A DNA stretch of 64,000 nt from an uncultured Chloroflexia bacterium (lineage in GTDB: Bacteria > Chloroflexota > Anaerolineae > JAAYZQ01): assembly GCA_963700285.1 (NCBI GenBank), contig CAVOXA010000010.1, forward strand, positions 32,001 to 96,000, read 5' to 3'. A program made the translations under genes and the position numbers. This document shows positions 1-64,000 of this stretch, in pieces (positions within the stretch are counted from its first letter, which is position 1; each line of letters opens with the position of its first letter). The notes below the pieces were generated by a model. It saw only the letters and a program-made list of their open reading frames with translations, was not told the origin of the DNA and made no database searches.

Positions 1-335
1 ATGGCGAACCCCTCGGGGTCGTAGCCATAGATGTAGAAATAGGGCGAATCCTCTGCCTGGACGTTGCCTACCAGCGCGCCGTCGACCTCTACGACCTCAG
101 GCCAGCCCAGCAGTTGCTCGCCGACCGATTCCTCCAGTCCACCCATGGTTATGTCCATGGCGCTTTCCTGGGTGAGCACCAGGTCGGCATCGCTGCCCGT
201 GGCCATGGCGTCGTAACCCGCGCGCATCCCAGCCGCCATGGCCCCCAGGGCGATGATGGCAGCGACACCGATGGCTATGCCAAAGAGCGTCAGCAGCGTA
301 CGTCCTTTGCGGCGGAAGAGATTCTTCCAGATCAT
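1..335 (-). CDS. ABC transporter permease, FtsX/MacB family (5' part, runs off window)
   Basis: Not in the ORF track. Manual translation from ATG 335 gives MIWKNLFRRKGRTLLTLFGIAIGVAAIIALGAM..., a typical MacB-type permease N-terminus. Lies downstream of the HlyD adaptor. Confidence 0.85.
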   Translation of the reverse strand, partial: MIWKNLFRRKGRTLLTLFGIAIGVAAIIALGAMAAGMRAGYDAMATGSDADLVLTQESAMDITMGGLEESVGEQLLGWPEVVEVDGALVGNVQAEDSPYFYIYGYDPEGFA

Positions 336-423
336 AAATCACTCCGAAGAGGCATCAGGTAGCCAAGAGAACCAACAGGTCGGCCCCACAGGGCCTTCAG
401 ACTCATCTGACCAACTCGGCAGC

Positions 424-1845
424 TTATTCCGTCTCAATATCCACAAATGCCGTCATGCCCCAGCGCAGGGCCGGATCGGTTTCCTCGAATTCGATGATCA
501 CGGTGTACGTGGTGGCGCCCTGGCCCGGTGTGGCCATGGATGCGATTCGAGCGACGCGGCCGGGCAAGACTTTCTCAGGTAAGGCATCAAAGGTCAGGTC
601 GACGGGCTGGCCGGGCTGAACCACAGCTACGTCGATCTCGTCCAGGTCCGTCGTCTCCACCCGCAGATCGGCCAGGTCACCCAACACCATCACGGTCTGG
701 CCCGGGAGCACCTCCTCCCCCTCGCGGACATACACCAGGCCCACGGTTCCATCAAAGGGTACGGTCAGCCTGGCCCAGTCGAGCATAGCCTGGGCCGTGG
801 CCACCGTTTCGCGTCCCTGAGCCACAGCAGCCTCGGCCACAGCCACCTGCTCAGCCGTGGGGCCAGCCAGCAGCCGGTCCAGCGCCGCCTGGGCCTGGGC
901 AGTCTGGGCTTTTGCGGCCTCCAACCCCGCCTGAGCCTGGCTCACGGCTGCATCAGCCTGCACAACTTGGCTCTCGGCTTGGGCCACCTGCGTCTCGGCC
1001 TGGGTTACCTGGACTTGACTCAATGCCTTTTGGGCTCGGGCGTTCTCTATAGCAGCTCGTGCCGGCGCCAGGTCCGTTTGGCGAGGTCCAGCGGCCAGCC
1101 GATCGTACTCTGCCTGCACCCGCTCCAGATCGAGGGTCGCCTGCTCCAGGGCTAGCGCCTGGGGCGAGTCGCTGGACCTGTCGGTGTGGTCGTACTGCGC
1201 CTGGGCCAGACGGACAGCTGCGCGGGCCTGCTCCAGACCGGCGCGGGCGCTGGCCAGTTCCTCCGAACGGGCGCCAGCCTGGGAACGCAGCAGTTCAGCC
1301 TCTGCGATCTTGATGCCAGCCTCGGCAATGGTCACCTGTGCCTGGGCAACCGCTACTGCATCCTGAGCGGCGGCCACCGCCGAATGGGCCTGGCCCAGCC
1401 CCGCTTCAGCGGCCTCGACCTGCGCCTGAGCGACCGCCTCATTGGACTGAGCAGCGGCTACGGCCTGTTGCGCCGACGCCACGTCCTGCGGGTGGGCGTC
1501 CGCCTTGACTTGGGCCAGGTTGGCCTCTGCGGAAAAAAGGGCCGCTTCCGCTTCGGCGACCGCCCTTTCCAACTGGATGGCGTCAAGCTCGGCAAGCAAA
1601 TCCCCGGCCCTTACATCTTGACCTTCCTCCGCATACATGGTGGTCACCGTGCCCCCCATGGGGAAGCTCAGGTTCGCCCACCGGGCCGGGCGTACCTCAC
1701 CCGTAGCTGAAACAACGTTGACTTCATCGACGGTTGGCGCGACGTCGGTCGTGTCAGAACTGTCTGACGAACCACCAGCATCGCAGGCCACGAGCGAAAG
1801 CGACAGCAGGAGCAGGATGAGAATCACTGATAGTCGGGTATGCAT
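424..1845 (-). CDS. Efflux periplasmic adaptor (HlyD/MFP family) lipoprotein
   Basis: Start MHTRLS after an AGGAGG RBS; lipobox LVAC; long Ala/Gln coiled coil; lipoyl halves (GGTV..VRAGD, PFDGTV); C-terminal LRWGMTA. Confidence 0.9.
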   Translation of the reverse strand: MHTRLSVILILLLLSLSLVACDAGGSSDSSDTTDVAPTVDEVNVVSATGEVRPARWANLSFPMGGTVTTMYAEEGQDVRAGDLLAELDAIQLERAVAEAEAALFSAEANLAQVKADAHPQDVASAQQAVAAAQSNEAVAQAQVEAAEAGLGQAHSAVAAAQDAVAVAQAQVTIAEAGIKIAEAELLRSQAGARSEELASARAGLEQARAAVRLAQAQYDHTDRSSDSPQALALEQATLDLERVQAEYDRLAAGPRQTDLAPARAAIENARAQKALSQVQVTQAETQVAQAESQVVQADAAVSQAQAGLEAAKAQTAQAQAALDRLLAGPTAEQVAVAEAAVAQGRETVATAQAMLDWARLTVPFDGTVGLVYVREGEEVLPGQTVMVLGDLADLRVETTDLDEIDVAVVQPGQPVDLTFDALPEKVLPGRVARIASMATPGQGATTYTVIIEFEETDPALRWGMTAFVDIETE

Positions 1846-2144
1846 GCAAATACCTCCTTGAAAGACACAACGGCGCTGAACCGGCCAGATTCCCGTGCGC
1901 GTCGCGACAGAGAACCAACCCGAAACCCGTTTCGGCGCCTCTCCAGGTCTCACTCTACTTCAGAAAACTGGCTGTAGCTTGACACTCACGGGCCATCTTG
2001 AGGACAACCACTCGACAGTCACTGTCAGAAAGACCCATACCCGACAGGCCACCACGCCATCTTTTCTGGGGGAGAGGGCGCCTCAGTCAACATACAGGCA
2101 AGCCAGATGGCCGCTGTTCGCCCTTGGCCACCAGCACTGTTCAG

Positions 2145-2780
2145 CTATTGACCCGACGCGCCAGGGTTTGCTGGCGCACTTTCCCACATCCTGAGGAATT
2201 CTCGCACCTGATCGGAGGAATGCAAAAGGGCAAACCGAGTCACTTGCCGCCCCAGATCCTTCAGGCGCTGCTCTAGTTCAGGATCCTTTGGGCGCCCGGC
2301 GGCATCAAAGGCCTTCCATGCCTCGGAGATCGAGACCTCCTCGGGGATCACCCAGGCATGGAGCGCCCGGCCAATGGTTCGCAGGGTGTTGAGCGCATGC
2401 GCGGCCCCCGTCCGTCCACCGGAGACTCCGACGAGACCGATCATCTTGCCCTCAAATTCTCGAAAGCCCATGAGGTCCAATGCGTTCTTTAACACGCCGC
2501 TCAAGCTGGCATGGTAGACTGGCGTCCCCAGAAGGATGCCGTGCGCCTCAGCCACGTCCTGGCGCATCTGGAGCACGCCAGCCGGATAGCCATTCTCATC
2601 CCTGCGTCCATCACAGAAGGTGAGATCGTAGTCACGCAGATCGACCAGATGAGTCTGGGCTCCCACCTCTTCCGCACCCTGCAGGGCAACTCGAAGCGCC
2701 AGACGCGTGTAGCTGGCTTCTCTTAGACTGCCACAGATACCAACAACGCGGATGCATAGTTCAGCACTCTCTGGCTTCAT
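2145..2780 (-). CDS. NADPH-dependent FMN reductase
   Basis: GSLREASYT, TPVYHASLSGVLKNALD and SGG motifs. Confidence 0.92.
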   Translation of the reverse strand: MKPESAELCIRVVGICGSLREASYTRLALRVALQGAEEVGAQTHLVDLRDYDLTFCDGRRDENGYPAGVLQMRQDVAEAHGILLGTPVYHASLSGVLKNALDLMGFREFEGKMIGLVGVSGGRTGAAHALNTLRTIGRALHAWVIPEEVSISEAWKAFDAAGRPKDPELEQRLKDLGRQVTRFALLHSSDQVREFLRMWESAPANPGASGQ

Positions 2781-2829
2781 GGCATCTCTCCGGCCCGGCG
2801 CTCGAGGTACCCTGGCTTCGCAAGGCAGA

Positions 2830-3165
2830 TCAGCTCATCACCTTGGTCACGACAAAGATGTAGCGCAGTGTACCTGAGCCCGTGTTTACCACATCGTGAT
2901 CCGACTGCGGGGGACAGTAGGCAGCGACCCCGGGCTCGATGGGCAACGGATCGTGCCCATCGATCTGTAGCTCACCCTGCCCTTCCAGGACCGTGATCAA
3001 TTCTTCCCAACCCTTGGTGCTGTGCATGCCCACCGAACTGCCTGGGGCAAGCGTGACCACACCCGAGTGCAGGGCCAGGCTGTCTGGAGGTCCCTCCAGT
3101 ACAGGCAAATAGCTTGATGTTCCACCACCAAGTGAAATTAGGCGAGGCTGAGGGTTGTCTTCCAT
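2830..3165 (-). CDS. Cupin domain protein
   Basis: HS..WEELITVLEGQG and P..DHDVVNTG cupin motifs. Confidence 0.85.
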   Translation of the reverse strand: MEDNPQPRLISLGGGTSSYLPVLEGPPDSLALHSGVVTLAPGSSVGMHSTKGWEELITVLEGQGELQIDGHDPLPIEPGVAAYCPPQSDHDVVNTGSGTLRYIFVVTKVMS

Positions 3166-3316
3166 AGCTTTACCAAGACCTTTCTGTCAAGGATCTTCTC
3201 TCGCCCTGCATCGTTCGAGTGTACCGTGCAAATCCGCCAGCAAACCAGGAATAGGGGGACAATCTCCGGTCTTGTCCCTGACCAGCATGGGCACAAGCAC
3301 CGACCCAAAAGAAAAG

Positions 3317-3389
3317 CACCCCCAGCAGGATTTGAACCTGCGACCGACGGCTTAGAAGGCCGCTGCTCTGTCCTCTGAGCTATGGGGGC
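3317..3389 (-). tRNA. tRNA-Arg(TCT)
   Basis: GCCCCCATAGCTCAG...GCGGC CTTCTAA GCCGT...GGTTCAAATCC...TGGGGGTG cloverleaf; CCA not encoded. Confidence 0.95.
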
Positions 3390-3473
3390 GAACAAGCTAT
3401 CAGCTCTTGGCCTACAGCGGTCAGCAAGAAGTAATTGCCTCATGCTTGAACTGCTGATAGCTTCATGGTTGAT

Positions 3474-3502
3474 ATTCTAGCCCAGGATCGGCTGGTTGTC
3501 AA
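3474..3502 (-). promoter_or_regulatory. Sigma70-type promoter for tRNA-Arg
   Basis: TTGACA-17 nt-TAGAAT on the minus strand. Confidence 0.75.
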
Positions 3503-3568
3503 ACCCTAGGCTGTTGGACAGCGCCAGGAGGTATATTGCAACCTTTCGGGTGACTTGTGCAGAGACGC

Positions 3569-3648
3569 CGTCATTCTGAGTGAGGCGAAGAATCTCGGCT
3601 GCGTACAGGTGAGATTCTTCACTCCGCTGCGCTTCGTTCAGAATGACA
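3569..3648. repeat. CGTC-type REP-like palindromic element
   Basis: CGTCATTCTGAG..GAAGAATCTC ... GAGATTCTTC..TCAGAATGAC nested inverted repeat in an intergenic region. Confidence 0.7.
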
Positions 3649-3707
3649 TGCGCCGGGCCTTATGTTATCCAGATATCTGCAATACACCCAGTACCAGGCT
3701 GGCAGTC

Positions 3708-4130
3708 TCAGTCCAAAAACCGCGCCAGGCCGCCCTCCGCTAACCAGGCTCGAAAGCTGTCCAGGTCGGGCAGTACCACGTCGGACAAGTGGCGGACCAC
3801 CCAGTTGGCCGCCATGGGCGAGATGGTGACCAGCGGCTTACCTGCCCGGAATCCCTCCCACATCTCGATGGCCGTGCCCATGCTGGCCTTGGGCGCAAAG
3901 GCCACCACCACGTCGGCTTGGCCCGCCAGGTCGGCCAACTCCAACAGCGTGGCCTTGGAGGTGTCATCGTCATAGTCCACGCCGTTGGGGTGGAGTTCAT
4001 TGGGATCCACGATCACCCAATCCGGGTGATGGGCCAGGATCGCCTCGGCAATGATCCGGCGGTAGTCTTGGGTGTCAATGTAGCGGTCCAGCCGTGAGCC
4101 CTGCATGATACCAGCGATGAAAACCTGCAC
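3708..4130 (-). CDS. Nucleoside 2-deoxyribosyltransferase-like protein
   Basis: VFIAG N-terminal strand, ADVVVA and SMGTAIE motifs. Confidence 0.65.
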   Translation of the reverse strand: MQVFIAGIMQGSRLDRYIDTQDYRRIIAEAILAHHPDWVIVDPNELHPNGVDYDDDTSKATLLELADLAGQADVVVAFAPKASMGTAIEMWEGFRAGKPLVTISPMAANWVVRHLSDVVLPDLDSFRAWLAEGGLARFLD

Positions 4131-4252
4131 GCTACACCTCTCTATCGTGTGCTTCGTAGTACGGGCTACGTGTTGCGTGTTTCGTGGTGCGTGGTCTGGA
4201 CATCACGCTCGCAACGACGAATCCCTGGTCCCTGGTATCCAGTCTCTGGCCC

Positions 4253-5467
4253 CTAGTGCCGGTAGGGCAAGAACTCGGCGCCCAGCAACTCGCGGGCAAT
4301 GACCAGGCGCATGATATTCATCGTTCCCTCGGCGCCGATGGAATAGGAGCGGATGCCGCGGATGCCCATCTCGACGGGACACTCTTTGGTGTAGGCCATG
4401 GCCCCAAACCAGTCGGCCACCTCGTTCATGATGGAAAAGCCCACCTGGGGCGCGCGGAGCTTGGCCAGAGCCGCGGCCAGGGCGATGTCGTAGTGGGTCT
4501 TGGTCCCTGGCCCGTACTTTTGGTCCATCGTCCACGCCGCCTTGTAGACCAACAGACGCGTGCTCTCCAGGTTGGCATAGTGATCGGCCAGGGGGAAAGA
4601 AATACCCTCGTATGCAGCCAGGGGGCGGCCAAAAGCCTGTCGCTCCTTGACGTGCTCCATGCCCATCTCCATCACCGCCTCGGAGGCGCCCACACAGGTA
4701 GCTCCAATGAGCACGCGTGCCGCCGAAAAGCCCTCCATGGCCTGGTAAAAGCCACGGTTCACGTCGCCCACCCGGTGGGCATCAGGCAAGCCCACATCCT
4801 CCAGGGCAAAGCCTCCAGTGGAGATGCCCATCCGCCCCATATCCTTGAAATAGGTGGGGGTGATGCCCGGTGTGCCTTTCAAGGGCAGGGCGAAAAAGGT
4901 AAAGGCCCTGTGCTCGGCACCAGGGTCTGGGTCCGTACGAGCCAGCAGCAGGTGGACGCCGCCCATTTCCAGCGATTCGCGCACGCCGCTGATGTACATC
5001 TTTTCCCCGTTGAGGACCCAAGCGTCCCCCTGCTGTACCGCCTTGGTCCGGCAGGTCCCCAGAATGTCAGACCCACCCCCAGGCTCGGTGGTAGCAATGC
5101 CCAGGAAGGCTTCGCCAGCCACTACCTTGGGCAGGGTTTGGGCCTTGAGTTCCGGCGTGCCATACTGGTCCAGGATAAAGCCCCAGGCCGCTTCCACCAG
5201 GTAGAGTACCGGCACTGCCAAACTGATGTCGGCCCGTCCCAGCTCCTCGGCGGCGATGGCGGCCAGGGTCCAGTCCATGTCCGCGCCACCGTACTCTTCA
5301 GAACAGACTGGAGCCAGCAGGCCCAGGCGAGCCATGCCTTTGATGATCTCGCGTGGGATACGCTCCTCCGTGTCAATCTCGCGCACCCGTGGGGCGATCT
5401 CCCTTTGGGCAAAGTCGCGCACCGTCTGCCGCCAAAGCCGTTGTTCCTCGCTCCAACCAAAGTCCAT
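4253..5467 (-). CDS. Acyl-CoA dehydrogenase
   Basis: MDFGWSEEQ start, TEPGGGSD, LNGEKMYIS, RQAFGRPL, EGT.NIMR. Confidence 0.93.
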   Translation of the reverse strand: MDFGWSEEQRLWRQTVRDFAQREIAPRVREIDTEERIPREIIKGMARLGLLAPVCSEEYGGADMDWTLAAIAAEELGRADISLAVPVLYLVEAAWGFILDQYGTPELKAQTLPKVVAGEAFLGIATTEPGGGSDILGTCRTKAVQQGDAWVLNGEKMYISGVRESLEMGGVHLLLARTDPDPGAEHRAFTFFALPLKGTPGITPTYFKDMGRMGISTGGFALEDVGLPDAHRVGDVNRGFYQAMEGFSAARVLIGATCVGASEAVMEMGMEHVKERQAFGRPLAAYEGISFPLADHYANLESTRLLVYKAAWTMDQKYGPGTKTHYDIALAAALAKLRAPQVGFSIMNEVADWFGAMAYTKECPVEMGIRGIRSYSIGAEGTMNIMRLVIARELLGAEFLPYRH

Positions 5468-5565
5468 AGTCGTCCCCCTGCTCATGAGACTGGGAATGGT
5501 AGTACGTATTGCGTGGTACGTATCACGACAGAACACCCAACCTATTGTTGGTCTTGCCGCTGGAT

Positions 5566-5606
5566 GAAAAGTGCCAGGCATGGTGTGGTACCTGGCACCT
5601 TTTTCA
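5566..5606. terminator. Hairpin, probable intrinsic terminator
   Basis: AAAAGTGCCAGG...CCTGGCACCTTTTT between the dehydrogenase and acyl-CoA dehydrogenase genes. Confidence 0.5.
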
Positions 5607-5658
5607 AACGTGGGCCATGGATTTCCCCAGCCGCCTTGTTGGCTAGTCTTGGCCCTTT

Positions 5659-6752
5659 CTACAGCTTGCCGGCGATGGCGCGCGCCATATCCAGGGTACC
5701 GCTGTCACCACCCATGTCGTAGGTACGGACCTTCCCCTCGGCAATGACTGCCGCCACGGCCCCTTCAACCTGGGCCGCTTTTTCGCCTTCGCCCAACCAG
5801 TCGAGCATCATCTTGGCCGCCAGGATCGTGGCGATGGGATTGACCTTGTACTGGCCGGCGTACTTGGGCGCCGAGCCGTGGGTCGGCTCAAAGACCGCAT
5901 AGTCCTTGCCGATGTTGCCACTGCAGCCAAAGCCCAGCCCGCCCACCATCTGGGCGCACAGGTCCGAGATGATGTCGCCAAACAGGTTGGTGGTGACGAT
6001 CACATCGTAGTTGAAGGGGTTCTTGAGCAGCCACATGCCCATGGCGTCGATGTTGGCGTTGTCAAAGTCGATGCTCGGGATACTCGGCCGCCACCTTGCG
6101 CGCCGCATCCATGAACACGCCATCGGTCTGGCGCAGGACATTGGCCTTGTGGACCGCCGTCACCTTCTTGCGGTTGTGCTGCCGCGCATACTCGAACGCC
6201 GCCCGCACGATCCGCTCCGACCCGCCCGGCGTGATGGCCCGGAAGGAGATGGCTGCATCACGCGGGATCTTTTCCATGCCTTTGACCGCATAGAACGCTT
6301 CCGGCACCTGGGCATACTCGACGCCGACATACATGCCCTCGGTGTTCTCGCGAAAGACCACCAGGTCGATGCCGTCCTTGTAGTTCAGCGGGTTGCCCGG
6401 ATAGGCCTTGCAGGGGCGCAGGCAGACGTACAGATCCAGCAGCTGTCGCATGCGCACGATCGGGCTGCGATAGCTATAGCCCTTGCCCTGCAGTTCCGGG
6501 GCCAGCTCCTTGTCTGCCACGTCCTTGCCCTTGGACGTGATGGCACCAAACAAGGCGCAGTCGGTCTCCTTCATCATGTCCAGTGTGCGCTGCGGCAGCG
6601 GATCACCCTCCGCGCACCAGAACTCCCAGCCGATATCGCCGTGGACATACTCGGCCTCGAGGCCGATGCTTGTCCAGCACAATCTGGGCCGCATCCATCA
6701 CCTCGTTGCCAATACCATCACCAGGCATCAGCGCAATCCTGTACTTTGCCAT
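5659..6752 (-). CDS. Isocitrate/isopropylmalate/homoisocitrate dehydrogenase family protein (two +1 frameshifts, probably artefacts)
   Basis: MAKYRIALMPGDGIG, RENTEG, VHKANV, NLFGDIISD, FEPTHGSAP spread over three frames. Removing extra bases at about 6668 and 6073 gives a 363-aa ORF. Confidence 0.88.
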
Positions 6753-6818
6753 TGCTCAGTCCTCCTTGATGTTTTCCTGATCTTTTCTAGCGTACGAGTA
6801 CCTGACTGGGTACAATTC

Positions 6819-7904
6819 CTAGGGCTTGGGAGCAACCAAGTGCCGCTGGCGCCTGGAACGTACCAAGTAGCCGATAGCTGGCGGTATAATGACCAGCATC
6901 ACCAATTGTCGCGTCAACTGCAGGGCTGCCACCAGCCGGATGTCACCACCCAGGTCATGGGCGATGACGGGCATGGTACTGGCTCCCCCGGGCACGCCAC
7001 ATAGTAGCGCGGTGACCGGATCGAGGGGTGTGAGTTCTGACAACCCCCAACCCAGTAGCAGGCCCACACCGATCAGCACCGCAATCATGGCGGCTGCCGG
7101 CACCAAAACCTGGCGCAGCTTGCGCAGGCTAGCCTTTGATACCTGGCAGCCCACTGAGGTTCCGATGAACAACATGGCCGCATGCCGAAACGCTGTGGGC
7201 AGAGGGCCGAGATCAGCGCCCACCAGATTAGCACCACCCACGACCAAGATGGGCCCCACCATGTCGCCGGTTGGAATGCCAAGCTTGAGCGCGAGCAGGC
7301 CGCCAAACACACCCAAGGCGAGGGCAGCCAATGACGACGCCAAGCCCGCTGGTTCTTCCACCGCCGGAGCCAAGGACGCCCCTGCAGAGAGCCCCGTCAA
7401 CAATGGTATCACGAGTGGGATAACCAACAGAATGGTCGTAAGTCGCGAAAAATGGATAGCAGAGACCACCGTCGAGTCAGCACTCACGTCCTCGGACAGG
7501 GCTGCCATCGCTGGCAGCCCCCCTGGCATCGCACTCATGATTGCGGTTGCCCAATCCAGGCTGGTATAGCGGGCCAGCGCCCACCCGAGGAGCGATCCGA
7601 CAGCCAGAATCACTGCGATGAGCCCGAGCATGGGCAGGAGAGCAGCCTGAAGAGGAGCCAAGAGGTCAGGGCCAAAAGCCGCTCCGATGACCGTGCCCAG
7701 CAGCAGGCGCCCAGCCCTTCCGAATCTCCCCCGCCAGGATCCGGGTTCGCCACCTAGCAAACGATAGATGCCGCTGGCTACCAGCGCTCCGGCAATGATG
7801 CCCGCAGTCAGTCCGAGGGCCTGGCCGGCCAGCGCACCGACGGCCCCGACCGAGAGCACTACCAGTCCCTGGCCAAGCTCGGAGAGCCAGCCCCGGCTGC
7901 GCAT
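6819..7904 (-). CDS. AbrB-family membrane protein (AbrB duplication)
   Basis: Two hydrophobic halves, each with a PGG motif followed by H/Q..R. Confidence 0.85.
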   Translation of the reverse strand: MRSRGWLSELGQGLVVLSVGAVGALAGQALGLTAGIIAGALVASGIYRLLGGEPGSWRGRFGRAGRLLLGTVIGAAFGPDLLAPLQAALLPMLGLIAVILAVGSLLGWALARYTSLDWATAIMSAMPGGLPAMAALSEDVSADSTVVSAIHFSRLTTILLVIPLVIPLLTGLSAGASLAPAVEEPAGLASSLAALALGVFGGLLALKLGIPTGDMVGPILVVGGANLVGADLGPLPTAFRHAAMLFIGTSVGCQVSKASLRKLRQVLVPAAAMIAVLIGVGLLLGWGLSELTPLDPVTALLCGVPGGASTMPVIAHDLGGDIRLVAALQLTRQLVMLVIIPPAIGYLVRSRRQRHLVAPKP

Positions 7905-7908
7905 CCTG

Positions 7909-8406
7909 CTATTTGATCCCCAGTTTTCTCTTGACGTGGGGAACCAATCCGCCTGTATCCAGGATCTCCATCACCGATGGAGCCAGCGGCGGGAAGCTGT
8001 ATTCGGCGCTGGGGGTTGTGACCACGCCCGTATCAAAGTCGATGGTGACCGTGTCCCCCGTCTCGAGGGTGTCCACCGCATCACAGGTAACGATGGGCAG
8101 GCCCTCGTTGATGCAGTTCCGGAAGTAGATACGGGCGAAGGATCGAGCCACAATGGCGCCCACACCTGCCTCCTTCAAGCAGATGACCGCCTGCTCGCGC
8201 GAGCTGCCACAACCCCAGTTCTTCCCCGCAACGATGACGTCGCCCTGCCGGACATTCTGAACGAAATCAGGATCCAGATCCTCCAGGGCGTGCTCGGCCA
8301 TCTCCATGCGATCGGAGATGCTATAGGTATACTTGCCCGGAAAAATGACGTCGGTGTTGACATCGTCGCCATACTTCCACACGCGGCCCGTGATTCGAGT
8401 CTCCAA
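7909..8406 (-). CDS. leuD: 3-isopropylmalate dehydratase / homoaconitase small subunit (LeuD/HacB)
   Basis: GDDVNTDVIFPGKY, NWGCGSSREQA, SFARIYFRN. Specificity uncertain. Confidence 0.9.
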   Translation of the reverse strand: METRITGRVWKYGDDVNTDVIFPGKYTYSISDRMEMAEHALEDLDPDFVQNVRQGDVIVAGKNWGCGSSREQAVICLKEAGVGAIVARSFARIYFRNCINEGLPIVTCDAVDTLETGDTVTIDFDTGVVTTPSAEYSFPPLAPSVMEILDTGGLVPHVKRKLGIK

Positions 8407-8498
8407 GTGCTTCCTCCTGCGTTAAAAGGGTTGTGAAGGGGCAAAAAGGCTCAAGGCAAGGCCGTTGCGCCCGCCAGTCCTTCCTACCTATTCCCGAT

Positions 8499-9839
8499 CT
8501 ACTCGTTCCAGGTGACGGCAATCCGCTGGTATTGCCACCCCCGTACCGGGTCATTGCCGGCACTGGTTCCCACGATCTTGCGCTGGTTAGAGCCATCGGC
8601 ACTCATGGCCATCACCGCCCAACTCGTGCCATTCTGGTCGCTCAGGTAGTAGATGATCTTGCCATCCGGCGACCAGGCCGGCAGTGCGTCGTTGCCTTGG
8701 TTCTTGGTGAGCTGGCGTTTCCCCGAACCATTGGCATGGATGGTATAGACCTCAAAATCGCCATCGCCCTTGCTCCAATAGGCGATCCTGGTCCCGTCCG
8801 GCGAGACAGCCGCGCCACCACCCCCATCTTCGGTGAGCTGCCGCTTCCCGCCACCATCCGGGTTGATGCGGAAAATGCCGCACCTGTTGTTCTCACACGA
8901 ATCATAGGCAATGAAACCGCCCTTTAGGCTCCAGTTGGGCCGCAGACCAGGCGTCAGTGGGTGATTGTCCGAGCCGTCCTGATTCACCAGATAGACCTGG
9001 GGCTGGCCGTACAGATCCGTATAGGCCAACTGCTTGCCGTCCGGGGACCATGTCGGAAAGGAGGACTCTGAGTTGTCCACGATCCGCGTCAATGTCTCTT
9101 TGTCCGAATCCCAGATGTGGAGCCCATCAGTCCAATGATAGAAAGCCAACTTGACACCGTCGGGAGAAATCGCCGGCTCACTGGCCCGGCCTGCCCCTTC
9201 TACCTTCACGATGTCGCTGCCGTCCCCATTCATGCCCCACAAGCTATAGTCCTGGAGGTCTGGCCCCTTGAAGGCGGTGTAAACCACATAGTAGGATCTG
9301 AAAGATGTCGGCTCGGACACCGGCTCAGCGGTTGGCGTATTCTCGGGCGGGTTGTCCGTCTGCTTGGGCTCGGGCGCAACAGAGGTGGCCGAAGGCTCCA
9401 CGGGCTGGGTGGTCGCCAATTCCGTCGCCGTGACCTCTACCGAGGGCGTTTTCTTGGTCTTTTTCCCGGAAGAGGTCGCTTCTGCTGCCGGTGTATCTGT
9501 GGGCTGAAGCACCGTTGGCGCTGCCGCAGCCTCAGTTGGCGTTACTGTAGCCTCAGGCGGAGTCTCCGTCGCAATTGGCGTAGCCGTGGCTTGAGGGAGG
9601 ATCTCTGTCGGCGGAGGCGTATCGCTGGGTACAACCTCAGGCAAAGGGGTGAAGGTGGCCGTCACGACCACGATCACGGGTTCAGGGGTGAAAGTAGCTG
9701 TCACAACTACAATCTGCGTGGTCGGATCTGGCCCACTACATCCCAGCAGTACAGCCGCGACAACCAGAGTTAGCAGCAGGGGGGCAACAGCCCTTGTCCA
9801 GTGCGGGCGAGTCCAGGCACAGCGATTGGCATCAGTCAC
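8499..9839 (-). CDS. Lipoprotein with Pro/Thr-rich linker and TolB-like (PD40) beta-propeller
   Basis: Lipobox LLGC; TATFTP repeats; repeated P.WSPDG motifs. Confidence 0.8.
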   Translation of the reverse strand: MTDANRCAWTRPHWTRAVAPLLLTLVVAAVLLGCSGPDPTTQIVVVTATFTPEPVIVVVTATFTPLPEVVPSDTPPPTEILPQATATPIATETPPEATVTPTEAAAAPTVLQPTDTPAAEATSSGKKTKKTPSVEVTATELATTQPVEPSATSVAPEPKQTDNPPENTPTAEPVSEPTSFRSYYVVYTAFKGPDLQDYSLWGMNGDGSDIVKVEGAGRASEPAISPDGVKLAFYHWTDGLHIWDSDKETLTRIVDNSESSFPTWSPDGKQLAYTDLYGQPQVYLVNQDGSDNHPLTPGLRPNWSLKGGFIAYDSCENNRCGIFRINPDGGGKRQLTEDGGGGAAVSPDGTRIAYWSKGDGDFEVYTIHANGSGKRQLTKNQGNDALPAWSPDGKIIYYLSDQNGTSWAVMAMSADGSNQRKIVGTSAGNDPVRGWQYQRIAVTWNE

Positions 9840-9876
9840 GCGGCCTCTCCCTCTCCAGAAAAGAAACCTGACCCAG

Positions 9877-11130
9877 CTATAGCCCGCGGGGGTCGCTGAT
9901 CACACCGGTCAGCGCAGAGGCAGCAGCCGTGGCCGGGCTGCCCAGGTAAATCTCTGCATCGCGGCTACCCATACGCCCCCTAAAGTTCCGGTTCGCCGTC
10001 GAAATCGATCGCTCGCCAGGCGCCATGCAGCCTTCGTGCGCGCCCAGGCATGGCCCGCAGCCAGGGTTGAGCAGTGTAGCTCCTGCAGCCAGTAAGTCAC
10101 GGATAACACCTGCGTCGATGGCCGACAACAGCACCTCACGGGACGCTGGCAGGACCAATAAACGCACGCTCGGCGCGATCTGCCGGCCGCGAAGAATGTC
10201 AGCTGCTGCCTGCAGGTCCTCCAGACGGCCGTTGGTACACGTGCCAATAATGGCCTGGTCGATCCGGGTACCCGCAGCCTCCGAGACTGGAACCGTATTG
10301 TCCACTCGGTGGGGCTTGGCTACCTGCGGTTCGAGCTTGCTCGCATCATAGTACAGCTCCCGAGCATAAATCGCATCCGGATCAGGAAGGATCTCCAGAT
10401 ATGCCTCAGCCGTGCGCCCTGCCAACCAGGCCCGGGTCGTGGCATCGGGGGCTACGTAGCCATTCTTGGCGCCCATTTCAGCAGCCATGTTGCACAGTAC
10501 CTGGCGGCTGCCCACACTCATCGCCTCGATGGTCGGCCCGGCGAACTCTACAGACATATAGTCGGCACCACTGGCGCCAATGTCGCCAATGATGTACAGG
10601 ATCAGGTCCTTGGCCGACGTCCTTTCAGGCAGGTCGCCCTCGACAACAATGCGCAAGCTTTCGGGCACACGCAGCCAAATCTCACCCGTGGCCATAACCG
10701 CCGCGGCCTCCGTACGCCCGATACCGGCCGCAAAGGCTCCCAGTGCCCCATGGCTGGGCGTATGCGAATCACTGCCCACGATGAGCATGCCGGGCAGGGC
10801 ATGCCCATGCTCTGGCAGAACCTGGTGGCAGATTCCCTCACCGATGTCGTAAAAGGCCGCGATGCCCTGTTCCTGCACAAACTCGCGGGTCTCTTTGTGG
10901 CTTTGAGCATAGGTCTCGTTGGCTGCAGGAGTCACGTGATCGAGGATGATCACGTTCATACCAGGATCCGCCACCCGGTCCACGCCCATCTTGCGGAGTG
11001 TCTTGGCAATGGCCGAGGTATTGTCGTGAGTAAGGAGCTTGTCAGGTCGTACGGTCACTATCTGTCCCGGTACAACTTCATCCAGACCGGCCTTCAGGGC
11101 CAGGATCTTTTCTGCAAAGGTCTTACCCAT
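9877..11130 (-). CDS. leuC: 3-isopropylmalate dehydratase / homoaconitase large subunit (LeuC/HacA)
   Basis: GICHQV, GSDSHT, GTCTNGR, GCGPCLG and NRNFRGRMG Fe-S motifs. Specificity uncertain. Confidence 0.92.
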   Translation of the reverse strand: MGKTFAEKILALKAGLDEVVPGQIVTVRPDKLLTHDNTSAIAKTLRKMGVDRVADPGMNVIILDHVTPAANETYAQSHKETREFVQEQGIAAFYDIGEGICHQVLPEHGHALPGMLIVGSDSHTPSHGALGAFAAGIGRTEAAAVMATGEIWLRVPESLRIVVEGDLPERTSAKDLILYIIGDIGASGADYMSVEFAGPTIEAMSVGSRQVLCNMAAEMGAKNGYVAPDATTRAWLAGRTAEAYLEILPDPDAIYARELYYDASKLEPQVAKPHRVDNTVPVSEAAGTRIDQAIIGTCTNGRLEDLQAAADILRGRQIAPSVRLLVLPASREVLLSAIDAGVIRDLLAAGATLLNPGCGPCLGAHEGCMAPGERSISTANRNFRGRMGSRDAEIYLGSPATAAASALTGVISDPRGL

Positions 11131-11225
11131 GTGTCATGTACCCCCTCTTTGGGACTGGCACCCTGTTTCGCCTATTGTATTCCATTCGGTGCTAGATGTC
11201 AACATCACCGGCTTGGACTGCCAAC

Positions 11226-11254
11226 TTGCAAACCCCCTGGGCTGATGCTATAAT
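11226..11254 (+). promoter_or_regulatory. Sigma70 promoter for the dedA operon
   Basis: TTGCAA-17-TATAAT with extended TG. Confidence 0.65.
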
Positions 11255-11337
11255 TGGACGTCTTTCTGGCAGCACCATTTTGGGCGGCCGCCCCTCTGGG
11301 CGAGCCGCCGTTTCAAACAGGGGGTAGAACCTTGGAG

Positions 11338-11994
11338 ATGTTAGAGCATCAGTTGGTTGAATTCTTGACCAACTTGATCCAGACGATTGGCTGGTTTGGT
11401 GTAGTGGTCATTATGGCCCTCGAGAGCGCCAACATCCCCATTCCCAGTGAGGTGACCATGCCCCTCGCTGGCTGGATGCTGGTGCAAGCGCGAGAGGGGA
11501 CATCGCTGCAAGCCTTTCTGCTTGGTGGGTTCTGGGGCGCCGTGGGGTGCACCATTGGCTCCGTGATCTCCTATTGGCTGGGTGCGTGGGGTGGCCGACC
11601 GTTGGTGGAACGCTACGGAAAGTATATCCTTGTCCACGAAGAGGATCTGGAGAAGGCAGATCGATGGTTTGCTCGCTGGGGCGACTGGGCAGCCTTTATC
11701 TCGCGGCTATTGCCCATCGTGCGGACCTTTATCTCCTTTCCCGCCGGGGTGGTGCGCATGAACTTTCCCCGCTTTACGGTCTATTCCTTCGTCGGTTCAT
11801 TCATCTGGTGCGGGCTGCTGGCCATGGGCGGTTTCTACTTTGGCGAGCACTGGGAGGAGCTACGGGCCCTCATGCGCCCCTTTGACATCCCCATCGCCAT
11901 CGTCATCATCGCTGCATTCATCTACTATATTTACCACCACATACGTAAAGGCTCCAAGAAAACCGCATTGGCTGATGCGGAGGCCACAGAATGA
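11338..11994 (+). CDS. DedA family membrane protein
   Basis: LESANIPIPSE, GGRP, SRLLPIVRTFISFPAG. Confidence 0.92.
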   Translation: MLEHQLVEFLTNLIQTIGWFGVVVIMALESANIPIPSEVTMPLAGWMLVQAREGTSLQAFLLGGFWGAVGCTIGSVISYWLGAWGGRPLVERYGKYILVHEEDLEKADRWFARWGDWAAFISRLLPIVRTFISFPAGVVRMNFPRFTVYSFVGSFIWCGLLAMGGFYFGEHWEELRALMRPFDIPIAIVIIAAFIYYIYHHIRKGSKKTALADAEATE

Positions 11995-13115
11995 CCCTCT
12001 CCCGTCCTCCGCTGCGCGATAGCTACGAAGGCCTATACAGCCAGGCGCAGATGGCGCAGCGCGCTGGCGACACAGACGCCGCTATCAGTCTCTACCGCCG
12101 TCTGGTCAGCAGACTGGGTCGCCTGAATGAGAGGATCCTGGGCCGGCGCCCTGATCTGGGCGAAATGCATCTGCGGGCTGGCCTCGAACTCACCGAGCTG
12201 CTCCGTGCAGAGGGCCGCTATGCTGAAGCCTACGAGACCAAGAACCAACTGACTACAAGCCATCCTCACATGGCCGAGGAGTGGCGGCGAGACCTGGCAG
12301 TCATGCGCGTTGCCAAAGGAGATGTCGACCCGGGCTTGGCCGAACTGCAGACCCTGGCCGAGGAAGACGCCGGCAACCCCGGGGGCTGGATCGCCCTTGG
12401 CAATGAGGCGCGCATTGAGGGCCGGTTCTCGGAAAGTCAGGCGGCACTCGACCGCGCTTTGGACGTCAGTAGCAGGGATAATCCCTGGGAGCTGGCCGAC
12501 GTATATTTCCAGCGCTTCTTATTGTACAAGGAGATGGGAAGCCTCGACAATGCAGTTGCTGCCTGGGAAGAAGCAGTAAACTGGGACCTGGAAAAGAGAT
12601 CCACAATCCGCGAACTGTACACCATGCTCGCCGACGCCGGTCGCTACAGCGAGGCGCAACAATACATCGACCAGGATGAGAACCCACTGCAAAGCGGTTT
12701 TCAGCGGGGGCTCATCGCCCAGCTAACCGGCAACAACACCAAGGCTCGCGACGAGTGGCAGGCAGTTGCAGAGCTGGATCCAGGTTCTTTCGAACGTGGG
12801 CATGACTGTTGGGTAGAATCAGTCTTGCGACTCGGCGATCCCGAGCCAGCACTGCGAGGACTTCAGGAGCTTCTGGCAAAGCTGCCAACACCACGGCTGC
12901 TGACACTCGCTGGCATTGCCTGGGCCATGCGCGATGATAAAGAACTGGCCAAGGCTCTTCTCCAACAATCCATCAAGCAGCTACGCCGGCATCGCCCACC
13001 AAAGCAAAAGCTGGACAGTACCGACTGGCGGCTGCTCAACTCGCTCATCACCGACGACAAGATGAAATCTGAACTCAAGCCTTACTTTGCCGTTGTCGAG
13101 ACGGTCTGGGACTAG
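11991..13115 (+). CDS. Tetratricopeptide-repeat protein
   Basis: Helical repeats such as GRYAEA, GRFSESQAALDRAL, GRYSEA; ATGA overlap with dedA. Confidence 0.7.
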   Translation: MTLSRPPLRDSYEGLYSQAQMAQRAGDTDAAISLYRRLVSRLGRLNERILGRRPDLGEMHLRAGLELTELLRAEGRYAEAYETKNQLTTSHPHMAEEWRRDLAVMRVAKGDVDPGLAELQTLAEEDAGNPGGWIALGNEARIEGRFSESQAALDRALDVSSRDNPWELADVYFQRFLLYKEMGSLDNAVAAWEEAVNWDLEKRSTIRELYTMLADAGRYSEAQQYIDQDENPLQSGFQRGLIAQLTGNNTKARDEWQAVAELDPGSFERGHDCWVESVLRLGDPEPALRGLQELLAKLPTPRLLTLAGIAWAMRDDKELAKALLQQSIKQLRRHRPPKQKLDSTDWRLLNSLITDDKMKSELKPYFAVVETVWD

Positions 13116-13308
13116 TCCATAGCCCTACGCCAGGCAGGCGAACTGCACGGTCACTGCCCATTGTTTGTGTTTGGATGGCCGTGGGTTCTATGCTATAATC
13201 CGCCGTTGTGCGATTGCCACCCTTTCCTGGTTAGGAATGGGACGGTGACTGACTGAGCGTTGTACTACTATTTTGCCCGCTCAATGACGGTATGTGAGGT
13301 CATAGTGC

Positions 13309-15529
13309 ATGCGTTTTGCTGAGGCAGAACAAAAGTACCACCAACTGGAAAAGAAACTCGTCCAGGGTGAACTCTCTGAAGAGGGCTTTCTATCACAGAC
13401 CGCAGAGTTGCGGGTGGTAGACGATACTGGCCGCCGTTGGATGCTCAGTGGCCGGAGCGGTCGTTGGCTTTTATACGACGGCCAGCAGTGGGTATTCTCC
13501 GAGCCCCCCGAGGATCAAGCGGTGATTGAGGTTGATGCCAGTCCGGAAACTGAGGCCGAAGAAACAGCCAGGGCAGAGGCAGAACCCCAGAGAGTGGAAG
13601 AAGTTGATGAGCCACCAAAAGCGGTTTCAGTCCCAGCCGCAGTACCCGAGTCTCTACCGCCAGAGCCAAGGGGTACCCAACCCCTTGCTGCTCGGCTGCT
13701 GACCATCGCGGCCGTAGGCCTCATTTTTGTTAGCTGCCTCATCGGTGGGGGCATCGCCAGCTGGGTATTCCTCCTGCGCAACATGGGGGATACCGAGCTC
13801 GTGCCCACGGATGTCCCGGTTGTGAGCATGGTAGAAACCTATACCCCGCGGCCGGCAACGCCCACATACACACCTACCTTTACACCCACTGCCAGCCGCA
13901 CTCCGACCCCATCGATCACGCCCATTTCAAGTGCGACACCCATCCCGACCGACACCCCCGTCCCCACCAATACCGCGGTTCCCACAGCAACTTGGACACG
14001 CCCACCGTCGACGCCTACTTCTCAGCCCGCTGTCTCGTCTCCAACGACCCTCAGCAGGGCGCCCACGTCTGCTGCACCGACGGCGGTATCTGCTCTAGCG
14101 ACTCCTACGACGCAAAGCGCCCAAACCTATACCATCAAGGTAGGGGACACTCTCTCCGAGATTGCGACACAATTTGGGGTGAGCGCCGCGGCGCTGGCCC
14201 AGGCCAATGGCATCACCAATGCGGCATTGATCCGTCCGGGGCAGGTCCTCGCAATTCCTGCGGCTGGTACGGCAGCGCCCGCCAGCGCCCAGACCTACAC
14301 AGTAAAAGCAGGGGATACGCTGTCCGAAATCGCGACACGATTTGGAGTGAGCGCGACAGCCCTGAGCGACGCCAATGGCATCACCAATGCGGCCTTGATT
14401 CGTCCTGGCCAGGTTCTGGTGATCCCAGGCCCAGGTACAACGGCCGCAGTGGGATCCAATCAGCCCACGCCGACGTGGACGCCTATCATTGTGCGAACAC
14501 CCAGTGTCTCTGCTACAACCAGAGCGACCGCCATCTCTACCCCCGGCACCGCCACAGCCAGCCCAACGACTACCGCGAGCACGTCTACGCCTACGCCTAC
14601 ACCCACCAACAGCCCAACACCTACACCAACCAAGAGCGGGCCCACGACCACACCCAAGCCGACCTCTGTCCCGACGGCAAAGCCAGCAGATCTATCTGGA
14701 AAGATCGCCTTTACTGTGTGGAACCCGTACAACCACAAGTATGAACTCAATGTCAGCCGCATTGACGGCAGTGGTCGCAACATGCTTGGTGAAGGATTCC
14801 GCCAACCCCAGTTCCGGCAAGATGGCAACTTGCTGGCCGTCAACGGCGATGGGGCGTCGAATTTCGAGCACCTGGTGACCATGAATCCTTCGGGAGGCGA
14901 AAGGTCCGGAGTCAGCAACTATGCGGAGGACAGTTATCCCACCTGGTCGCCTGACGGCGCCATTGTCGCCTATTCCTCCGGTTCCTGGGGGGATGGAAGA
15001 GTCCGGCTGGGCATTGTGCACGACATGTTCGGTGTGCAGCAAAACTGGATCCCCCTCGGAAACCTGCAGGTCGAGGGCAAGTTCCCCTTCTGGATGGCCG
15101 ATGGGCGCATCGTCTACCAGGGTTGTGACTCAGCTGGGGGAGGTGGCAACTGTGGACTGTATTGGGTAGGAGCCGGCGGCGGCGACTATCACCGCTTGAC
15201 CAACCACGAGAGGGACACAGCACCCTCGGGCTTTGGAACCCGCGTGGCCTATATGTCTGATCGCGATGGGAACTGGGAGGTGTACGCCCTCGATATGAAC
15301 GGCGGCGCAGCGCCCATACGGCTGACCCAGAATCCTGCCCAAGATGGCTTGCCCACCTGGTCGCCCGATGGTAAATCGATCGCATTCGTCTCCAACCGGG
15401 GCGGAGCATGGGCCATCTGGGTGATGAACGCCAATGGCAGCAACCAGCGCAAGCTCTTTGACTCTGGGCGGCGGGTACGGTGGCGGTGAGTATGACTGGA
15501 CGACTGAACGGATCTCCTGGGCGCCGTAA
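13309..15529 (+). CDS. Membrane-anchored protein with 2 LysM domains and a TolB-like propeller (one +1 frameshift near the C-terminus)
   Basis: TM helix, P/T linkers, YTIKVGDTLSEIA and YTVKAGDTLSEIA, WSPDG repeats. Removing one base at about 15462 restores ...DLGGGYGGGEYDWTTERISWAP*. Confidence 0.85.
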
Positions 15530-15627
15530 TATCCGCTGGGATTTGATCCCGTCTCGCAACGAGGCCTATAGCGCCAGCCTTTTGGCACTATAGGCCTTGG
15601 ACTGAGAAGACGGGGCTGGGATAGACT

Positions 15628-16770
15628 ATGTCAGAGAGGCAAGGTGCAGGTCGCCAGCAGGGGAGCCGTGCAATGACTTTGGAGAGCTTGGGTGCTCTGG
15701 TCCTGATCCTGGGGTTGGTCACCGTACTATTCATAAGCAGCGCTCCCATCTCCTCCAGCCACCCGGTGCTGGGCACACCGACCCATACGCCAGCCCCGAT
15801 CGTCGTTGTGGTTGCAGCCCCAACCAAAAGTCCGGTACCGACGGCCACGCCCACACAGCGTCCTACGGTGACACAGGCGCTGACGTCCACAGCTACACAG
15901 CGCCCCACAGCCACCGCAACCCTCACACCGGCCCCAACTGAAACTCCGACTCTGACACCTACCGGCATTACTCCGCCGCCTGCGGCAGCCGCTTCTCACC
16001 TGTGGCTGTCATCTCCCATTCCTCTGGACAGTACGGGCGACCGGTACCCCGGAACCTACTTTCCCTACGGCGCCACCATAGAAGGACGCTACTACCGGCA
16101 CCATGGCGTGGACTATATGAACCCCACCGGTACGCCGATACTGGCCGCAGCGGCAGGGCGCGTCATCATCGCTGGCAACGACCTGGAGACCGTCTTTGGC
16201 GTCAAACCTGACTTCTATGGCAACCTTGTGGTCCAGGAACTGGATCAAAGATACCAGGATCAGCCTGTCTATCTGATCTACGGGCACCAGTCGGAAGTCT
16301 TGGTCAAAGCGGGCGATCACCTGGAACCTGGCGACGTCGTAGGCCTAGTCGGCATGACTGGCGTGGCCATCGGCAGCCACCTCCACCTAGAGGTACGCTA
16401 TGGCGAAAACGAATATGCGGACAGCCGCAACCCCATCCTTTGGCTCCAGCCCGAGGACGGACAGGGAATCATCGCCGGCCTGGTGGTCGATGCGCAGGAA
16501 CAACCGGTCTCCGAAACACCCGTGACCTTCTTCCGTGCTGCCGAGCCTAGCAAGTGGTGGCGGCAAACCTTGACCTATGCCGGCCAGGATCCCAAGGCGC
16601 CAGGGACTCCCCTTGGCGTCGATGACCAGATCGGCGAGAACTTTGCCTTGGGCTACGTACCTGCGGGCGACTACCTGGTCAAAGCTCAGATCGGGGCAAA
16701 GTCCTACGTCCAGCCGGTGACCGTGGCGGCTGGAGAAGTTGCCTTTGTCCGGATCTCAGCGGCAGAGTGA
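15628..16770 (+). CDS. M23 family metallopeptidase with C-terminal beta-sandwich
   Basis: HHGVD, YGH and HLHLE zinc motifs; N-terminal TM plus P/T linker. Confidence 0.88.
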   Translation: MSERQGAGRQQGSRAMTLESLGALVLILGLVTVLFISSAPISSSHPVLGTPTHTPAPIVVVVAAPTKSPVPTATPTQRPTVTQALTSTATQRPTATATLTPAPTETPTLTPTGITPPPAAAASHLWLSSPIPLDSTGDRYPGTYFPYGATIEGRYYRHHGVDYMNPTGTPILAAAAGRVIIAGNDLETVFGVKPDFYGNLVVQELDQRYQDQPVYLIYGHQSEVLVKAGDHLEPGDVVGLVGMTGVAIGSHLHLEVRYGENEYADSRNPILWLQPEDGQGIIAGLVVDAQEQPVSETPVTFFRAAEPSKWWRQTLTYAGQDPKAPGTPLGVDDQIGENFALGYVPAGDYLVKAQIGAKSYVQPVTVAAGEVAFVRISAAE

Positions 16771-16803
16771 CCTGCTTCCCGTACCAAAGCAGATATCAGA
16801 GAG

Positions 16804-16838
16804 AAACGGCGCCAGTGCGAGCCAGGCGCTGTTTTTTT
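16804..16838 (+). terminator. Intrinsic terminator
   Basis: AAACGGCGCC..GGCGCTGTTT stem followed by a T7 run, between convergent genes. Confidence 0.6.
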
Positions 16839-16867
16839 GTCCATCATTCAGTTGGTGGCCCCAGTTC

Positions 16868-18019
16868 TCATGCCGGGTCCAACTCCCGGGGTGCCGTGTA
16901 CATGGCCACGATGTTCTCCAGCGGGGTGTCGGCCTGGAGATAGTGGGCCGACGTACAGATGTATCCGCCCCCTGCACCCAGCACCTGGCATCGATCTCGA
17001 ACTTCAGCCTCTACCTCAGCCGGCGTGCCGTGGGGCAGGGTGTGCTGGATGTCGATGGCACCATGGAAGGCCAGCCTGTCACCAAACTCGGCCTTGATGC
17101 GGGCCATGTCCATGCCCGCCGCGCGTGGCTGCAGCGGGTTCAACACATCGATGCCCATCTCGTCCACAAAGGCAGCGATGAATGGGTAGATCGCCCCGCA
17201 GGAATGGTACATGATCTTGACCGGGTACCTGGCCGCCCGGATGGCCGCATTCAGGCGCTGGTGTCGGGGCAGGATGTACTTGCGCCACATCCGCATCGAC
17301 ATGAGGGGGGAATTCTGAATGCCCACGTCATCATAGGTGTAGACCATATCCAGCAGTCCACCCGCGGCCTCGATGACGCGCACGGTGTTTTCAATATAGA
17401 CGTCGGTAAATCGGTCCATGATGGCGCAGGCCACTTCAGGCTTGTCCACCAGGTCCAGGAGAAAGCGCTCAAAGCCGCGCAATGCCCACGACCACTCAAA
17501 GACGCCACCGACCTCATAACGCAGGTGGTAGCGCAGGTCGCCGGTCAACTGCTCGCATTGCTCCCGCACCGACGACACATCCCAGTCATCAGGGCTGGCC
17601 CAATCCCAGCTCAAAACGTCTCCAGCGGTCTCGGCTTCGGCCAGAGGATGCCCCGCGTACTCGTCATAGGTGCTGAACTCGTTGGTCACAGAGCGGCGAT
17701 GGGTACCCCAGGCGTCGATGTAGGTGCCATCGGGCAGGTTGCGAGCCTTGGTGCCCACATAGCCCGTCCTGACCATGCGGCAGTCGATCCCCAACAAGCG
17801 CAGGATCTCCTCCTCATCGTTAGCACCCAAGCCCGTGCGTAGTTTGTCCCAGACTTCAGGCACCGCCCAGAAGTCAAAGGGAACCCTGTCCGGCTGGCGG
17901 TGAGCCAGGGCTGTTTCCACACGCTGCCATGGGCTCAGGTCCGAGTCCTCGGGCCGCCCGTAACATTCCTCCAGATGGATTCGCAAGTCCTTGGACTTTG
18001 CCAAGATCTCCTCGCTCAA
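16868..18019 (-). CDS. Uroporphyrinogen decarboxylase / methyltransferase (URO-D superfamily) protein
   Basis: PDRVP, LRGFE, YDDVG, HSCG, GGGYI and NIVAM motifs. Confidence 0.85.
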   Translation of the reverse strand: MSEEILAKSKDLRIHLEECYGRPEDSDLSPWQRVETALAHRQPDRVPFDFWAVPEVWDKLRTGLGANDEEEILRLLGIDCRMVRTGYVGTKARNLPDGTYIDAWGTHRRSVTNEFSTYDEYAGHPLAEAETAGDVLSWDWASPDDWDVSSVREQCEQLTGDLRYHLRYEVGGVFEWSWALRGFERFLLDLVDKPEVACAIMDRFTDVYIENTVRVIEAAGGLLDMVYTYDDVGIQNSPLMSMRMWRKYILPRHQRLNAAIRAARYPVKIMYHSCGAIYPFIAAFVDEMGIDVLNPLQPRAAGMDMARIKAEFGDRLAFHGAIDIQHTLPHGTPAEVEAEVRDRCQVLGAGGGYICTSAHYLQADTPLENIVAMYTAPRELDPA

Positions 18020-18037
18020 CCTCAGCCTTGACCTAAA

Positions 18038-19312
18038 TCACTGTTTCTCGTACGGCTTTCCCTCGGCCGCCGGTGGTCTGGAGCGACCCACGACTCCTGC
18101 TACAACGATGATGGTCAGGATGTAGGGTGCCATCTGCAGGAACTCGGGCGGGATCGATTCGTTGATAAAGGGCAGCAGAGGCCTGATGATCTGCATCTTG
18201 ACCTGCAGCGCGTTGGCAAAGCCAAAGAGTAGGGCGGCCAGGAAGGCGCCAAATGGGTTCCAGTTGCCAAAGATCATGGCCGCCAGGGCCACAAAACCCT
18301 GTCCCCGGGTCATTCCGTCCTCAAAGGTCCCCACAATGCCCAGCGAAAAGTAGGCCCCGCCGATTCCGGCGATCAGGCCACCGACAATGACGCTGATGTA
18401 GCGCGTGCGATTGACGTGGACGCCGACCGTGTCGGCAGAGCTGGGATGCTCGCCGCAGGCCCGCATCCGCAGGCCCCAGGGGGTGAAAAAGATCAGGTAG
18501 TTGACCGCCACCAGCAGGATGAGCATGATGTAGACCGTAGGCTGGTTGACGAACAGAATCGGGCCAATGATGGGTATCTCGGACAATACGGGGATGGCTA
18601 TTAGCTGAAAGGAGCCGGGATTACTCAGTCCGGCCGGCTCCAGGATGCGGAGGTTCAGGAAGCGCGTGCCTCCGGCGGCCAAGATGTTGATCACCGTACC
18701 AGAGATAATCTGGTCCACTTTGAACCGGATCGACAGCACGGCGTGGAGCAAGGCCATCAGCCCGCCGGTCAGGCTGGCGGCCAGCAGGCCCAGCCACAGG
18801 CTATCAAAGATGCTGGCAAAGGCTACGGCAGCGAAAGCGCCGGAGAGCATCATGCCTTCGATGGCAATGTTGATGATGCCCGAACGCTCGCAAAAGATGC
18901 CGGCCATGGCGCCCAGGGTCAATGGTGTCGCCGCCGTCAGGGTGGCGTTGAGCATGCCTGGCAGGTTCATGCTTGTGCCGCTGGTGGCCCATACCAGAAA
19001 GCCAAAAGCAGCCACCAGGGCCACCAACCAGGCAGCCACGGCCCACAGAGAAGTCAGGCTGCGAAAGAGTCGCATGCCAGCCACAAAAAAACAAAAGGCG
19101 CCGATCATGTACAGCGTAGCCCGTGATGGCAGGGCCAAGAGTGTGCCCAGCACCTCGTCAGTAAAGACCGATTGGTCACCCGCCTGGGCGCTGTAGCCTC
19201 CGAGAAAGAGAAAGAACGCGCCCAGAACCACGAGCAACAGAATGCCCATCAGGTCGCGTCGACTCATGCCAAGCGTTCTGGGTGCATCAATGCTTTGTGC
19301 TTGAACTGTCAT
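18038..19312 (-). CDS. Nucleoside/sugar ABC transporter permease (NupC/YufQ type)
   Basis: ERSGIINIAIEG, GLRMRACGEHP, GFVALAAMIFGNW, PYILT. Confidence 0.92.
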   Translation of the reverse strand: MTVQAQSIDAPRTLGMSRRDLMGILLLVVLGAFFLFLGGYSAQAGDQSVFTDEVLGTLLALPSRATLYMIGAFCFFVAGMRLFRSLTSLWAVAAWLVALVAAFGFLVWATSGTSMNLPGMLNATLTAATPLTLGAMAGIFCERSGIINIAIEGMMLSGAFAAVAFASIFDSLWLGLLAASLTGGLMALLHAVLSIRFKVDQIISGTVINILAAGGTRFLNLRILEPAGLSNPGSFQLIAIPVLSEIPIIGPILFVNQPTVYIMLILLVAVNYLIFFTPWGLRMRACGEHPSSADTVGVHVNRTRYISVIVGGLIAGIGGAYFSLGIVGTFEDGMTRGQGFVALAAMIFGNWNPFGAFLAALLFGFANALQVKMQIIRPLLPFINESIPPEFLQMAPYILTIIVVAGVVGRSRPPAAEGKPYEKQ

Positions 19313-19324
19313 GTCTGCCCTCCC

Positions 19325-20803
19325 CTACGCTCCCCATCCACGCGAGAAGACCGGTTCCTCTACCTCTTCCTCCTTGGGCTTGCGGAGACGGTAGAGCATG
19401 CGGATGATTTCTGGCGCCGCAATAAAGATGATGACCAGGGCCTGGATGATCTGCACGATCTCCGTTGGAACCCCGGCGACAGACTGCATGCGGGCTGCCC
19501 CAGAGCGCAGCATGCCGAAGAGCAGGCTGGCGCCCACAACACCTGCGGGATGGCTCTTGCCCAAGAGTGCCAGGGCGATGGCGTCAAAACCATAACCTGC
19601 TTGGAAGCCAAGGGCGATGTTGTGGGTAATGCCCAGACCCTGGACTACGCCGGCCAGGCCGGCCAGACAGCCGCTCAAGAACATGGCAATGACAAAGGTC
19701 CGGCCTACCTTCATGCCCGCGTAGCGTGCCGCATCGGGATTGGCGCCCACGGTCCGCAAGCCAAAGCCCCAGACCGTTCGAAAGAGGAACCAGCCGGTAA
19801 GCGCTGCCACCAGGAGAGCCAGGACAAAACCCCAATGGAGCGTAACCGGATGGTCTAGAAAGCGGGGCAGGTAGGCGCTCGGAAGGATCTCTTGGGTCCT
19901 GCAGGTACCCTGGGTCTTCTCCAAGGGTCCGCAAAGGAGCCACTCACTAAGCCGATACACCACATAGTTGAGCATGATGGTGGTGATTACCTCATGAGCA
20001 CCAGTTCGCGCCTTTAGAAAGCCGGCGATGGAGCCCCATAGTCCTGCAGCGGCAGCCCCAATGATGACTGTTAGAGGCAGGTGAAGTCCCGCCGGAAGAC
20101 CGGTGAGGGAATAACCGACAAAGACAGCAACCATCCAGCCGATACCAATCTGCCCCTCAGCGCCGATGTTAAAGAGACCAGCGCGAAAGCCCAGGGCCAC
20201 AGCCAGGCCAGCAAAGATATAGGGCACCGATTGGACTAGGCTGTCGCTGGGCCCACGCAGGGCACGCAGAAGAGGCTTGAGCCCTTCTCCGCTCAAGGTC
20301 TCACCCAGGGCCCCAAGGATCTGCCGGGGGTTGCCCAGCGCACCCTCGTACAGTGCCTTGTAAGCCTCAGCCAGATTGCTCAGTCCTACCTGAATGGCCA
20401 CCAGAAGCCCCTCGGCCTGCATGGTCTGGTACACTTCCTGGTCGGTGAGGATGAGCACGATACCGCCAATAAGCAGGGCCGTGAACACCGATAGCGCCGG
20501 AATGACCAAACCTCGCAGCCGGGTGGCCAGCCATTGCTTCATCCAAGGCCAGCCGCCACGTCCGATGGACACGATGGCCAGCACACCGAGAGCGATCAAG
20601 AGCGTGATGGGCCACAGCCCCAAGGCGATCAATAGAAGCAAGATAAGCCACTTGCTCAGGAGAATAGCAATGGTCGCCAGCAGCGCCACAATTGCCAGCC
20701 GCACCCACAGGGGCAGGCCAGCAAACCCTCGCCGCGTTCCAACTTCGACCGGTGGGTCGCTTCCCCACCGAGGAGGAGTTTGTTCTTCAGCCAACAGAGT
20801 CAC
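19325..20803 (-). CDS. Nucleoside/sugar ABC transporter permease (NupB/YufP type) with N-terminal extension
   Basis: GLFNIGAEGQ, EVITTIMLN, GANPDAARYAG, GFDAIALALLG. Confidence 0.92.
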   Translation of the reverse strand: MTLLAEEQTPPRWGSDPPVEVGTRRGFAGLPLWVRLAIVALLATIAILLSKWLILLLLIALGLWPITLLIALGVLAIVSIGRGGWPWMKQWLATRLRGLVIPALSVFTALLIGGIVLILTDQEVYQTMQAEGLLVAIQVGLSNLAEAYKALYEGALGNPRQILGALGETLSGEGLKPLLRALRGPSDSLVQSVPYIFAGLAVALGFRAGLFNIGAEGQIGIGWMVAVFVGYSLTGLPAGLHLPLTVIIGAAAAGLWGSIAGFLKARTGAHEVITTIMLNYVVYRLSEWLLCGPLEKTQGTCRTQEILPSAYLPRFLDHPVTLHWGFVLALLVAALTGWFLFRTVWGFGLRTVGANPDAARYAGMKVGRTFVIAMFLSGCLAGLAGVVQGLGITHNIALGFQAGYGFDAIALALLGKSHPAGVVGASLLFGMLRSGAARMQSVAGVPTEIVQIIQALVIIFIAAPEIIRMLYRLRKPKEEEVEEPVFSRGWGA

Positions 20804-22721
20804 CTCCTTCTTCGGCGTGTTGCGTCGTCCCAGCGATCTCGCCGGGTATGCCCCCTTTTGTCGCGTTTCGCGGCTCCCCCTCGAGGGAGGCGCCGGCCAT
20901 GAGCAGGCCCAGCTCTTCGCGGGTGACGTCCTCAGCGTCCATGGTACCTACGATCTTGCCCTCGTACATCACTGCAATCCGGTCCGACAGGGCCATGATC
21001 TCGTCCAGTTCGACAGAGACCAGCAGCACGGCGACCCCCTCATCACGTTTTTCAATGAGCCTGCGATGGATATACTCGATTGAGCCAACATCCAGGCCTC
21101 GCGTCGGCTGGGCAGCGATGAGCAGCTTGATGGGCCTGGAGAACTCGCGGGCGACGATGACCTTTTGCTGGTTGCCGCCCGAGAGGTTTTGGGCTGGAAG
21201 GGTGATGCTGGGTGTCCGAACGTCAAACTCCGCTGACACCTTGCCGGCATAGTCGTAAACTGTATCGAACTGGATCTGCGGCCCTTTGGCAAAGGGTAGT
21301 TGATAGTAGGTATTCAAGATCAGGTTGTCGTAGATGGGAAAGCCCAGTACCAGGCCGTCTCGCTGGCGGTCTTCGGGGATGTGAGCCACGCCCAACTCGG
21401 TGATGGTACGAGGCATGGCATTGGTCACGTCCTGGCCCATGATGCGGGCCGACCCATCAATGGCCGGGTGGAGCCCCGTAAGGACCTCGACCAATTCTGT
21501 CTGGCCATTGCCCTGGACACCGGCTATGCCCAACACCTCGCCGGCCCTGACAAACAGGTCCACGCCGCGCAGGATCCTCTGGCCTCTGGAGTCATCAGCC
21601 GCGAGCCCTGTCACCTCCAGTACCACATCGGCGGGAGAAGCCGGCCCCTTGTCCACGATCAAGGTCACCTCGCGCCCGACCATCATCTCGGCCAGATCTT
21701 CTTCCGAAGACTCGGCCGGCGTCGTCTCGCCCACCACCCGGCCATTGCGCAGGACAATGACGCGGTCGGCAATGGTCATGACTTCTTTGAGCTTGTGAGT
21801 GATAAAGATGATCGACTTGCCCTGATCCACCAGGCCATGCATGATCTCGAACAACTCCTCTGTCTCCTGGGGGGTAAGCACTGCAGTTGGCTCATCGAGG
21901 ATCAGGATCTCGGCCTCGCGGTAGAGCGTCTTGATGATCTCCACACGCTGCTGCACGCCCACCGGCAGGTCCTCAACCAGCGCGTCGGGGTCCACGGCCA
22001 AACCATATTGCTCCGACAGGTCGCGGATGCGCTGCGACGCCACGCGTCTGTCCAAAGATGTCGTAATCTCGCGCACCGGTGGATAGGAAGCGGCGGAAAA
22101 GAGGATGGCCAGGAAAACGAGCGCCGGGATCCACTGGCGTCCGTCCATGGCGAAGGCCAGGCCAGCAAAGAGTGCAAAGCTGACCACAGCAACGATAGGA
22201 GAATATACACGGAACCGAAACCGGCTGAGGTGCCCAAGCGCGACTGCGAGGCCATAGAGGGCCGCCACAGCTCCCGCACCTGCGAGGGCGGCTAGGAGCC
22301 ACTGTCCCACGTTGTTAAACGCAAAGAGGCTACCCACAGAAAAGAGCAGGGCTGTGACCCCGCTCGCCAGCACCAACGACTTCCAGGAAAAGGAGAAGCG
22401 CGTCGGCTCGGTGCCCATCACAATGTTCTCGGCCACGGTAAAGACAGGGACCAGTTGAAAGTGCTGGTGGACCATGCCGATGCCCAATTCGATTGCATCG
22501 TTGGGATCCTTGATCTCAACTGGAGCGCCCCGGATCTCGATCTCACCCTCATCCTGGGAATAGAGACCATAGATCATGTTCATCAAGGTGCTCTTGCCGG
22601 CGCCGTTCTCGCCCAAGAAGGCCAAAATCTCGCGCTGCTGCAGCGAGAAGCTAACGCGGTCATTGGCCAGCACCCCAGGGAAGCGCTTGGTTACATTGCG
22701 TGCCTCCAGAATGGGGACCAT
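20787..22721 (-). CDS. Nucleoside/sugar ABC transporter ATP-binding protein (tandem NBD) with hydrophobic insertion
   Basis: GENGAGKST, HQHF, ILDEPT, ITHKL, LSGGNQQK. Confidence 0.93.
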   Translation of the reverse strand: MVPILEARNVTKRFPGVLANDRVSFSLQQREILAFLGENGAGKSTLMNMIYGLYSQDEGEIEIRGAPVEIKDPNDAIELGIGMVHQHFQLVPVFTVAENIVMGTEPTRFSFSWKSLVLASGVTALLFSVGSLFAFNNVGQWLLAALAGAGAVAALYGLAVALGHLSRFRFRVYSPIVAVVSFALFAGLAFAMDGRQWIPALVFLAILFSAASYPPVREITTSLDRRVASQRIRDLSEQYGLAVDPDALVEDLPVGVQQRVEIIKTLYREAEILILDEPTAVLTPQETEELFEIMHGLVDQGKSIIFITHKLKEVMTIADRVIVLRNGRVVGETTPAESSEEDLAEMMVGREVTLIVDKGPASPADVVLEVTGLAADDSRGQRILRGVDLFVRAGEVLGIAGVQGNGQTELVEVLTGLHPAIDGSARIMGQDVTNAMPRTITELGVAHIPEDRQRDGLVLGFPIYDNLILNTYYQLPFAKGPQIQFDTVYDYAGKVSAEFDVRTPSITLPAQNLSGGNQQKVIVAREFSRPIKLLIAAQPTRGLDVGSIEYIHRRLIEKRDEGVAVLLVSVELDEIMALSDRIAVMYEGKIVGTMDAEDVTREELGLLMAGASLEGEPRNATKGGIPGEIAGTTQHAEEGGDSVG

Positions 22722-22940
22722 CGTCGCTCCCTTCTACCAAAACGGATTGGCAGGACTGGCGGATCGCGGCGCGTCACGCCTGAGATCCGAAAATCCTGCC
22801 AATCCGTTGTTCCTCTGCGAACGGTGCCGGGACCACTGGCGCACCTACGGTCCTTGCACCGTTCTCAGATCTGTTTCGAAAGACTCCTTGCACAAGCAGG
22901 CGAACGAGCGCCTGATCTCGCAAGGATCGTAGTTGTTCGG

Positions 22941-25045
22941 CTATTCCGACGGCGGCCAGCCGGTCGAAAGATCGCCAGCCATGATGCCCTCTACGATCGC
23001 CTCGACTTCGGCCGCTCAGCTCGGCGGGTATCTCTCCCTCAAAGTCGTGGAAGGGCGCCAGACCCACGCCGCCATTCGCCAGTGTACCGATGTACAGCGA
23101 GCCACCGGGGAACTCGCCCTTGGTCTTGGCCTCAGTCACCGTAAACACAGCATTGTCCAGCCGCTTCATGACACGAGCGTGATCAGGATGTCCTTCTCGT
23201 TGGGCAGCGTAAAGTACTGGTCCACGTCCACGCCGACGCCCCACTTGCCACGCTCCTTGGCCGCGGCCAGACCACCATTGCCCGTCTTGCCGCCCACGCC
23301 AAAGATCACGTCCACACCCTCGTCGATCAGCGAGTTGCCCTGGATCTTGCCCTCGTCCGGCGCCTCAAAGTCGCCCACGTAGACGCCCTTGACCTGCACG
23401 TCCGTGCCCTTCTCCTGCGTTGTAGTACTCCACCCCGGCCTCGTAGGCCACGATGAACTGCTCCACCGGCGGAATCTGCATGCCGCCGATCCAGCCCACC
23501 TGCGGATCGTCCGGATCCTGCAGCGACCGCCCAGCCTGCCGCCAGGTAACCCGATGGGGAACGCCGCCTCGTCTACGTTAAACACGATGCCCGCTACGTT
23601 CGGGATCGGCGGGTCGTAGGCAAAGTCGATGATGGCCATGTTGGTGTCGGGATACACCTCCGCCATCTTGGCCGTGGCGTCGCCCAGCAGGAAACCCACC
23701 GTGAAGATCAGGTCGTAGCCCTGCTCGGCAAACTCGGTGATGTTCTTCTCATAGTCCGCCTGGGCCTGGCTCTCGATGAACTGGGACTGCACGCCCAGCT
23801 CTTCCTGGGCCCGCTCCAGCCCATCCCAGGTGTTCTCGTTAAAGCTGGCATCGTCGATGCCGCCCACGTCCGACACCATGCCGACCTTGAGGCCCTCGCC
23901 GGGTCGCCTCTGCACCTTCTGGCGGCTCGCCCCAGCCGGTCCAGATCTCGCCGGCGATGATGCCCTCCTGGATCGCCTCGACTTCGGCCTTCAGCTCGGC
24001 GGGTATCTCGTCCCTCAAAGTCGTGGTAGGGCGCCAGACCCACGCCGCCATTCTCCAGCGTGCCGATGTACAGCGAGCCACCGGGGAACTCGCCCTTGAT
24101 CAGCGCCTCGGTCACGCGTAAACACAGCATTGTCCAGCCGCTTCATGCACGAGCGTGATCAGGATGTCCTTCTCGTTGGGCAGCGTAAAGTACTGGTCCA
24201 CGTCCACGCCGACGCCCCACTTGCCACGCTCCTTGGCCGCGGCCAGACCACCATTGCCCGTCTTGCCGCCCACGCCAAAGATCACGTCCACACCCTCGTC
24301 GATCAGCGAGTTGCCCTGGATCTTGCCCTCGTCCGGCGCCTCAAAGTCGCCCACGTAGACGCCCTTGACCTGCACGTCCGTGCCCTTCTGCTGGTTGTAG
24401 TAGTCCACCCCGGCCTCGTAGGCCACGATGAACTGCTCCACCGGCGGAATCTGCATGCCGCCGATCCAGCCCACCTGCGGATCGTCCGGATCCTGCAGGA
24501 CCGCCCAGCCCGCCGCCAGGTAACCCGATGGGGAAAGCCGCCTCGTCCACGTTGAACACAATGCCCGCTACGTTCGGGATCGGCGGGTCGTAGGCAAAGT
24601 CGATGATGGCCATGTTGGTGTCGGGATACACTTCCGCCATCTTGGCCGTGGCGTCGCCCAGCAGGAAACCCACCGTGAAGATCAGGTCGTAGCCCTGCTC
24701 GGCAAACTCGGTGATGTTCTTCTCATAGTCCGCCTGGGCCTGGCTCTCGATGAACTGGGACTGCACGCCCAACTCTTCCTGGGCCATCTCCAGCCCATGC
24801 CAGGTGTTCTCGTTAAAGCTGGCATCGTCGATGCCGCCCACGTCCGACACCATGCCTACCTTCAGGCCGCCTTCTTCTTCCGGCTCAGCAGCAGGGGCCT
24901 CGGTGGGTTCGGGGGCCGGTGCCTCGGTGGGCGCGGCCGCTGCCTCGGTAGGTTCCGGCTTGGGCTCCGGTGTGGCTCCACAGCCAGCCAGCGCCAGGGA
25001 TAGGACCAGCAGCGCTACCATGGTAGCAAACATCCACTTTTTCAT
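22941..25045 (-). CDS. BMP family ABC substrate-binding lipoprotein with two tandem BMP domains (11 apparent +1 frameshifts)
   Basis: Lipobox LAGC; two copies of GMVSDVGGIDDASFN...GVGVDVDQ...GGVGLAP. Removing 11 extra bases gives a 697-aa ORF. Confidence 0.82.
22950..24870. repeat. Near-identical internal tandem duplication (period about 974 bp)
   Basis: Long identical stretches, for example from 23867 and from 24841 (cgtccgacaccatg...). Confidence 0.88.
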
Positions 25046-25185
25046 CGTTTTCCTCCTTTGGTTGGAACTATGTAACACTCTTCTAGTAGGTATGAACAAC
25101 TGATTATGGACACGAGGAAAGTCTGGTCGATGGGCTACCTCCTTGTCTCGTTTGGGCCTGGATGAATTCCAACCCACCGGCTCGC

Positions 25186-25214
25186 ATTATACCCCATCTC
25201 GCCCACATTGGCAA
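25186..25214 (-). promoter_or_regulatory. Sigma70 promoter for the BMP/ABC operon
   Basis: TTGCCA-17-TATAAT on the minus strand. Confidence 0.7.
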
Positions 25215-25346
25215 GCTCTTTGCACACTGATGAAACAGTGGCGACTTTCTTAACGGAGGGAGCCCCAAGGGCTGATACCTTGCAAGCCAAGTACTCTACC
25301 CGGCAAGAGGCGGGACCTGAATCCCGTCCTACCCAAGGGCACCACA

Positions 25347-27554
25347 TTACAGTGGCGGGAGACCACCTGCTGGCTGCTCACTGGGCTGCTGTGCCGGACT
25401 GGTTTGAATCACCTCACGGGTGCCGCTGCCGCCCGGGGCAGGACCAATGATGCCCTGTTCTTCCATCGTTTCGATTAGCCTGGCGGCTCGCGAATAGCCG
25501 ATGCGTAGTTGGCGCTGAAGCATCGAGACCGAAGCGCGCTGGTGCTCCTGAACGATGGTGATCGCCCTGGGCAACAGTTCATCCTGGTTTGCGGCCTGCG
25601 CCTCGGAGTCTTCTATCTCCTGCCACATCTTTCGTTGGACCACCTCCTCGGGCAGGACCGGCTCTTGAGCCAAACGCACTCCCTTCCAGTAACGCACCAA
25701 CGCCGCTAATTCCTTGTCCGACACAAAACAGCCCTGGAGGCGAACCAACTTGCTGGAATCGGGGGCCATAAACAGCATATCGCCCCGGCCCAGCAGCTTG
25801 TCCGCCCCTGCGCTATCAATGATCACACGCGAATCAACCTGGCTGGTCACGGCAAAACTGATGCGCGCCGGAAAGTTGGCCTTGATAAGTCCGGTGACGA
25901 CATCCACGCTGGGCCGTTGGGTAGCGATGACCAGGTGGATACCCGTGGCCCGCGCCATCTGGGCGAGGCGACAGATGGCACGCTCTACCTCATCGGGCGC
26001 GACCATCATCAGATCGGCCAGTTCATCGATGACCACCACGATATAGGGCAACGGCTTTTTTCCCTTGGCGATCAGCTGTTGGTTATAGACATCAATGTTC
26101 CTGGCCCTTGCCTGGTTGAACTGCTTGTACCGATCGTCCATCTCGCGCGTGGCCCAGTTCAGCACCCCGACCACCCGTTCCAGCTCGATGACCACCGGCG
26201 CTCGTAGGTGGGGAATGCTGTTGTAGGTCGTTAGCTCTACCATCTTGGGATCAACCATGATGAACTGGACATCATCAGGGGTACGGGTACAGAGCAACGA
26301 GGCAATGATCGAGTTCACGCACACGCTCTTGCCCGAACCGGTGGCACCGGCGATGAGCAAGTGAGGCAGCGTCGCCAGATCAGTGGCGATGGGATTGCCC
26401 GCGACATCCTGGCCAAGGGCAATGGGCAGGGGTCCTTTGATCTTGCGGAAGGGATCGCTCTCCAGCACAGTACGCAAGGCCACCAAGGCGATCTCGGAGT
26501 TGGGGACCTCGATGCCAACGATGGAGCGGCCGGGCACCGGCGCCTCAATTCGAATGGGCGAAGCGGCTAGCGCCAGCGCAAGGTCATTGGACAGGCCAGA
26601 GATCTTGCTAACCTTGATCTTGGACCGGGTGACCCGGCCGTTGCTGTTTCGCCTTTCGATGTAACCGGGCTCCACGCCGAACTGGGTTACGGTCGGCCCC
26701 TGGTTTACCTCGACTACCTTGGCCGGTACAGCGAAACTGGACAGCGTATCCTCAATGATCCGCACCCGCTCGCGGATCTCGGTCTGGCTCAACTCTTGCT
26801 CTTCGGATTTTTCCAGTATTTCGTCCATCGCTGGCAGATGCCACGTCCGCTCGCCACCAATGATACGTGGAAAGACACTGCCAGATGGACGCATGGGTGT
26901 CAGCCCAGCCTCTGCTTCAGTGGATGGCAGTTCGCGCAAAGGCTGGCCCTGCAGTAGTGGATCTTTCCCGCGATGCGGCAGCTCGATGCGCGGCAACCGT
27001 GCCTGGTCCGGTACCCGCCGGACCGCGTCAATCACAGCCAACCACATCTCGCCGAGCGACTTGCCCAGCACAATGATCAGACAGATGATCAACAACATCA
27101 CCAGCACGAGTACCGCCGCCGGCGTGCCAAATCCCGACACCAGCAGCCCACTCAACCCATAGCCCACGTAACCGCCACCACCGCCTTCAGCGGCTATAGA
27201 CCGGGGATCGTCTCCACCAACAATCAGGTGCAACAAGGCCAGTCCGAACACAAAAAAGAACAGTACGCCCCATGGTTTCCCTGGCTCGATGTTCAATTTT
27301 CGATCGAATCCCAGAAAGGTCAACCAAAGGCCTGCCGCAGCGAACCAGACCGGCATCAACCATACGCCCCAGCCAACCCCCGACCGCAGGAAACCGATCC
27401 ATAGATCCATCGCTGCTCCGCGCTCGACGGGAATGAGGCTCAGTAAGGTCAGAAGAGCCACCAACAGCAGGAGGATGCCAAAAACCTCGGGACGCAAGAT
27501 GCCGCCCAGCTCCAGTCCGCTGCCTGGTTTCTTTGTTTTACTCCTCTTTGTCAT
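25347..27554 (-). CDS. ftsK: DNA translocase FtsK/SpoIIIE
   Basis: N-terminal TM domain, RIEAPVPG, GATGSGKS, IDELADL, ATQRPS, gamma domain LQRQLRIGYSRAARL. Confidence 0.96.
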   Translation of the reverse strand: MTKRSKTKKPGSGLELGGILRPEVFGILLLLVALLTLLSLIPVERGAAMDLWIGFLRSGVGWGVWLMPVWFAAAGLWLTFLGFDRKLNIEPGKPWGVLFFFVFGLALLHLIVGGDDPRSIAAEGGGGGYVGYGLSGLLVSGFGTPAAVLVLVMLLIICLIIVLGKSLGEMWLAVIDAVRRVPDQARLPRIELPHRGKDPLLQGQPLRELPSTEAEAGLTPMRPSGSVFPRIIGGERTWHLPAMDEILEKSEEQELSQTEIRERVRIIEDTLSSFAVPAKVVEVNQGPTVTQFGVEPGYIERRNSNGRVTRSKIKVSKISGLSNDLALALAASPIRIEAPVPGRSIVGIEVPNSEIALVALRTVLESDPFRKIKGPLPIALGQDVAGNPIATDLATLPHLLIAGATGSGKSVCVNSIIASLLCTRTPDDVQFIMVDPKMVELTTYNSIPHLRAPVVIELERVVGVLNWATREMDDRYKQFNQARARNIDVYNQQLIAKGKKPLPYIVVVIDELADLMMVAPDEVERAICRLAQMARATGIHLVIATQRPSVDVVTGLIKANFPARISFAVTSQVDSRVIIDSAGADKLLGRGDMLFMAPDSSKLVRLQGCFVSDKELAALVRYWKGVRLAQEPVLPEEVVQRKMWQEIEDSEAQAANQDELLPRAITIVQEHQRASVSMLQRQLRIGYSRAARLIETMEEQGIIGPAPGGSGTREVIQTSPAQQPSEQPAGGLPPL

Positions 27555-27640
27555 CGCTTTTCCTACGCCTCGACCCTATTATACCCTTTCTTTGCTATGC
27601 GCGCAAATGTTCTAATCGGGCCGAAGATGGTGCAATCTGC

Positions 27641-30199
27641 CTATTGTAAGCTGATCTGCGAGCCCTGCTCTGTCTTGACCACCTCGATGCGGACCGGAAA
27701 GGCGTCCTTTAGTTCTTCGATGTGGGTGATCACCAGGATGCGGGCGAAATCATCCTGGATGGAATTGATAGCTTCAACGAGGCGGCCCCGCCCCTCAGCA
27801 TCCTGGGTACCAAAACCCTCGTCAATGACCAACAGTTGAAGCTGGGCGCCAGCGCGCCGGGCCAACAGCTTGCTCAAGGCGATGCGGATGGCAAAGTTGA
27901 CGCGAAAAGCTTCTCCTCCCGAAAACAGCTCGTAGGGCCGGGTTCCCAGATCGTCGGCAATGTTGATGTCCAGCGTCTCGACAGTATCGCCCTTGAGCGT
28001 TTCGCGCTGGGTCTCAAAGCGGACGTGCATCCGGCCCTCGGTCATGCGCGATAGCAAGTTGTTGGCCTCAAACTCGATCTCGGGGATGGCTGCTTCGATG
28101 ATCATGGCCTGGATGCCTTTCTTGCCAAATGCCAGGCGCAATTCGTCATAGACAGCCTTTTCCTCGGCCCGCTGCTTGCGGCTGGCCTCGTGCCGCGACC
28201 GTTCCTCGGCCAGATAGTGGCAATGGTCCAGTTTCTGCTGGGCCGCACCCAGGGCAAGGCGGGCCCTGGATGACTGGGCCTGGAGTTCATCGACTCCTCG
28301 TGCTCGAGCCTCAACCTCAACCAACACACCCGGCAAACGAGCCACATCGCTGGCCAGTGACTCCCGCTGCTGCCGGTCATCGGCCAGAGATTTCTGCCAG
28401 CGGCTCTGCCGGGTCAGGAGATCCTGCAACGCGGCACGATCCTCGTCCACTCGCTCTTGGGCGGCCTGGAGCTGCCGGTACAGTTCCTCAAAGTCGCCCA
28501 ATTCGGCAGCCTTGGCCTTGGCTGCCTCGTGGGCAATGCGGTCGTAGCCCAAGCGCTCCAGTTCAACGGACAGCCGGGCGAGTTGGGTCTGCTCATCGAC
28601 GGCATAGTCACCCGCCTGCAGGCGGGCCTGTAGCGCGGATAACTCTGCGCCTACTGAGTCCAGGCCGGTTGAAGCTGCCTGAGCCTCCTTGAGAGCCTGC
28701 TCCAGTTGGGCCTCCTGTCGCTGCACCGCAGTCTGCCCTGAGAGTTCATGCTCTAGCCGGCCTATCTCCGCTTGCAGCCTTTGCTGTTCGCGCTCGATCT
28801 CCCGGCCCCGGGCAGAATTCGCCCGGTAACTGTCAGCCAGCGCTCTGCCCTCGCCTTTGATCTGAGACAGCACCTGGTCTCGGTGATCATCGGACAAAGC
28901 CTGGCCACATACGGGGCATTGCGCTTCGCCTGTCTCCCGTTCCAGCAGTTTCATTCTTTCTTCTAGTTCATCGATCTCGCGGCGAAACTGCTGGTTGTGC
29001 ACTTGCAGGCCCGCAGCTTCCTCGGCCAGGGCCTGACTCTGAGTTCGGGCCCCGTCGCGCTGCGCTCCCTGCCCCGCCAGAAGGTCCAGTCGCTCGCGAA
29101 CCTCAGCAAGCCGGCGCTCGTGGAGCGGCAGTTGCGCGGCCCGGCCATCCAATTCCTGAGCCCGCTCGGCCAGGCGCCCCACCTTCAGATCGAGTTGGTG
29201 GCGGGCTGCATCCACCACGCGCTCCATCTCGTGCTGCCGGGTTCGGAGTCGCGTGTACCGAGCCAGCCTTTCATTCCATGTACCCTCGGCATGGCGGGCC
29301 TTGACCAAAGCAGCGTAGCCCTCCTCAACCTGCCGTCGTTCAGCGAGCAGTCTTTCGTTTGCGCCAATGCGTCGCTGCCGCTCAGAGATCTGCGCCTCAA
29401 TCTCGCCCACTTCCTGCTCGGCGCGGGACATCCGCCGCTCCAGGTCTTGCAGGCGAGCCTGCTGGGATTCGAGTGACTGCTGTTCGTGACGGATTTCCCG
29501 CAGTAGGGTCTCTGCCTCCTTGACCGATGCACTCAAGCCGGCTACGAGTTCCATGGCCCGAGCCAGTTCAACCTTGTACTCGGGCTGGCGAGCCAGTTCC
29601 CGATCTACATCCCGGAGCAGTCCGTCCAACTCCGCCACCTGGCGGTCCTTTTCCTTGGCCCTGTCCTTGGCCCGCTGTTCGTACTCGTCATACAGACTCA
29701 AACCTAGGATATCGCCCAGCACTCGCTTCCGCTCGACTGGCGTCCGGGTAGTAAAAGCGTCGGCCTTGCCCTGTAGCAAAAAGGCCGAATTGGTAAAGGT
29801 CTCATAGTCCATGCGGAGTAGGCGGTCGATGGTCGCCTGCGTAGCACGAATCGTAGGCTCGGCGATGGTACCAAACTGGCCATCGTGCTGAACCTGCAGA
29901 TCCAAAAGGGTACGGCCTCGCTTGGCGCTGTCGCGCTTGCGCAGTACGCGGTAGACCAACCCACCCAGGCCAAAGATGAACTCGACCTCCATCTCCGACT
30001 CGCCGAGATGGATTAGCTCGTCGTCACGCTTGGCGCGGGCCTTGCCCCACAGGACCCAGGTCATGGCATCCAGCAAGGCTGACTTGCCATGGCCATTGGC
30101 TCCCGTCAGACAGGCCAGGTGGATGCCGTCAAAAACCAGGGGCGGCACATTGTCACGATAGCACATAAAGTTGCGGACGCGGAGCTGAAGTGGGATCAA
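27641..30199 (-). CDS. sbcC: SbcC/Rad50 SMC-family ATPase
   Basis: GANGHGKS, coiled coil with CPVC zinc hook, FSGGE, IDEGFG. Confidence 0.92.
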   Translation of the reverse strand: MIPLQLRVRNFMCYRDNVPPLVFDGIHLACLTGANGHGKSALLDAMTWVLWGKARAKRDDELIHLGESEMEVEFIFGLGGLVYRVLRKRDSAKRGRTLLDLQVQHDGQFGTIAEPTIRATQATIDRLLRMDYETFTNSAFLLQGKADAFTTRTPVERKRVLGDILGLSLYDEYEQRAKDRAKEKDRQVAELDGLLRDVDRELARQPEYKVELARAMELVAGLSASVKEAETLLREIRHEQQSLESQQARLQDLERRMSRAEQEVGEIEAQISERQRRIGANERLLAERRQVEEGYAALVKARHAEGTWNERLARYTRLRTRQHEMERVVDAARHQLDLKVGRLAERAQELDGRAAQLPLHERRLAEVRERLDLLAGQGAQRDGARTQSQALAEEAAGLQVHNQQFRREIDELEERMKLLERETGEAQCPVCGQALSDDHRDQVLSQIKGEGRALADSYRANSARGREIEREQQRLQAEIGRLEHELSGQTAVQRQEAQLEQALKEAQAASTGLDSVGAELSALQARLQAGDYAVDEQTQLARLSVELERLGYDRIAHEAAKAKAAELGDFEELYRQLQAAQERVDEDRAALQDLLTRQSRWQKSLADDRQQRESLASDVARLPGVLVEVEARARGVDELQAQSSRARLALGAAQQKLDHCHYLAEERSRHEASRKQRAEEKAVYDELRLAFGKKGIQAMIIEAAIPEIEFEANNLLSRMTEGRMHVRFETQRETLKGDTVETLDINIADDLGTRPYELFSGGEAFRVNFAIRIALSKLLARRAGAQLQLLVIDEGFGTQDAEGRGRLVEAINSIQDDFARILVITHIEELKDAFPVRIEVVKTEQGSQISLQ

Positions 30200-30232
30200 G
30201 GTTCTCTATATCCTCTGTGATCCAAGTAGGGA

Positions 30233-30262
30233 GGCCCCGGCCACACGTACATGGCCGGGGCC
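30233..30262. terminator. Hairpin downstream of tRNA-Gly
   Basis: GGCCCCGGCCA...TGGCCGGGGCC stem. Confidence 0.5.
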
Positions 30263-30273
30263 GTTGCCCAAGC

Positions 30274-30348
<75 letters not shown>

Positions 30349-30386
30349 ACACTCGGGGCGGTCGGTTCCGAACCGGCCGCATGGAA

Positions 30387-30415
30387 AGTATACCCGATTT
30401 CGGTTCCCCTGTCAA
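30387..30415 (-). promoter_or_regulatory. Sigma70 promoter for tRNA-Gly
   Basis: TTGACA-17-TATACT on the minus strand. Confidence 0.75.
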
Positions 30416-30435
30416 CAGGGGTTGCCTACGTCTCA

Positions 30436-30657
30436 CTATTTCTTTGTTGCAGCGTGAACGTACTTGACGGCGTGCTTAAAGACAGCGACCTCCAGACCAT
30501 CTTCTCGCTTTAGAAACAGGGTGTATTGATCGTAGGCCTTGAGTACGCCTTGAACCGCTTTCCCATCCAGGAAAGCGATCAGGACTTCTCTGCCCTTCAG
30601 GCCCTGCAGAAACTGGTTCTGCGTCTGCTTTGGCATCTGGGTTGCTTCACTGGACAT
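30436..30657 (-). CDS. hfq: RNA chaperone Hfq (Sm-like)
   Basis: QNQFL helix, G...QG....DQY Sm1 motif, VFKHAV Sm2 motif; AGGAG RBS. Confidence 0.82.
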   Translation of the reverse strand: MSSEATQMPKQTQNQFLQGLKGREVLIAFLDGKAVQGVLKAYDQYTLFLKREDGLEVAVFKHAVKYVHAATKK

Positions 30658-30693
30658 CTAGATCTCTCCTGGTATTATAGATTTTGTGGGTGG

Positions 30694-30721
30694 TTGACAC
30701 CACCACCATTTGTGATAAGGT
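30694..30721 (+). promoter_or_regulatory. IS-internal promoter upstream of the recombinase
   Basis: TTGACA-16-TAAGGT with extended TG. Confidence 0.55.
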
Positions 30722-30836
30722 ATCTCCGCCCCACCATGTGGCGAGGCCGGAGCCCGTTGAATAAAGCGGGAGACGCACAGGGTGTCTGTCCCGTTCCGGC
30801 CTTAGCAGCGGGGACACCCATTTGGAGGTACCAGCT

Positions 30837-32168
30837 ATGAGCCGAAAGAAACGTACTCACCTGCGGGGTGAGCGAGGACAAGCCTTTGCCAACAAGATTC
30901 GAGGCATACCCTTGGAGCAGATCCTGTGCGTCTCCCTGGACATCCACAAGTACTTTCACGTAGTGATGATCCACAATGCCTTGGGCGAGATTGTGATGTC
31001 GACGTTCGAGATTGACATTTTCCAGACCGGGTTTGATTGTCTGTGCCAGGCCATCGACAGGGCGGTGACTCAGACGAATGCCAAGATTGTCTTGGTCGGC
31101 ATGGAGCCGACCGGGCATTACTTTGAGAGTCTGGCCCGACATCTGAACAACAGACCTCAGCCCGTGACGCTGATCAACAGCTTCGCTGTCAGCAGGAACC
31201 GGGACCAGCAGATGATGCATCGAGAGAAGGATGACGAGATCGATACTGCGGCTATTGGCGACCTGCTGCGCCGCGGCGAGGGCACGCCTTTCCAGCCAGT
31301 CAGTGGCATCTATCTGGAAATGCAGCATCTGTCTCGGGTACGACACAGCAAGGTCAAGATGCGGACTGCGTTGAAGAATCAGATCATCGGGCACCTGGAT
31401 CGTATCTTCCCTGGCTTGGTGATCAAGGGCAAAGTGGCCAGGGATCGCTACCAGCCGCTGTTTGTCACCGATTTCTGGTCGTGCCAGACTCTGCAGCACC
31501 TGATCCGTATCTGTCCTGACCCGGGCAAGTTGGCCGCGATGGCGCCCAAGGACCTGAGAAGTGCTTTCCACGAGCAAGGCTCTTCTATGGGTCCCAAGAC
31601 AGCCGCTAAAATCATCATCTATGCCCAGAAAGTGTTGCTGCCTGATCCCGAAGTGATCGCCATCCGCTCCGAGCTCCTGACTCATGATCTGGCTTTGCTG
31701 GAGGAAGTGGAACGGCACATCACCGAACTGGAGGATCGGTTGCACGCCTTGTTGCAGCAGACGCCCTACTGGGTCTGGACCAAAGTCAGGGGTCTCAGTA
31801 TGACCCAGGTAGCCAACTTGGCGGCCGCTATCGGTGCTCCCAGCCATTACACCTATGCGGCCCAGGTCTTTCGCCGCTCTGGCCTGGTAAGTGGCCGCAA
31901 CGATTCGGGCACTCGCCGGCACAAAGGCAAGGGCAAGCGGGTTGTCAAGACCGGCGACGTCTATTTGCGCCGAGACTTGATGACAGCCATCATCTCTTTG
32001 ATTCGGCATCAGCCTGTCTTGAACGAGTACTTCAAAGAACTCAACCGTACCAAGCATGCCGGTGTCGCTCGCGTGGCCACCGCCCGCAGGGCTATGGGCA
32101 TCCTGTGGGCCATGCAGCGCGATCAGCATTCGCGGACCTTGGTGCTCAAGCGAGGTGCCCAGATGTAG
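30837..32168 (+). CDS. IS110 family recombinase/transposase
   Basis: SLDIHK (D), GMEPTGHY (E), KDDEID (DD); C-terminal SG motif (NDSG) and KTGD..LR; GGAGG RBS. Confidence 0.95.
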   Translation: MSRKKRTHLRGERGQAFANKIRGIPLEQILCVSLDIHKYFHVVMIHNALGEIVMSTFEIDIFQTGFDCLCQAIDRAVTQTNAKIVLVGMEPTGHYFESLARHLNNRPQPVTLINSFAVSRNRDQQMMHREKDDEIDTAAIGDLLRRGEGTPFQPVSGIYLEMQHLSRVRHSKVKMRTALKNQIIGHLDRIFPGLVIKGKVARDRYQPLFVTDFWSCQTLQHLIRICPDPGKLAAMAPKDLRSAFHEQGSSMGPKTAAKIIIYAQKVLLPDPEVIAIRSELLTHDLALLEEVERHITELEDRLHALLQQTPYWVWTKVRGLSMTQVANLAAAIGAPSHYTYAAQVFRRSGLVSGRNDSGTRRHKGKGKRVVKTGDVYLRRDLMTAIISLIRHQPVLNEYFKELNRTKHAGVARVATARRAMGILWAMQRDQHSRTLVLKRGAQM

Positions 32169-32220
32169 ACAACTACGACAGCTTTCGCGTCGCGGGCCAA
32201 CGTCCGTTCGCGTAAACCCT

Positions 32221-32454
32221 ACAACTGAGCCGTTGCCATGGGCAGTGCGCCAGGCGGAACGGGGGTCGGCCGACCTTCTCCTTGAGGTTATCCAGACCCT
32301 CGACCAAAAGCCTGGACCGCCCCCGTTCCGTGGCGCTGAAACCCTGGATAAAGTTTGGTGAGCCCCTGCCTTCGGTACGCTCGAATACCAGGATAGGGAT
32401 AACAGTGCCCGTTGATTGGCCGCTGGCAAACTGTGCCTGCCTCTGTTCAGTTGT
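32221..32454 (+). ncRNA. Predicted IS110 bridge RNA (target- and donor-binding loops)
   Basis: Nested stems 32221-30/32445-54, 32233-38/32424-29, 32240-44/32406-10 and 32247-65/32320-36. The loops carry sequences matching the insertion flanks and the circle junction. Confidence 0.7.
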
Positions 32455-32676
32455 TTGGTATCACTCGTCCGGCTCATATCTGGCCTGCTATTTCGAAAAG
32501 CCTGTCTTTTGCGAGCTATGCTCGTGCACCTTTTCGGCATTCATTGGGAAAGGATTTGACTTCATGATAGTATGCTTTTGGAACCACTGAGACAGCGATT
32601 CCGATGAAATCACGGCATCAATTCTATTCCTCGGAGCTTTCCGCCGAGCCAAAGGGCTCACAACTTCCGAGGTCCG

Positions 32677-33573
32677 TTAGCCTGCAATCAGCAGGCCGAT
32701 GGCTACCAGCACCGGTGTGGCAACGGTCAGGAGGACGTTGTAGCCCAGGTAAGGTATCAGTTTCCCCACATCGTCGGCATAGCGGTATACCCCCAGCGCC
32801 GTGGGAACTGCGACCAAGATGGTGAGGAGACCCAGGAGACTGGCAACAGGCAGCAGCGCCGACAGAACACCAGCGACGATGGTGAGGTAGGTCAGGGAGA
32901 GAAACAAGCCGTAGATGAGACTACTCTTCTTTCTGCCCAGGACGATAGGATAATGCCGCCGGCCCACGCACTCGTCTGCCTCCACGTCGGGGAACTGATT
33001 CAGTAGCAGCAGGTCGCTGACCAGGAAAGTGGGCACCAGTGACGCAACCAAAGCCGTCCAGGTGTATTCGCCAGTGAGGACAAAATCAGTACCCATGACC
33101 ATCAACAACCCAAAGCCAAGACCTGGCGCCATAAGACACAGAAGCGGTGAATGGGTAACCCAGGGCGTATAGGCAACGATGACGAGCACGCCAAGGATCC
33201 CCAGAGGCAGGATAGACCAGCCCCAGACGGCCAGAAAAAAGAGGCCGATCAGGACCGTGACCGTCAGCGCGACTAGGCCAATGGTCAATGCCGAACGCGC
33301 CATCTCGGGCCTGGCGGCTAGGGTGCCACTTCCACCACTGAAGGGAGTGCGCTGAGTCTGGAGGTCCAAACCACTGCGGAAATCAAAGTATTCATTCAGG
33401 GCGTTGACACTAACGTGGGCGGCAGTTGCGCCAACGAAGGCCAGGACAACGTGAACGGGGTCAAGCTGGCCCCGGGTCCAGACGGCTGTACCCACGCCCA
33501 GCAGTACGCAGGCCAGCGGCAGCACAAGAAAAGGCAGGCGCATGGGCCCCAAGAGGGCTTTGGGTGAGTTCAT
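32677..33573 (-). CDS. menA: UbiA-family prenyltransferase (MenA-like)
   Basis: MRLPFL, NALNEYFDF...D, FSGGSG, NQFPDVEAD. Confidence 0.8.
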   Translation of the reverse strand: MNSPKALLGPMRLPFLVLPLACVLLGVGTAVWTRGQLDPVHVVLAFVGATAAHVSVNALNEYFDFRSGLDLQTQRTPFSGGSGTLAARPEMARSALTIGLVALTVTVLIGLFFLAVWGWSILPLGILGVLVIVAYTPWVTHSPLLCLMAPGLGFGLLMVMGTDFVLTGEYTWTALVASLVPTFLVSDLLLLNQFPDVEADECVGRRHYPIVLGRKKSSLIYGLFLSLTYLTIVAGVLSALLPVASLLGLLTILVAVPTALGVYRYADDVGKLIPYLGYNVLLTVATPVLVAIGLLIAG

Positions 33574-33577
33574 CGTC

Positions 33578-34564
33578 TTAGTACCTCTCCAAGATCGGGC
33601 TTATGGGCATTGATGCTGCCGGTCCCGCTGATATAAGCCCGGCCATCTCCGCAGCGATCCGCACCGTCTGCAGGTGGACCTCTACCGTGTCCTGTACCCT
33701 GCGGCCGTAGCCACCGGCCATCACGATGGCAACTGGCAGGGCGGCATGGCGGCACATCGAGAGCACCAAACGATCTCGTTCCGCCAGACCAGCCTTGGTC
33801 AAGGCCAATCGCCCCAAAAGATCGCCTTCATGGGGATCGGCGCCGGCCAGATAGATGGCCAGCCGTCGGCCTTGAGCGTTCGAACCGGAGGAGTAGGTAA
33901 AGGCTTGGCCCAGGGCGCACCGCACCCCGGGCACCAGGGCTTGCAGGTACGCCGCATCCCCGGTACCGTCATCCAGCCCAATGTCCAGATCGCTCTGCTC
34001 CTTGAACAGCGGAAAGTTATTCTCGTTGTGGATGGAAAAAGAAAAGATGGTGGGGTCGCCGGTGACAATCGATGCCGTACCGTTCCCCTGATGGACGTCA
34101 CAATCCAGGACCACGATCTGTTCAACGCGGCTCTCAACCTGCATGGTACGGGCAGCGATAACGGCGTCGTTAAAGAGGCAGTATCCCTGGCCGCGATCGC
34201 GGAAAGCGTGGTGAGTGCCGCCGGACAGGCTGACGGCGATGCCGTCAGAGAGAGCCGCCCGGCAGGCCGCAATGGTCCCGCCGGCTGACCGTCGCGCCCT
34301 TACCACCAACTCTGGCGACCAGGGCAGGCCGATACGCCGGATCTCCTTGGGTGTGAGATCCCCCGCCTCCACCCGCGCCAAATAGTCCGCATCGTGGGCA
34401 AGCAGGATCTGCTCGTCAGTGGCCTCCTCAGGCACGATGAGGTCGTCCGCCGAGACCAGGCGCGCAGCGACGACAGCTTCCCGCAGCAGGCCATACTTTT
34501 GGCTGGGAAAGCGGTGCCCTTGGGGCAGCGGAAATTGGAATTGATCGGTATAGAAGACTCTCAC
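33578..34564 (-). CDS. Histone deacetylase family protein
   Basis: [33 protein letters not shown]. Confidence 0.93.
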
Positions 34565-34604
34565 GCTGGCCAGCCTTGTGAAGGCTCACAGCTTTCACGA
34601 GGTT

Positions 34605-35693
34605 CTAGCGGACCTTGCCCCGGCCCTGAATGGGCCATACGACTTCCACGATGCCATCCCGTATGCCAACCAACTGGTCGTGCAGGCAGACAGTCACATC
34701 TCCATAACCTACGACGAAATCCAGGGTGTCGCCAACTTTTATCTCTGAATTGGGCGCTGCCAGCACGAGCGTGCCATGCTCGGCCGACATGGAAGTAGAC
34801 TCAACGCCGGTAAGGCCCACAGCTTGCGGGGTGGCATGCCAGGTGGGCAGCGTCTTGAAACCAGCGTCCACGATGATACGTTCGGGAACCGGCCGGCTGG
34901 TAACCAGGGTACGGACGAACAAGGCAGGTTTCGTTTCCACCCCCCAGCGCTGGCTGGCCACATCGCCAAAGATGGCGCCCCCGGCCTGGATCTCGGTGAT
35001 ACCTGGTTGGAAGGCGGTAACGTAAAAGGTACCGGTCCCGCCGGCGCTGACGATATTCACCGGCAAGCCGGCCGCCCGGCAGCGCTCGGCGCTGTCCACG
35101 AGCAGCCCGACGGCCTCCTCGATCACGGGCTTGCGCCCCTCCAGTGTAGGTTCGCCCCGAGCATGACCCTCCCAGGCCATGAGCCCCTCGTACCGCAGGC
35201 CTGGGGTGTCGTACACGAGGCGGGACAGTTCCAGGGCCGGCAGGCCAGGGGCGACGCCGGCGCGATGCATGCCGACCTCCACCTCCACCAAAACACCTAT
35301 CTCCACACCCTTGGCCCTGGCCGCGGCACCCAGCTCGGCGACGTTGGATGGGTTGTCGACGGCCACTTTCACGTCAGCATGGCGGCGGAGGTTGGCCAGG
35401 CGGGCCGCCTTCGTCGGGCCCACAATCTGGTTGGCAATGAGAATATCGGTGATGCCGGCAGCAGCCATCACCTCCGCTTCGGCCAGCTTTGCGCAGGTGA
35501 CGCCGATGGCGCTGGCGGCTATCGCCTGGTGAGCGATGGCTGGCACCTTAATGCCCTTGGTGTGAGGGCGCCAAGACACTCCCGCCGCCTGAAAGTAACC
35601 TGCCAAATAGGCGATATTACTCTCCAGGACGTCCAAGTCCACCCAGAGTACAGGCGTATCCAAATCAGATATTCTGCAGTCGATTTCGGTCAT
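34605..35693 (-). CDS. DSD1/D-threonine aldolase family PLP enzyme (alanine racemase fold)
   Basis: DTP..VD, RPHTK, CAKLAEAE, GGTG, DAGFK, SAEHG. Confidence 0.9.
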   Translation of the reverse strand: MTEIDCRISDLDTPVLWVDLDVLESNIAYLAGYFQAAGVSWRPHTKGIKVPAIAHQAIAASAIGVTCAKLAEAEVMAAAGITDILIANQIVGPTKAARLANLRRHADVKVAVDNPSNVAELGAAARAKGVEIGVLVEVEVGMHRAGVAPGLPALELSRLVYDTPGLRYEGLMAWEGHARGEPTLEGRKPVIEEAVGLLVDSAERCRAAGLPVNIVSAGGTGTFYVTAFQPGITEIQAGGAIFGDVASQRWGVETKPALFVRTLVTSRPVPERIIVDAGFKTLPTWHATPQAVGLTGVESTSMSAEHGTLVLAAPNSEIKVGDTLDFVVGYGDVTVCLHDQLVGIRDGIVEVVWPIQGRGKVR

Positions 35694-35961
35694 GGGGTTT
35701 GCCTCGCTTGAGAATAGGGTTTTTCAGTCGTGGTTGCCATCTGGTCAACACCGCCGGAGGCGCGTAACGCTGTACGATATGTCTGTTGGGCCCCCTGCCT
35801 CTCTCCTACCTGGCCACCCCATTATGCATCAAAAAGACGAGATCGACAAGCGCACGCTGAGCCGGGGAGGAAACAGGAGTCGGTGTTCTTGCTCGCATCG
35901 CCTCCATCTTTGATGCACCACTGGAGCCGTGGTATAATGGCTGCCAGCGAGGAAATCTGGC

Positions 35962-36942
35962 ATGGACCAACCCCAACTGGCTTCCGAACCCTTGAGGGAC
36001 GACCCATCTCTCAAGGTGGTTGTCTACACCGATGGTGGCTGTGACCCCAACCCCGGCCCGGGTGGTTGGGGGGCGATCATCCACTGGCACGATCGCGAAT
36101 GGGTGCTCAGCGGCAACGATCCTGCTACCACAAACAATCGCATGGAGATCCAGGCGGCAGCCGCGGCCCTGGCGCTGCTCCAGGGGATGCTGGGTCACTG
36201 CCAGGTGCAGATCTACACCGATTCGCAGTACTTGCGCCAGGGCATCACGGAATGGATCGATGGCTGGGTAGGCCGCGGCTGGCGTACCAACAACAGCGAA
36301 CCAGTCAAGAACCAAGACCTGTGGCGCCTGCTGCACCACCTGACCCAAGCGCACGATGTGTCCTGGCACTGGCTCAAGGGGCATGCCGGCCATCCCCTCA
36401 ACGAACGGGCTGACCGGCTGGCCAGCGAGGCACTGAAGGCGCTCCAGCGAGGTCCTGGCGCACAAAGCGTCCATCAGCCTGGCACCGAGAACCGAGCCAG
36501 TGTCGAGATCTATGTTAAAGCATCCTGTCGCGGCGCACAGGGCCCTGGTGGCTGGGGTGCTGTACTGCGCACCGGCGAGCACGCCAGGACCCTCACCGGC
36601 CAGGAACCCTCCACGACGGCCAACGCAATGCTAATCCGCGGCGCGACTGGGGCACTATTGGCGTTGAACCGCCCCTGCCGGGTGGCCCTCTATTCCGACG
36701 CCAAGTACCTGATTCAAGGGGCATCGCAGTGGGTCAAAGGCTGGCAGGCGCACGGTTGGCGGACCCGTGATGGCAAGCCGGTGGCCAACCAGGGCGAGTG
36801 GCAGGCGTTATTGGAGGCGGCCCGTCCCCACAACGTCACCTGGCTGCTGGCCCAGGGGGACGCCATCCCTAACGACCTGGAGCGGGCCGGCGAACTGGCT
36901 AGCCAGGCAGCGACATTGCAGAAAGCAGACGGGGAGATGTAA
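35962..36942 (+). CDS. rnhA: Ribonuclease HI with a second degenerate RNase H domain
   Basis: YTDGGC..NPGPGGWG, TTNNRME, TDSQY, KNQDLW, KGHAGHPLNERADRLA; the fold repeats from about 36499. Confidence 0.92.
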   Translation: MDQPQLASEPLRDDPSLKVVVYTDGGCDPNPGPGGWGAIIHWHDREWVLSGNDPATTNNRMEIQAAAAALALLQGMLGHCQVQIYTDSQYLRQGITEWIDGWVGRGWRTNNSEPVKNQDLWRLLHHLTQAHDVSWHWLKGHAGHPLNERADRLASEALKALQRGPGAQSVHQPGTENRASVEIYVKASCRGAQGPGGWGAVLRTGEHARTLTGQEPSTTANAMLIRGATGALLALNRPCRVALYSDAKYLIQGASQWVKGWQAHGWRTRDGKPVANQGEWQALLEAARPHNVTWLLAQGDAIPNDLERAGELASQAATLQKADGEM

Positions 36943-37053
36943 CCAATCGTCCATTGTTACCGGCTAAAGCCGGCGGCTGTAGCCGGTAGCATCGAGCAGT
37001 TTGGCACCACATCCGCTCAGCCCGCCCTGCGGATCGAGTTTGGCGACTGCCAG

Positions 37054-38397
37054 CTATGCATCTGTAAGAGCCAAACGCTCTGGCAACAACAGGGTTGCAT
37101 CCGGCAGTTCATCTTCGATATCGCGCACATGCGAGTTCGCGCGAGCGGCCAGTGTGACCGCCACTTTGGCCAGCCCCATGATGACAAAGATCAAGCCGAT
37201 GCCGCGTCCGGGTCCGGAGCTCAGGATCTGCCCCACATTATTGGCCAAAGGCCCGTTGGCTGTCAGCAAAGGATTGAATACCCTATCAGCCAGGGGCCCC
37301 GCCAGGAGATAGGCCAACGGCGCCGCGGCTCTGGCGACCATCTGTTGGGCCGCAAAGACTCGCCCCTGGACATCGGGCTCGACCTTGGTCTGCCAGATGG
37401 ACTGGTTCGAGCCGTACACGATGGCGATGGATAGGTGGGCGCCAAAGACGCCAAGGGAGACCGGCCAGAAGGATGGTCTGAGACCAATGAGAACGAAACA
37501 TAGACCACTCAAAAGTTCACCATAGAGCACGCCCCGGATGCGACGTTGGGGCCCTCCCCAGACACTCATCACCAGACTGCCTGCGAGCATGCCGATCCCT
37601 GCGATGGAGATGATGTAACCCAGGACATCGCTCGACGTCCAACTGAGGATCATGGGCGCAATCAGGGCCGCGACCATACCCCAAAGGAAATTGACGACCG
37701 CAAGGAATGCCAGTAGGCCCATCAGGCCGGGTCGAGTGCTGATATACTCCCAGCCAAAAGTAAGGTTGTGCCATAGCGATTCCTGCTTTGGCGTGTTGTC
37801 CGGGGCAGCCTCGGGTCTGGGGAGTCGGACGAGCAGCAAGGTGGCCACGGCAAAGACAAAGGTAGCTACATCGATCAGGATCACACCCTGCAACTGGATC
37901 GTACCAACAAGAACTCCCGCCAGTGCCGGGGCCAGAATCTCTGAAGCCGCCTGCCCGAACTGCGCCAGCCCATTGGCCCGGCCCAGATGTTCCTTGGGTA
38001 CCAGGAGGGACGTGACCGCCATGAAGGCAGGCCACTGAACGGTGCCAAAGGCCGCGCTAGTAGCTGTCAGCAAGTAGATGTGCCAGGTTTCTAGCCGTCC
38101 CGAAAAGATCAGAAGGACGATCATCAACGTGCTAAGGCCGGCACCGGCATCGCCAGCGATCATGACCCAGCGGCGATCCCACCGGTCAACGACCACGCCG
38201 GCCAGAGGTGACAGGGCCACCCGGGGCAGGACGGCGCACAACCCTATCAGGGCAAACTGTGTAGCTGAGCCCGTACGCTGGAACGTCCAGACGCCCAAGG
38301 CAAAACTGGTGAGCCCCGACCCAACCAATGAGACGGCTTGCCCAAGCCAGATAATGGTGAATGTAGTCATCCCACGTGACGAAACCTTCGCAGTCAC
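37054..38397 (-). CDS. MFS transporter (DHA3/MefA-like)
   Basis: IWLGQAVSLVGSG, GVVVDRWDRR, about 12 TM segments, QGRVF. Confidence 0.9.
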   Translation of the reverse strand: MTAKVSSRGMTTFTIIWLGQAVSLVGSGLTSFALGVWTFQRTGSATQFALIGLCAVLPRVALSPLAGVVVDRWDRRWVMIAGDAGAGLSTLMIVLLIFSGRLETWHIYLLTATSAAFGTVQWPAFMAVTSLLVPKEHLGRANGLAQFGQAASEILAPALAGVLVGTIQLQGVILIDVATFVFAVATLLLVRLPRPEAAPDNTPKQESLWHNLTFGWEYISTRPGLMGLLAFLAVVNFLWGMVAALIAPMILSWTSSDVLGYIISIAGIGMLAGSLVMSVWGGPQRRIRGVLYGELLSGLCFVLIGLRPSFWPVSLGVFGAHLSIAIVYGSNQSIWQTKVEPDVQGRVFAAQQMVARAAAPLAYLLAGPLADRVFNPLLTANGPLANNVGQILSSGPGRGIGLIFVIMGLAKVAVTLAARANSHVRDIEDELPDATLLLPERLALTDA

Positions 38398-38542
38398 AGA
38401 ACAGCCCTTCCTCAGCTTCAAAGTTCCCGAACTGTGGAACAGAAACACGAGATAGATCAAAGACCTTCCCACTAGCGGTAGTCAACTCTGACCGTGAATT
38501 TAGGTCTTTGTGGCAGGCCAGAGTAGGCAAACAGTCTCCGCC

Positions 38543-38830
38543 CTAGCCGTCCTGCTCGAACAGACGGTGGCTGGCGCTGGCATCATAGTCCATGTCGTAG
38601 ACCGCCTTCAGTGCCGCAATACGCTCCTGGGCCTCCGCATCAAATGCGGGTTTGCCCTCAAAGGCATGCAGGACAATTCCCTCCAACAGATCACCCAGCG
38701 ACAGATCGAAATACTCGGCCAATGCCTTGAGCACCTTCAACATCCTCTTCTCTATGCGAACCCCTGTTTGGACTCGCTCTACGCGCAGTCTGGGTTGCTC
38801 CGCAGCCGATGTATGTTTTGCTTCCGACAC
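38543..38830 (-). CDS. Small conserved hypothetical protein (possible ribbon-helix-helix regulator)
   Basis: RVQTGVRIEKRMLKVLKALAE..DLSLGDLLE strand-helix-helix pattern; upstream of the MFS gene. Confidence 0.6.
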   Translation of the reverse strand: MSEAKHTSAAEQPRLRVERVQTGVRIEKRMLKVLKALAEYFDLSLGDLLEGIVLHAFEGKPAFDAEAQERIAALKAVYDMDYDASASHRLFEQDG

Positions 38831-38996
38831 CTTCGTTCACCTCGCATTCCGCTTTCCCTGGATATGGCCTACTTGACAAAGTCGTTTCGTTATCTCGGTA
38901 CCTATGTATATAGATAACATACCTTCTGATCTTTGTCAAGTACGATGGCATTGCTGAAAAACTACAGACCGCGGTGCCCAGGATACCCAAAGCTCT

Positions 38997-39659
38997 TTGA
39001 TCATGCTCGCATTCGTCGCCTTTTTGATCTCCCTCGTGCTATCCATACCGTTGGGGATCACCGCTGCCCTCAAGCAGGGAACGACCCTGGATCGGGCCAT
39101 CATGGCCTTTGCCGTAGCCGGTGTGGCGGTGCCGGCTATTTGGCTTGGCTTGACGTTGATCCTGGTCTTTTCGGTGCAACTGAACTGGCTGCCACCAGCG
39201 GGCTATGTGCCCTTTTTCAAAGATCCGGTAGAGAGCCGGAGACGGGTACTGATGCCAGCCGTGACACTCTCCTTCTACCTGACGGCCACTTTCACCCGTT
39301 TTCTACGGGCGGACATGATAGAGGTCCTCAACGAGGACTATATCCGAACCGCCCGGGCCAAGGGGCTGCGCGAACGGCTTGTACTCTCCCGCCATGCCCT
39401 GCGGAATGCATTCATCCCACTGCTGACGGTGATGGGCATCGAGGTTGGCGCTCTGCTGGGGGGAGTGGTCCTGGTGGAACAGATCTTTGGCTGGTCCGGG
39501 ATAGGCTGGCTGACCCTACAGGGCGTCTATAATCGCGACTATAACCTGGTCCAGGCGGCCATCGTGCTCATCGCCGTTGCCTATACCATGATTAACTTTT
39601 CTGTCGACATTGGCTATGCTTTTCTAAATCCTCGTATCCGCGAACAGTACAGAGCCTGA
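38997..39659 (+). pseudogene. Peptide ABC permease DppB, 5'-truncated
   Basis: DYIRTARAKGL, HALRNA and E..F...GIG present; the N-terminal part (about 100 aa) is missing. Confidence 0.7.
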
Positions 39660-39673
39660 CGAGTGCGACTCCC

Positions 39674-40081
39674 ATGAAGTGGCTGAGCTTTCTGCGGCGG
39701 GACTGGTCTTTTACCATCGTACTTGCAGTCCTGCTCTTTTTTGTACTGACAATCTTCATTCCAGAGATTCTGGCGCCCTATTCCCCTTACGAACAGCATC
39801 CCAAGGATGCGCTCCAACCTCCCTCCGGACGCTACTGGCTTGGCACGGACCAGTCTGGACGGGACATTCTCATCGAATCGGGCCTCAGCTACCTGGGACT
39901 GGGCATCCAACCCCCAACAGCGTCCTGGGGCAACATGCTCCAGCACGCTCATGCCTATCTCTACCAAGCGCCATGGTTTGTGATTGCCACGGGTACGATC
40001 ATTTTTGCCGCGGTACTTGTCTTCAACCTGGCCGGGGATCGGCTCCGCGAGATCGTTGATCCACGCTTGCGCAGGCTGTAG
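39674..40081 (+). pseudogene. Peptide ABC permease DppC with large in-frame internal deletion
   Basis: GTDQSGRDIL is joined directly to IESGLSYLGLG..SWGNML; the EAA loop and central TM segments are absent. Confidence 0.75.
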
Positions 40082-40280
40082 GAGTGCCCTGTCGCAGGTA
40101 GCCTGGTTGCCACCTGAGCGTGACCCGCAGCATTTCCCCCGATCCGCCCCGAGGTTTGGCGGAGACGCTCATCGTTGAGTGGTCTTGCATATCCAGGCCG
40201 GATGTGCTACACTTTGCCTCGGTAATACACAGGGCACCAAACCACAGAACAGACAGGTACTGGCCAAGGTATCCACATAT

Positions 40281-41006
40281 ATGTTCATTCTCACCTTCAT
40301 TACTGTTCTTATGGCCAGCCTCGTCGCGGGTCTCACCGGTTTCGGGTTTGCGATCGTTGCCGTACCTATCTTGATGATCCTGATGCCGCCCAAGGTCGTG
40401 GTGCCCCTTGTCCAATTGCTTTCAGCGGTACTTCAGATTTCAGTACTGATAGAAGCCAGGATGTGGATCAACCTGAAACGGATGTGGCCGTTGCTCCTGG
40501 CGGGCATCATGGGCGTTCCCCTGGGCACCTATCTGCTCTTGATCCTGGCCCCTCAGACACTGCGTACTCTGGTGGGCGCGGTGGTGGTGGTATCTGCTCT
40601 GGCCATGCTGGCCGGCTGGCGGTGGTCGGTGCGCAACGAGAAGCTGGCCTCGGTACCGGTGGGGCTGGCAGGCGGCGCCTTGGGTGGCAGTACCGGGATT
40701 CCGGGACCACCGGTGATCCTGTTCTTCTCGAACCAAGAGATGCCCAAGCAGTCTTTCCGGGCCAATCTCGTCCTGTACTTCACCTGTGTCGGGCTGGTGG
40801 GGGTGCTGTCCCTGCTCATCGGAGGGCTGATTACCGAGGAGGTCTTGGTGCACTGGGTGGGGTTACTGCCAGCTGTAGCGCTCGGAACGTTGGCAGGTGT
40901 GTGGTTGGCGCGGCGCGTCAACCAGGTCCGATTCCAGCAGATCACCCTGGGCGTACTCATCCTGACTGGGGTTGCAGCCATTGCCTCCGGTTTGAGCCTG
41001 TTCTGA
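40281..41006 (+). CDS. Sulfite exporter TauE/SafE family protein
   Basis: GLTGFGFA, G.PLG, GGSTGIPGPP, FRANL. Confidence 0.9.
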   Translation: MFILTFITVLMASLVAGLTGFGFAIVAVPILMILMPPKVVVPLVQLLSAVLQISVLIEARMWINLKRMWPLLLAGIMGVPLGTYLLLILAPQTLRTLVGAVVVVSALAMLAGWRWSVRNEKLASVPVGLAGGALGGSTGIPGPPVILFFSNQEMPKQSFRANLVLYFTCVGLVGVLSLLIGGLITEEVLVHWVGLLPAVALGTLAGVWLARRVNQVRFQQITLGVLILTGVAAIASGLSLF

Positions 41007-41259
41007 CATGGCCTTGACCAGTCAAGTTCCTTCCAATGGCACATTACTCTGTAGAGACAACCTTGTCCGAGGAAGAACCAACATAATGGCCAATACACAT
41101 CAACGACCGGCCATCGACATGCACACACATATACATCCGGACATGGCAGCCATGCTGGCGGAAATCATATAGAGACACCAGATGGAAGTCGAACAAAGAG
41201 ATCTCGCCGGGGTATCCATTTGTGACAGGCCCAGCGGGATTGTCCACGAGAGAGGTACC

Positions 41260-42186
41260 ATGCTCAAACCTACACTCGTCGTCCTGGCAGCCGGTATCGG
41301 TAGCCGCTATGGTGGCTTGAAGCAGATCGATCCCATCGGCCCCAGCGGCGAGATCATCCTCGACTACTCGATCTACGACGCCTTGAGGGCAGGGTTTGGC
41401 CGGGTTGTCTTTGTCATATCGGCCGCCATAGAGAAGGCGTTCCGGGACCGGGTGGGCCGGACCATCGAAGAACAATGTGAAACCACCTATGTAATCCAGA
41501 GACTGGAGGATCTGCCGCATGGGTTCCAGGTTCCGCCTGGAAGACAGAAACCGTGGGGCACCGCGCACGCGACGTGGACGTGCCGCGACGCAGTCAAGAC
41601 CCCCTTTGCCGTGATCAATGCCGACGATTTCTACGGTCGCTCCGCCTATCGGGCCCTGAGCTACCATCTTGGGAAGGCACAAGATCCGGCTGCAATGCCC
41701 GATTACTGCATGGTCGGCTATCTGTTGGAGAACACATTGACAGAGTACGGCCACGTCGCACGTGGCGTATGCACCGTGGACGAGGCTGGCTATCTCGTCG
41801 AGGTCCACGAGCGGACCCGGATAGAGAGGTTTGGCGAGACGGCCAGATATGCGGACGGCAGCGGAGATTGGATCGAGATACCCCTGAACAGCGATGTCTC
41901 CATGAACTGCTGGGGGTTCACCCCCAGCCTCTTTTCTGAGCTGGAGGCCCATTTCCCGCCGTTTGTCCGCGAGAACTCGCAGGACATCCAGAAGGCCGAG
42001 TTCTTTCTTCCCCAAGTTGTCGGACAGCTTGTCCAAGAAGGCAAGGCCAGGGTCAGGGTTCTGCCGTCCGGCGACAAGTGGTTCGGGGTCACCTACCAGC
42101 AGGACATGGCCTGGGTAAGACACGAGGTACGGGCGTTGATCCACCGTGGCGTCTATCCAGAAGTGCTGTGGGAACAAGGCGATTGA
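41260..42186 (+). CDS. Sugar-phosphate nucleotidyltransferase family protein
   Basis: LAAGIGSRYGGLKQ, KPWGTAHA, INADDFYG. Confidence 0.9.
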   Translation: MLKPTLVVLAAGIGSRYGGLKQIDPIGPSGEIILDYSIYDALRAGFGRVVFVISAAIEKAFRDRVGRTIEEQCETTYVIQRLEDLPHGFQVPPGRQKPWGTAHATWTCRDAVKTPFAVINADDFYGRSAYRALSYHLGKAQDPAAMPDYCMVGYLLENTLTEYGHVARGVCTVDEAGYLVEVHERTRIERFGETARYADGSGDWIEIPLNSDVSMNCWGFTPSLFSELEAHFPPFVRENSQDIQKAEFFLPQVVGQLVQEGKARVRVLPSGDKWFGVTYQQDMAWVRHEVRALIHRGVYPEVLWEQGD

Positions 42187-42257
42187 ACCCTGGCAGTTTA
42201 TGAACCCCTGGCACGTTTTGGTTGGGTGTGCCACCAGATTGAAGTGAGGAGTGACAG

Positions 42258-42767
42258 ATGGATATTGAACGTCTGACATCACAGATGGCCGGCAGTGCAG
42301 CCAGGATCAGCGCGATGGTGCAGAATGTCTCGGACCAACAGGCCCGCTGGCGGCCAGATCCAGACAGCTGGTCGATCCTTGAAGTGATCAATCATTTGTG
42401 GGATGAAGAGCGGGAGGATTTCCGCGTCCGCATCGACTACACACTCCATCGTCCGGGTGAGCCCTGGCCAGGGATTGATCCCGGAGGCTGGGTAACAGAA
42501 CGCAGGTACAACGAACGGGGCCTGGGAGCATCGCTGGATGGATTCCTCTCTGCCCGAGAAGCATCCCTGGCCTGGCTCCGCCAGCTTGCCGGACCCAATT
42601 GGGAACTGACCTACCAAGCTCCCTGGGGGCCAATTAGGGCTGGCGACGTTTTTGCGTCCTGGGTGGCCCACGATCTCCTGCACACCCGCCAGATCATCGA
42701 GCTGCACTGGCTCTACACGACGGACCACTTGAAACCATATCGCACAGAATATGCTGGCGAATGGTAG
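42258..42767 (+). CDS. DinB family protein
   Basis: WSILEVINHL.DEE and HDLLH metal motifs. Confidence 0.88.
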   Translation: MDIERLTSQMAGSAARISAMVQNVSDQQARWRPDPDSWSILEVINHLWDEEREDFRVRIDYTLHRPGEPWPGIDPGGWVTERRYNERGLGASLDGFLSAREASLAWLRQLAGPNWELTYQAPWGPIRAGDVFASWVAHDLLHTRQIIELHWLYTTDHLKPYRTEYAGEW

Positions 42768-42960
42768 ACCAGAGTTTGTAGCCTCAACCGCTCGCTGGCC
42801 CGTACCAAACTCTGTTCCAGCCGTTGTACGACGCCGCAACTTGTGAGTATACAGAGCTGCCAGTACCTTGCGTCTATCGTCAGAAAATCTGACGATAGAC
42901 GCTTGTGATATCTGGAACCGTCTTTCTCGATCCCCTCAGGCTCATGGCCTTCAATCCCAC

Positions 42961-42989
42961 TTGACTTTATCGAATTTACATGATATGAT
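42961..42989 (+). promoter_or_regulatory. Sigma70 promoter
   Basis: TTGACT-17-TATGAT with extended TG. Confidence 0.6.
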
Positions 42990-43083
42990 TAAGTTAAAAC
43001 AGAATGTGCTAGCAGGGCAGAACATCATAGACGATGCACTCCAAGAAACGACCCGGCTAGTGCCACGTCAAAGGAGAGACACC

Positions 43084-43380
43084 ATGAGTACGGACAAGCA
43101 ATGTAGCCATGCGGACCAGATAAGACTCGTCGCCATACAGGACAATGTACAGGGCTGTGAGGACTGTCTCAAGATCGGCGGCACATGGGTTCACCTGCGC
43201 ATGTGCCTGACCTGCGGGCACATAGGCTGCTGTAACTCGTCGCCAAATCGCCATGCCCGCAAGCACTGGAAAACGACAGGACACCCCATCATCCAGTCCC
43301 TGGAACCAGGTGAGGACTGGGTCTGGTGCCAGGTCGATGAGACATACCTGAGGGAGCTTCCGCCACTGGCAACCCCATGA
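43084..43380 (+). CDS. UBP-type zinc finger protein
   Basis: CSH, CEDC, LRMCLTCGHIGCC, HA..H, HP, W.WC. Confidence 0.9.
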   Translation: MSTDKQCSHADQIRLVAIQDNVQGCEDCLKIGGTWVHLRMCLTCGHIGCCNSSPNRHARKHWKTTGHPIIQSLEPGEDWVWCQVDETYLRELPPLATP

Positions 43381-43859
43381 CATGAGATGGCGTGAGCTAC
43401 GGATTCACTTTCAGTCGGGATAGTGGGGCCGACATGGTCCTCCAAAGCGGATCAGCATCGGGCTGTGCCAGCCATGGCTTGTGGTTGTGATGGGCTTTTT
43501 CTGGCGCTTTTTCCACAACTTCCACTGCCTGATACGACTGGCTCGCCGCCATTGACAGCCGTGCCCACCTGCATTATACTGTATCGGCGCACCCATGGAC
43601 GACACCGAGCAGAAGCAGAAACTCAAGCAAACCTTCGCCTGCCGGCGGTGCAATTTCCAGGGAGATACCCAAAGCTGTAATGTGCTGCGTAAGACTCGTA
43701 TGGTATCGTGGTACCAGGCTGGTTGCATGCCGTCCATGAGAAGGGAGCGGACCAGATGCTGATGCCCACTTCCTACTCAAATTCAGTCTCTGTCGGGACG
43801 CGACCGCGTCGCTGCCAGCATGAACCTTGACTCTAGACGTTTTGCATTGAGGTGAACCT

Positions 43860-46370
43860 ATGAGTGACAACGGGGAACAGAAAGAAACAGTGCGGGTCCA
43901 GCGCCGGCGGCGTACCACGTCTTCGGGAACCGAAGGCCGGAAAAGAGCGGAGGCGCCCAGCCGGAGACGATCGAGCGACGAGGGCAAGAACGCGCCTCCG
44001 CCCCAAAGACCCACTGGAACGAGCAGCAGCCAGAGGCCCACAGGGCCGCGGCCCTCAGGCGGACTGTCCCTCGGCCGCGGGCGCATGTCGCCGGTGATGT
44101 TGATCGGCCTGGCGGTCATTCTGTGCATCTGCCTGGCGGGCTACGTCTTGCTCTCAGGGGGAGGGGACTCGGAGCAGGCAGCCTACAATCCGCCAGCCAC
44201 AGAATCTTCTTCATCGGCTTCAACGCTCCCGGAGAGACCCACATCGACCCCGATGCCCACCGTACCCCAATCACCTACGACACCTCCTGAGCCCTTCAAC
44301 CCTCCGTCAACTACCACGGAAGGGCAGTCCTGGCTGGTAATGTTCTACCAGGATGCTGACGACAAGATCCTGGAGGAGGACATCTATGTAGACCTGAACG
44401 AGGCCGAGCGAGTTGGCTCCAGCGACCGCGTGCACCTCGTGACCCAGCTCGATCGCTATCGGGCCGGATACCGCGGCGACGGTGATTGGTCCTCTACCAA
44501 ACGTTTCTACATCACGCAGGACAATGACCTACAGCGAGTAAACTCCCAGCAAGTGGCGGATCTGGGCGAAGCAAATATGTCCGACGGTCAGACACTGGTT
44601 GACTTTGTCACCTGGGCCGTCGATACCTTTCCCGCTGACAAACACGTCCTGATTCTGTCCGACCACGGCATGGGCTGGCCGGGCGGTTGGAGCGATCCTG
44701 CCCCGGGCGGCACGGCAGACCGCAGCATCCCCCTTTCGTCCGCGGTCGGCGATGAGCTATTCTTGATGGAGTTGGATGAGGCCCTGGGAGAGATCCGGGA
44801 CCAGACCGGCATCGAGCAGTTCGAGATGATCGGCCTGGACGCTTGTTTGATGGGCCAACTGGAAGTCTTTGACGCGCTGGCGCCCCACGCCCGCTATGCT
44901 GTAGCCTCGGAGGAGACAGAGCCCGCCCTGGGTTGGGCCTACACGGGATTCCTGGAGGAACTCGGGCGAAATCCCGACATGGACGGCGCAGAACTGAGCC
45001 GGCTGATCGTCGAAAGCTACATCCAGGACGACCAGCGCATCGTGGACGATCAGGCCCGGGCTGACCTGCTCAAGCAGGGCTCGCCCTTGGGCGGGCTTTT
45101 TGGCGCTCCGACAGCCGCGCAGGTAGCACGGCAAATGGAGCAGAGCAGTACGCTGACAGCCGTCGACCTGGCAGCCATACCGCAGTTGATGGACAGCGTG
45201 AACAGTCTATCCTTCAGCCTGCAGCAGGCGAATCAGCAGGCTGTGGCCCGTGCCCGCACGTACGCCCAGTCCTTCACCAGCGTATTCGGCCGGGAGATCC
45301 CACCCTCCTACATAGACCTGGGCAGTTTTGCCCAGTTGCTCAAGAGGGAAAGCGGCGACAGCGGTATAGCGCAAGCGGCCGACCAGGTCTTGGCCTCATT
45401 AGAGAATACAGTCCTTGCTGAGAAGCATGGCCCCAAGAAGGCCGGCGCCACTGGTGTCTCTATCTACTTTCCCAATTCCCAGCTATATCGCTCGCCCGTC
45501 ACAGGGCCCCAATCCTATACCGTCGTCGCGGACCGCTTTGCCAGCGAGTCGTTGTGGGACGATTTCCTGGCCTACCACTATACCGGCCGGACCTTTGAGC
45601 GGGCGACCGGCACCGTGGCTGTCCCTGATCGGGGCGCGACTGTCACCGCGCCGGGGGCTGGCCAAATCAAGGCCTCGCCCATCAGCCTCTCCGGTGATGT
45701 GGCTGCCCCTGGCCAGCCGGTTCTCCTGAGTACCGACATCAGCGGTGAAAACATTGGCTACGTCCGGCTCTTTGTTGGCTTTTACGACCAGGCCTCGAAC
45801 GCTATCTTTGTCGCTGATAGGGACTACCTGGAGAGCGCCGACACCCGCGAGATCGACGGTGTATACTACCCGGTCTGGCCCGATGACGGCGAATTCACCA
45901 TGGAGTTCGAATGGGAGCCCATCGTGTTTGCCATCAATGACGGCGTGGACTCTGTAGTAGCGCTGTTCACACCGCAGAGCTATGGCGCCTCCTTTAAGGA
46001 TGCCGTCTATACCGTGGACGGCACCTATACCTATGTCGACGGGGAATCCCGCTACGCCCGCCTCTACTTTAGCGATGGCCAGCTTCGCCAGGTCTTTGGC
46101 TTTACCGGCGAGGGCGGGACGGGCGCTCCCCGTGAGATTCTCCCACAGACCGGGGACACTTTCACCATCCTGGAAAAGTGGATGGATCTGGACCAAAACG
46201 GCAAGGTGACCAAGGTGGCCACGCAAGAAGGGGGCACCCTGACCTTTGGCGACCAAATGTTTACCTGGGAGGACCTGGACGCGGCACCGGGCGACTATAT
46301 CGTCGGTTTTGCGGTCGAAGACCTAGATGGCAATGCCGTTGAGGTGTATGAGAGGGTACAGGTCCAATAG
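43860..46370 (+). CDS. Membrane-anchored clostripain (C11) family peptidase
   Basis: SDHGMG (His) and DACLMG (Cys) catalytic motifs, ASEE; basic N-terminus plus TM. Confidence 0.88.
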   Translation: MSDNGEQKETVRVQRRRRTTSSGTEGRKRAEAPSRRRSSDEGKNAPPPQRPTGTSSSQRPTGPRPSGGLSLGRGRMSPVMLIGLAVILCICLAGYVLLSGGGDSEQAAYNPPATESSSSASTLPERPTSTPMPTVPQSPTTPPEPFNPPSTTTEGQSWLVMFYQDADDKILEEDIYVDLNEAERVGSSDRVHLVTQLDRYRAGYRGDGDWSSTKRFYITQDNDLQRVNSQQVADLGEANMSDGQTLVDFVTWAVDTFPADKHVLILSDHGMGWPGGWSDPAPGGTADRSIPLSSAVGDELFLMELDEALGEIRDQTGIEQFEMIGLDACLMGQLEVFDALAPHARYAVASEETEPALGWAYTGFLEELGRNPDMDGAELSRLIVESYIQDDQRIVDDQARADLLKQGSPLGGLFGAPTAAQVARQMEQSSTLTAVDLAAIPQLMDSVNSLSFSLQQANQQAVARARTYAQSFTSVFGREIPPSYIDLGSFAQLLKRESGDSGIAQAADQVLASLENTVLAEKHGPKKAGATGVSIYFPNSQLYRSPVTGPQSYTVVADRFASESLWDDFLAYHYTGRTFERATGTVAVPDRGATVTAPGAGQIKASPISLSGDVAAPGQPVLLSTDISGENIGYVRLFVGFYDQASNAIFVADRDYLESADTREIDGVYYPVWPDDGEFTMEFEWEPIVFAINDGVDSVVALFTPQSYGASFKDAVYTVDGTYTYVDGESRYARLYFSDGQLRQVFGFTGEGGTGAPREILPQTGDTFTILEKWMDLDQNGKVTKVATQEGGTLTFGDQMFTWEDLDAAPGDYIVGFAVEDLDGNAVEVYERVQVQ

Positions 46371-46412
46371 CCCCAAATTGCCCAAGCGAGAACGAGCAAA
46401 AAGGCAGGCTGA

Positions 46413-46598
46413 TCAGCCTGCCTTTTCGCATAGGGCCTCGATGCGGCCCATCATCCGAGTTCTGGAAAAGTCGGTTTCCACGCGCCTGCGACCCTGGCAG
46501 CCCATGGTCACCGCCAGAGGAAGATCGTCCAGCAGCCTGGATACGGCCCCGGCCCAGGCGGCTGGTTCGCCGGGGGGTACGAGAAAGCCTGACTGGAC
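46413..46598 (-). pseudogene. Glycosyltransferase family 4 C-terminal fragment
   Basis: SGFLVPPGEPAAWAGAVSRLLDD...MG.QGRRRVETDFS, typical of a GT4 C-terminus; no N-terminus. Confidence 0.6.
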
Positions 46599-47519
46599 CG
46601 AGCGCAATTCGGGCGAGCGGCCATCGAAAATACCGTCTTTGGCCGGGTCACGCCCCAACAGGAGTGGCAGGTGGTCAACGCCCTGCGCGAACAGGGCGAG
46701 GCGGTCGCCGTGTTCGGTGATGGGGTGAACGACTTGCCTGCCATGCGGCAAGCCCAACTCTCCATCACGCGGAAGAGCAGCAGTCCGGCAGCGCTGAGCG
46801 TGGCCGACATCATCCTGCTCGAGGATTCGTCACATGCCTTGTTGCGCGTTCTTGACAGGGGACAACGTATTGCCAACAGCCTGCTCGACGTCCTCAAACT
46901 CTACCTGAACCAGGTTGGCTACCTGCTATTGCTCATCCTGGCCATCTGGGGACTGGACCATGGGTTCCCCAACCAGTCGAAACAGGGCACTCTGATCACC
47001 ATCGCCTCCGTCATCCTCCCTTCGCTGGCGCTGGTACTGTGGGCGCCGGCCGGGGTGGTACCGCGGGCCCATCTCGGCTGGCTGCTGGCCAGGTTTGTGA
47101 TTCCCTCGGCCGTGACGATCAGTGCCGCGACGGCGTCAGTCTATCGCCTCTTCCTGCTCACGACAGGTGATGTGGCCTACGCCCAACTGACGGTCACGTA
47201 CACGCTAGCCATCTCGGGCCTGGTGCTGGTCATTCTGCTCCGCCCTCCCCTCCGGGGTCTCTTGCTGGTGGGCATGGGCAACAGCGAACGAAGTGGTGAC
47301 TGGCGCCCCACGGCGATGGTCCTGGTGTTGATGGCACTCGTCATTTTCGCTGCCTGGATCCCGCTGGCGGATGATCTCGTCGGTCTCAGGCCGCTTCAGC
47401 AGGCCAGGGACTATGCGGTTGTGGGCTTGGCGGTCCTGGCTTGGGCATCCGCAGCGGTTCTTCTGTGGTGGCTGAGACCACTGGAGTGGCTGGGGCGACG
47501 GTTTGGCGGCCAGATTTAG
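46593..47519 (+). pseudogene. P-type cation-transporting ATPase, C-terminal fragment
   Basis: VFGRVTPQQ and GDGVND hinge plus C-terminal TM segments; DKTGT and TGES absent; in-frame stop at 46590. Confidence 0.75.
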
Positions 47520-47667
47520 TCTCAGCGAACCAGTTCGTGCCGTTCTGACAGACTATCTGACTGGATCCGTCCATTGCCCCGAGGGGGTCACACCGTCTGG
47601 TGAAGCTACTTCCTATGATCGAGCCTGAGTTCTTGAGCAGGTAGCGGATTCGTGGTAAAATGTCTGC

Positions 47668-48798
47668 ATGACCGAGACTTTTGACCTGGTCGTATTCTGG
47701 CTCATCGTGGCAGCCCGCTTTCTGGTGCCGCTCCTGATCCCACGCTACCCGCTGCCCGGGATCCTGGCCGCGCTGGTCATCGACGCCGTCGACCAGACCA
47801 TCTTTCAGCAGTTCACGGACCTGCCCCTGGACGGATACCAGGGCTATGACAAGGCACTGGATATTTACTACCTGACCATCGCCTACATTTCAACACTGCG
47901 CAACTGGTCCAACCGTTTCGCTTTTCAGGTCAGCCGCTTCCTGTTCTACTGGCGCCTGGCTGGTGTGGCACTCTTTGAGCTGACCCAACTGCGGCCGTTG
48001 CTGCTGATCTTTCCCAACACCTTTGAGTACTTTTTCATCTTTTACGAGACCTACCGCCTGCGCTGGGCTCCAAGGCAAATGACAAAGCGGCTCGTGATCG
48101 GCGCCGCGGTCTTGATCTGGATCGTTCTCAAGCTGCCACAGGAATATTGGATCCACATTGCCCAGCTTGACACGACCGACTTTATCAAGGAGAATATACT
48201 TGGCGCTTCGCTGGACACGCCGTGGAGCGAGATCCTGGCCGCCAACCTCTGGATGATTCCGGTGGCCATCGTCGTAGCAGCCTTGGCCGTTGTCCTGTCG
48301 CGGTGGCTTGTCCGCCGCCTGCCGCCCGCTGACCGCGAGCTGGAGTTCTCTGCCGACGCACACCAGCCGGCATTCAGCGAAAGGCAAGCACGCAACGCAT
48401 TGGCCGAGGAGGCGCGCAGCATCGTGGACGCCGCACTCTTTGAAAAGATCGCCCTGGTGTCGCTGGTGAGTCTCATCTTTGCCCAGGTGCTGCCCGACGT
48501 GCAGGCCAGTAGCCTTCAGCTCGCCATCGGCGTGGCGGTCATCGTCACGATCAACACCGCGCTGGGCCACTGGCTGGCCCGACACGGGTATGGTCGGGTA
48601 CCCGCACTGCGGCATTTCATCGTGATGGGACTGGTCAACGCGGGCCTGTTCCTGGTATTTGCCCTGCTCCTGCCCAACCTGGGTGGGGCCATCAACTTTG
48701 GAAGTGCGCTGTTCTTTGTACTCCTCTTGACGCTGATCGTGACGCTGTTCGACCGCTACCGGCAAGTCTATCTGATGCGTTTTGCGCCGGACAGATGA
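47668..48798 (+). CDS. Hypothetical multi-pass membrane protein
   Basis: 376-aa hydrophobic ORF with good codon usage; D..DQ, YDKALD and EYWIH motifs. Confidence 0.7.
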   Translation: MTETFDLVVFWLIVAARFLVPLLIPRYPLPGILAALVIDAVDQTIFQQFTDLPLDGYQGYDKALDIYYLTIAYISTLRNWSNRFAFQVSRFLFYWRLAGVALFELTQLRPLLLIFPNTFEYFFIFYETYRLRWAPRQMTKRLVIGAAVLIWIVLKLPQEYWIHIAQLDTTDFIKENILGASLDTPWSEILAANLWMIPVAIVVAALAVVLSRWLVRRLPPADRELEFSADAHQPAFSERQARNALAEEARSIVDAALFEKIALVSLVSLIFAQVLPDVQASSLQLAIGVAVIVTINTALGHWLARHGYGRVPALRHFIVMGLVNAGLFLVFALLLPNLGGAINFGSALFFVLLLTLIVTLFDRYRQVYLMRFAPDR

Positions 48799-48802
48799 CG
48801 AC

Positions 48803-50188
48803 ATGACACAGATTCCATCGCCACCTCGCATCCATGTGCTGGCCAAGCCGACAGGCGCGGCCTGCAACCTGGCCTGCGCCTACTGCTTCTTCCTGGACAA
48901 AGAACTGCTATATCCAGACAGCAAGTTGCGCATGAGCGACAAGGTGCTGGAGGCCTACATCCGGCAGCTCATTGAGTCCCACCGGACGCAGCAGGTGACG
49001 GTCGCCTGGCAGGGTGGGGAGCCGACCTTGATGGGGCTGGAGTTCTATCAAAGAGCGATAAAACTCCAGGAACAATACGCTCGGCCAGGCATGGTTTTCG
49101 AAAACACCATGCAGACGAATGGCACGCTGCTGGATGATGAATGGTGCGCGTTCTTCAAAGAGAACGATTACCTCATCGGTATCAGTATTGACGGGCCGCC
49201 CCACCTGCACGACACTTACCGCATGGACAAAGGAGGCGGCCCGACCTTCGACCGGGTAATGCGCGGGCTGCGGCTGCTGCAAAAACACGGCGTCCAGTAC
49301 AACATCCTGGTGGCCGTCAACCGGACCAACGCCGACTATCCACTGGAGGTCTATCGCTTTCTGCGCGATCAGGCCCAGACGACGTGGATCCAGTTGATCC
49401 CGGTGGTGGAGCGCGTCGATGACTTGGGCCACACGATCTACCAGAGGGGTACCCGCATCTCCGGGCGCTCAGTGAGAGCTGAGCAATGGGGACGATTTCT
49501 GATCCAGATCTTTGACGAGTGGGTGCGCCATGACGTGGGCCGGGTCTACGTCCAGACCTTTGAGGCCGCCGTGCGCAACTGGCTGCGAATGCCCACCTCG
49601 GGCATGTGTGTTTTCGAGGAAACCTGCGGCCTGGGCCTGGCCTTGGAGCACAACGGCGACCTGTATGCTTGCGACCACTTTGTCGAGCCCGACTACTTGT
49701 TGGGCAACATCATAGACACCCACATGCTGGAGATGGTTTCCTCGGGGAGGCAGCGCCAGTTCGGCCTGGACAAACGTGACAGTCTACCGCGCTATTGCCG
49801 CGAGTGCGAGGTACTTTTTGCCTGCCACGGCGAGTGTCCCAAGAACCGGTTCATGACCACGCCCGATGGAGAACCAGGCCTCAACCACCTGTGCGCCGGT
49901 TGGAAGGCGTTCTTTCACCGGGCCAATGAGCCCATACAGATGATGGCTACACTGATGCGCATGGGTCGCCCGGCCTCAGATGTGATGCCCGTCATGACTG
50001 AGAAGGAGGGTGAATGGAAAAGATCTCTGGCTAGAGCCAGACACAGCGATCCCTGCCCCTGCCGCAGCGAACTCGAGTTTGCTCAATGCCACGGCTGGAG
50101 AGCGCCGGAGCGTGGTCAGAAGCGCCGTGGGAGAGGTGCCCAGCGCCTGCGCCCGCCAGTGCGTACGAATTCCGCGGAGCAAGGATGA
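48803..50188 (+). CDS. Anaerobic sulfatase maturase (radical SAM/SPASM) with SEC-C-like tail
   Basis: CNLACAYC, GGEP, SPASM Cys (C....C, CDHF, C..C.....C...CP), DPCPC. Confidence 0.93.
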   Translation: MTQIPSPPRIHVLAKPTGAACNLACAYCFFLDKELLYPDSKLRMSDKVLEAYIRQLIESHRTQQVTVAWQGGEPTLMGLEFYQRAIKLQEQYARPGMVFENTMQTNGTLLDDEWCAFFKENDYLIGISIDGPPHLHDTYRMDKGGGPTFDRVMRGLRLLQKHGVQYNILVAVNRTNADYPLEVYRFLRDQAQTTWIQLIPVVERVDDLGHTIYQRGTRISGRSVRAEQWGRFLIQIFDEWVRHDVGRVYVQTFEAAVRNWLRMPTSGMCVFEETCGLGLALEHNGDLYACDHFVEPDYLLGNIIDTHMLEMVSSGRQRQFGLDKRDSLPRYCRECEVLFACHGECPKNRFMTTPDGEPGLNHLCAGWKAFFHRANEPIQMMATLMRMGRPASDVMPVMTEKEGEWKRSLARARHSDPCPCRSELEFAQCHGWRAPERGQKRRGRGAQRLRPPVRTNSAEQG

Positions 50189-50317
50189 CGACAGAAGAAT
50201 GACCAACGTCCAGATCTTTGTCGACCGTCCATCGCCTGTGGTCAATCGCCTATTAGCCGCATTCACTCGGGGTCGGCGTAAAGACGCCATCCCTAACAAC
50301 CCAAGGGAGGTGGGATA

Positions 50318-50602
50318 ATGCCTAACGGGAAACCCAATATCCTGATTCTGTGGGGAGACGATATCGGCTGGTACAATATCAGCCACAACAACCGGGGCGC
50401 GATGGGCTACGAGACGCCCAACATCGACCGCGTCGCCCGGTGGGTGCTCGATCACATTCCCGCCATCTATGCCGCCCAGGGATTGACCGCGGAGCAGATC
50501 CAGTCCTTTGCGGAATTTCCGCCGCGCCAGAAACCGGCGTCTTTTAACCTGGATAGCCTGATGGAAAAGATGCAGCAAGCCACGGACGGCAGCATGCACT
50601 AG
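50318..50602 (+). pseudogene. Arylsulfatase remnant (N- and C-termini fused)
   Basis: [13 protein letters not shown]...TPNIDRVA joined to ...[10 protein letters not shown]; the CxxxR motif and core are missing. Confidence 0.78.
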
Positions 50603-50860
50603 CGCCTGTTCAGGTCTGGCGGAGGCCGGAATCACACTCTGGCTCGCGGCCTTGAATCCGGAGCCATTTCGCATCATAGAGCGGTCCGCGCTGGGAGCGA
50701 CGCTGCGTCATGAGCGCATGTTCTTCAACCTGGAGCAGGCGGTTGAGGCCTTTGTCACAGGGCAGGCGCCAGGCAGGGCCCAAGAAGCAGATCAGATATG
50801 GTAATCGGTTCTTGTCCCCGCTGGACGGGGCTGAACAAACCAAAGGAGGAAGTGGTAACA

Positions 50861-51502
50861 ATGACAGATCATACGGATGGTACAGAAATCAAGACAGTAA
50901 AAGTCGTCGGGTTCGGACTCAGGGCGGCAGCGTTCGTGATCGACATGGCCTTTGTTTGGTTCCTGGGCATGATGCTGGGCGTCGCCGTGGGTCTCGTAGG
51001 CACGCTGCTCACCATGTATACCGCAGATGGGCCGGCGCCACTTGACAGGCTGATCATTATTAGTGGGCTGATCTTCTCCGTCGCCTACTATCTGATCGGC
51101 TGGACCAAATCGGGCCAGACCGTGGGCAAGATGGCGCTCGGCATCAAGATCGTCGGCGCTGATGGCCAACCGCCCTCTGGGGGCAAGGCCGTGCTGCGCT
51201 ATCTGGGCTACATCCTGAACGCGATCTTGCTGTCCATTGGTTTCCTGTGGGCGGCTTTCGATCGGAAGCGACAGGGCTGGCACGACAAGATCGCCGGTAC
51301 CTACGTGATCTATACCGATGAAGAGTTCTCTGACATAGCCGAGGTCAACCTGCAGCCCGCTGACAGCGCGCCTAGTTGGCTATGGATCGTGCTGTGGATC
51401 GTTTTGGTTCTGACCGCGCCCACCGTATTGGCATCAACGATATTGGGCCTAGGTCCCTACGTAGCGCAGCTCCTTATCAATCTGGTGGGCGGTGGGGGAT
51501 AG
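50861..51502 (+). CDS. RDD family membrane protein
   Basis: R.AAFVID, GQTVGK, HDKIAGTYV. Confidence 0.92.
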   Translation: MTDHTDGTEIKTVKVVGFGLRAAAFVIDMAFVWFLGMMLGVAVGLVGTLLTMYTADGPAPLDRLIIISGLIFSVAYYLIGWTKSGQTVGKMALGIKIVGADGQPPSGGKAVLRYLGYILNAILLSIGFLWAAFDRKRQGWHDKIAGTYVIYTDEEFSDIAEVNLQPADSAPSWLWIVLWIVLVLTAPTVLASTILGLGPYVAQLLINLVGGGG

Positions 51503-51591
51503 GCAGCCACACACGCAGGTCGGAACACAAACCCACTGGCGCCCCAGTTCTGTGAGGGCGCCAGCACTGTGCAAACAGGAAGGATGCAACC

Positions 51592-53739
51592 GTGAAAAAA
51601 CACCGGGAATCGCGAGCAAGACACCCTATCATCCGCATTCTAGCCATCTGGGTAATCCAGGCCCTGGCCTTGGTCGTCCTCACATTTCTTCTGCGTGGCC
51701 TGCACGTGGACGACCTGAGGGCTGCCTTTGTCGCCTCGGCCGTCATCGGCCTGCTGAACGCTTTCCTGTGGCCGCTCTTGAGCTACGTTCTGCTGCCCTT
51801 TGCCGTCTTGACCCTGGGTCTGCTGGCCCTGGTGCTCAACGGCATCATCATCCTACTGGCGGGCCTGATCCTGCCTGGCTTCAACGTGGACAGCCTGGGG
51901 ACGGCCATCCTGGTCTCCCTGGGCCTGACGGCCATCAACATCATCGCCAGCACCCTGCTGACCATCGACGACGACAACTCCTGGAACCGCAACATGGTGC
52001 GGCGGCGGGCCAAGCGGATCGCCAAACCGGAAGAAACTGACGTTCCGGGCCTGTTCTTCCTGGAGATCGATGGCATGTCCAAGCCGGTGCTGGAGCGGGC
52101 CTTGGCCAGCGGTCACGCGCCCACCTTGGCCCGCTGGATCGAGGAGGGCAGCCACCGGCTGGTGGGCTGGGAGACCGACCTATCCTCCCAGACCTCGGCC
52201 AGCCAGGCCGGCATCCTCCACGGCAGCAACGAGAACATCCCCGCCTTTCGCTGGTGGGACCGCCAGAATAAGCGGATCGTCTCCTCCAGCAGCCCGGACG
52301 ACGTTGCCCGGCTGGAGAAGGAGCACTCGGACGGCAACGGCCTTCTGGCGGACGACGGCGCCAGCCGGGGTAACCTGTTCTCCGGCGATGCTCCCAACGT
52401 CATGAACACGGCCAGCACCATCAAGGACCTGTCGCGCTTTCACACCCTCGATTTCTATGCCTTCTTTGTCAACCCTTACAGCGTGGCTCGAACCCTACTC
52501 CTGACCATTTGGGACGTTGTCCTGGAAAAGTGGCGGTTCTGGCAGGACCGGCGCCACGAGGTCCAACCTATCCTGGGCAAGGACAAACGCGGCGGCGTGT
52601 ATCCCCTAATGCGGGCCTTTACCACCGTGATCATGCGCGAGCTGAATATTGAGACCCTGATCGGCGACATGTTCGCTGGTGTGCCCTCGGCCTATGCCAC
52701 CTTTGTCGGCTACGACGAGGTTGCCCACCACTCGGGCGTCGAGTCGGAGGACGCCTTTGATATCCTCTACAAGATGGACCAGCAGTTCGGCCGGCTGGAG
52801 AGCGCCGCCCAACAGGCGCCCCGTCCCTACCACCTCGTCGTCCTGGCTGACCACGGGCAGAGCGGAGGGGCCACCTTCAAACAGCGCTATCACATGACAC
52901 TCGAGGAGTTGGTGCAGGACTTGCTCAAAGAGTACCGCGTCGAAGGGGCAGCCGACGTGCACGAGGACTGGAAATACGTCAACGTCTTTCTGACAGAGGC
53001 CATGCAGAGCCAGCAGAAGGCGGTGAGCGAGCCCCTGGGCCGAGCGCTGAAAAGCCGCACGGTGGATGGCGAGGCGGCCCTGGGACCGGAGGCTGGAACG
53101 GACCGGGGCGAGGGTGATGAGGTCGAGGGTACGGAAGAGGACACAGACCGGATCGTGGTACTGGCTTCAGGCAACCTGGGCCTGGTATATGGCGCCGCGC
53201 TCGACGAACGGATCACGCTGGAGGAATTGGAAGACTACTTTCCAGGCCTGCTGGATGGGCTGGCGCAGCACGAGGGAGTTGGTTTCGTCATGGTCCATTC
53301 CCGCGAGCACGGGCCGGTAGTCATCGGCGCCCAGGGCTGGTCCTATCTGGATGAGGATCGCATCGAGGGCGAGGATCCGCTGGCAAGCTTTGGCCCCAAT
53401 GCGGCGGAGCACCTGCGCCGCACGGACGGCTTCCCCGACGCGCCAGACATCCTGGTGAACAGCTTCTACGACGTCGAGACCAACGAGGTCGCTGCCTTTG
53501 AGGAGCTCATCGGCAGCCATGGCGGCCTGGGAGGCTACCAAACCCAGCCTTTCCTGCTGTACCCATCGGAATGGGAGCTCGATGGCGGCGAACTGGTAGG
53601 CGCGGCGGCGGTCCACCGCCAGTTCAAGCACTGGCTGGGACAGCTTCAGCCGGGCACTGACGGGCAACCGGCGGGTGATGGTGAACAGGCACTCGCGGAT
53701 GATGCGCTTGCGCCTGCACCTGCGCCGGCCGTTGATTGA
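51592..53739 (+). CDS. Phage-holin-like (YvlD / holin_4_2) 4-TM domain fused to an alkaline-phosphatase-superfamily phosphodiesterase
   Basis: N-terminal GLLNA..P..LTLGL..LN; then EIDG, SQTSAS, YDEVAH, ADHG, SHGG. Confidence 0.85.
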   Translation: MKKHRESRARHPIIRILAIWVIQALALVVLTFLLRGLHVDDLRAAFVASAVIGLLNAFLWPLLSYVLLPFAVLTLGLLALVLNGIIILLAGLILPGFNVDSLGTAILVSLGLTAINIIASTLLTIDDDNSWNRNMVRRRAKRIAKPEETDVPGLFFLEIDGMSKPVLERALASGHAPTLARWIEEGSHRLVGWETDLSSQTSASQAGILHGSNENIPAFRWWDRQNKRIVSSSSPDDVARLEKEHSDGNGLLADDGASRGNLFSGDAPNVMNTASTIKDLSRFHTLDFYAFFVNPYSVARTLLLTIWDVVLEKWRFWQDRRHEVQPILGKDKRGGVYPLMRAFTTVIMRELNIETLIGDMFAGVPSAYATFVGYDEVAHHSGVESEDAFDILYKMDQQFGRLESAAQQAPRPYHLVVLADHGQSGGATFKQRYHMTLEELVQDLLKEYRVEGAADVHEDWKYVNVFLTEAMQSQQKAVSEPLGRALKSRTVDGEAALGPEAGTDRGEGDEVEGTEEDTDRIVVLASGNLGLVYGAALDERITLEELEDYFPGLLDGLAQHEGVGFVMVHSREHGPVVIGAQGWSYLDEDRIEGEDPLASFGPNAAEHLRRTDGFPDAPDILVNSFYDVETNEVAAFEELIGSHGGLGGYQTQPFLLYPSEWELDGGELVGAAAVHRQFKHWLGQLQPGTDGQPAGDGEQALADDALAPAPAPAVD

Positions 53740-53912
53740 GCTGTGTAGACTCGAGGGGCCATTGAGCCTCGAGGATCGAACCATCTGATGGAGGAAGACG
53801 AAGCCGCCTTTGGGGTGGAGGTGTAGATTCTGGACGATGGACGCCCGACGAGGGGCTGGCCGGTTGGCCATCCGTCGTCCGCCATCGCCTAAACCGAAAG
53901 GAGAGTTAGAAT

Positions 53913-54557
53913 ATGGTTTCAACGCTAGCTATCGCTGTTCTAGCCGGCCTGCTGGGCATTGCGTTCTGCTTCGTCGGCTACCGCTTCTTCCTGGTCATGC
54001 TGCCCGTCTGGGGCTTTTTCGCCGGGTTCTGGATCGGCGCCATGGGCATCTCCATGCTGCTGGGCGGAGGGTTCCTGGGCACTACAACGGCACTCGTCGT
54101 GGGCGTCGTGGTGGGCATCGTCGGGGCCATCCTATCCTACTTTTTCTACATGGCGGGGGTGGTTCTCATCGCCGCAGCCTTTGGCGGCATGCTGGCCTCG
54201 GCCATCATGGGCGCGCTGGGCTTTGACCCGGGGCTGATCACCACCATCGTCATCGTCGTCAGCGCCATCGTCGCTGCCGGACTCACGCTGCTGCTAAACA
54301 TCCAGAAGCTGGTGATCATTGTCTTTACGGCCATCGCGGGTGCCGCGCTGATCGTGGTGGGAGTGATGGTCCTGTTTGGCCAGATCACCCCGGCCGACCT
54401 GAAGGCTGGGGGAGGTTTTCTGAAGCCCATTTTCGAGGGTTCCTGGTTCTGGGGCCTTGTCACAGTGGTACTGGCAGTGGCAGGCGCCGTAGTCCAGTTT
54501 CGCACCAGCTCGGCCTATACCTTCATCAAGGATGACTATGTGGAGGGCTGGGGATAG
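53913..54557 (+). CDS. DUF4203 / TMEM198-like membrane protein
   Basis: CF.GYRFF, Gly-rich TM segments, TA..GA, G...Q. Confidence 0.8.
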   Translation: MVSTLAIAVLAGLLGIAFCFVGYRFFLVMLPVWGFFAGFWIGAMGISMLLGGGFLGTTTALVVGVVVGIVGAILSYFFYMAGVVLIAAAFGGMLASAIMGALGFDPGLITTIVIVVSAIVAAGLTLLLNIQKLVIIVFTAIAGAALIVVGVMVLFGQITPADLKAGGGFLKPIFEGSWFWGLVTVVLAVAGAVVQFRTSSAYTFIKDDYVEGWG

Positions 54558-54599
54558 GACCAGCCGGTACCTGAGATATTGATTTGGAGGAGCCAAACC

Positions 54600-55289
54600 A
54601 TGTTCTATATTGACCCCGTTTATTTCTGGTACGTGTTCATACCCACCATTCTGATTTCGATCGGCGTGCAACTCTATCTGCGCTCTACGTTCTCCAAGTG
54701 GAGCAAGATCAAGAACAGCTCGGGGCTAGTGGGCCCCCAGGTGGCCAACCAACTCTATGGCCACACATCCCTGAAAGCAGTCCCCATCGAGCGCGTCAGG
54801 GGTAGCATGACGGATCACTTTGACCCGGGCAACAACGTCGTACGCCTGTCGGACCCGGTGTCGACCCAGCCCTCAGTGGCATCCATGGCCATAACGGCCC
54901 ACGAACTGGGTCACGTCCAGCAATACCAGACCGGCTCGGCCCTGATCAAGGTCCGTGGTTTTCTGCTGCCGGCCCTGCAGTTCAGCCCCACGCTGTCCTA
55001 CATTGCCATCCTGTTGGGCCTGTGGTTCAACATGACGGGTATGCTATGGCTGGGCATCATCTTTTTCGCGCTCATGGTCCTCTTCTCGATCCTGACACTG
55101 CCGGTGGAGATCGACGCCAGCCGCCGCGGAACGAGGCTGCTTCAAGAAGCCGGTTTGATGCGTACCGACGCCGACGCCCAAGGGTCCAAGGCGGTACTCA
55201 CCGCCGCGGCGCTGACCTATCTGGCCGCGGCCATCACCTCTATCCTGCAACTGCTGTACTATATCAGCATCGCGAAGCGCAGGAGTTAG
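54600..55289 (+). CDS. Neutral zinc metallopeptidase (YugP family)
   Basis: TDHFDP, AHELGH, TLPVEIDASRR, AAALTY. Confidence 0.92.
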   Translation: MFYIDPVYFWYVFIPTILISIGVQLYLRSTFSKWSKIKNSSGLVGPQVANQLYGHTSLKAVPIERVRGSMTDHFDPGNNVVRLSDPVSTQPSVASMAITAHELGHVQQYQTGSALIKVRGFLLPALQFSPTLSYIAILLGLWFNMTGMLWLGIIFFALMVLFSILTLPVEIDASRRGTRLLQEAGLMRTDADAQGSKAVLTAAALTYLAAAITSILQLLYYISIAKRRS

Positions 55290-55386
55290 CCTGAATCAGG
55301 AACCAACCCAGACTGGGCCAGGCGCGAACCCAGTGGGGCCCTGCGCCTGGCCCAGTCTTGATTCAGGCTCGGCCAAGACACCAAAC

Positions 55387-55539
55387 ATGGACAACCAAGA
55401 AAGCGCTCAGAGAGCACAGCAAGAAGCTCGAACGGCCAGCCAGCAGCTTCTGCGAACCGTAACCTGGCTGGCTGCCGCCATCGTGGCAACCATGATCGTA
55501 GCTTCTTGCGTGCTGGTCCTGTACTTGCTGAGCATCTGA
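55387..55539 (+). CDS. Small single-TM hypothetical protein
   Basis: MDNQES... ORF with a C-terminal hydrophobic helix. Confidence 0.35.
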   Translation: MDNQESAQRAQQEARTASQQLLRTVTWLAAAIVATMIVASCVLVLYLLSI

Positions 55540-56282
55540 AGCGGACAATGGATCTATTACTCCAGATCCCCGTCCTGGCCAGTGGTCATTCTGCTCACCA
55601 TTCTGGGCAAGTGAGCGCCTGATCGTAGCTCTCACAACTGCGTTCCATGTTGTCAAGGAAGAATTGATGCCCCGGGAGCGAGTTGTAGACCGAATCCTCA
55701 GCATCCTGCTGGTTGTGTTCCTGGCCGTACTGGCCTGGGCACTCACCGCCAACCTTATCTGGTGGATCGCTCCCCCGAGGCGCTTGGAGCAAGCAGCTCG
55801 CAGCTAGCTGGCCGCCGGCGTCCACCAACGGCAAAGCGCTCCTCTCCCAGGCGTCAGCCCTTGCCCAACCCCTTGCGGTTTGGGATCGTCTCCTCTTTGA
55901 TGCAGATAGCGATTCCCTCGCATAGACATCCGGCGGAGAGGCCACAGACACACCGCCCGGCAGCCATTCAGATTTCCCAACGAGAATTCGGTCCAGAAAG
56001 GAGAAGAGCGCTCAGCTGGCGGCCTGCCCCCGAACGCTCTTATAAAGGAGAGACAATGTTTGTTGCAGTATACCAGGCGGAGGCAGCCTTGTCATCGGGC
56101 AAAACATTGATTCTCCCTACGAAGAAAGGGCCGCATCCATACGGAGGTTCTCCACACACAGCCCCGGAGCCGTAAGGCGAATTGAGGAGGGGACCTACGA
56201 CAAAAGGCGTACGCACGGAATAAGGAATATACTCCAGAACTAAAGATCTTGAAATTTTAATATAAGAATATCAATTTGGGAC

Positions 56283-56311
56283 TTGACAAAATTCAAGTTC
56301 TATGTTAGAAT
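56283..56311 (+). promoter_or_regulatory. Strong sigma70 promoter overlapped by a palindrome
   Basis: TTGACA-17-TAGAAT with extended TG; CTTGA-N6-TCAAG at 56282-56297. Confidence 0.75.
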
Positions 56312-56383
56312 ATTGAAGGTTCATTCGAAGATTCTTGACCTAAGTGTGGCATCTCTAGCAGACTTCTGATAGGAGGATATCCA

Positions 56384-56605
56384 ATGTATTACACAGACCC
56401 ACTTACAGTCGAAAGGCTAACAGCGTTGCGCGTACAGACAGCCCGGCGCCAGGCCCAATCCAGCACCCTACTGCACCAAGTAGCATCGAAAGAAAAGAGC
56501 CTGCCCCACCATGGTCACCGGCTGTTGCGCCGTATGGGACATCAACTGGTGGTGTTGGGCAGATGGTTAGAGCAATACAGCGCTCCACAACACTCGTACC
56601 AGTAA
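56384..56605 (+). CDS. Small hypothetical protein
   Basis: AGGAGG RBS; first ORF after the promoter; amphipathic basic C-terminal helix. Confidence 0.6.
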   Translation: MYYTDPLTVERLTALRVQTARRQAQSSTLLHQVASKEKSLPHHGHRLLRRMGHQLVVLGRWLEQYSAPQHSYQ

Positions 56606-56680
56606 GGCCGCACCCGGCCATGAGGGACCAAGTGCGCCCACAATCAGCAACCAGGAGTCACTCTTAGAGGAGGTAGGAAA

Positions 56681-57052
56681 ATGTATCCAGTAATAGGCAA
56701 ATGTCCAGTCTGCGGTGACACACTATCCGTGGCCCGGCTCCATTGCCGGAGTTGTGATTCGGCCCTGGAGGGACAGTTCAGCCTGGGCCGCTTTTACCAG
56801 CTATCACCCACGCAACTGGCCTTCGTAGAGACCTTCATCCGCAGTGAGGGCAAGCTGACTCGTCTGCAAGATGAGTTGGGCATATCTTATCCCACTGCCC
56901 GAGCGCGCCTGACCGAGGTGATCCAGGCCCTGGGCTACGAAGTCCGCGTGGAACCAGAGCCGGTCTCTGTCGAGGAACGAAAAAGGATCCTTGAACAACT
57001 GGCTTCGGGCCAGATTACGTCGGAACAAGCAGTGGAGCTACTCAAGGGCTGA
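56681..57052 (+). CDS. DUF2089 family protein (Zn ribbon + HTH + SHOCT-like tail)
   Basis: CPVC..C..C, LGISYPTARARL, ILEQLASGQITSEQA. Confidence 0.9.
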   Translation: MYPVIGKCPVCGDTLSVARLHCRSCDSALEGQFSLGRFYQLSPTQLAFVETFIRSEGKLTRLQDELGISYPTARARLTEVIQALGYEVRVEPEPVSVEERKRILEQLASGQITSEQAVELLKG

Positions 57053-57065
57053 CAGGAGGAAAAGA

Positions 57066-58466
57066 ATGTTCGAGATACGGATTCAGGCAACACAAGGCAG
57101 CCTTCTGACGCTGGATGAAATGGCTGGAAATCTGGTACTGGCTGGCGAGGACCGGGCCGATATCTTGTTCCGGTCTGGCGATGGTCACGAGGAGGACTTG
57201 AGGGTCGAGGAAACAGCAACTGGGCCGGTTATCTCAGCCCGGATGAACTGCGAGATACGGGTACCCTCTTCGGTCCTGGTGTCCGTTCGCCAGGTGGCAG
57301 GAAACTTTGGGGCCAAAGGGCTGGCGGAACTCAACGCCGAACAAGTACGCGGCAACCTGAGGATGCAGGCCGTCGCCAGGGCAACCCTGGCCGAGGTCTA
57401 TGGGAACCTGAGGGCGGATGAGATGGATTCACTGCGTGTAGTGGGTACCGTGTACGGGGACGCGCATCTGAAGTTGGTACAGGCCATCGACATACAGAAT
57501 GTTCGCGGAAACATGCAGGTGAAAGCATCGGATCAGATCCGCGTGTCGCGTACTGGCGGTAATCTGCAGGTCCGGGATCTCGGCGGCTCCCTGAACGCTG
57601 ACAAGATAGGCGGCAACGCACTCTTGCGAGGCGTCGGCGGTACGCTAACCCTTGACCAGGTTGCGGGAAACCTTGTCGTCAAGGATCTCTGCGGTGGAGC
57701 CAAGGTTGGCAGGGTCGGCGGCAACCTGGTCTGGAACGGTACACTGGGCGCCGGCTGTACCTATCACTTTCAGGCCGACGGTAACGCCATACTGCGCCTG
57801 AACGAGGACGCCAGCGCCCACGTGACGCTGAAGGCCAAGGGCAACCTGCACACACCAACGGCTCTGGCCGGGGTACAACGTGAGGGAACCACGCTATCTG
57901 GAACCCTAGGCGAGGGCGGTTCAGAAATAGTCGTCGAGGCCAAGGGCAATGTCCAACTCGGCAGTGGACAGCCAGGAATCGGCGCCGATCTCGGTGAAGA
58001 GATCTCCAGGCAGGTAGAAGAGGGCCTGCAAGCCATCGACCTGGAAGCCATCGGACGCCAGGTAGGCCAGGAGATGGAAGCAGCCATGTCACGGTTGCGC
58101 GTCAAGCTGGAGGACGTGGACTGGGACCGCGTCGGCCACCAGGCCGAGCGAGCAGTGGAACTGGCCATGGACCGTATGCAACGAGATATGGACCGCATGG
58201 TCGGCAAGGCGGCCCAGCAGCAGGAAAAGGTAGAACGCAAAGCCGAGAAAGAAGCACACCGGCGAGAGCGGCAAGAGCGCAGGGGACACAGCGAACGGCA
58301 AGGGGAACCAGCAGCGAAAGCCCAAGATCTGCCAGTCGAAACAGCCTACGAAGCGGGTGAGCCCGAATCCGATCTGGACGACGAACGACTGAGCATCCTC
58401 AGGATGGTGGAGCAGGGCCAGATCAACCCCGAAGAAGCCGAAATGCTCTTGGACGCGCTGAGGTAG
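57066..58466 (+). CDS. DUF4097-like beta-strand repeat protein with C-terminal SHOCT-like domain
   Basis: Repeated V.GNL units; coiled region; ERLSILRMVEQGQINPEEA..LL.AL. Confidence 0.8.
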   Translation: MFEIRIQATQGSLLTLDEMAGNLVLAGEDRADILFRSGDGHEEDLRVEETATGPVISARMNCEIRVPSSVLVSVRQVAGNFGAKGLAELNAEQVRGNLRMQAVARATLAEVYGNLRADEMDSLRVVGTVYGDAHLKLVQAIDIQNVRGNMQVKASDQIRVSRTGGNLQVRDLGGSLNADKIGGNALLRGVGGTLTLDQVAGNLVVKDLCGGAKVGRVGGNLVWNGTLGAGCTYHFQADGNAILRLNEDASAHVTLKAKGNLHTPTALAGVQREGTTLSGTLGEGGSEIVVEAKGNVQLGSGQPGIGADLGEEISRQVEEGLQAIDLEAIGRQVGQEMEAAMSRLRVKLEDVDWDRVGHQAERAVELAMDRMQRDMDRMVGKAAQQQEKVERKAEKEAHRRERQERRGHSERQGEPAAKAQDLPVETAYEAGEPESDLDDERLSILRMVEQGQINPEEAEMLLDALR

Positions 58467-58523
58467 ATACCCGCTGGCAACGAGCTAGATACCACTACCA
58501 AGCGAGAGCAGAGAGTGCAAAAC

Positions 58524-59858
58524 ATGGAGAATCGCAGACTTCAGGGCACGTGGCAAGCTCCCTTTTTCGCCATCTGGACCGGCCAGGCATTTTCCCTGGT
58601 CGGCAGCAAAGTTGTCCAGTTTGCGCTGGTCTGGTGGCTGACCGAACTGACCGGTTCAGCCACCGTTTTGGCCACGGCCACCATGGTGGCCATTGTCCCA
58701 GAAGTGATCCTGGGGCCCTTCGCTGGCGCGTACGTGGATCGCTGGAACCGGCGGGTGGTCATGATGGCGGCTGATGCCCTCGTGGCCCTGGCCTCGCTGT
58801 GGCTGGCCTATCTGTTTTGGATCGGGGCGATGCAGGTGTGGCACGTCTACACCATCATGTTTATCCGTGCTGTAGGCAGCAGTTTTCACTGGCCTGCCAT
58901 GCAGGCTTCAACTTCGCTGATGGTACCCAAGAAGCACCTGACGCGCGTGGCAGGCATGAACCAGACCATGAACGGCGCGCTGAACATTGTGGCCCCCCCC
59001 TTGGGAGCGCTGCTCATGGTGGTCATGCCGCTCTACGGAGTCATGTTGGTCGATGTAGGTACGGCCCTGCTGGCCATCGTCCCTCTGCTTCTGGTCCGCA
59101 TTCCCCAGCCCAGGCGAGATGACATCATGCCTGAGGCCGGGGACAAGCCGTCGGTCTGGGCCGATGTACGCGCTGGCCTGCGTTATATTGGCGCCTGGCC
59201 AGGGCTGATAGCCCTGATTGTCATGGTCATGATCCTAAAGATCGCGCTCACTCCGGCCTTCTCCCTGCTGCCGCTCTTGGTCAGCGCGCATTTTGGCGGC
59301 GATGCAGCCCAGTTGAGCCTGCTCGAAGCCATCGCTGGTGCGGGCATCGTCTTGGGCGGTTTGGCCTTGAGTGTGTGGGGGGGATTCCGGCGAAGGATCT
59401 ATACTACACTGATGGGTGGAACCATCCTGGGTCTGGGCTTTTTCGTGCTGGGACTCACGCCGGCAGGTTTGTTCTGGGTGGCCCTTGGCAGCGTCTTTGT
59501 GGTAGGCTTGATGATTCCGCTGATCGATGGACCCATCATGGCCATCCTCCAGGGTACTGTTGAGCCCGCCATGCAAGGCAGGGTGTTCACCACCATGGGC
59601 AGCTTGCTGTTGCTCACCTCGCCCTTAAGCCTGGCCATCGCCGGACCGGTCAGCGATTGGATTGGCCTTCAGATCTGGTACCTGGCCGCCGGCGTGCTGT
59701 GCGCCGCCCTGGCCCTGGCAGGATTCTTTGTGCCCGCCATCGCCAACATCGAAGAGAACCACAGGGGGTATGCCGCACAACGGCAGCAGTTGGCCCCTTC
59801 TGTTGCTGAAGGAGCGCTGGTCACAGCCCCCACGGAGATCGCCGCGGCCGGAGACTAG
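58524..59858 (+). CDS. MFS transporter (DHA3/MefA-like)
   Basis: IWTGQAFSLVGS, GAYVDRWNRR, QGRVF. Confidence 0.92.
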   Translation: MENRRLQGTWQAPFFAIWTGQAFSLVGSKVVQFALVWWLTELTGSATVLATATMVAIVPEVILGPFAGAYVDRWNRRVVMMAADALVALASLWLAYLFWIGAMQVWHVYTIMFIRAVGSSFHWPAMQASTSLMVPKKHLTRVAGMNQTMNGALNIVAPPLGALLMVVMPLYGVMLVDVGTALLAIVPLLLVRIPQPRRDDIMPEAGDKPSVWADVRAGLRYIGAWPGLIALIVMVMILKIALTPAFSLLPLLVSAHFGGDAAQLSLLEAIAGAGIVLGGLALSVWGGFRRRIYTTLMGGTILGLGFFVLGLTPAGLFWVALGSVFVVGLMIPLIDGPIMAILQGTVEPAMQGRVFTTMGSLLLLTSPLSLAIAGPVSDWIGLQIWYLAAGVLCAALALAGFFVPAIANIEENHRGYAAQRQQLAPSVAEGALVTAPTEIAAAGD

Positions 59859-60063
59859 GCGGTGCAAAACACCTCACAGCGGAAAAGGCCCGGCCGTTGT
59901 GATGCCAATCTTCTCGCGGCTCGCCCCTGTCGCAGGCACCACAATACGCTTGCTCCTTGGGCAGCAGGGAAAAACGTACCTTAACAGCAGCCAGTATTCA
60001 AGATGTTGCTTTTTCGCGACTGTGCTATAATGGGCTCACCTGAAACCAGTGAGTGTAACAGAG

Positions 60064-61098
60064 ATGGTCGTTACCGCAACAACAGGCACAGTGCCTCAAG
60101 TCCAGGGCAGCCTGCGCCCAATGGACCCCACCCGGGATCTGGGAGCCATTGCCGATCTCATCGAAGAAGCCTTTGCCCACGAGATAGATGAGCGGGGCCG
60201 GGCCGCCATCCGCGAAATGCGCTGGATGGCGCGCCTGACCCCTCTGGTCTGGTGGTGGTCGCAGGCCGATCCGGCTTTCCAGGATACCTTCAACGGTTTT
60301 GTATGGGAAGAACCAACCCCAAGCGGCAGGGGGACACAGATCGTAGGCAATGTCAGCCTAAATCGAACTCCCGGGAGTCACCAGCGCAGGATCGTTTGCA
60401 ACGTGGCGGTTCAAAAAGCCTACCGCGGCCAGGGCCTAGGACGGCGCCTGACAGAGGCAGCCGTTGTCGAGGCGCAGACTAGCGGGGCCGAGGGAGTCGT
60501 GATCCAGGTATATCAGGACAATCCCCGCGCCCTCCGGTTGTACACCGACTTGGGCTTCCAGGAGGTGACTGGAGAAACCGACCTCCAGCTCGCGACCATC
60601 GAGCCAGTCAACCCTGTGGCCGCTCCTGGCTACCGCCTTCAGGCCTGGCGGCCCTCCCACGGGCGAGCCGTATACGAACTGGCCCGGCTGGTGACCCCCT
60701 CACCACAATCCTGGATCAGGCCTCTGCGGGCTAGCAGCTACCAGCCAGGCTGGTGGGCGCGCTTGGGACAGCAGGTGGCAGACCTGGCCCAAGGCCGGCG
60801 AGTATATCGACTGGTGGCACTGAAAGAGGAACACCTTGTGGCTATGATGACAGTGACCGCCTCCCTTCGGGGGGGCACCCACCTCCTGGAATTGCTGGTC
60901 CACCCGGAACACCGCAGCCAGTTGGAGTATACGCTCGTGAGCCGGGCACTGTACATGCTTTCCGCCGTGCCATCCAGACCGGTTCGGGTCACGGTCCTTG
61001 CGGAGCACACAGATGCACTGACCGCACTCTACGACAGCGGCTTCGAAGAGCAGCGAACACTCTTGACTCTTAGAAAAGACTTTGATCGCAGAGGATAG
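60064..61098 (+). CDS. Tandem GNAT acetyltransferase
   Basis: NVAV...RGQGLG, N..A..LY..LGF; second degenerate GNAT half (LLVHPEHR...GF). Confidence 0.85.
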   Translation: MVVTATTGTVPQVQGSLRPMDPTRDLGAIADLIEEAFAHEIDERGRAAIREMRWMARLTPLVWWWSQADPAFQDTFNGFVWEEPTPSGRGTQIVGNVSLNRTPGSHQRRIVCNVAVQKAYRGQGLGRRLTEAAVVEAQTSGAEGVVIQVYQDNPRALRLYTDLGFQEVTGETDLQLATIEPVNPVAAPGYRLQAWRPSHGRAVYELARLVTPSPQSWIRPLRASSYQPGWWARLGQQVADLAQGRRVYRLVALKEEHLVAMMTVTASLRGGTHLLELLVHPEHRSQLEYTLVSRALYMLSAVPSRPVRVTVLAEHTDALTALYDSGFEEQRTLLTLRKDFDRRG

Positions 61099-61101
61099 AC
61101 T

Positions 61102-62448
61102 ATGCAGGATGGCAGAGTCCGCTACAGGCGGTTGTTTCTCAATCGGAACTTTGTAGCCCTGTGGCTTGGACAAACCATCTCGTTCATCGGCGACTACTTT
61201 TACTTCCTGGCCATTCCCATCATGGTGGAACAGCTCACTGGCTCCGCGCTGCAGGTGGGTCTGTCGGTCATCGCCAGCGCGCTGCCCATGTTGCTGCTGG
61301 GGCCGGTAGCTGGGGTCTTTGTGGATCGCTGGGACCGCAAGAGGACGATGGTCATCTCCGACCTGTTGCGCGGGGTACTGGTACTCGCTTGCATGGCGGT
61401 TCAGACACCAGACCAGGTATGGATCTACTATGTCATCGGCTTTCTGATGTCCTGTGTCAGCCGCTTCTTCTTTCCATCACAGAACGCCGTACTGCCTCTC
61501 ATCGTCACCGACAGAAATGACCTGCTGGCGGCCAACAGCCTGATGCAGATCGTGCAAACCGCGGGTTTTCTGATCGGCCCCGCACTGGCAGGCTTCTCCA
61601 TCGGGTTATGGGGGGCGCAGGTAGCCTTCCTGGTGGACTCGGCGACCTACTTTGTCTCGGCAGCAGCCATCTTGACGATGAAAGTCCCGCGTACCACTGC
61701 AGGCCGGCAAGCGGCGAGCGGGCAGATCACCACCCTATGGGCCGAAATGCGGGAGGGTGTCGCCTACCTGTTCGGCAACCGGACAATGGTCGGCGTGTTA
61801 CTCTGCCTGGGGGTGGTGCAACTGGGCATCGGGGCCATCCACGTTATCTGGGTGCCTTTTATGCGCCGGACCTTTGGCCTCGGGGCCGAGGGACTGGGGG
61901 CGGTAGATGCCGCTCAGGGCCTGGGTATGGCCCTCGGCGGAATTACCTTGGGCTTTGTGGCTGGGCGATTCAGAAAAAAGGATCTGGCGGGATGGAGCAT
62001 CGTCTTTATCGGGGGCATGATCGCTCTGGTGGGTCTGGCTCCGCCTTTCTCACTGGTGAACCTGATCCCGGGTCTGCAGATAGAAACAGCGATGGCTGAC
62101 ATGAGCATGGGACAACGACTGCTCCACATGCCGCTTCTGCTGCTGGTCTACAGCTTTTTGATCGGCGTGGCCCTAGTGCCAGCCCAGTCATCCCTGATGA
62201 CCATGATGCAGCTAGCCGTACCCGATCTGAAACGTGGCAGGGTGGGCAGTGCGCTCAACGCCGTAACCACGGCTGCTGGATTGGTTTCCATGGCTACTGC
62301 AGCAGCAGCCGGAGAGATCATCGAGTTGCGGCTAATCTACTTTGTCTCCGGTTTGATCACGCTGTCCGGGGGCATCGTAGGGCTCCTGGTGCTGCAGGAA
62401 CCCGAGATCCAGGATAGTGAGCCCGTCCTGGACGGAGCAGCGGGATGA
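61102..62448 (+). CDS. MFS transporter (DHA3-like)
   Basis: NRNF..LWLGQ.IS..GD, GVFVDRWDRK, RGRV. Confidence 0.92.
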   Translation: MQDGRVRYRRLFLNRNFVALWLGQTISFIGDYFYFLAIPIMVEQLTGSALQVGLSVIASALPMLLLGPVAGVFVDRWDRKRTMVISDLLRGVLVLACMAVQTPDQVWIYYVIGFLMSCVSRFFFPSQNAVLPLIVTDRNDLLAANSLMQIVQTAGFLIGPALAGFSIGLWGAQVAFLVDSATYFVSAAAILTMKVPRTTAGRQAASGQITTLWAEMREGVAYLFGNRTMVGVLLCLGVVQLGIGAIHVIWVPFMRRTFGLGAEGLGAVDAAQGLGMALGGITLGFVAGRFRKKDLAGWSIVFIGGMIALVGLAPPFSLVNLIPGLQIETAMADMSMGQRLLHMPLLLLVYSFLIGVALVPAQSSLMTMMQLAVPDLKRGRVGSALNAVTTAAGLVSMATAAAAGEIIELRLIYFVSGLITLSGGIVGLLVLQEPEIQDSEPVLDGAAG

Positions 62449-62627
62449 AACTAGGCAGAACCAGGATTGATCGGAAGGTGAAAGTGGATGCCAGCCACGG
62501 CCCATGAGAAACTCGGGCCGTGGTGACACCTGTCTTTCACGGCCCGGATGGAGGGTATATGCGGCTAGATGGTAGAAAACAGAGATTCGTGGTAGACACT
62601 TTAGCACCGGAATGAAGGGAGATTCCA

Positions 62628-63008
62628 ATGACGACAACAGAAGATCGCATGCAGATCCTGAACATGGTGGCGGAAAGAATCATCTCGGCAGATGAGGGGG
62701 CCAAGCTTCTGGCAGCCTTGGAGACAGAACAGAAAAGAGAGCCTACCCAGAGCATGACCGGACCCAGCCGGTCCCGCTGGATCCGCGTCCGGGTCACCGA
62801 TCTGGAAACGGGCCGGAACAAGGTCAATGTCAATCTGCCCATGGGCCTGGTTGAAGTTGCCGCCCGGCTGGGCGCCCGCTTTGCGCCAGAGCTACAGGGC
62901 ATGGACGTTCACGACATCGTGGAGCAGGTCAAGAGCGGCGCACAGGGCAAGCTCATCGAAGTGGAAGACATCGAGGATGGAGAACGGGTCGAGATATATG
63001 TAGAATAG
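62628..63008 (+). CDS. SHOCT-like domain protein (YvlB N-terminal-like)
   Basis: EDRMQILNMV....IS.DEG..LL.AL; IRVRVTD, VNLP, VEIYVE. Confidence 0.85.
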   Translation: MTTTEDRMQILNMVAERIISADEGAKLLAALETEQKREPTQSMTGPSRSRWIRVRVTDLETGRNKVNVNLPMGLVEVAARLGARFAPELQGMDVHDIVEQVKSGAQGKLIEVEDIEDGERVEIYVE

Positions 63009-63034
63009 GTATCCAGACCGAGAACCAGATTGAC

Positions 63035-63065
63035 AAGGCCCTCTCCAAAGTTTGGAGAGGGCCTT
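63035..63065. terminator. Bidirectional terminator hairpin
   Basis: AAGGCCCTCTCCAAA-G-TTTGGAGAGGGCCTT near-perfect palindrome between convergent genes. Confidence 0.75.
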
Positions 63066-63167
63066 TGGCATGGCGGGCGAGCCAGGCCAGCAAGTTCTAT
63101 TTCAAGCGGAGAGTTCCTGACAGATGCCCCTTTGCTTCCGCCAGGAACCCTCCGGCAAGCAAAGCCA

Positions 63168-64000
63168 CTACTTCTTTGGCCGCTTCTTATAGCCAGCGGC
63201 AAGACCATAGAAGGGCAGAAGCAGAGGTTCGACCTTGGTGGCCAGACTGACGCGGGCGCTCCATAGCGCAGTACGGGCCTTAGCCACAGGCTTGGACAGG
63301 CGCTCAGCTACAGGCCAGTCAGCGACTGGAATAGCCACCGGTTCCTGCGGCTCCCAATGGAAGGCCGCGGCAGCCCAGGTAAGCCCGGCACCAAAGCCCA
63401 CAAAAACAACGTGATCGCCCGCTTGGAGCCGTCCCTCTTCAACAGCATCAACCAACGCCAAGGGGATAGAGGCCGCCGAGGTATTGCCATAGTGGTCGAT
63501 ATTGACCATCATCTTTTCCGGTGGGACGCGGAGCCTGCGCCGTGCCAGCTCAATGATGCGGTCATTGGCTTGGTGGGGGATAATCAGATCGATATCATCC
63601 GGGGTCAGCCCGCTGTCCATAATCACTTTGCGCGTTGAGTCGGCCAGAACACGCGATGCAAACTTGAAGACCCGTTGGCCGTCCATGCGCAAGTAATGAA
63701 GCCGCTGTTCGACAGTCTCGTGGCTGGTCGGATTGACACCTCCGCCACCGGGGTAGATGAGGGCGTCATAGTCGGAGCCATCAGAGCCCAGATCAAAGGA
63801 TAGGAGACCGGTGGGCTGTTCGCTGGCCTCTATCACCACAGCCCCCGAGCCATCGCCAAACAGGACGCAGGTCGTTCGATCCCTCCAATCAATACCAAAG
63901 GACAGGTGCTCCGTGCCAATGACCAGAGCATTGTGGTATGCGCCAGTCTGGATGAACTGGCTGGCGGTAACCAACGCATATACCCACCCAGTGCAGCCAG
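63168..64000 (-). CDS. fabH: 3-oxoacyl-ACP synthase III (5' end outside window)
   Basis: GCTG at the window edge, LFGDG, PHQAN, GNTSAAS, GFGAGLTW. Confidence 0.93.
   Translation of the reverse strand, partial: GCTGWVYALVTASQFIQTGAYHNALVIGTEHLSFGIDWRDRTTCVLFGDGSGAVVIEASEQPTGLLSFDLGSDGSDYDALIYPGGGGVNPTSHETVEQRLHYLRMDGQRVFKFASRVLADSTRKVIMDSGLTPDDIDLIIPHQANDRIIELARRRLRVPPEKMMVNIDHYGNTSAASIPLALVDAVEEGRLQAGDHVVFVGFGAGLTWAAAAFHWEPQEPVAIPVADWPVAERLSKPVAKARTALWSARVSLATKVEPLLLPFYGLAAGYKKRPKK

What the first reader, a model, noticed from the sequence alone, without database searches (positions are those of the whole stretch)
32221..32454. Bridge RNA readable directly from sequence: guides match this element's target and donor
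Seen: a multibranch fold of about 234 nt. Loop 1 (stem 32247-65/32320-36, inner hairpin GAGG/CCTC) has TCTCCT (32277-82), identical to the left flank plus core T, and CCAAAAGC (32304-11), the reverse complement of core G plus right flank (GCTTTTGG, 32574-81). Loop 2 (CCCT/AGGG, inner GAGC/GCTC) has AGTTTGGT (32352-59), 7/8 identical to the circle junction AGTA-TG-GT, and AATACCA (32384-90), the reverse complement of TG-GTATT. The following GGA extends pairing to the product junction TCC-TG-GTATT (10/10), as expected for handshake pairing after strand exchange. Knowledge: IS110 recombinases use bispecific bridge RNAs with this LTG/RTG/LDG/RDG layout. Inference: an intact, reprogrammable RNA-guided recombinase with a TG core and an 8-nt right target guide. 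Each match is short, but their order and strand polarity all fit the model.
Basis: partly seen in the sequence, partly recalled or inferred. Interest (0 to 1): 0.88.

Follow-up and report, generated by a model that had tools for sequence, protein, structure and literature searches.

The report
RNA-guided transposon targeting ribosome-binding sites
This jumping gene carries a predicted guide RNA whose sequence tracks the element's landing sites, which are mostly ribosome-binding sites of host genes, and it keeps a stop-free backwards reading frame that would likely let the gene behind it stay expressed.

Summary
An intact IS110-family element (30671-32574, 442-aa recombinase) carries a two-loop RNA in its right end, with compensatory stem changes in 32 aligned relatives. 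The core is the ordinary CT (30669-70, 32575-76), not TG. A congener's empty site overlaps the flanks by exactly CT, and CT follows 45 of 45 right ends. Target guides track insertion sites even within clades. Donor-guide covariation is weak. No expression, circle or activity was shown. Two additions: (1) the clade aims at Shine-Dalgarno sites in reverse orientation (35 of 47 flanks read AGGAG; here hfq). (2) This copy keeps a 600-codon antisense frame ending 4 nt before the rebuilt site. Such frames are open in 16 of 51 relatives, stop-depleted in the non-coding ends, and show no amino-acid constraint. I infer an anti-polarity pass-through. IS900/hed is the precedent, and this scan noted the same idea before on other DNA (e1-8051719). 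A recombinase of this clade is already in the Durrant 2024 catalogue. Verdict: new variant of a known kind.

The parts
30436..30657 (-). Host hfq-like gene (73 aa), directly behind the insertion
   Evidence: ORF; PF17209 Hfq E 6e-9, over the cut-off
30665..30670 (.). Left target (30665-68) plus left CT core (30669-70); on the minus strand 30670-30666 reads AGGAG, the rebuilt Shine-Dalgarno of hfq, 8 nt before its ATG
30671..30836 (+). Left non-coding end (166 nt): right donor arm 30671-76; -10 box TATTAT 30673-78 whose reverse strand holds the antisense stop; TAT half of the 3-bp sub-terminal inverted repeat; second promoter-like site 30694-99/30716-21
   Evidence: promoter function inferred
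30837..32168 (+). IS110-family recombinase, 442 aa; D35, E90, D133, D136 and S357 invariant in 32 aligned relatives
   Evidence: PF01548, PF02371; NF033542 over the cut-off
32255..32409 (+).
   Evidence: no Rfam family matches it
32277..32282 (+). Left target guide: 4 left-target bases + core, anti-Shine-Dalgarno-like
32304..32312 (+). Right target guide 32304-10 (5 target bases + core) and target-loop handshake 32311-12 (first base can pair donor G32574; second mismatches in this copy)
32352..32359 (+). Left donor guide: 5 of 6 to 32569-74, then GT opposite the CT core
32384..32393 (+). Right donor guide 32384-91 (core + 6 left-end bases) and donor-loop handshake GA 32392-93 (can pair target 30667-68)
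30675..32477 (-). Antisense pass-through frame: 600 codons from the conserved ATG at 32477 (open already from 32540) to TAA at 30677-75, 4 nt before the rebuilt AGGAG
   Evidence: translation not shown
32556..32576 (+). Right tip: -35 box TTGACT 32556-61, ATA half of the sub-terminal repeat 32567-69, left donor arm 32570-74, right CT core 32575-76
32577..32581 (+). Right target, 5 bases matched by the right target guide
32677..33573 (-). Host UbiA-family prenyltransferase gene, upstream of hfq on the same strand; adjacent to hfq in the congener that lacks the element

Best explanation
This is a complete IS110-family insertion sequence bounded by CT cores, whose right end encodes a predicted two-loop bridge RNA that likely guides the recombinase to CT-containing Shine-Dalgarno sites, here that of hfq, and whose stop-free antisense frame would likely keep the interrupted host transcript translated. 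SHOWN by sequence: element limits, CT core, empty site, RNA stems, target-guide covariation, Shine-Dalgarno preference, stop depletion in the antisense frame. INFERRED from IS621 work (PMC11208160, PMC11208158): the ends join at CT and form a -35/17-bp/-10 promoter. The transcript runs through the recombinase gene and gives the RNA. The target loop pairs with 4-5 left-target and 3-5 right-target bases around CT. The donor loop pairs with the joined ends. After top-strand exchange the handshake bases pair with the opposite DNA. Because core and left target lie on the gene side, insertion rebuilds AGGAG next to the host start codon. INFERRED and weaker (about 0.45): ribosomes entering at the antisense ATG 97 nt inside the right end cross the 1.8 kb, protect the host transcript from Rho, and stop 4 nt before the rebuilt site. 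The confidence given is for the element and its RNA guidance, not for this last step.
For: Domains and catalytic residues. Empty site in G401, which lacks the element. CT after 45 of 45 right ends, and -35/-10 spacing 17 bp in 45 of 45 where the pattern allowed 16-18. Left guide vs left flank: 205 matches in 37 distinct pairs, permutation mean 149, maximum 185 of 20,000. Right guide vs right flank at +1/+2/+3: 32, 29, 26 of 35 against 19.5, 10.6, 9.5. One-base-shifted controls are null (all). Within clades: right guide 77 of 100 vs 47.1 (0 of 50,000), left guide 65 of 112 vs 49.4 (p 0.002). Left donor guide equals the donor arm in 38 of 43 loci; right donor guide in 40 of 40 at the first four bases, two of them a changed variant. 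Structure. Near-identical copies with other flanks in contigs of runs X1, X2, X6, X15. Shine-Dalgarno: 35 of 47 distinct left flanks read AGGAG; ATG 4-12 nt later in 28 of 47 vs 169 of 1285 control windows. Antisense frame. Rho is encoded in this genome.
Against: No discrete RNA, strand or ends could be shown: all 8 runs laid are contigs. No circle junction was seen in them. Donor-loop covariation is not significant within clades (157 of 160 vs 155.5, p 0.25) and rests on a few changes. This copy's left donor guide has one mismatch to its own donor arm. The base facing the core C is not C in 46 of 48 relatives. Handshake positions are nearly invariant, with one compensatory case counted (L031). 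Some copies fit their guides poorly (L014, L016, L032, L066). 35 of 51 relatives have stops in the antisense frame, and many of them still sit at Shine-Dalgarno sites, so the frame is dispensable.
Confidence: 0.88

Rival explanations
1. One reading: TG core at 30670-71/32573-74 and an 8-nt right target guide.
For: In this copy TG does occur at both ends, and the quoted words match literally.
Against: The empty site overlaps by CT and lacks the 3 extra bases the TG model needs. Most relatives have AG, not TG, at that place in the right end, while CT follows in 45 of 45. TG would give a 14-bp promoter spacer, CT gives 17.
Confidence: 0.01
2. The RNA selects the target only (seekRNA-like); the ends are recognised mainly by the protein through the short inverted repeat, and the second loop is a conserved scaffold.
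For: Donor covariation is not significant within clades. Mismatches are tolerated in the left donor guide in 5 of 43 loci, this copy included, and at the first core base in 46 of 48. ATA/TAT is invariant in 35 of 35 end pairs.
Against: There is an 8-nt right donor match plus a 2-nt handshake in the IS621 geometry. Donor arm and guide change together in L001/L016/L044, L017, L050 and L006/L048.
Confidence: 0.07
3. The element is a relic: the RNA region is inherited but this copy no longer works.
For: It has one full-length copy in the genome and a mismatch between its donor guide and its donor arm. No expression or circle was seen.
Against: The gene is open with all catalytic residues. Contigs identical or nearly identical to the element run into different flanks in other runs, and they carry the same donor arm.
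Confidence: 0.04
4. Sub-rival for the antisense frame only: it is a by-product of GC-rich codon use and shared ancestry, or it encodes a protein of its own (hed-like).
For: The codon-aligned antisense frame is stop-poor in GC-rich genes: 25 of 517 long host ORFs have none. The 16 open copies are related (3 to 5 changes on the tree). The ATG is kept in 20 of 23 closed copies too.
Against: [quoted passage not shown] Open copies differ at a median 51% of four-fold sites. The ATG is in frame in 15 of 16 open vs 6 of 23 closed. Four-fold sites and antisense amino acids diverge equally in open and closed pairs, so there is no protein-level constraint.
Confidence: 0.4

Closest known systems
IS621 / ISCro4 (IS622) bridge recombinases (PMC11208160 passages and section 12; PMC11208158 passages; 10.1101/2025.05.14.653916 passages)
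   Same: PF01548+PF02371 recombinase, CT core, junction promoter, two internal loops in LTG/RTG/LDG/RDG order, short right target guide, handshake bases, short ATA/TAT sub-terminal repeat.
   Different: The RNA lies downstream of the gene, not in the left end. The protein is 442 aa, against 315-330 aa for the IS621 branch (PMC11187229 section 6), and only weakly similar to ISCro4 (E 0.001). The left donor arm is about 5 nt. The target is a Shine-Dalgarno site, not a REP.
IS1111 group / seekRNA elements such as ISEc11 (PMC11187229 passages and section 6)
   Same: Long non-coding region downstream of the gene carrying the guide RNA; junction promoter.
   Different: No 7-17 bp sub-terminal inverted repeat (3 bp invariant); the protein is 442 aa rather than 330-350. 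It fits the IS110-type exceptions with a 3' non-coding region that this paper mentions.
IS900 / IS901 of mycobacteria and the hed ORF (PMC8141618 and PMC2942039 passages; Doran 1997 seen as a reference title only)
   Same: IS110-family element that targets translation-initiation signals and has an ORF on the complementary strand spanning the element.
   Different: IS900/IS901 are described as inserting between Shine-Dalgarno and start codon, and hed as lacking its own start and ribosome-binding site. Here the cut is at the 5' edge of AGGAG, the site is rebuilt next to the host start codon, and the antisense frame has its own conserved ATG and ends at the rebuilt site.
Uncharacterised Chloroflexi recombinase in Durrant 2024 Supplementary Table 1 (row 196)
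   Same: Same clade by inspection of its aligned domains against alignment A1.
   Different: Listed as a tree tip without ISfinder name. I saw no RNA, target or antisense analysis for it in the searched text; the file was cut when stored.

Membership tests
IS110-family bridge recombinase | DEDD RuvC domain plus Tnp domain with catalytic serine | tested here: met
   D35, E90, D133, D136, S357 invariant in 32 of 32; register to ISCro4
IS110-family bridge recombinase | Short core at both ends, single in the empty site | tested here: met
   CT; empty site in G401; 45 of 45 right ends
IS110-family bridge recombinase | Promoter formed by joining right and left ends | tested here: met
   consensus-like -35 and -10 at 17 bp in 45 of 45; sequence only, activity untested
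IS110-family bridge recombinase | Structured RNA with two internal loops in a non-coding end | tested here: met
IS110-family bridge recombinase | Target-loop guides covary with insertion sites | tested here: met
IS110-family bridge recombinase | Donor-loop guides covary with element ends | tested here: inconclusive
   38 of 43 and 40 of 40 match, but p 0.25 within clades
IS110-family bridge recombinase | Handshake bases pair with the non-cognate DNA | tested here: inconclusive
   first base fits in 43 of 43 (target loop) and 39 of 39 (donor loop), second in 36 of 43 and 33 of 39; nearly invariant, one compensatory case
IS110-family bridge recombinase | RNA is expressed and bound; circular intermediate forms | tested here: inconclusive
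   8 runs, contigs only; no strand, ends or circle joint
IS110-family bridge recombinase | Programmable recombination activity | not testable with these tools
   needs an experiment
IS1111 group | Sub-terminal inverted repeats of 7-17 bp | tested here: not met
   3 bp invariant; extension irregular, one further position covaries at p 0.005
IS1111 group | Longer non-coding region downstream of the gene | tested here: met
   406 nt right, 166 nt left
IS1111 group | Recombinase of 330-350 aa | tested here: not met
   442 aa; range from PMC11187229 section 6
IS110 group, long-protein subgroup | Recombinase of 395-455 aa, inverted repeats short or absent | tested here: met
IS110 group, long-protein subgroup | Placement in a tree with ISfinder reference elements | not tested
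   no reference set fetched; nearest plasmid-borne hits are under 32% identical
IS900-like elements | Targets translation-initiation signals; complementary-strand ORF spans the element | tested here: met
IS900-like elements | Insertion between Shine-Dalgarno and start codon; antisense ORF without own start | tested here: not met
   AGGAG stays next to the host ATG; conserved in-frame ATG

The most novel reading that the evidence does not exclude
A Chloroflexota clade of bridge recombinases uses an anti-Shine-Dalgarno-like guide to land at ribosome-binding sites and rebuild them. Several of its lineages keep a 600-codon antisense frame open, not for a protein but as a ribosome conveyor: it crosses the guide RNA, the recombinase gene and both ends, blocks Rho polarity, and hands ribosomes to the host gene. 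This would explain the long-orphan hed-type ORFs.
Probability: 0.45. Interest if true: 0.72.

Novelty: new variant of a known kind. Interest (0 to 1): 0.52.

Why it matters
As a bridge RNA it is one more of tens of thousands predicted (32,190 loci in 10.64898/2026.10.21.760802, section 8). Its value there is a long-protein, downstream-RNA scaffold with about 35 natural guide-target pairs and a corrected register ready for testing. The more interesting part is how an RNA-guided element survives landing inside transcription units. It aims at the motif found before most genes, rebuilds it, and in some lineages keeps a frame open under selection with no protein constraint. That makes the unknown function of IS900's hed ORF directly testable in a harmless system and suggests a design for non-polar insertion cassettes.

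Tried and rejected
TG core, and my own first idea of a one-base G core (note): both rejected by the empty site. Rfam: no family for the RNA (3 matches at E<=1 in 30200-32800: a tRNA and two at chance level). Phylum-wide genome search: only 2 of 401 genomes matched at 1e-40, own genome included; little gained. Reads: 8 runs, all contigs. RNA-run contigs touch parts of the element, including the RNA region, but some run into flanks and give no strand or ends, so they are not used as evidence of expression; no circle joint and no empty-site joint was listed. Promoter scan of the linear element: 1 site vs 1.3 expected, none on the minus strand; no outward promoter for hfq found. The antisense product has no Pfam match over a cut-off and no amino-acid constraint. 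The 'SD-like word before the antisense ATG' count (9 of 12 open vs 5 of 15 closed) is weak, and the script picked an out-of-frame ATG in at least two rows. Possible pairing of a left-end motif with a right-end motif: no compensatory change seen. The MFE closing stem 32249-53/32424-28 did not hold on alignment A2, where that region aligns poorly. One search's left-junction and donor-guide patterns were faulty and were redone. The tree is the quick tree; the careful search did not finish. Literature searches that found no description of Shine-Dalgarno targeting or of an antisense pass-through for bridge-RNA elements: (open-licence library only; two returned nothing). No structure prediction or complex job was run.

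Full report
1. Observation. The 234-nt stretch folds at -99.8 kcal/mol, z -3.2, better than 200 of 200 shuffles. It lies downstream of an ORF at 30837-32168 (442 aa) that matches PF01548 and PF02371 and NF033542 above its cut-off. D35, E90, D133, D136 and S357 are invariant in an alignment of the query with 31 of the 120 listed relatives (695 found). Four of these five (all but D35) align with the equivalent motifs of ISCro4, the only PDB hit (E 0.001). Rfam has no family for the RNA. Named relatives are Anaerolineae/Chloroflexota; that the host belongs there is inferred.

2. The core is CT. A same-genus genome, G401, holds the orthologous locus without the element. Window 29501-30670 and window 32575 onward align to it contiguously at 89-92% identity with a two-base overlap, CT. 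The TG model needs three more bases there. I analysed 66 loci: L001-L070 minus four divergent ones, L060-L063; 25 distant hits, L071-L095, were not examined. The set includes the window, the C16 copy and one duplicate pair. A right end was found in 45; the two bases after it, which the pattern left free, are CT in 45 of 45, and the next base varies. With CT, the -35 box in the right end and the -10 box in the left end come 17 bp apart in 45 of 45 (the pattern allowed 16-18); TG would give 14. The element is thus 30671-32574, with a left end of 166 nt and a right end of 406 nt. An ATA/TAT inverted repeat flanks the donor arms in 35 of 35 distinct end pairs, as described for IS110-group donors (PMC11208160, passage).

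3. The RNA. On 32 aligned right ends (32 of the 43 ends listed) RNAalifold gives two stem-loop-stem arms. For 35 named pairs, 97% of cells pair and 17 pairs show two-sided changes; 0 of 500 shuffles reach that, and slid controls pair 31-48% (the structure was derived from this alignment, which favours it). The supported core is 32255-32409. In the corrected register the left target guide is 4 bases + CT and the right target guide is CT + 5 bases. The left donor guide matches 5 of 6 bases and then has GT opposite CT; the right donor guide is CT + 6 bases. The GA after it can pair with the two target bases left of the core, and the C after the right target guide with the last donor base. This is the geometry described for IS621 (PMC11208158, passages). 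The four words in this order occurred in 0 of 20,000 shuffles.

4. Covariation. Left guide vs left flank, positions -8 to -1, 37 distinct pairs: 205 matches, permutation mean 149, maximum 185 in 20,000. Right guide vs right flank, 35 pairs: 32, 29, 26, 15, 11, 10, 8 at +1 to +7, against 19.5, 10.6, 9.5, 8.6, 8.0, 10.4, 8.0. So the working right guide is 3-4 bases beyond the core, and this copy's 5 is the upper end. One-base shifts give no signal (all). Permuting only within clades of the quick tree keeps the target signal: right 77 of 100 vs 47.1, 0 of 50,000; left 65 of 112 vs 49.4, p 0.002. The donor side is weaker: 38 of 43 left arms and 40 of 40 right arms match, with a few joint changes, but within clades p is 0.25. 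This copy and the C16 copy each mismatch their shared donor arm once. The base facing the core C is G in 42 of 48 and C in only 2. Handshake positions are nearly invariant.

5. Mobility and expression. The genome holds a second copy on C16, 91% identical with near-identical ends, a different target loop and many single-base gaps in the gene. Neighbouring genes on that contig also look split between frames, so the gaps may be assembly errors. Contigs of other runs match the element at 0-8 differences and continue into different flanks, which suggests recent movement. All 8 runs laid are contigs. No circle joint was seen, and RNA-run coverage cannot show a discrete RNA. Low-level expression from linear IS621 copies is documented (PMC13626964 section 5); a second promoter-like site in the left end (23 of 56 left ends) could do this here (inference).

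6. The target is a Shine-Dalgarno site. On the minus strand the left flank reads AGGAG, 8 nt, ATG of an Hfq gene; a UbiA-family gene lies upstream on the same strand. Of 47 distinct left flanks of at least 20 nt, 35 read AGGAG (the AG is fixed by the junction pattern, the GAG is not). An ATG starts 4-12 nt later in 28 of 47 (27 of the 35), against 169 of 1285 control windows. Relatives with other guides sit at other sequences (L027, L030, L058, L059), so the preference comes from the guide. Since core and left target stay on the gene side, the site is rebuilt. IS900 and IS901 are reported to insert at translation signals (PMC2942039 and PMC8141618 passages; Doran 1997 seen as a title only).

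7. Antisense frame. A stop-free frame runs on the minus strand from 32540 to 30675. The codon-aligned antisense frame is open across the gene in 16 of 51 full-length relatives, against 25 of 517 long host ORFs. Open copies need 3-5 changes on the tree and differ at a median 51% of four-fold sites. Independent of that definition, the non-coding ends of 14 open elements (tips excluded) hold 5 stops in this frame against 57 and 74 in the other two; 20 closed elements hold 71, 84, 80. Kinship inflates any p-value here. An ATG 85-107 nt from the right tip is present in 36 of 39 elements and in frame in 15 of 16 open and 6 of 23 closed ones. In 11 of the 14 open elements the frame runs unbroken from it to a stop within 15 nt of the left end; L008, L027 and L030 are broken. 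In the window it is 600 codons and stops inside the -10 box, 4 nt before AGGAG. Four-fold sites and antisense amino acids diverge alike in open and closed pairs, so openness, not a protein, appears selected. The genome encodes Rho. I infer an anti-polarity pass-through (Rho polarity on untranslated RNA is established knowledge, recalled). Against: most relatives lack it, and translation is not shown. I had noted the hed-like ORF before looking (notes). No look-alike notes exist for this sequence.

8. Comparison. It works like IS621/ISCro4 and meets the sequence-testable criteria of an IS110-family bridge recombinase. It is not an IS1111-group member by repeat length or protein size, although its RNA lies downstream; IS110-type elements with a 3' non-coding region are known exceptions (PMC11187229 section 6; PMC11208160 section 12). 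A recombinase of this clade is a tip in Durrant 2024 Supplementary Table 1 (that file was cut when stored and one PDF could not be read). Bridge RNAs have been predicted with covariation for 32,190 loci (10.64898/2026.10.21.760802 section 8; bioRxiv supplements are closed and may hold this clade). Also seen: 10.64898/2026.08.31.748434 (abstract), 10.1101/2025.05.14.653916 (passages), 10.64898/2026.08.14.744561 (passages). Searches found no paper linking a bridge-RNA guide to Shine-Dalgarno targeting or to an antisense pass-through; subscription journals were not searched.

9. Verdict. The RNA alone is an ordinary new member. The Shine-Dalgarno guide and the selected open antisense frame make it a new variant of a known kind. 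Interest 0.52; the conveyor reading has probability 0.45 and would deserve 0.72.

Noticed in passing
G000:C16:5778-7683 (L014): Second copy: ends almost identical to the window's, middle about 90% identical with a different target loop and left donor guide (mosaic). Its site fits the window's right guide (3 bases) better than its own (1), which suggests insertion in trans or later guide change. The shared donor arm is one mismatch from each copy's guide. The gene has many single-base gaps, possibly assembly errors. Its right flank also appears in an RNA-run contig (X15).
   Followed up: partly
L111, L112, L113 (G456): Three solo left-end pieces of about 92 nt, each behind a CTC-CT target, all ending at the same base and followed by unrelated sequence that looks like the middle of genes. 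No matching right end or extra recombinase of this clade was found in that genome. Unexplained: an internal break or recombination hotspot, or an assembly effect.
   Followed up: partly
L016 right junction: The right flank begins like a left end (GGTAT) and does not match the target guide; it resembles donor-type 'half-match' recombination (abstract seen).
   Followed up: no
L022 right end; run X15 contig, window 30802-30913: Deleted derivatives: L022 lacks the right half of the target loop; an X15 contig skips 110 nt including the recombinase start.
   Followed up: no
window 32273-32283: The left target guide resembles the 16S anti-Shine-Dalgarno core (CCUCC, search listing), so the free RNA could pair with mRNA ribosome-binding sites, including that of its own recombinase (30824-28). 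Untested.
   Followed up: no
window about 30767-30780 and 32187-32196: A near-invariant left-end motif (GGGAGACGCAC) and a near-invariant motif just after the stop codon (CGTCGC) could pair over 5 bases; no compensatory change was seen.
   Followed up: partly
window about 32493-32515: Conserved hairpin-like element with A and T runs, 15-40 nt upstream of the antisense ATG on the minus strand and downstream of the guide RNA on the plus strand; may end the RNA or aid ribosome entry.
   Followed up: no
window 30277-30348 (-) and 30436-30657 (-): A tRNA gene follows the hfq-like gene; the congener has about 140 extra bases between them.
   Followed up: no
L031: The left target guide matches its flank over 8 bases but one base out of the usual register, and its donor-loop handshake changed together with the target.
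   Followed up: no
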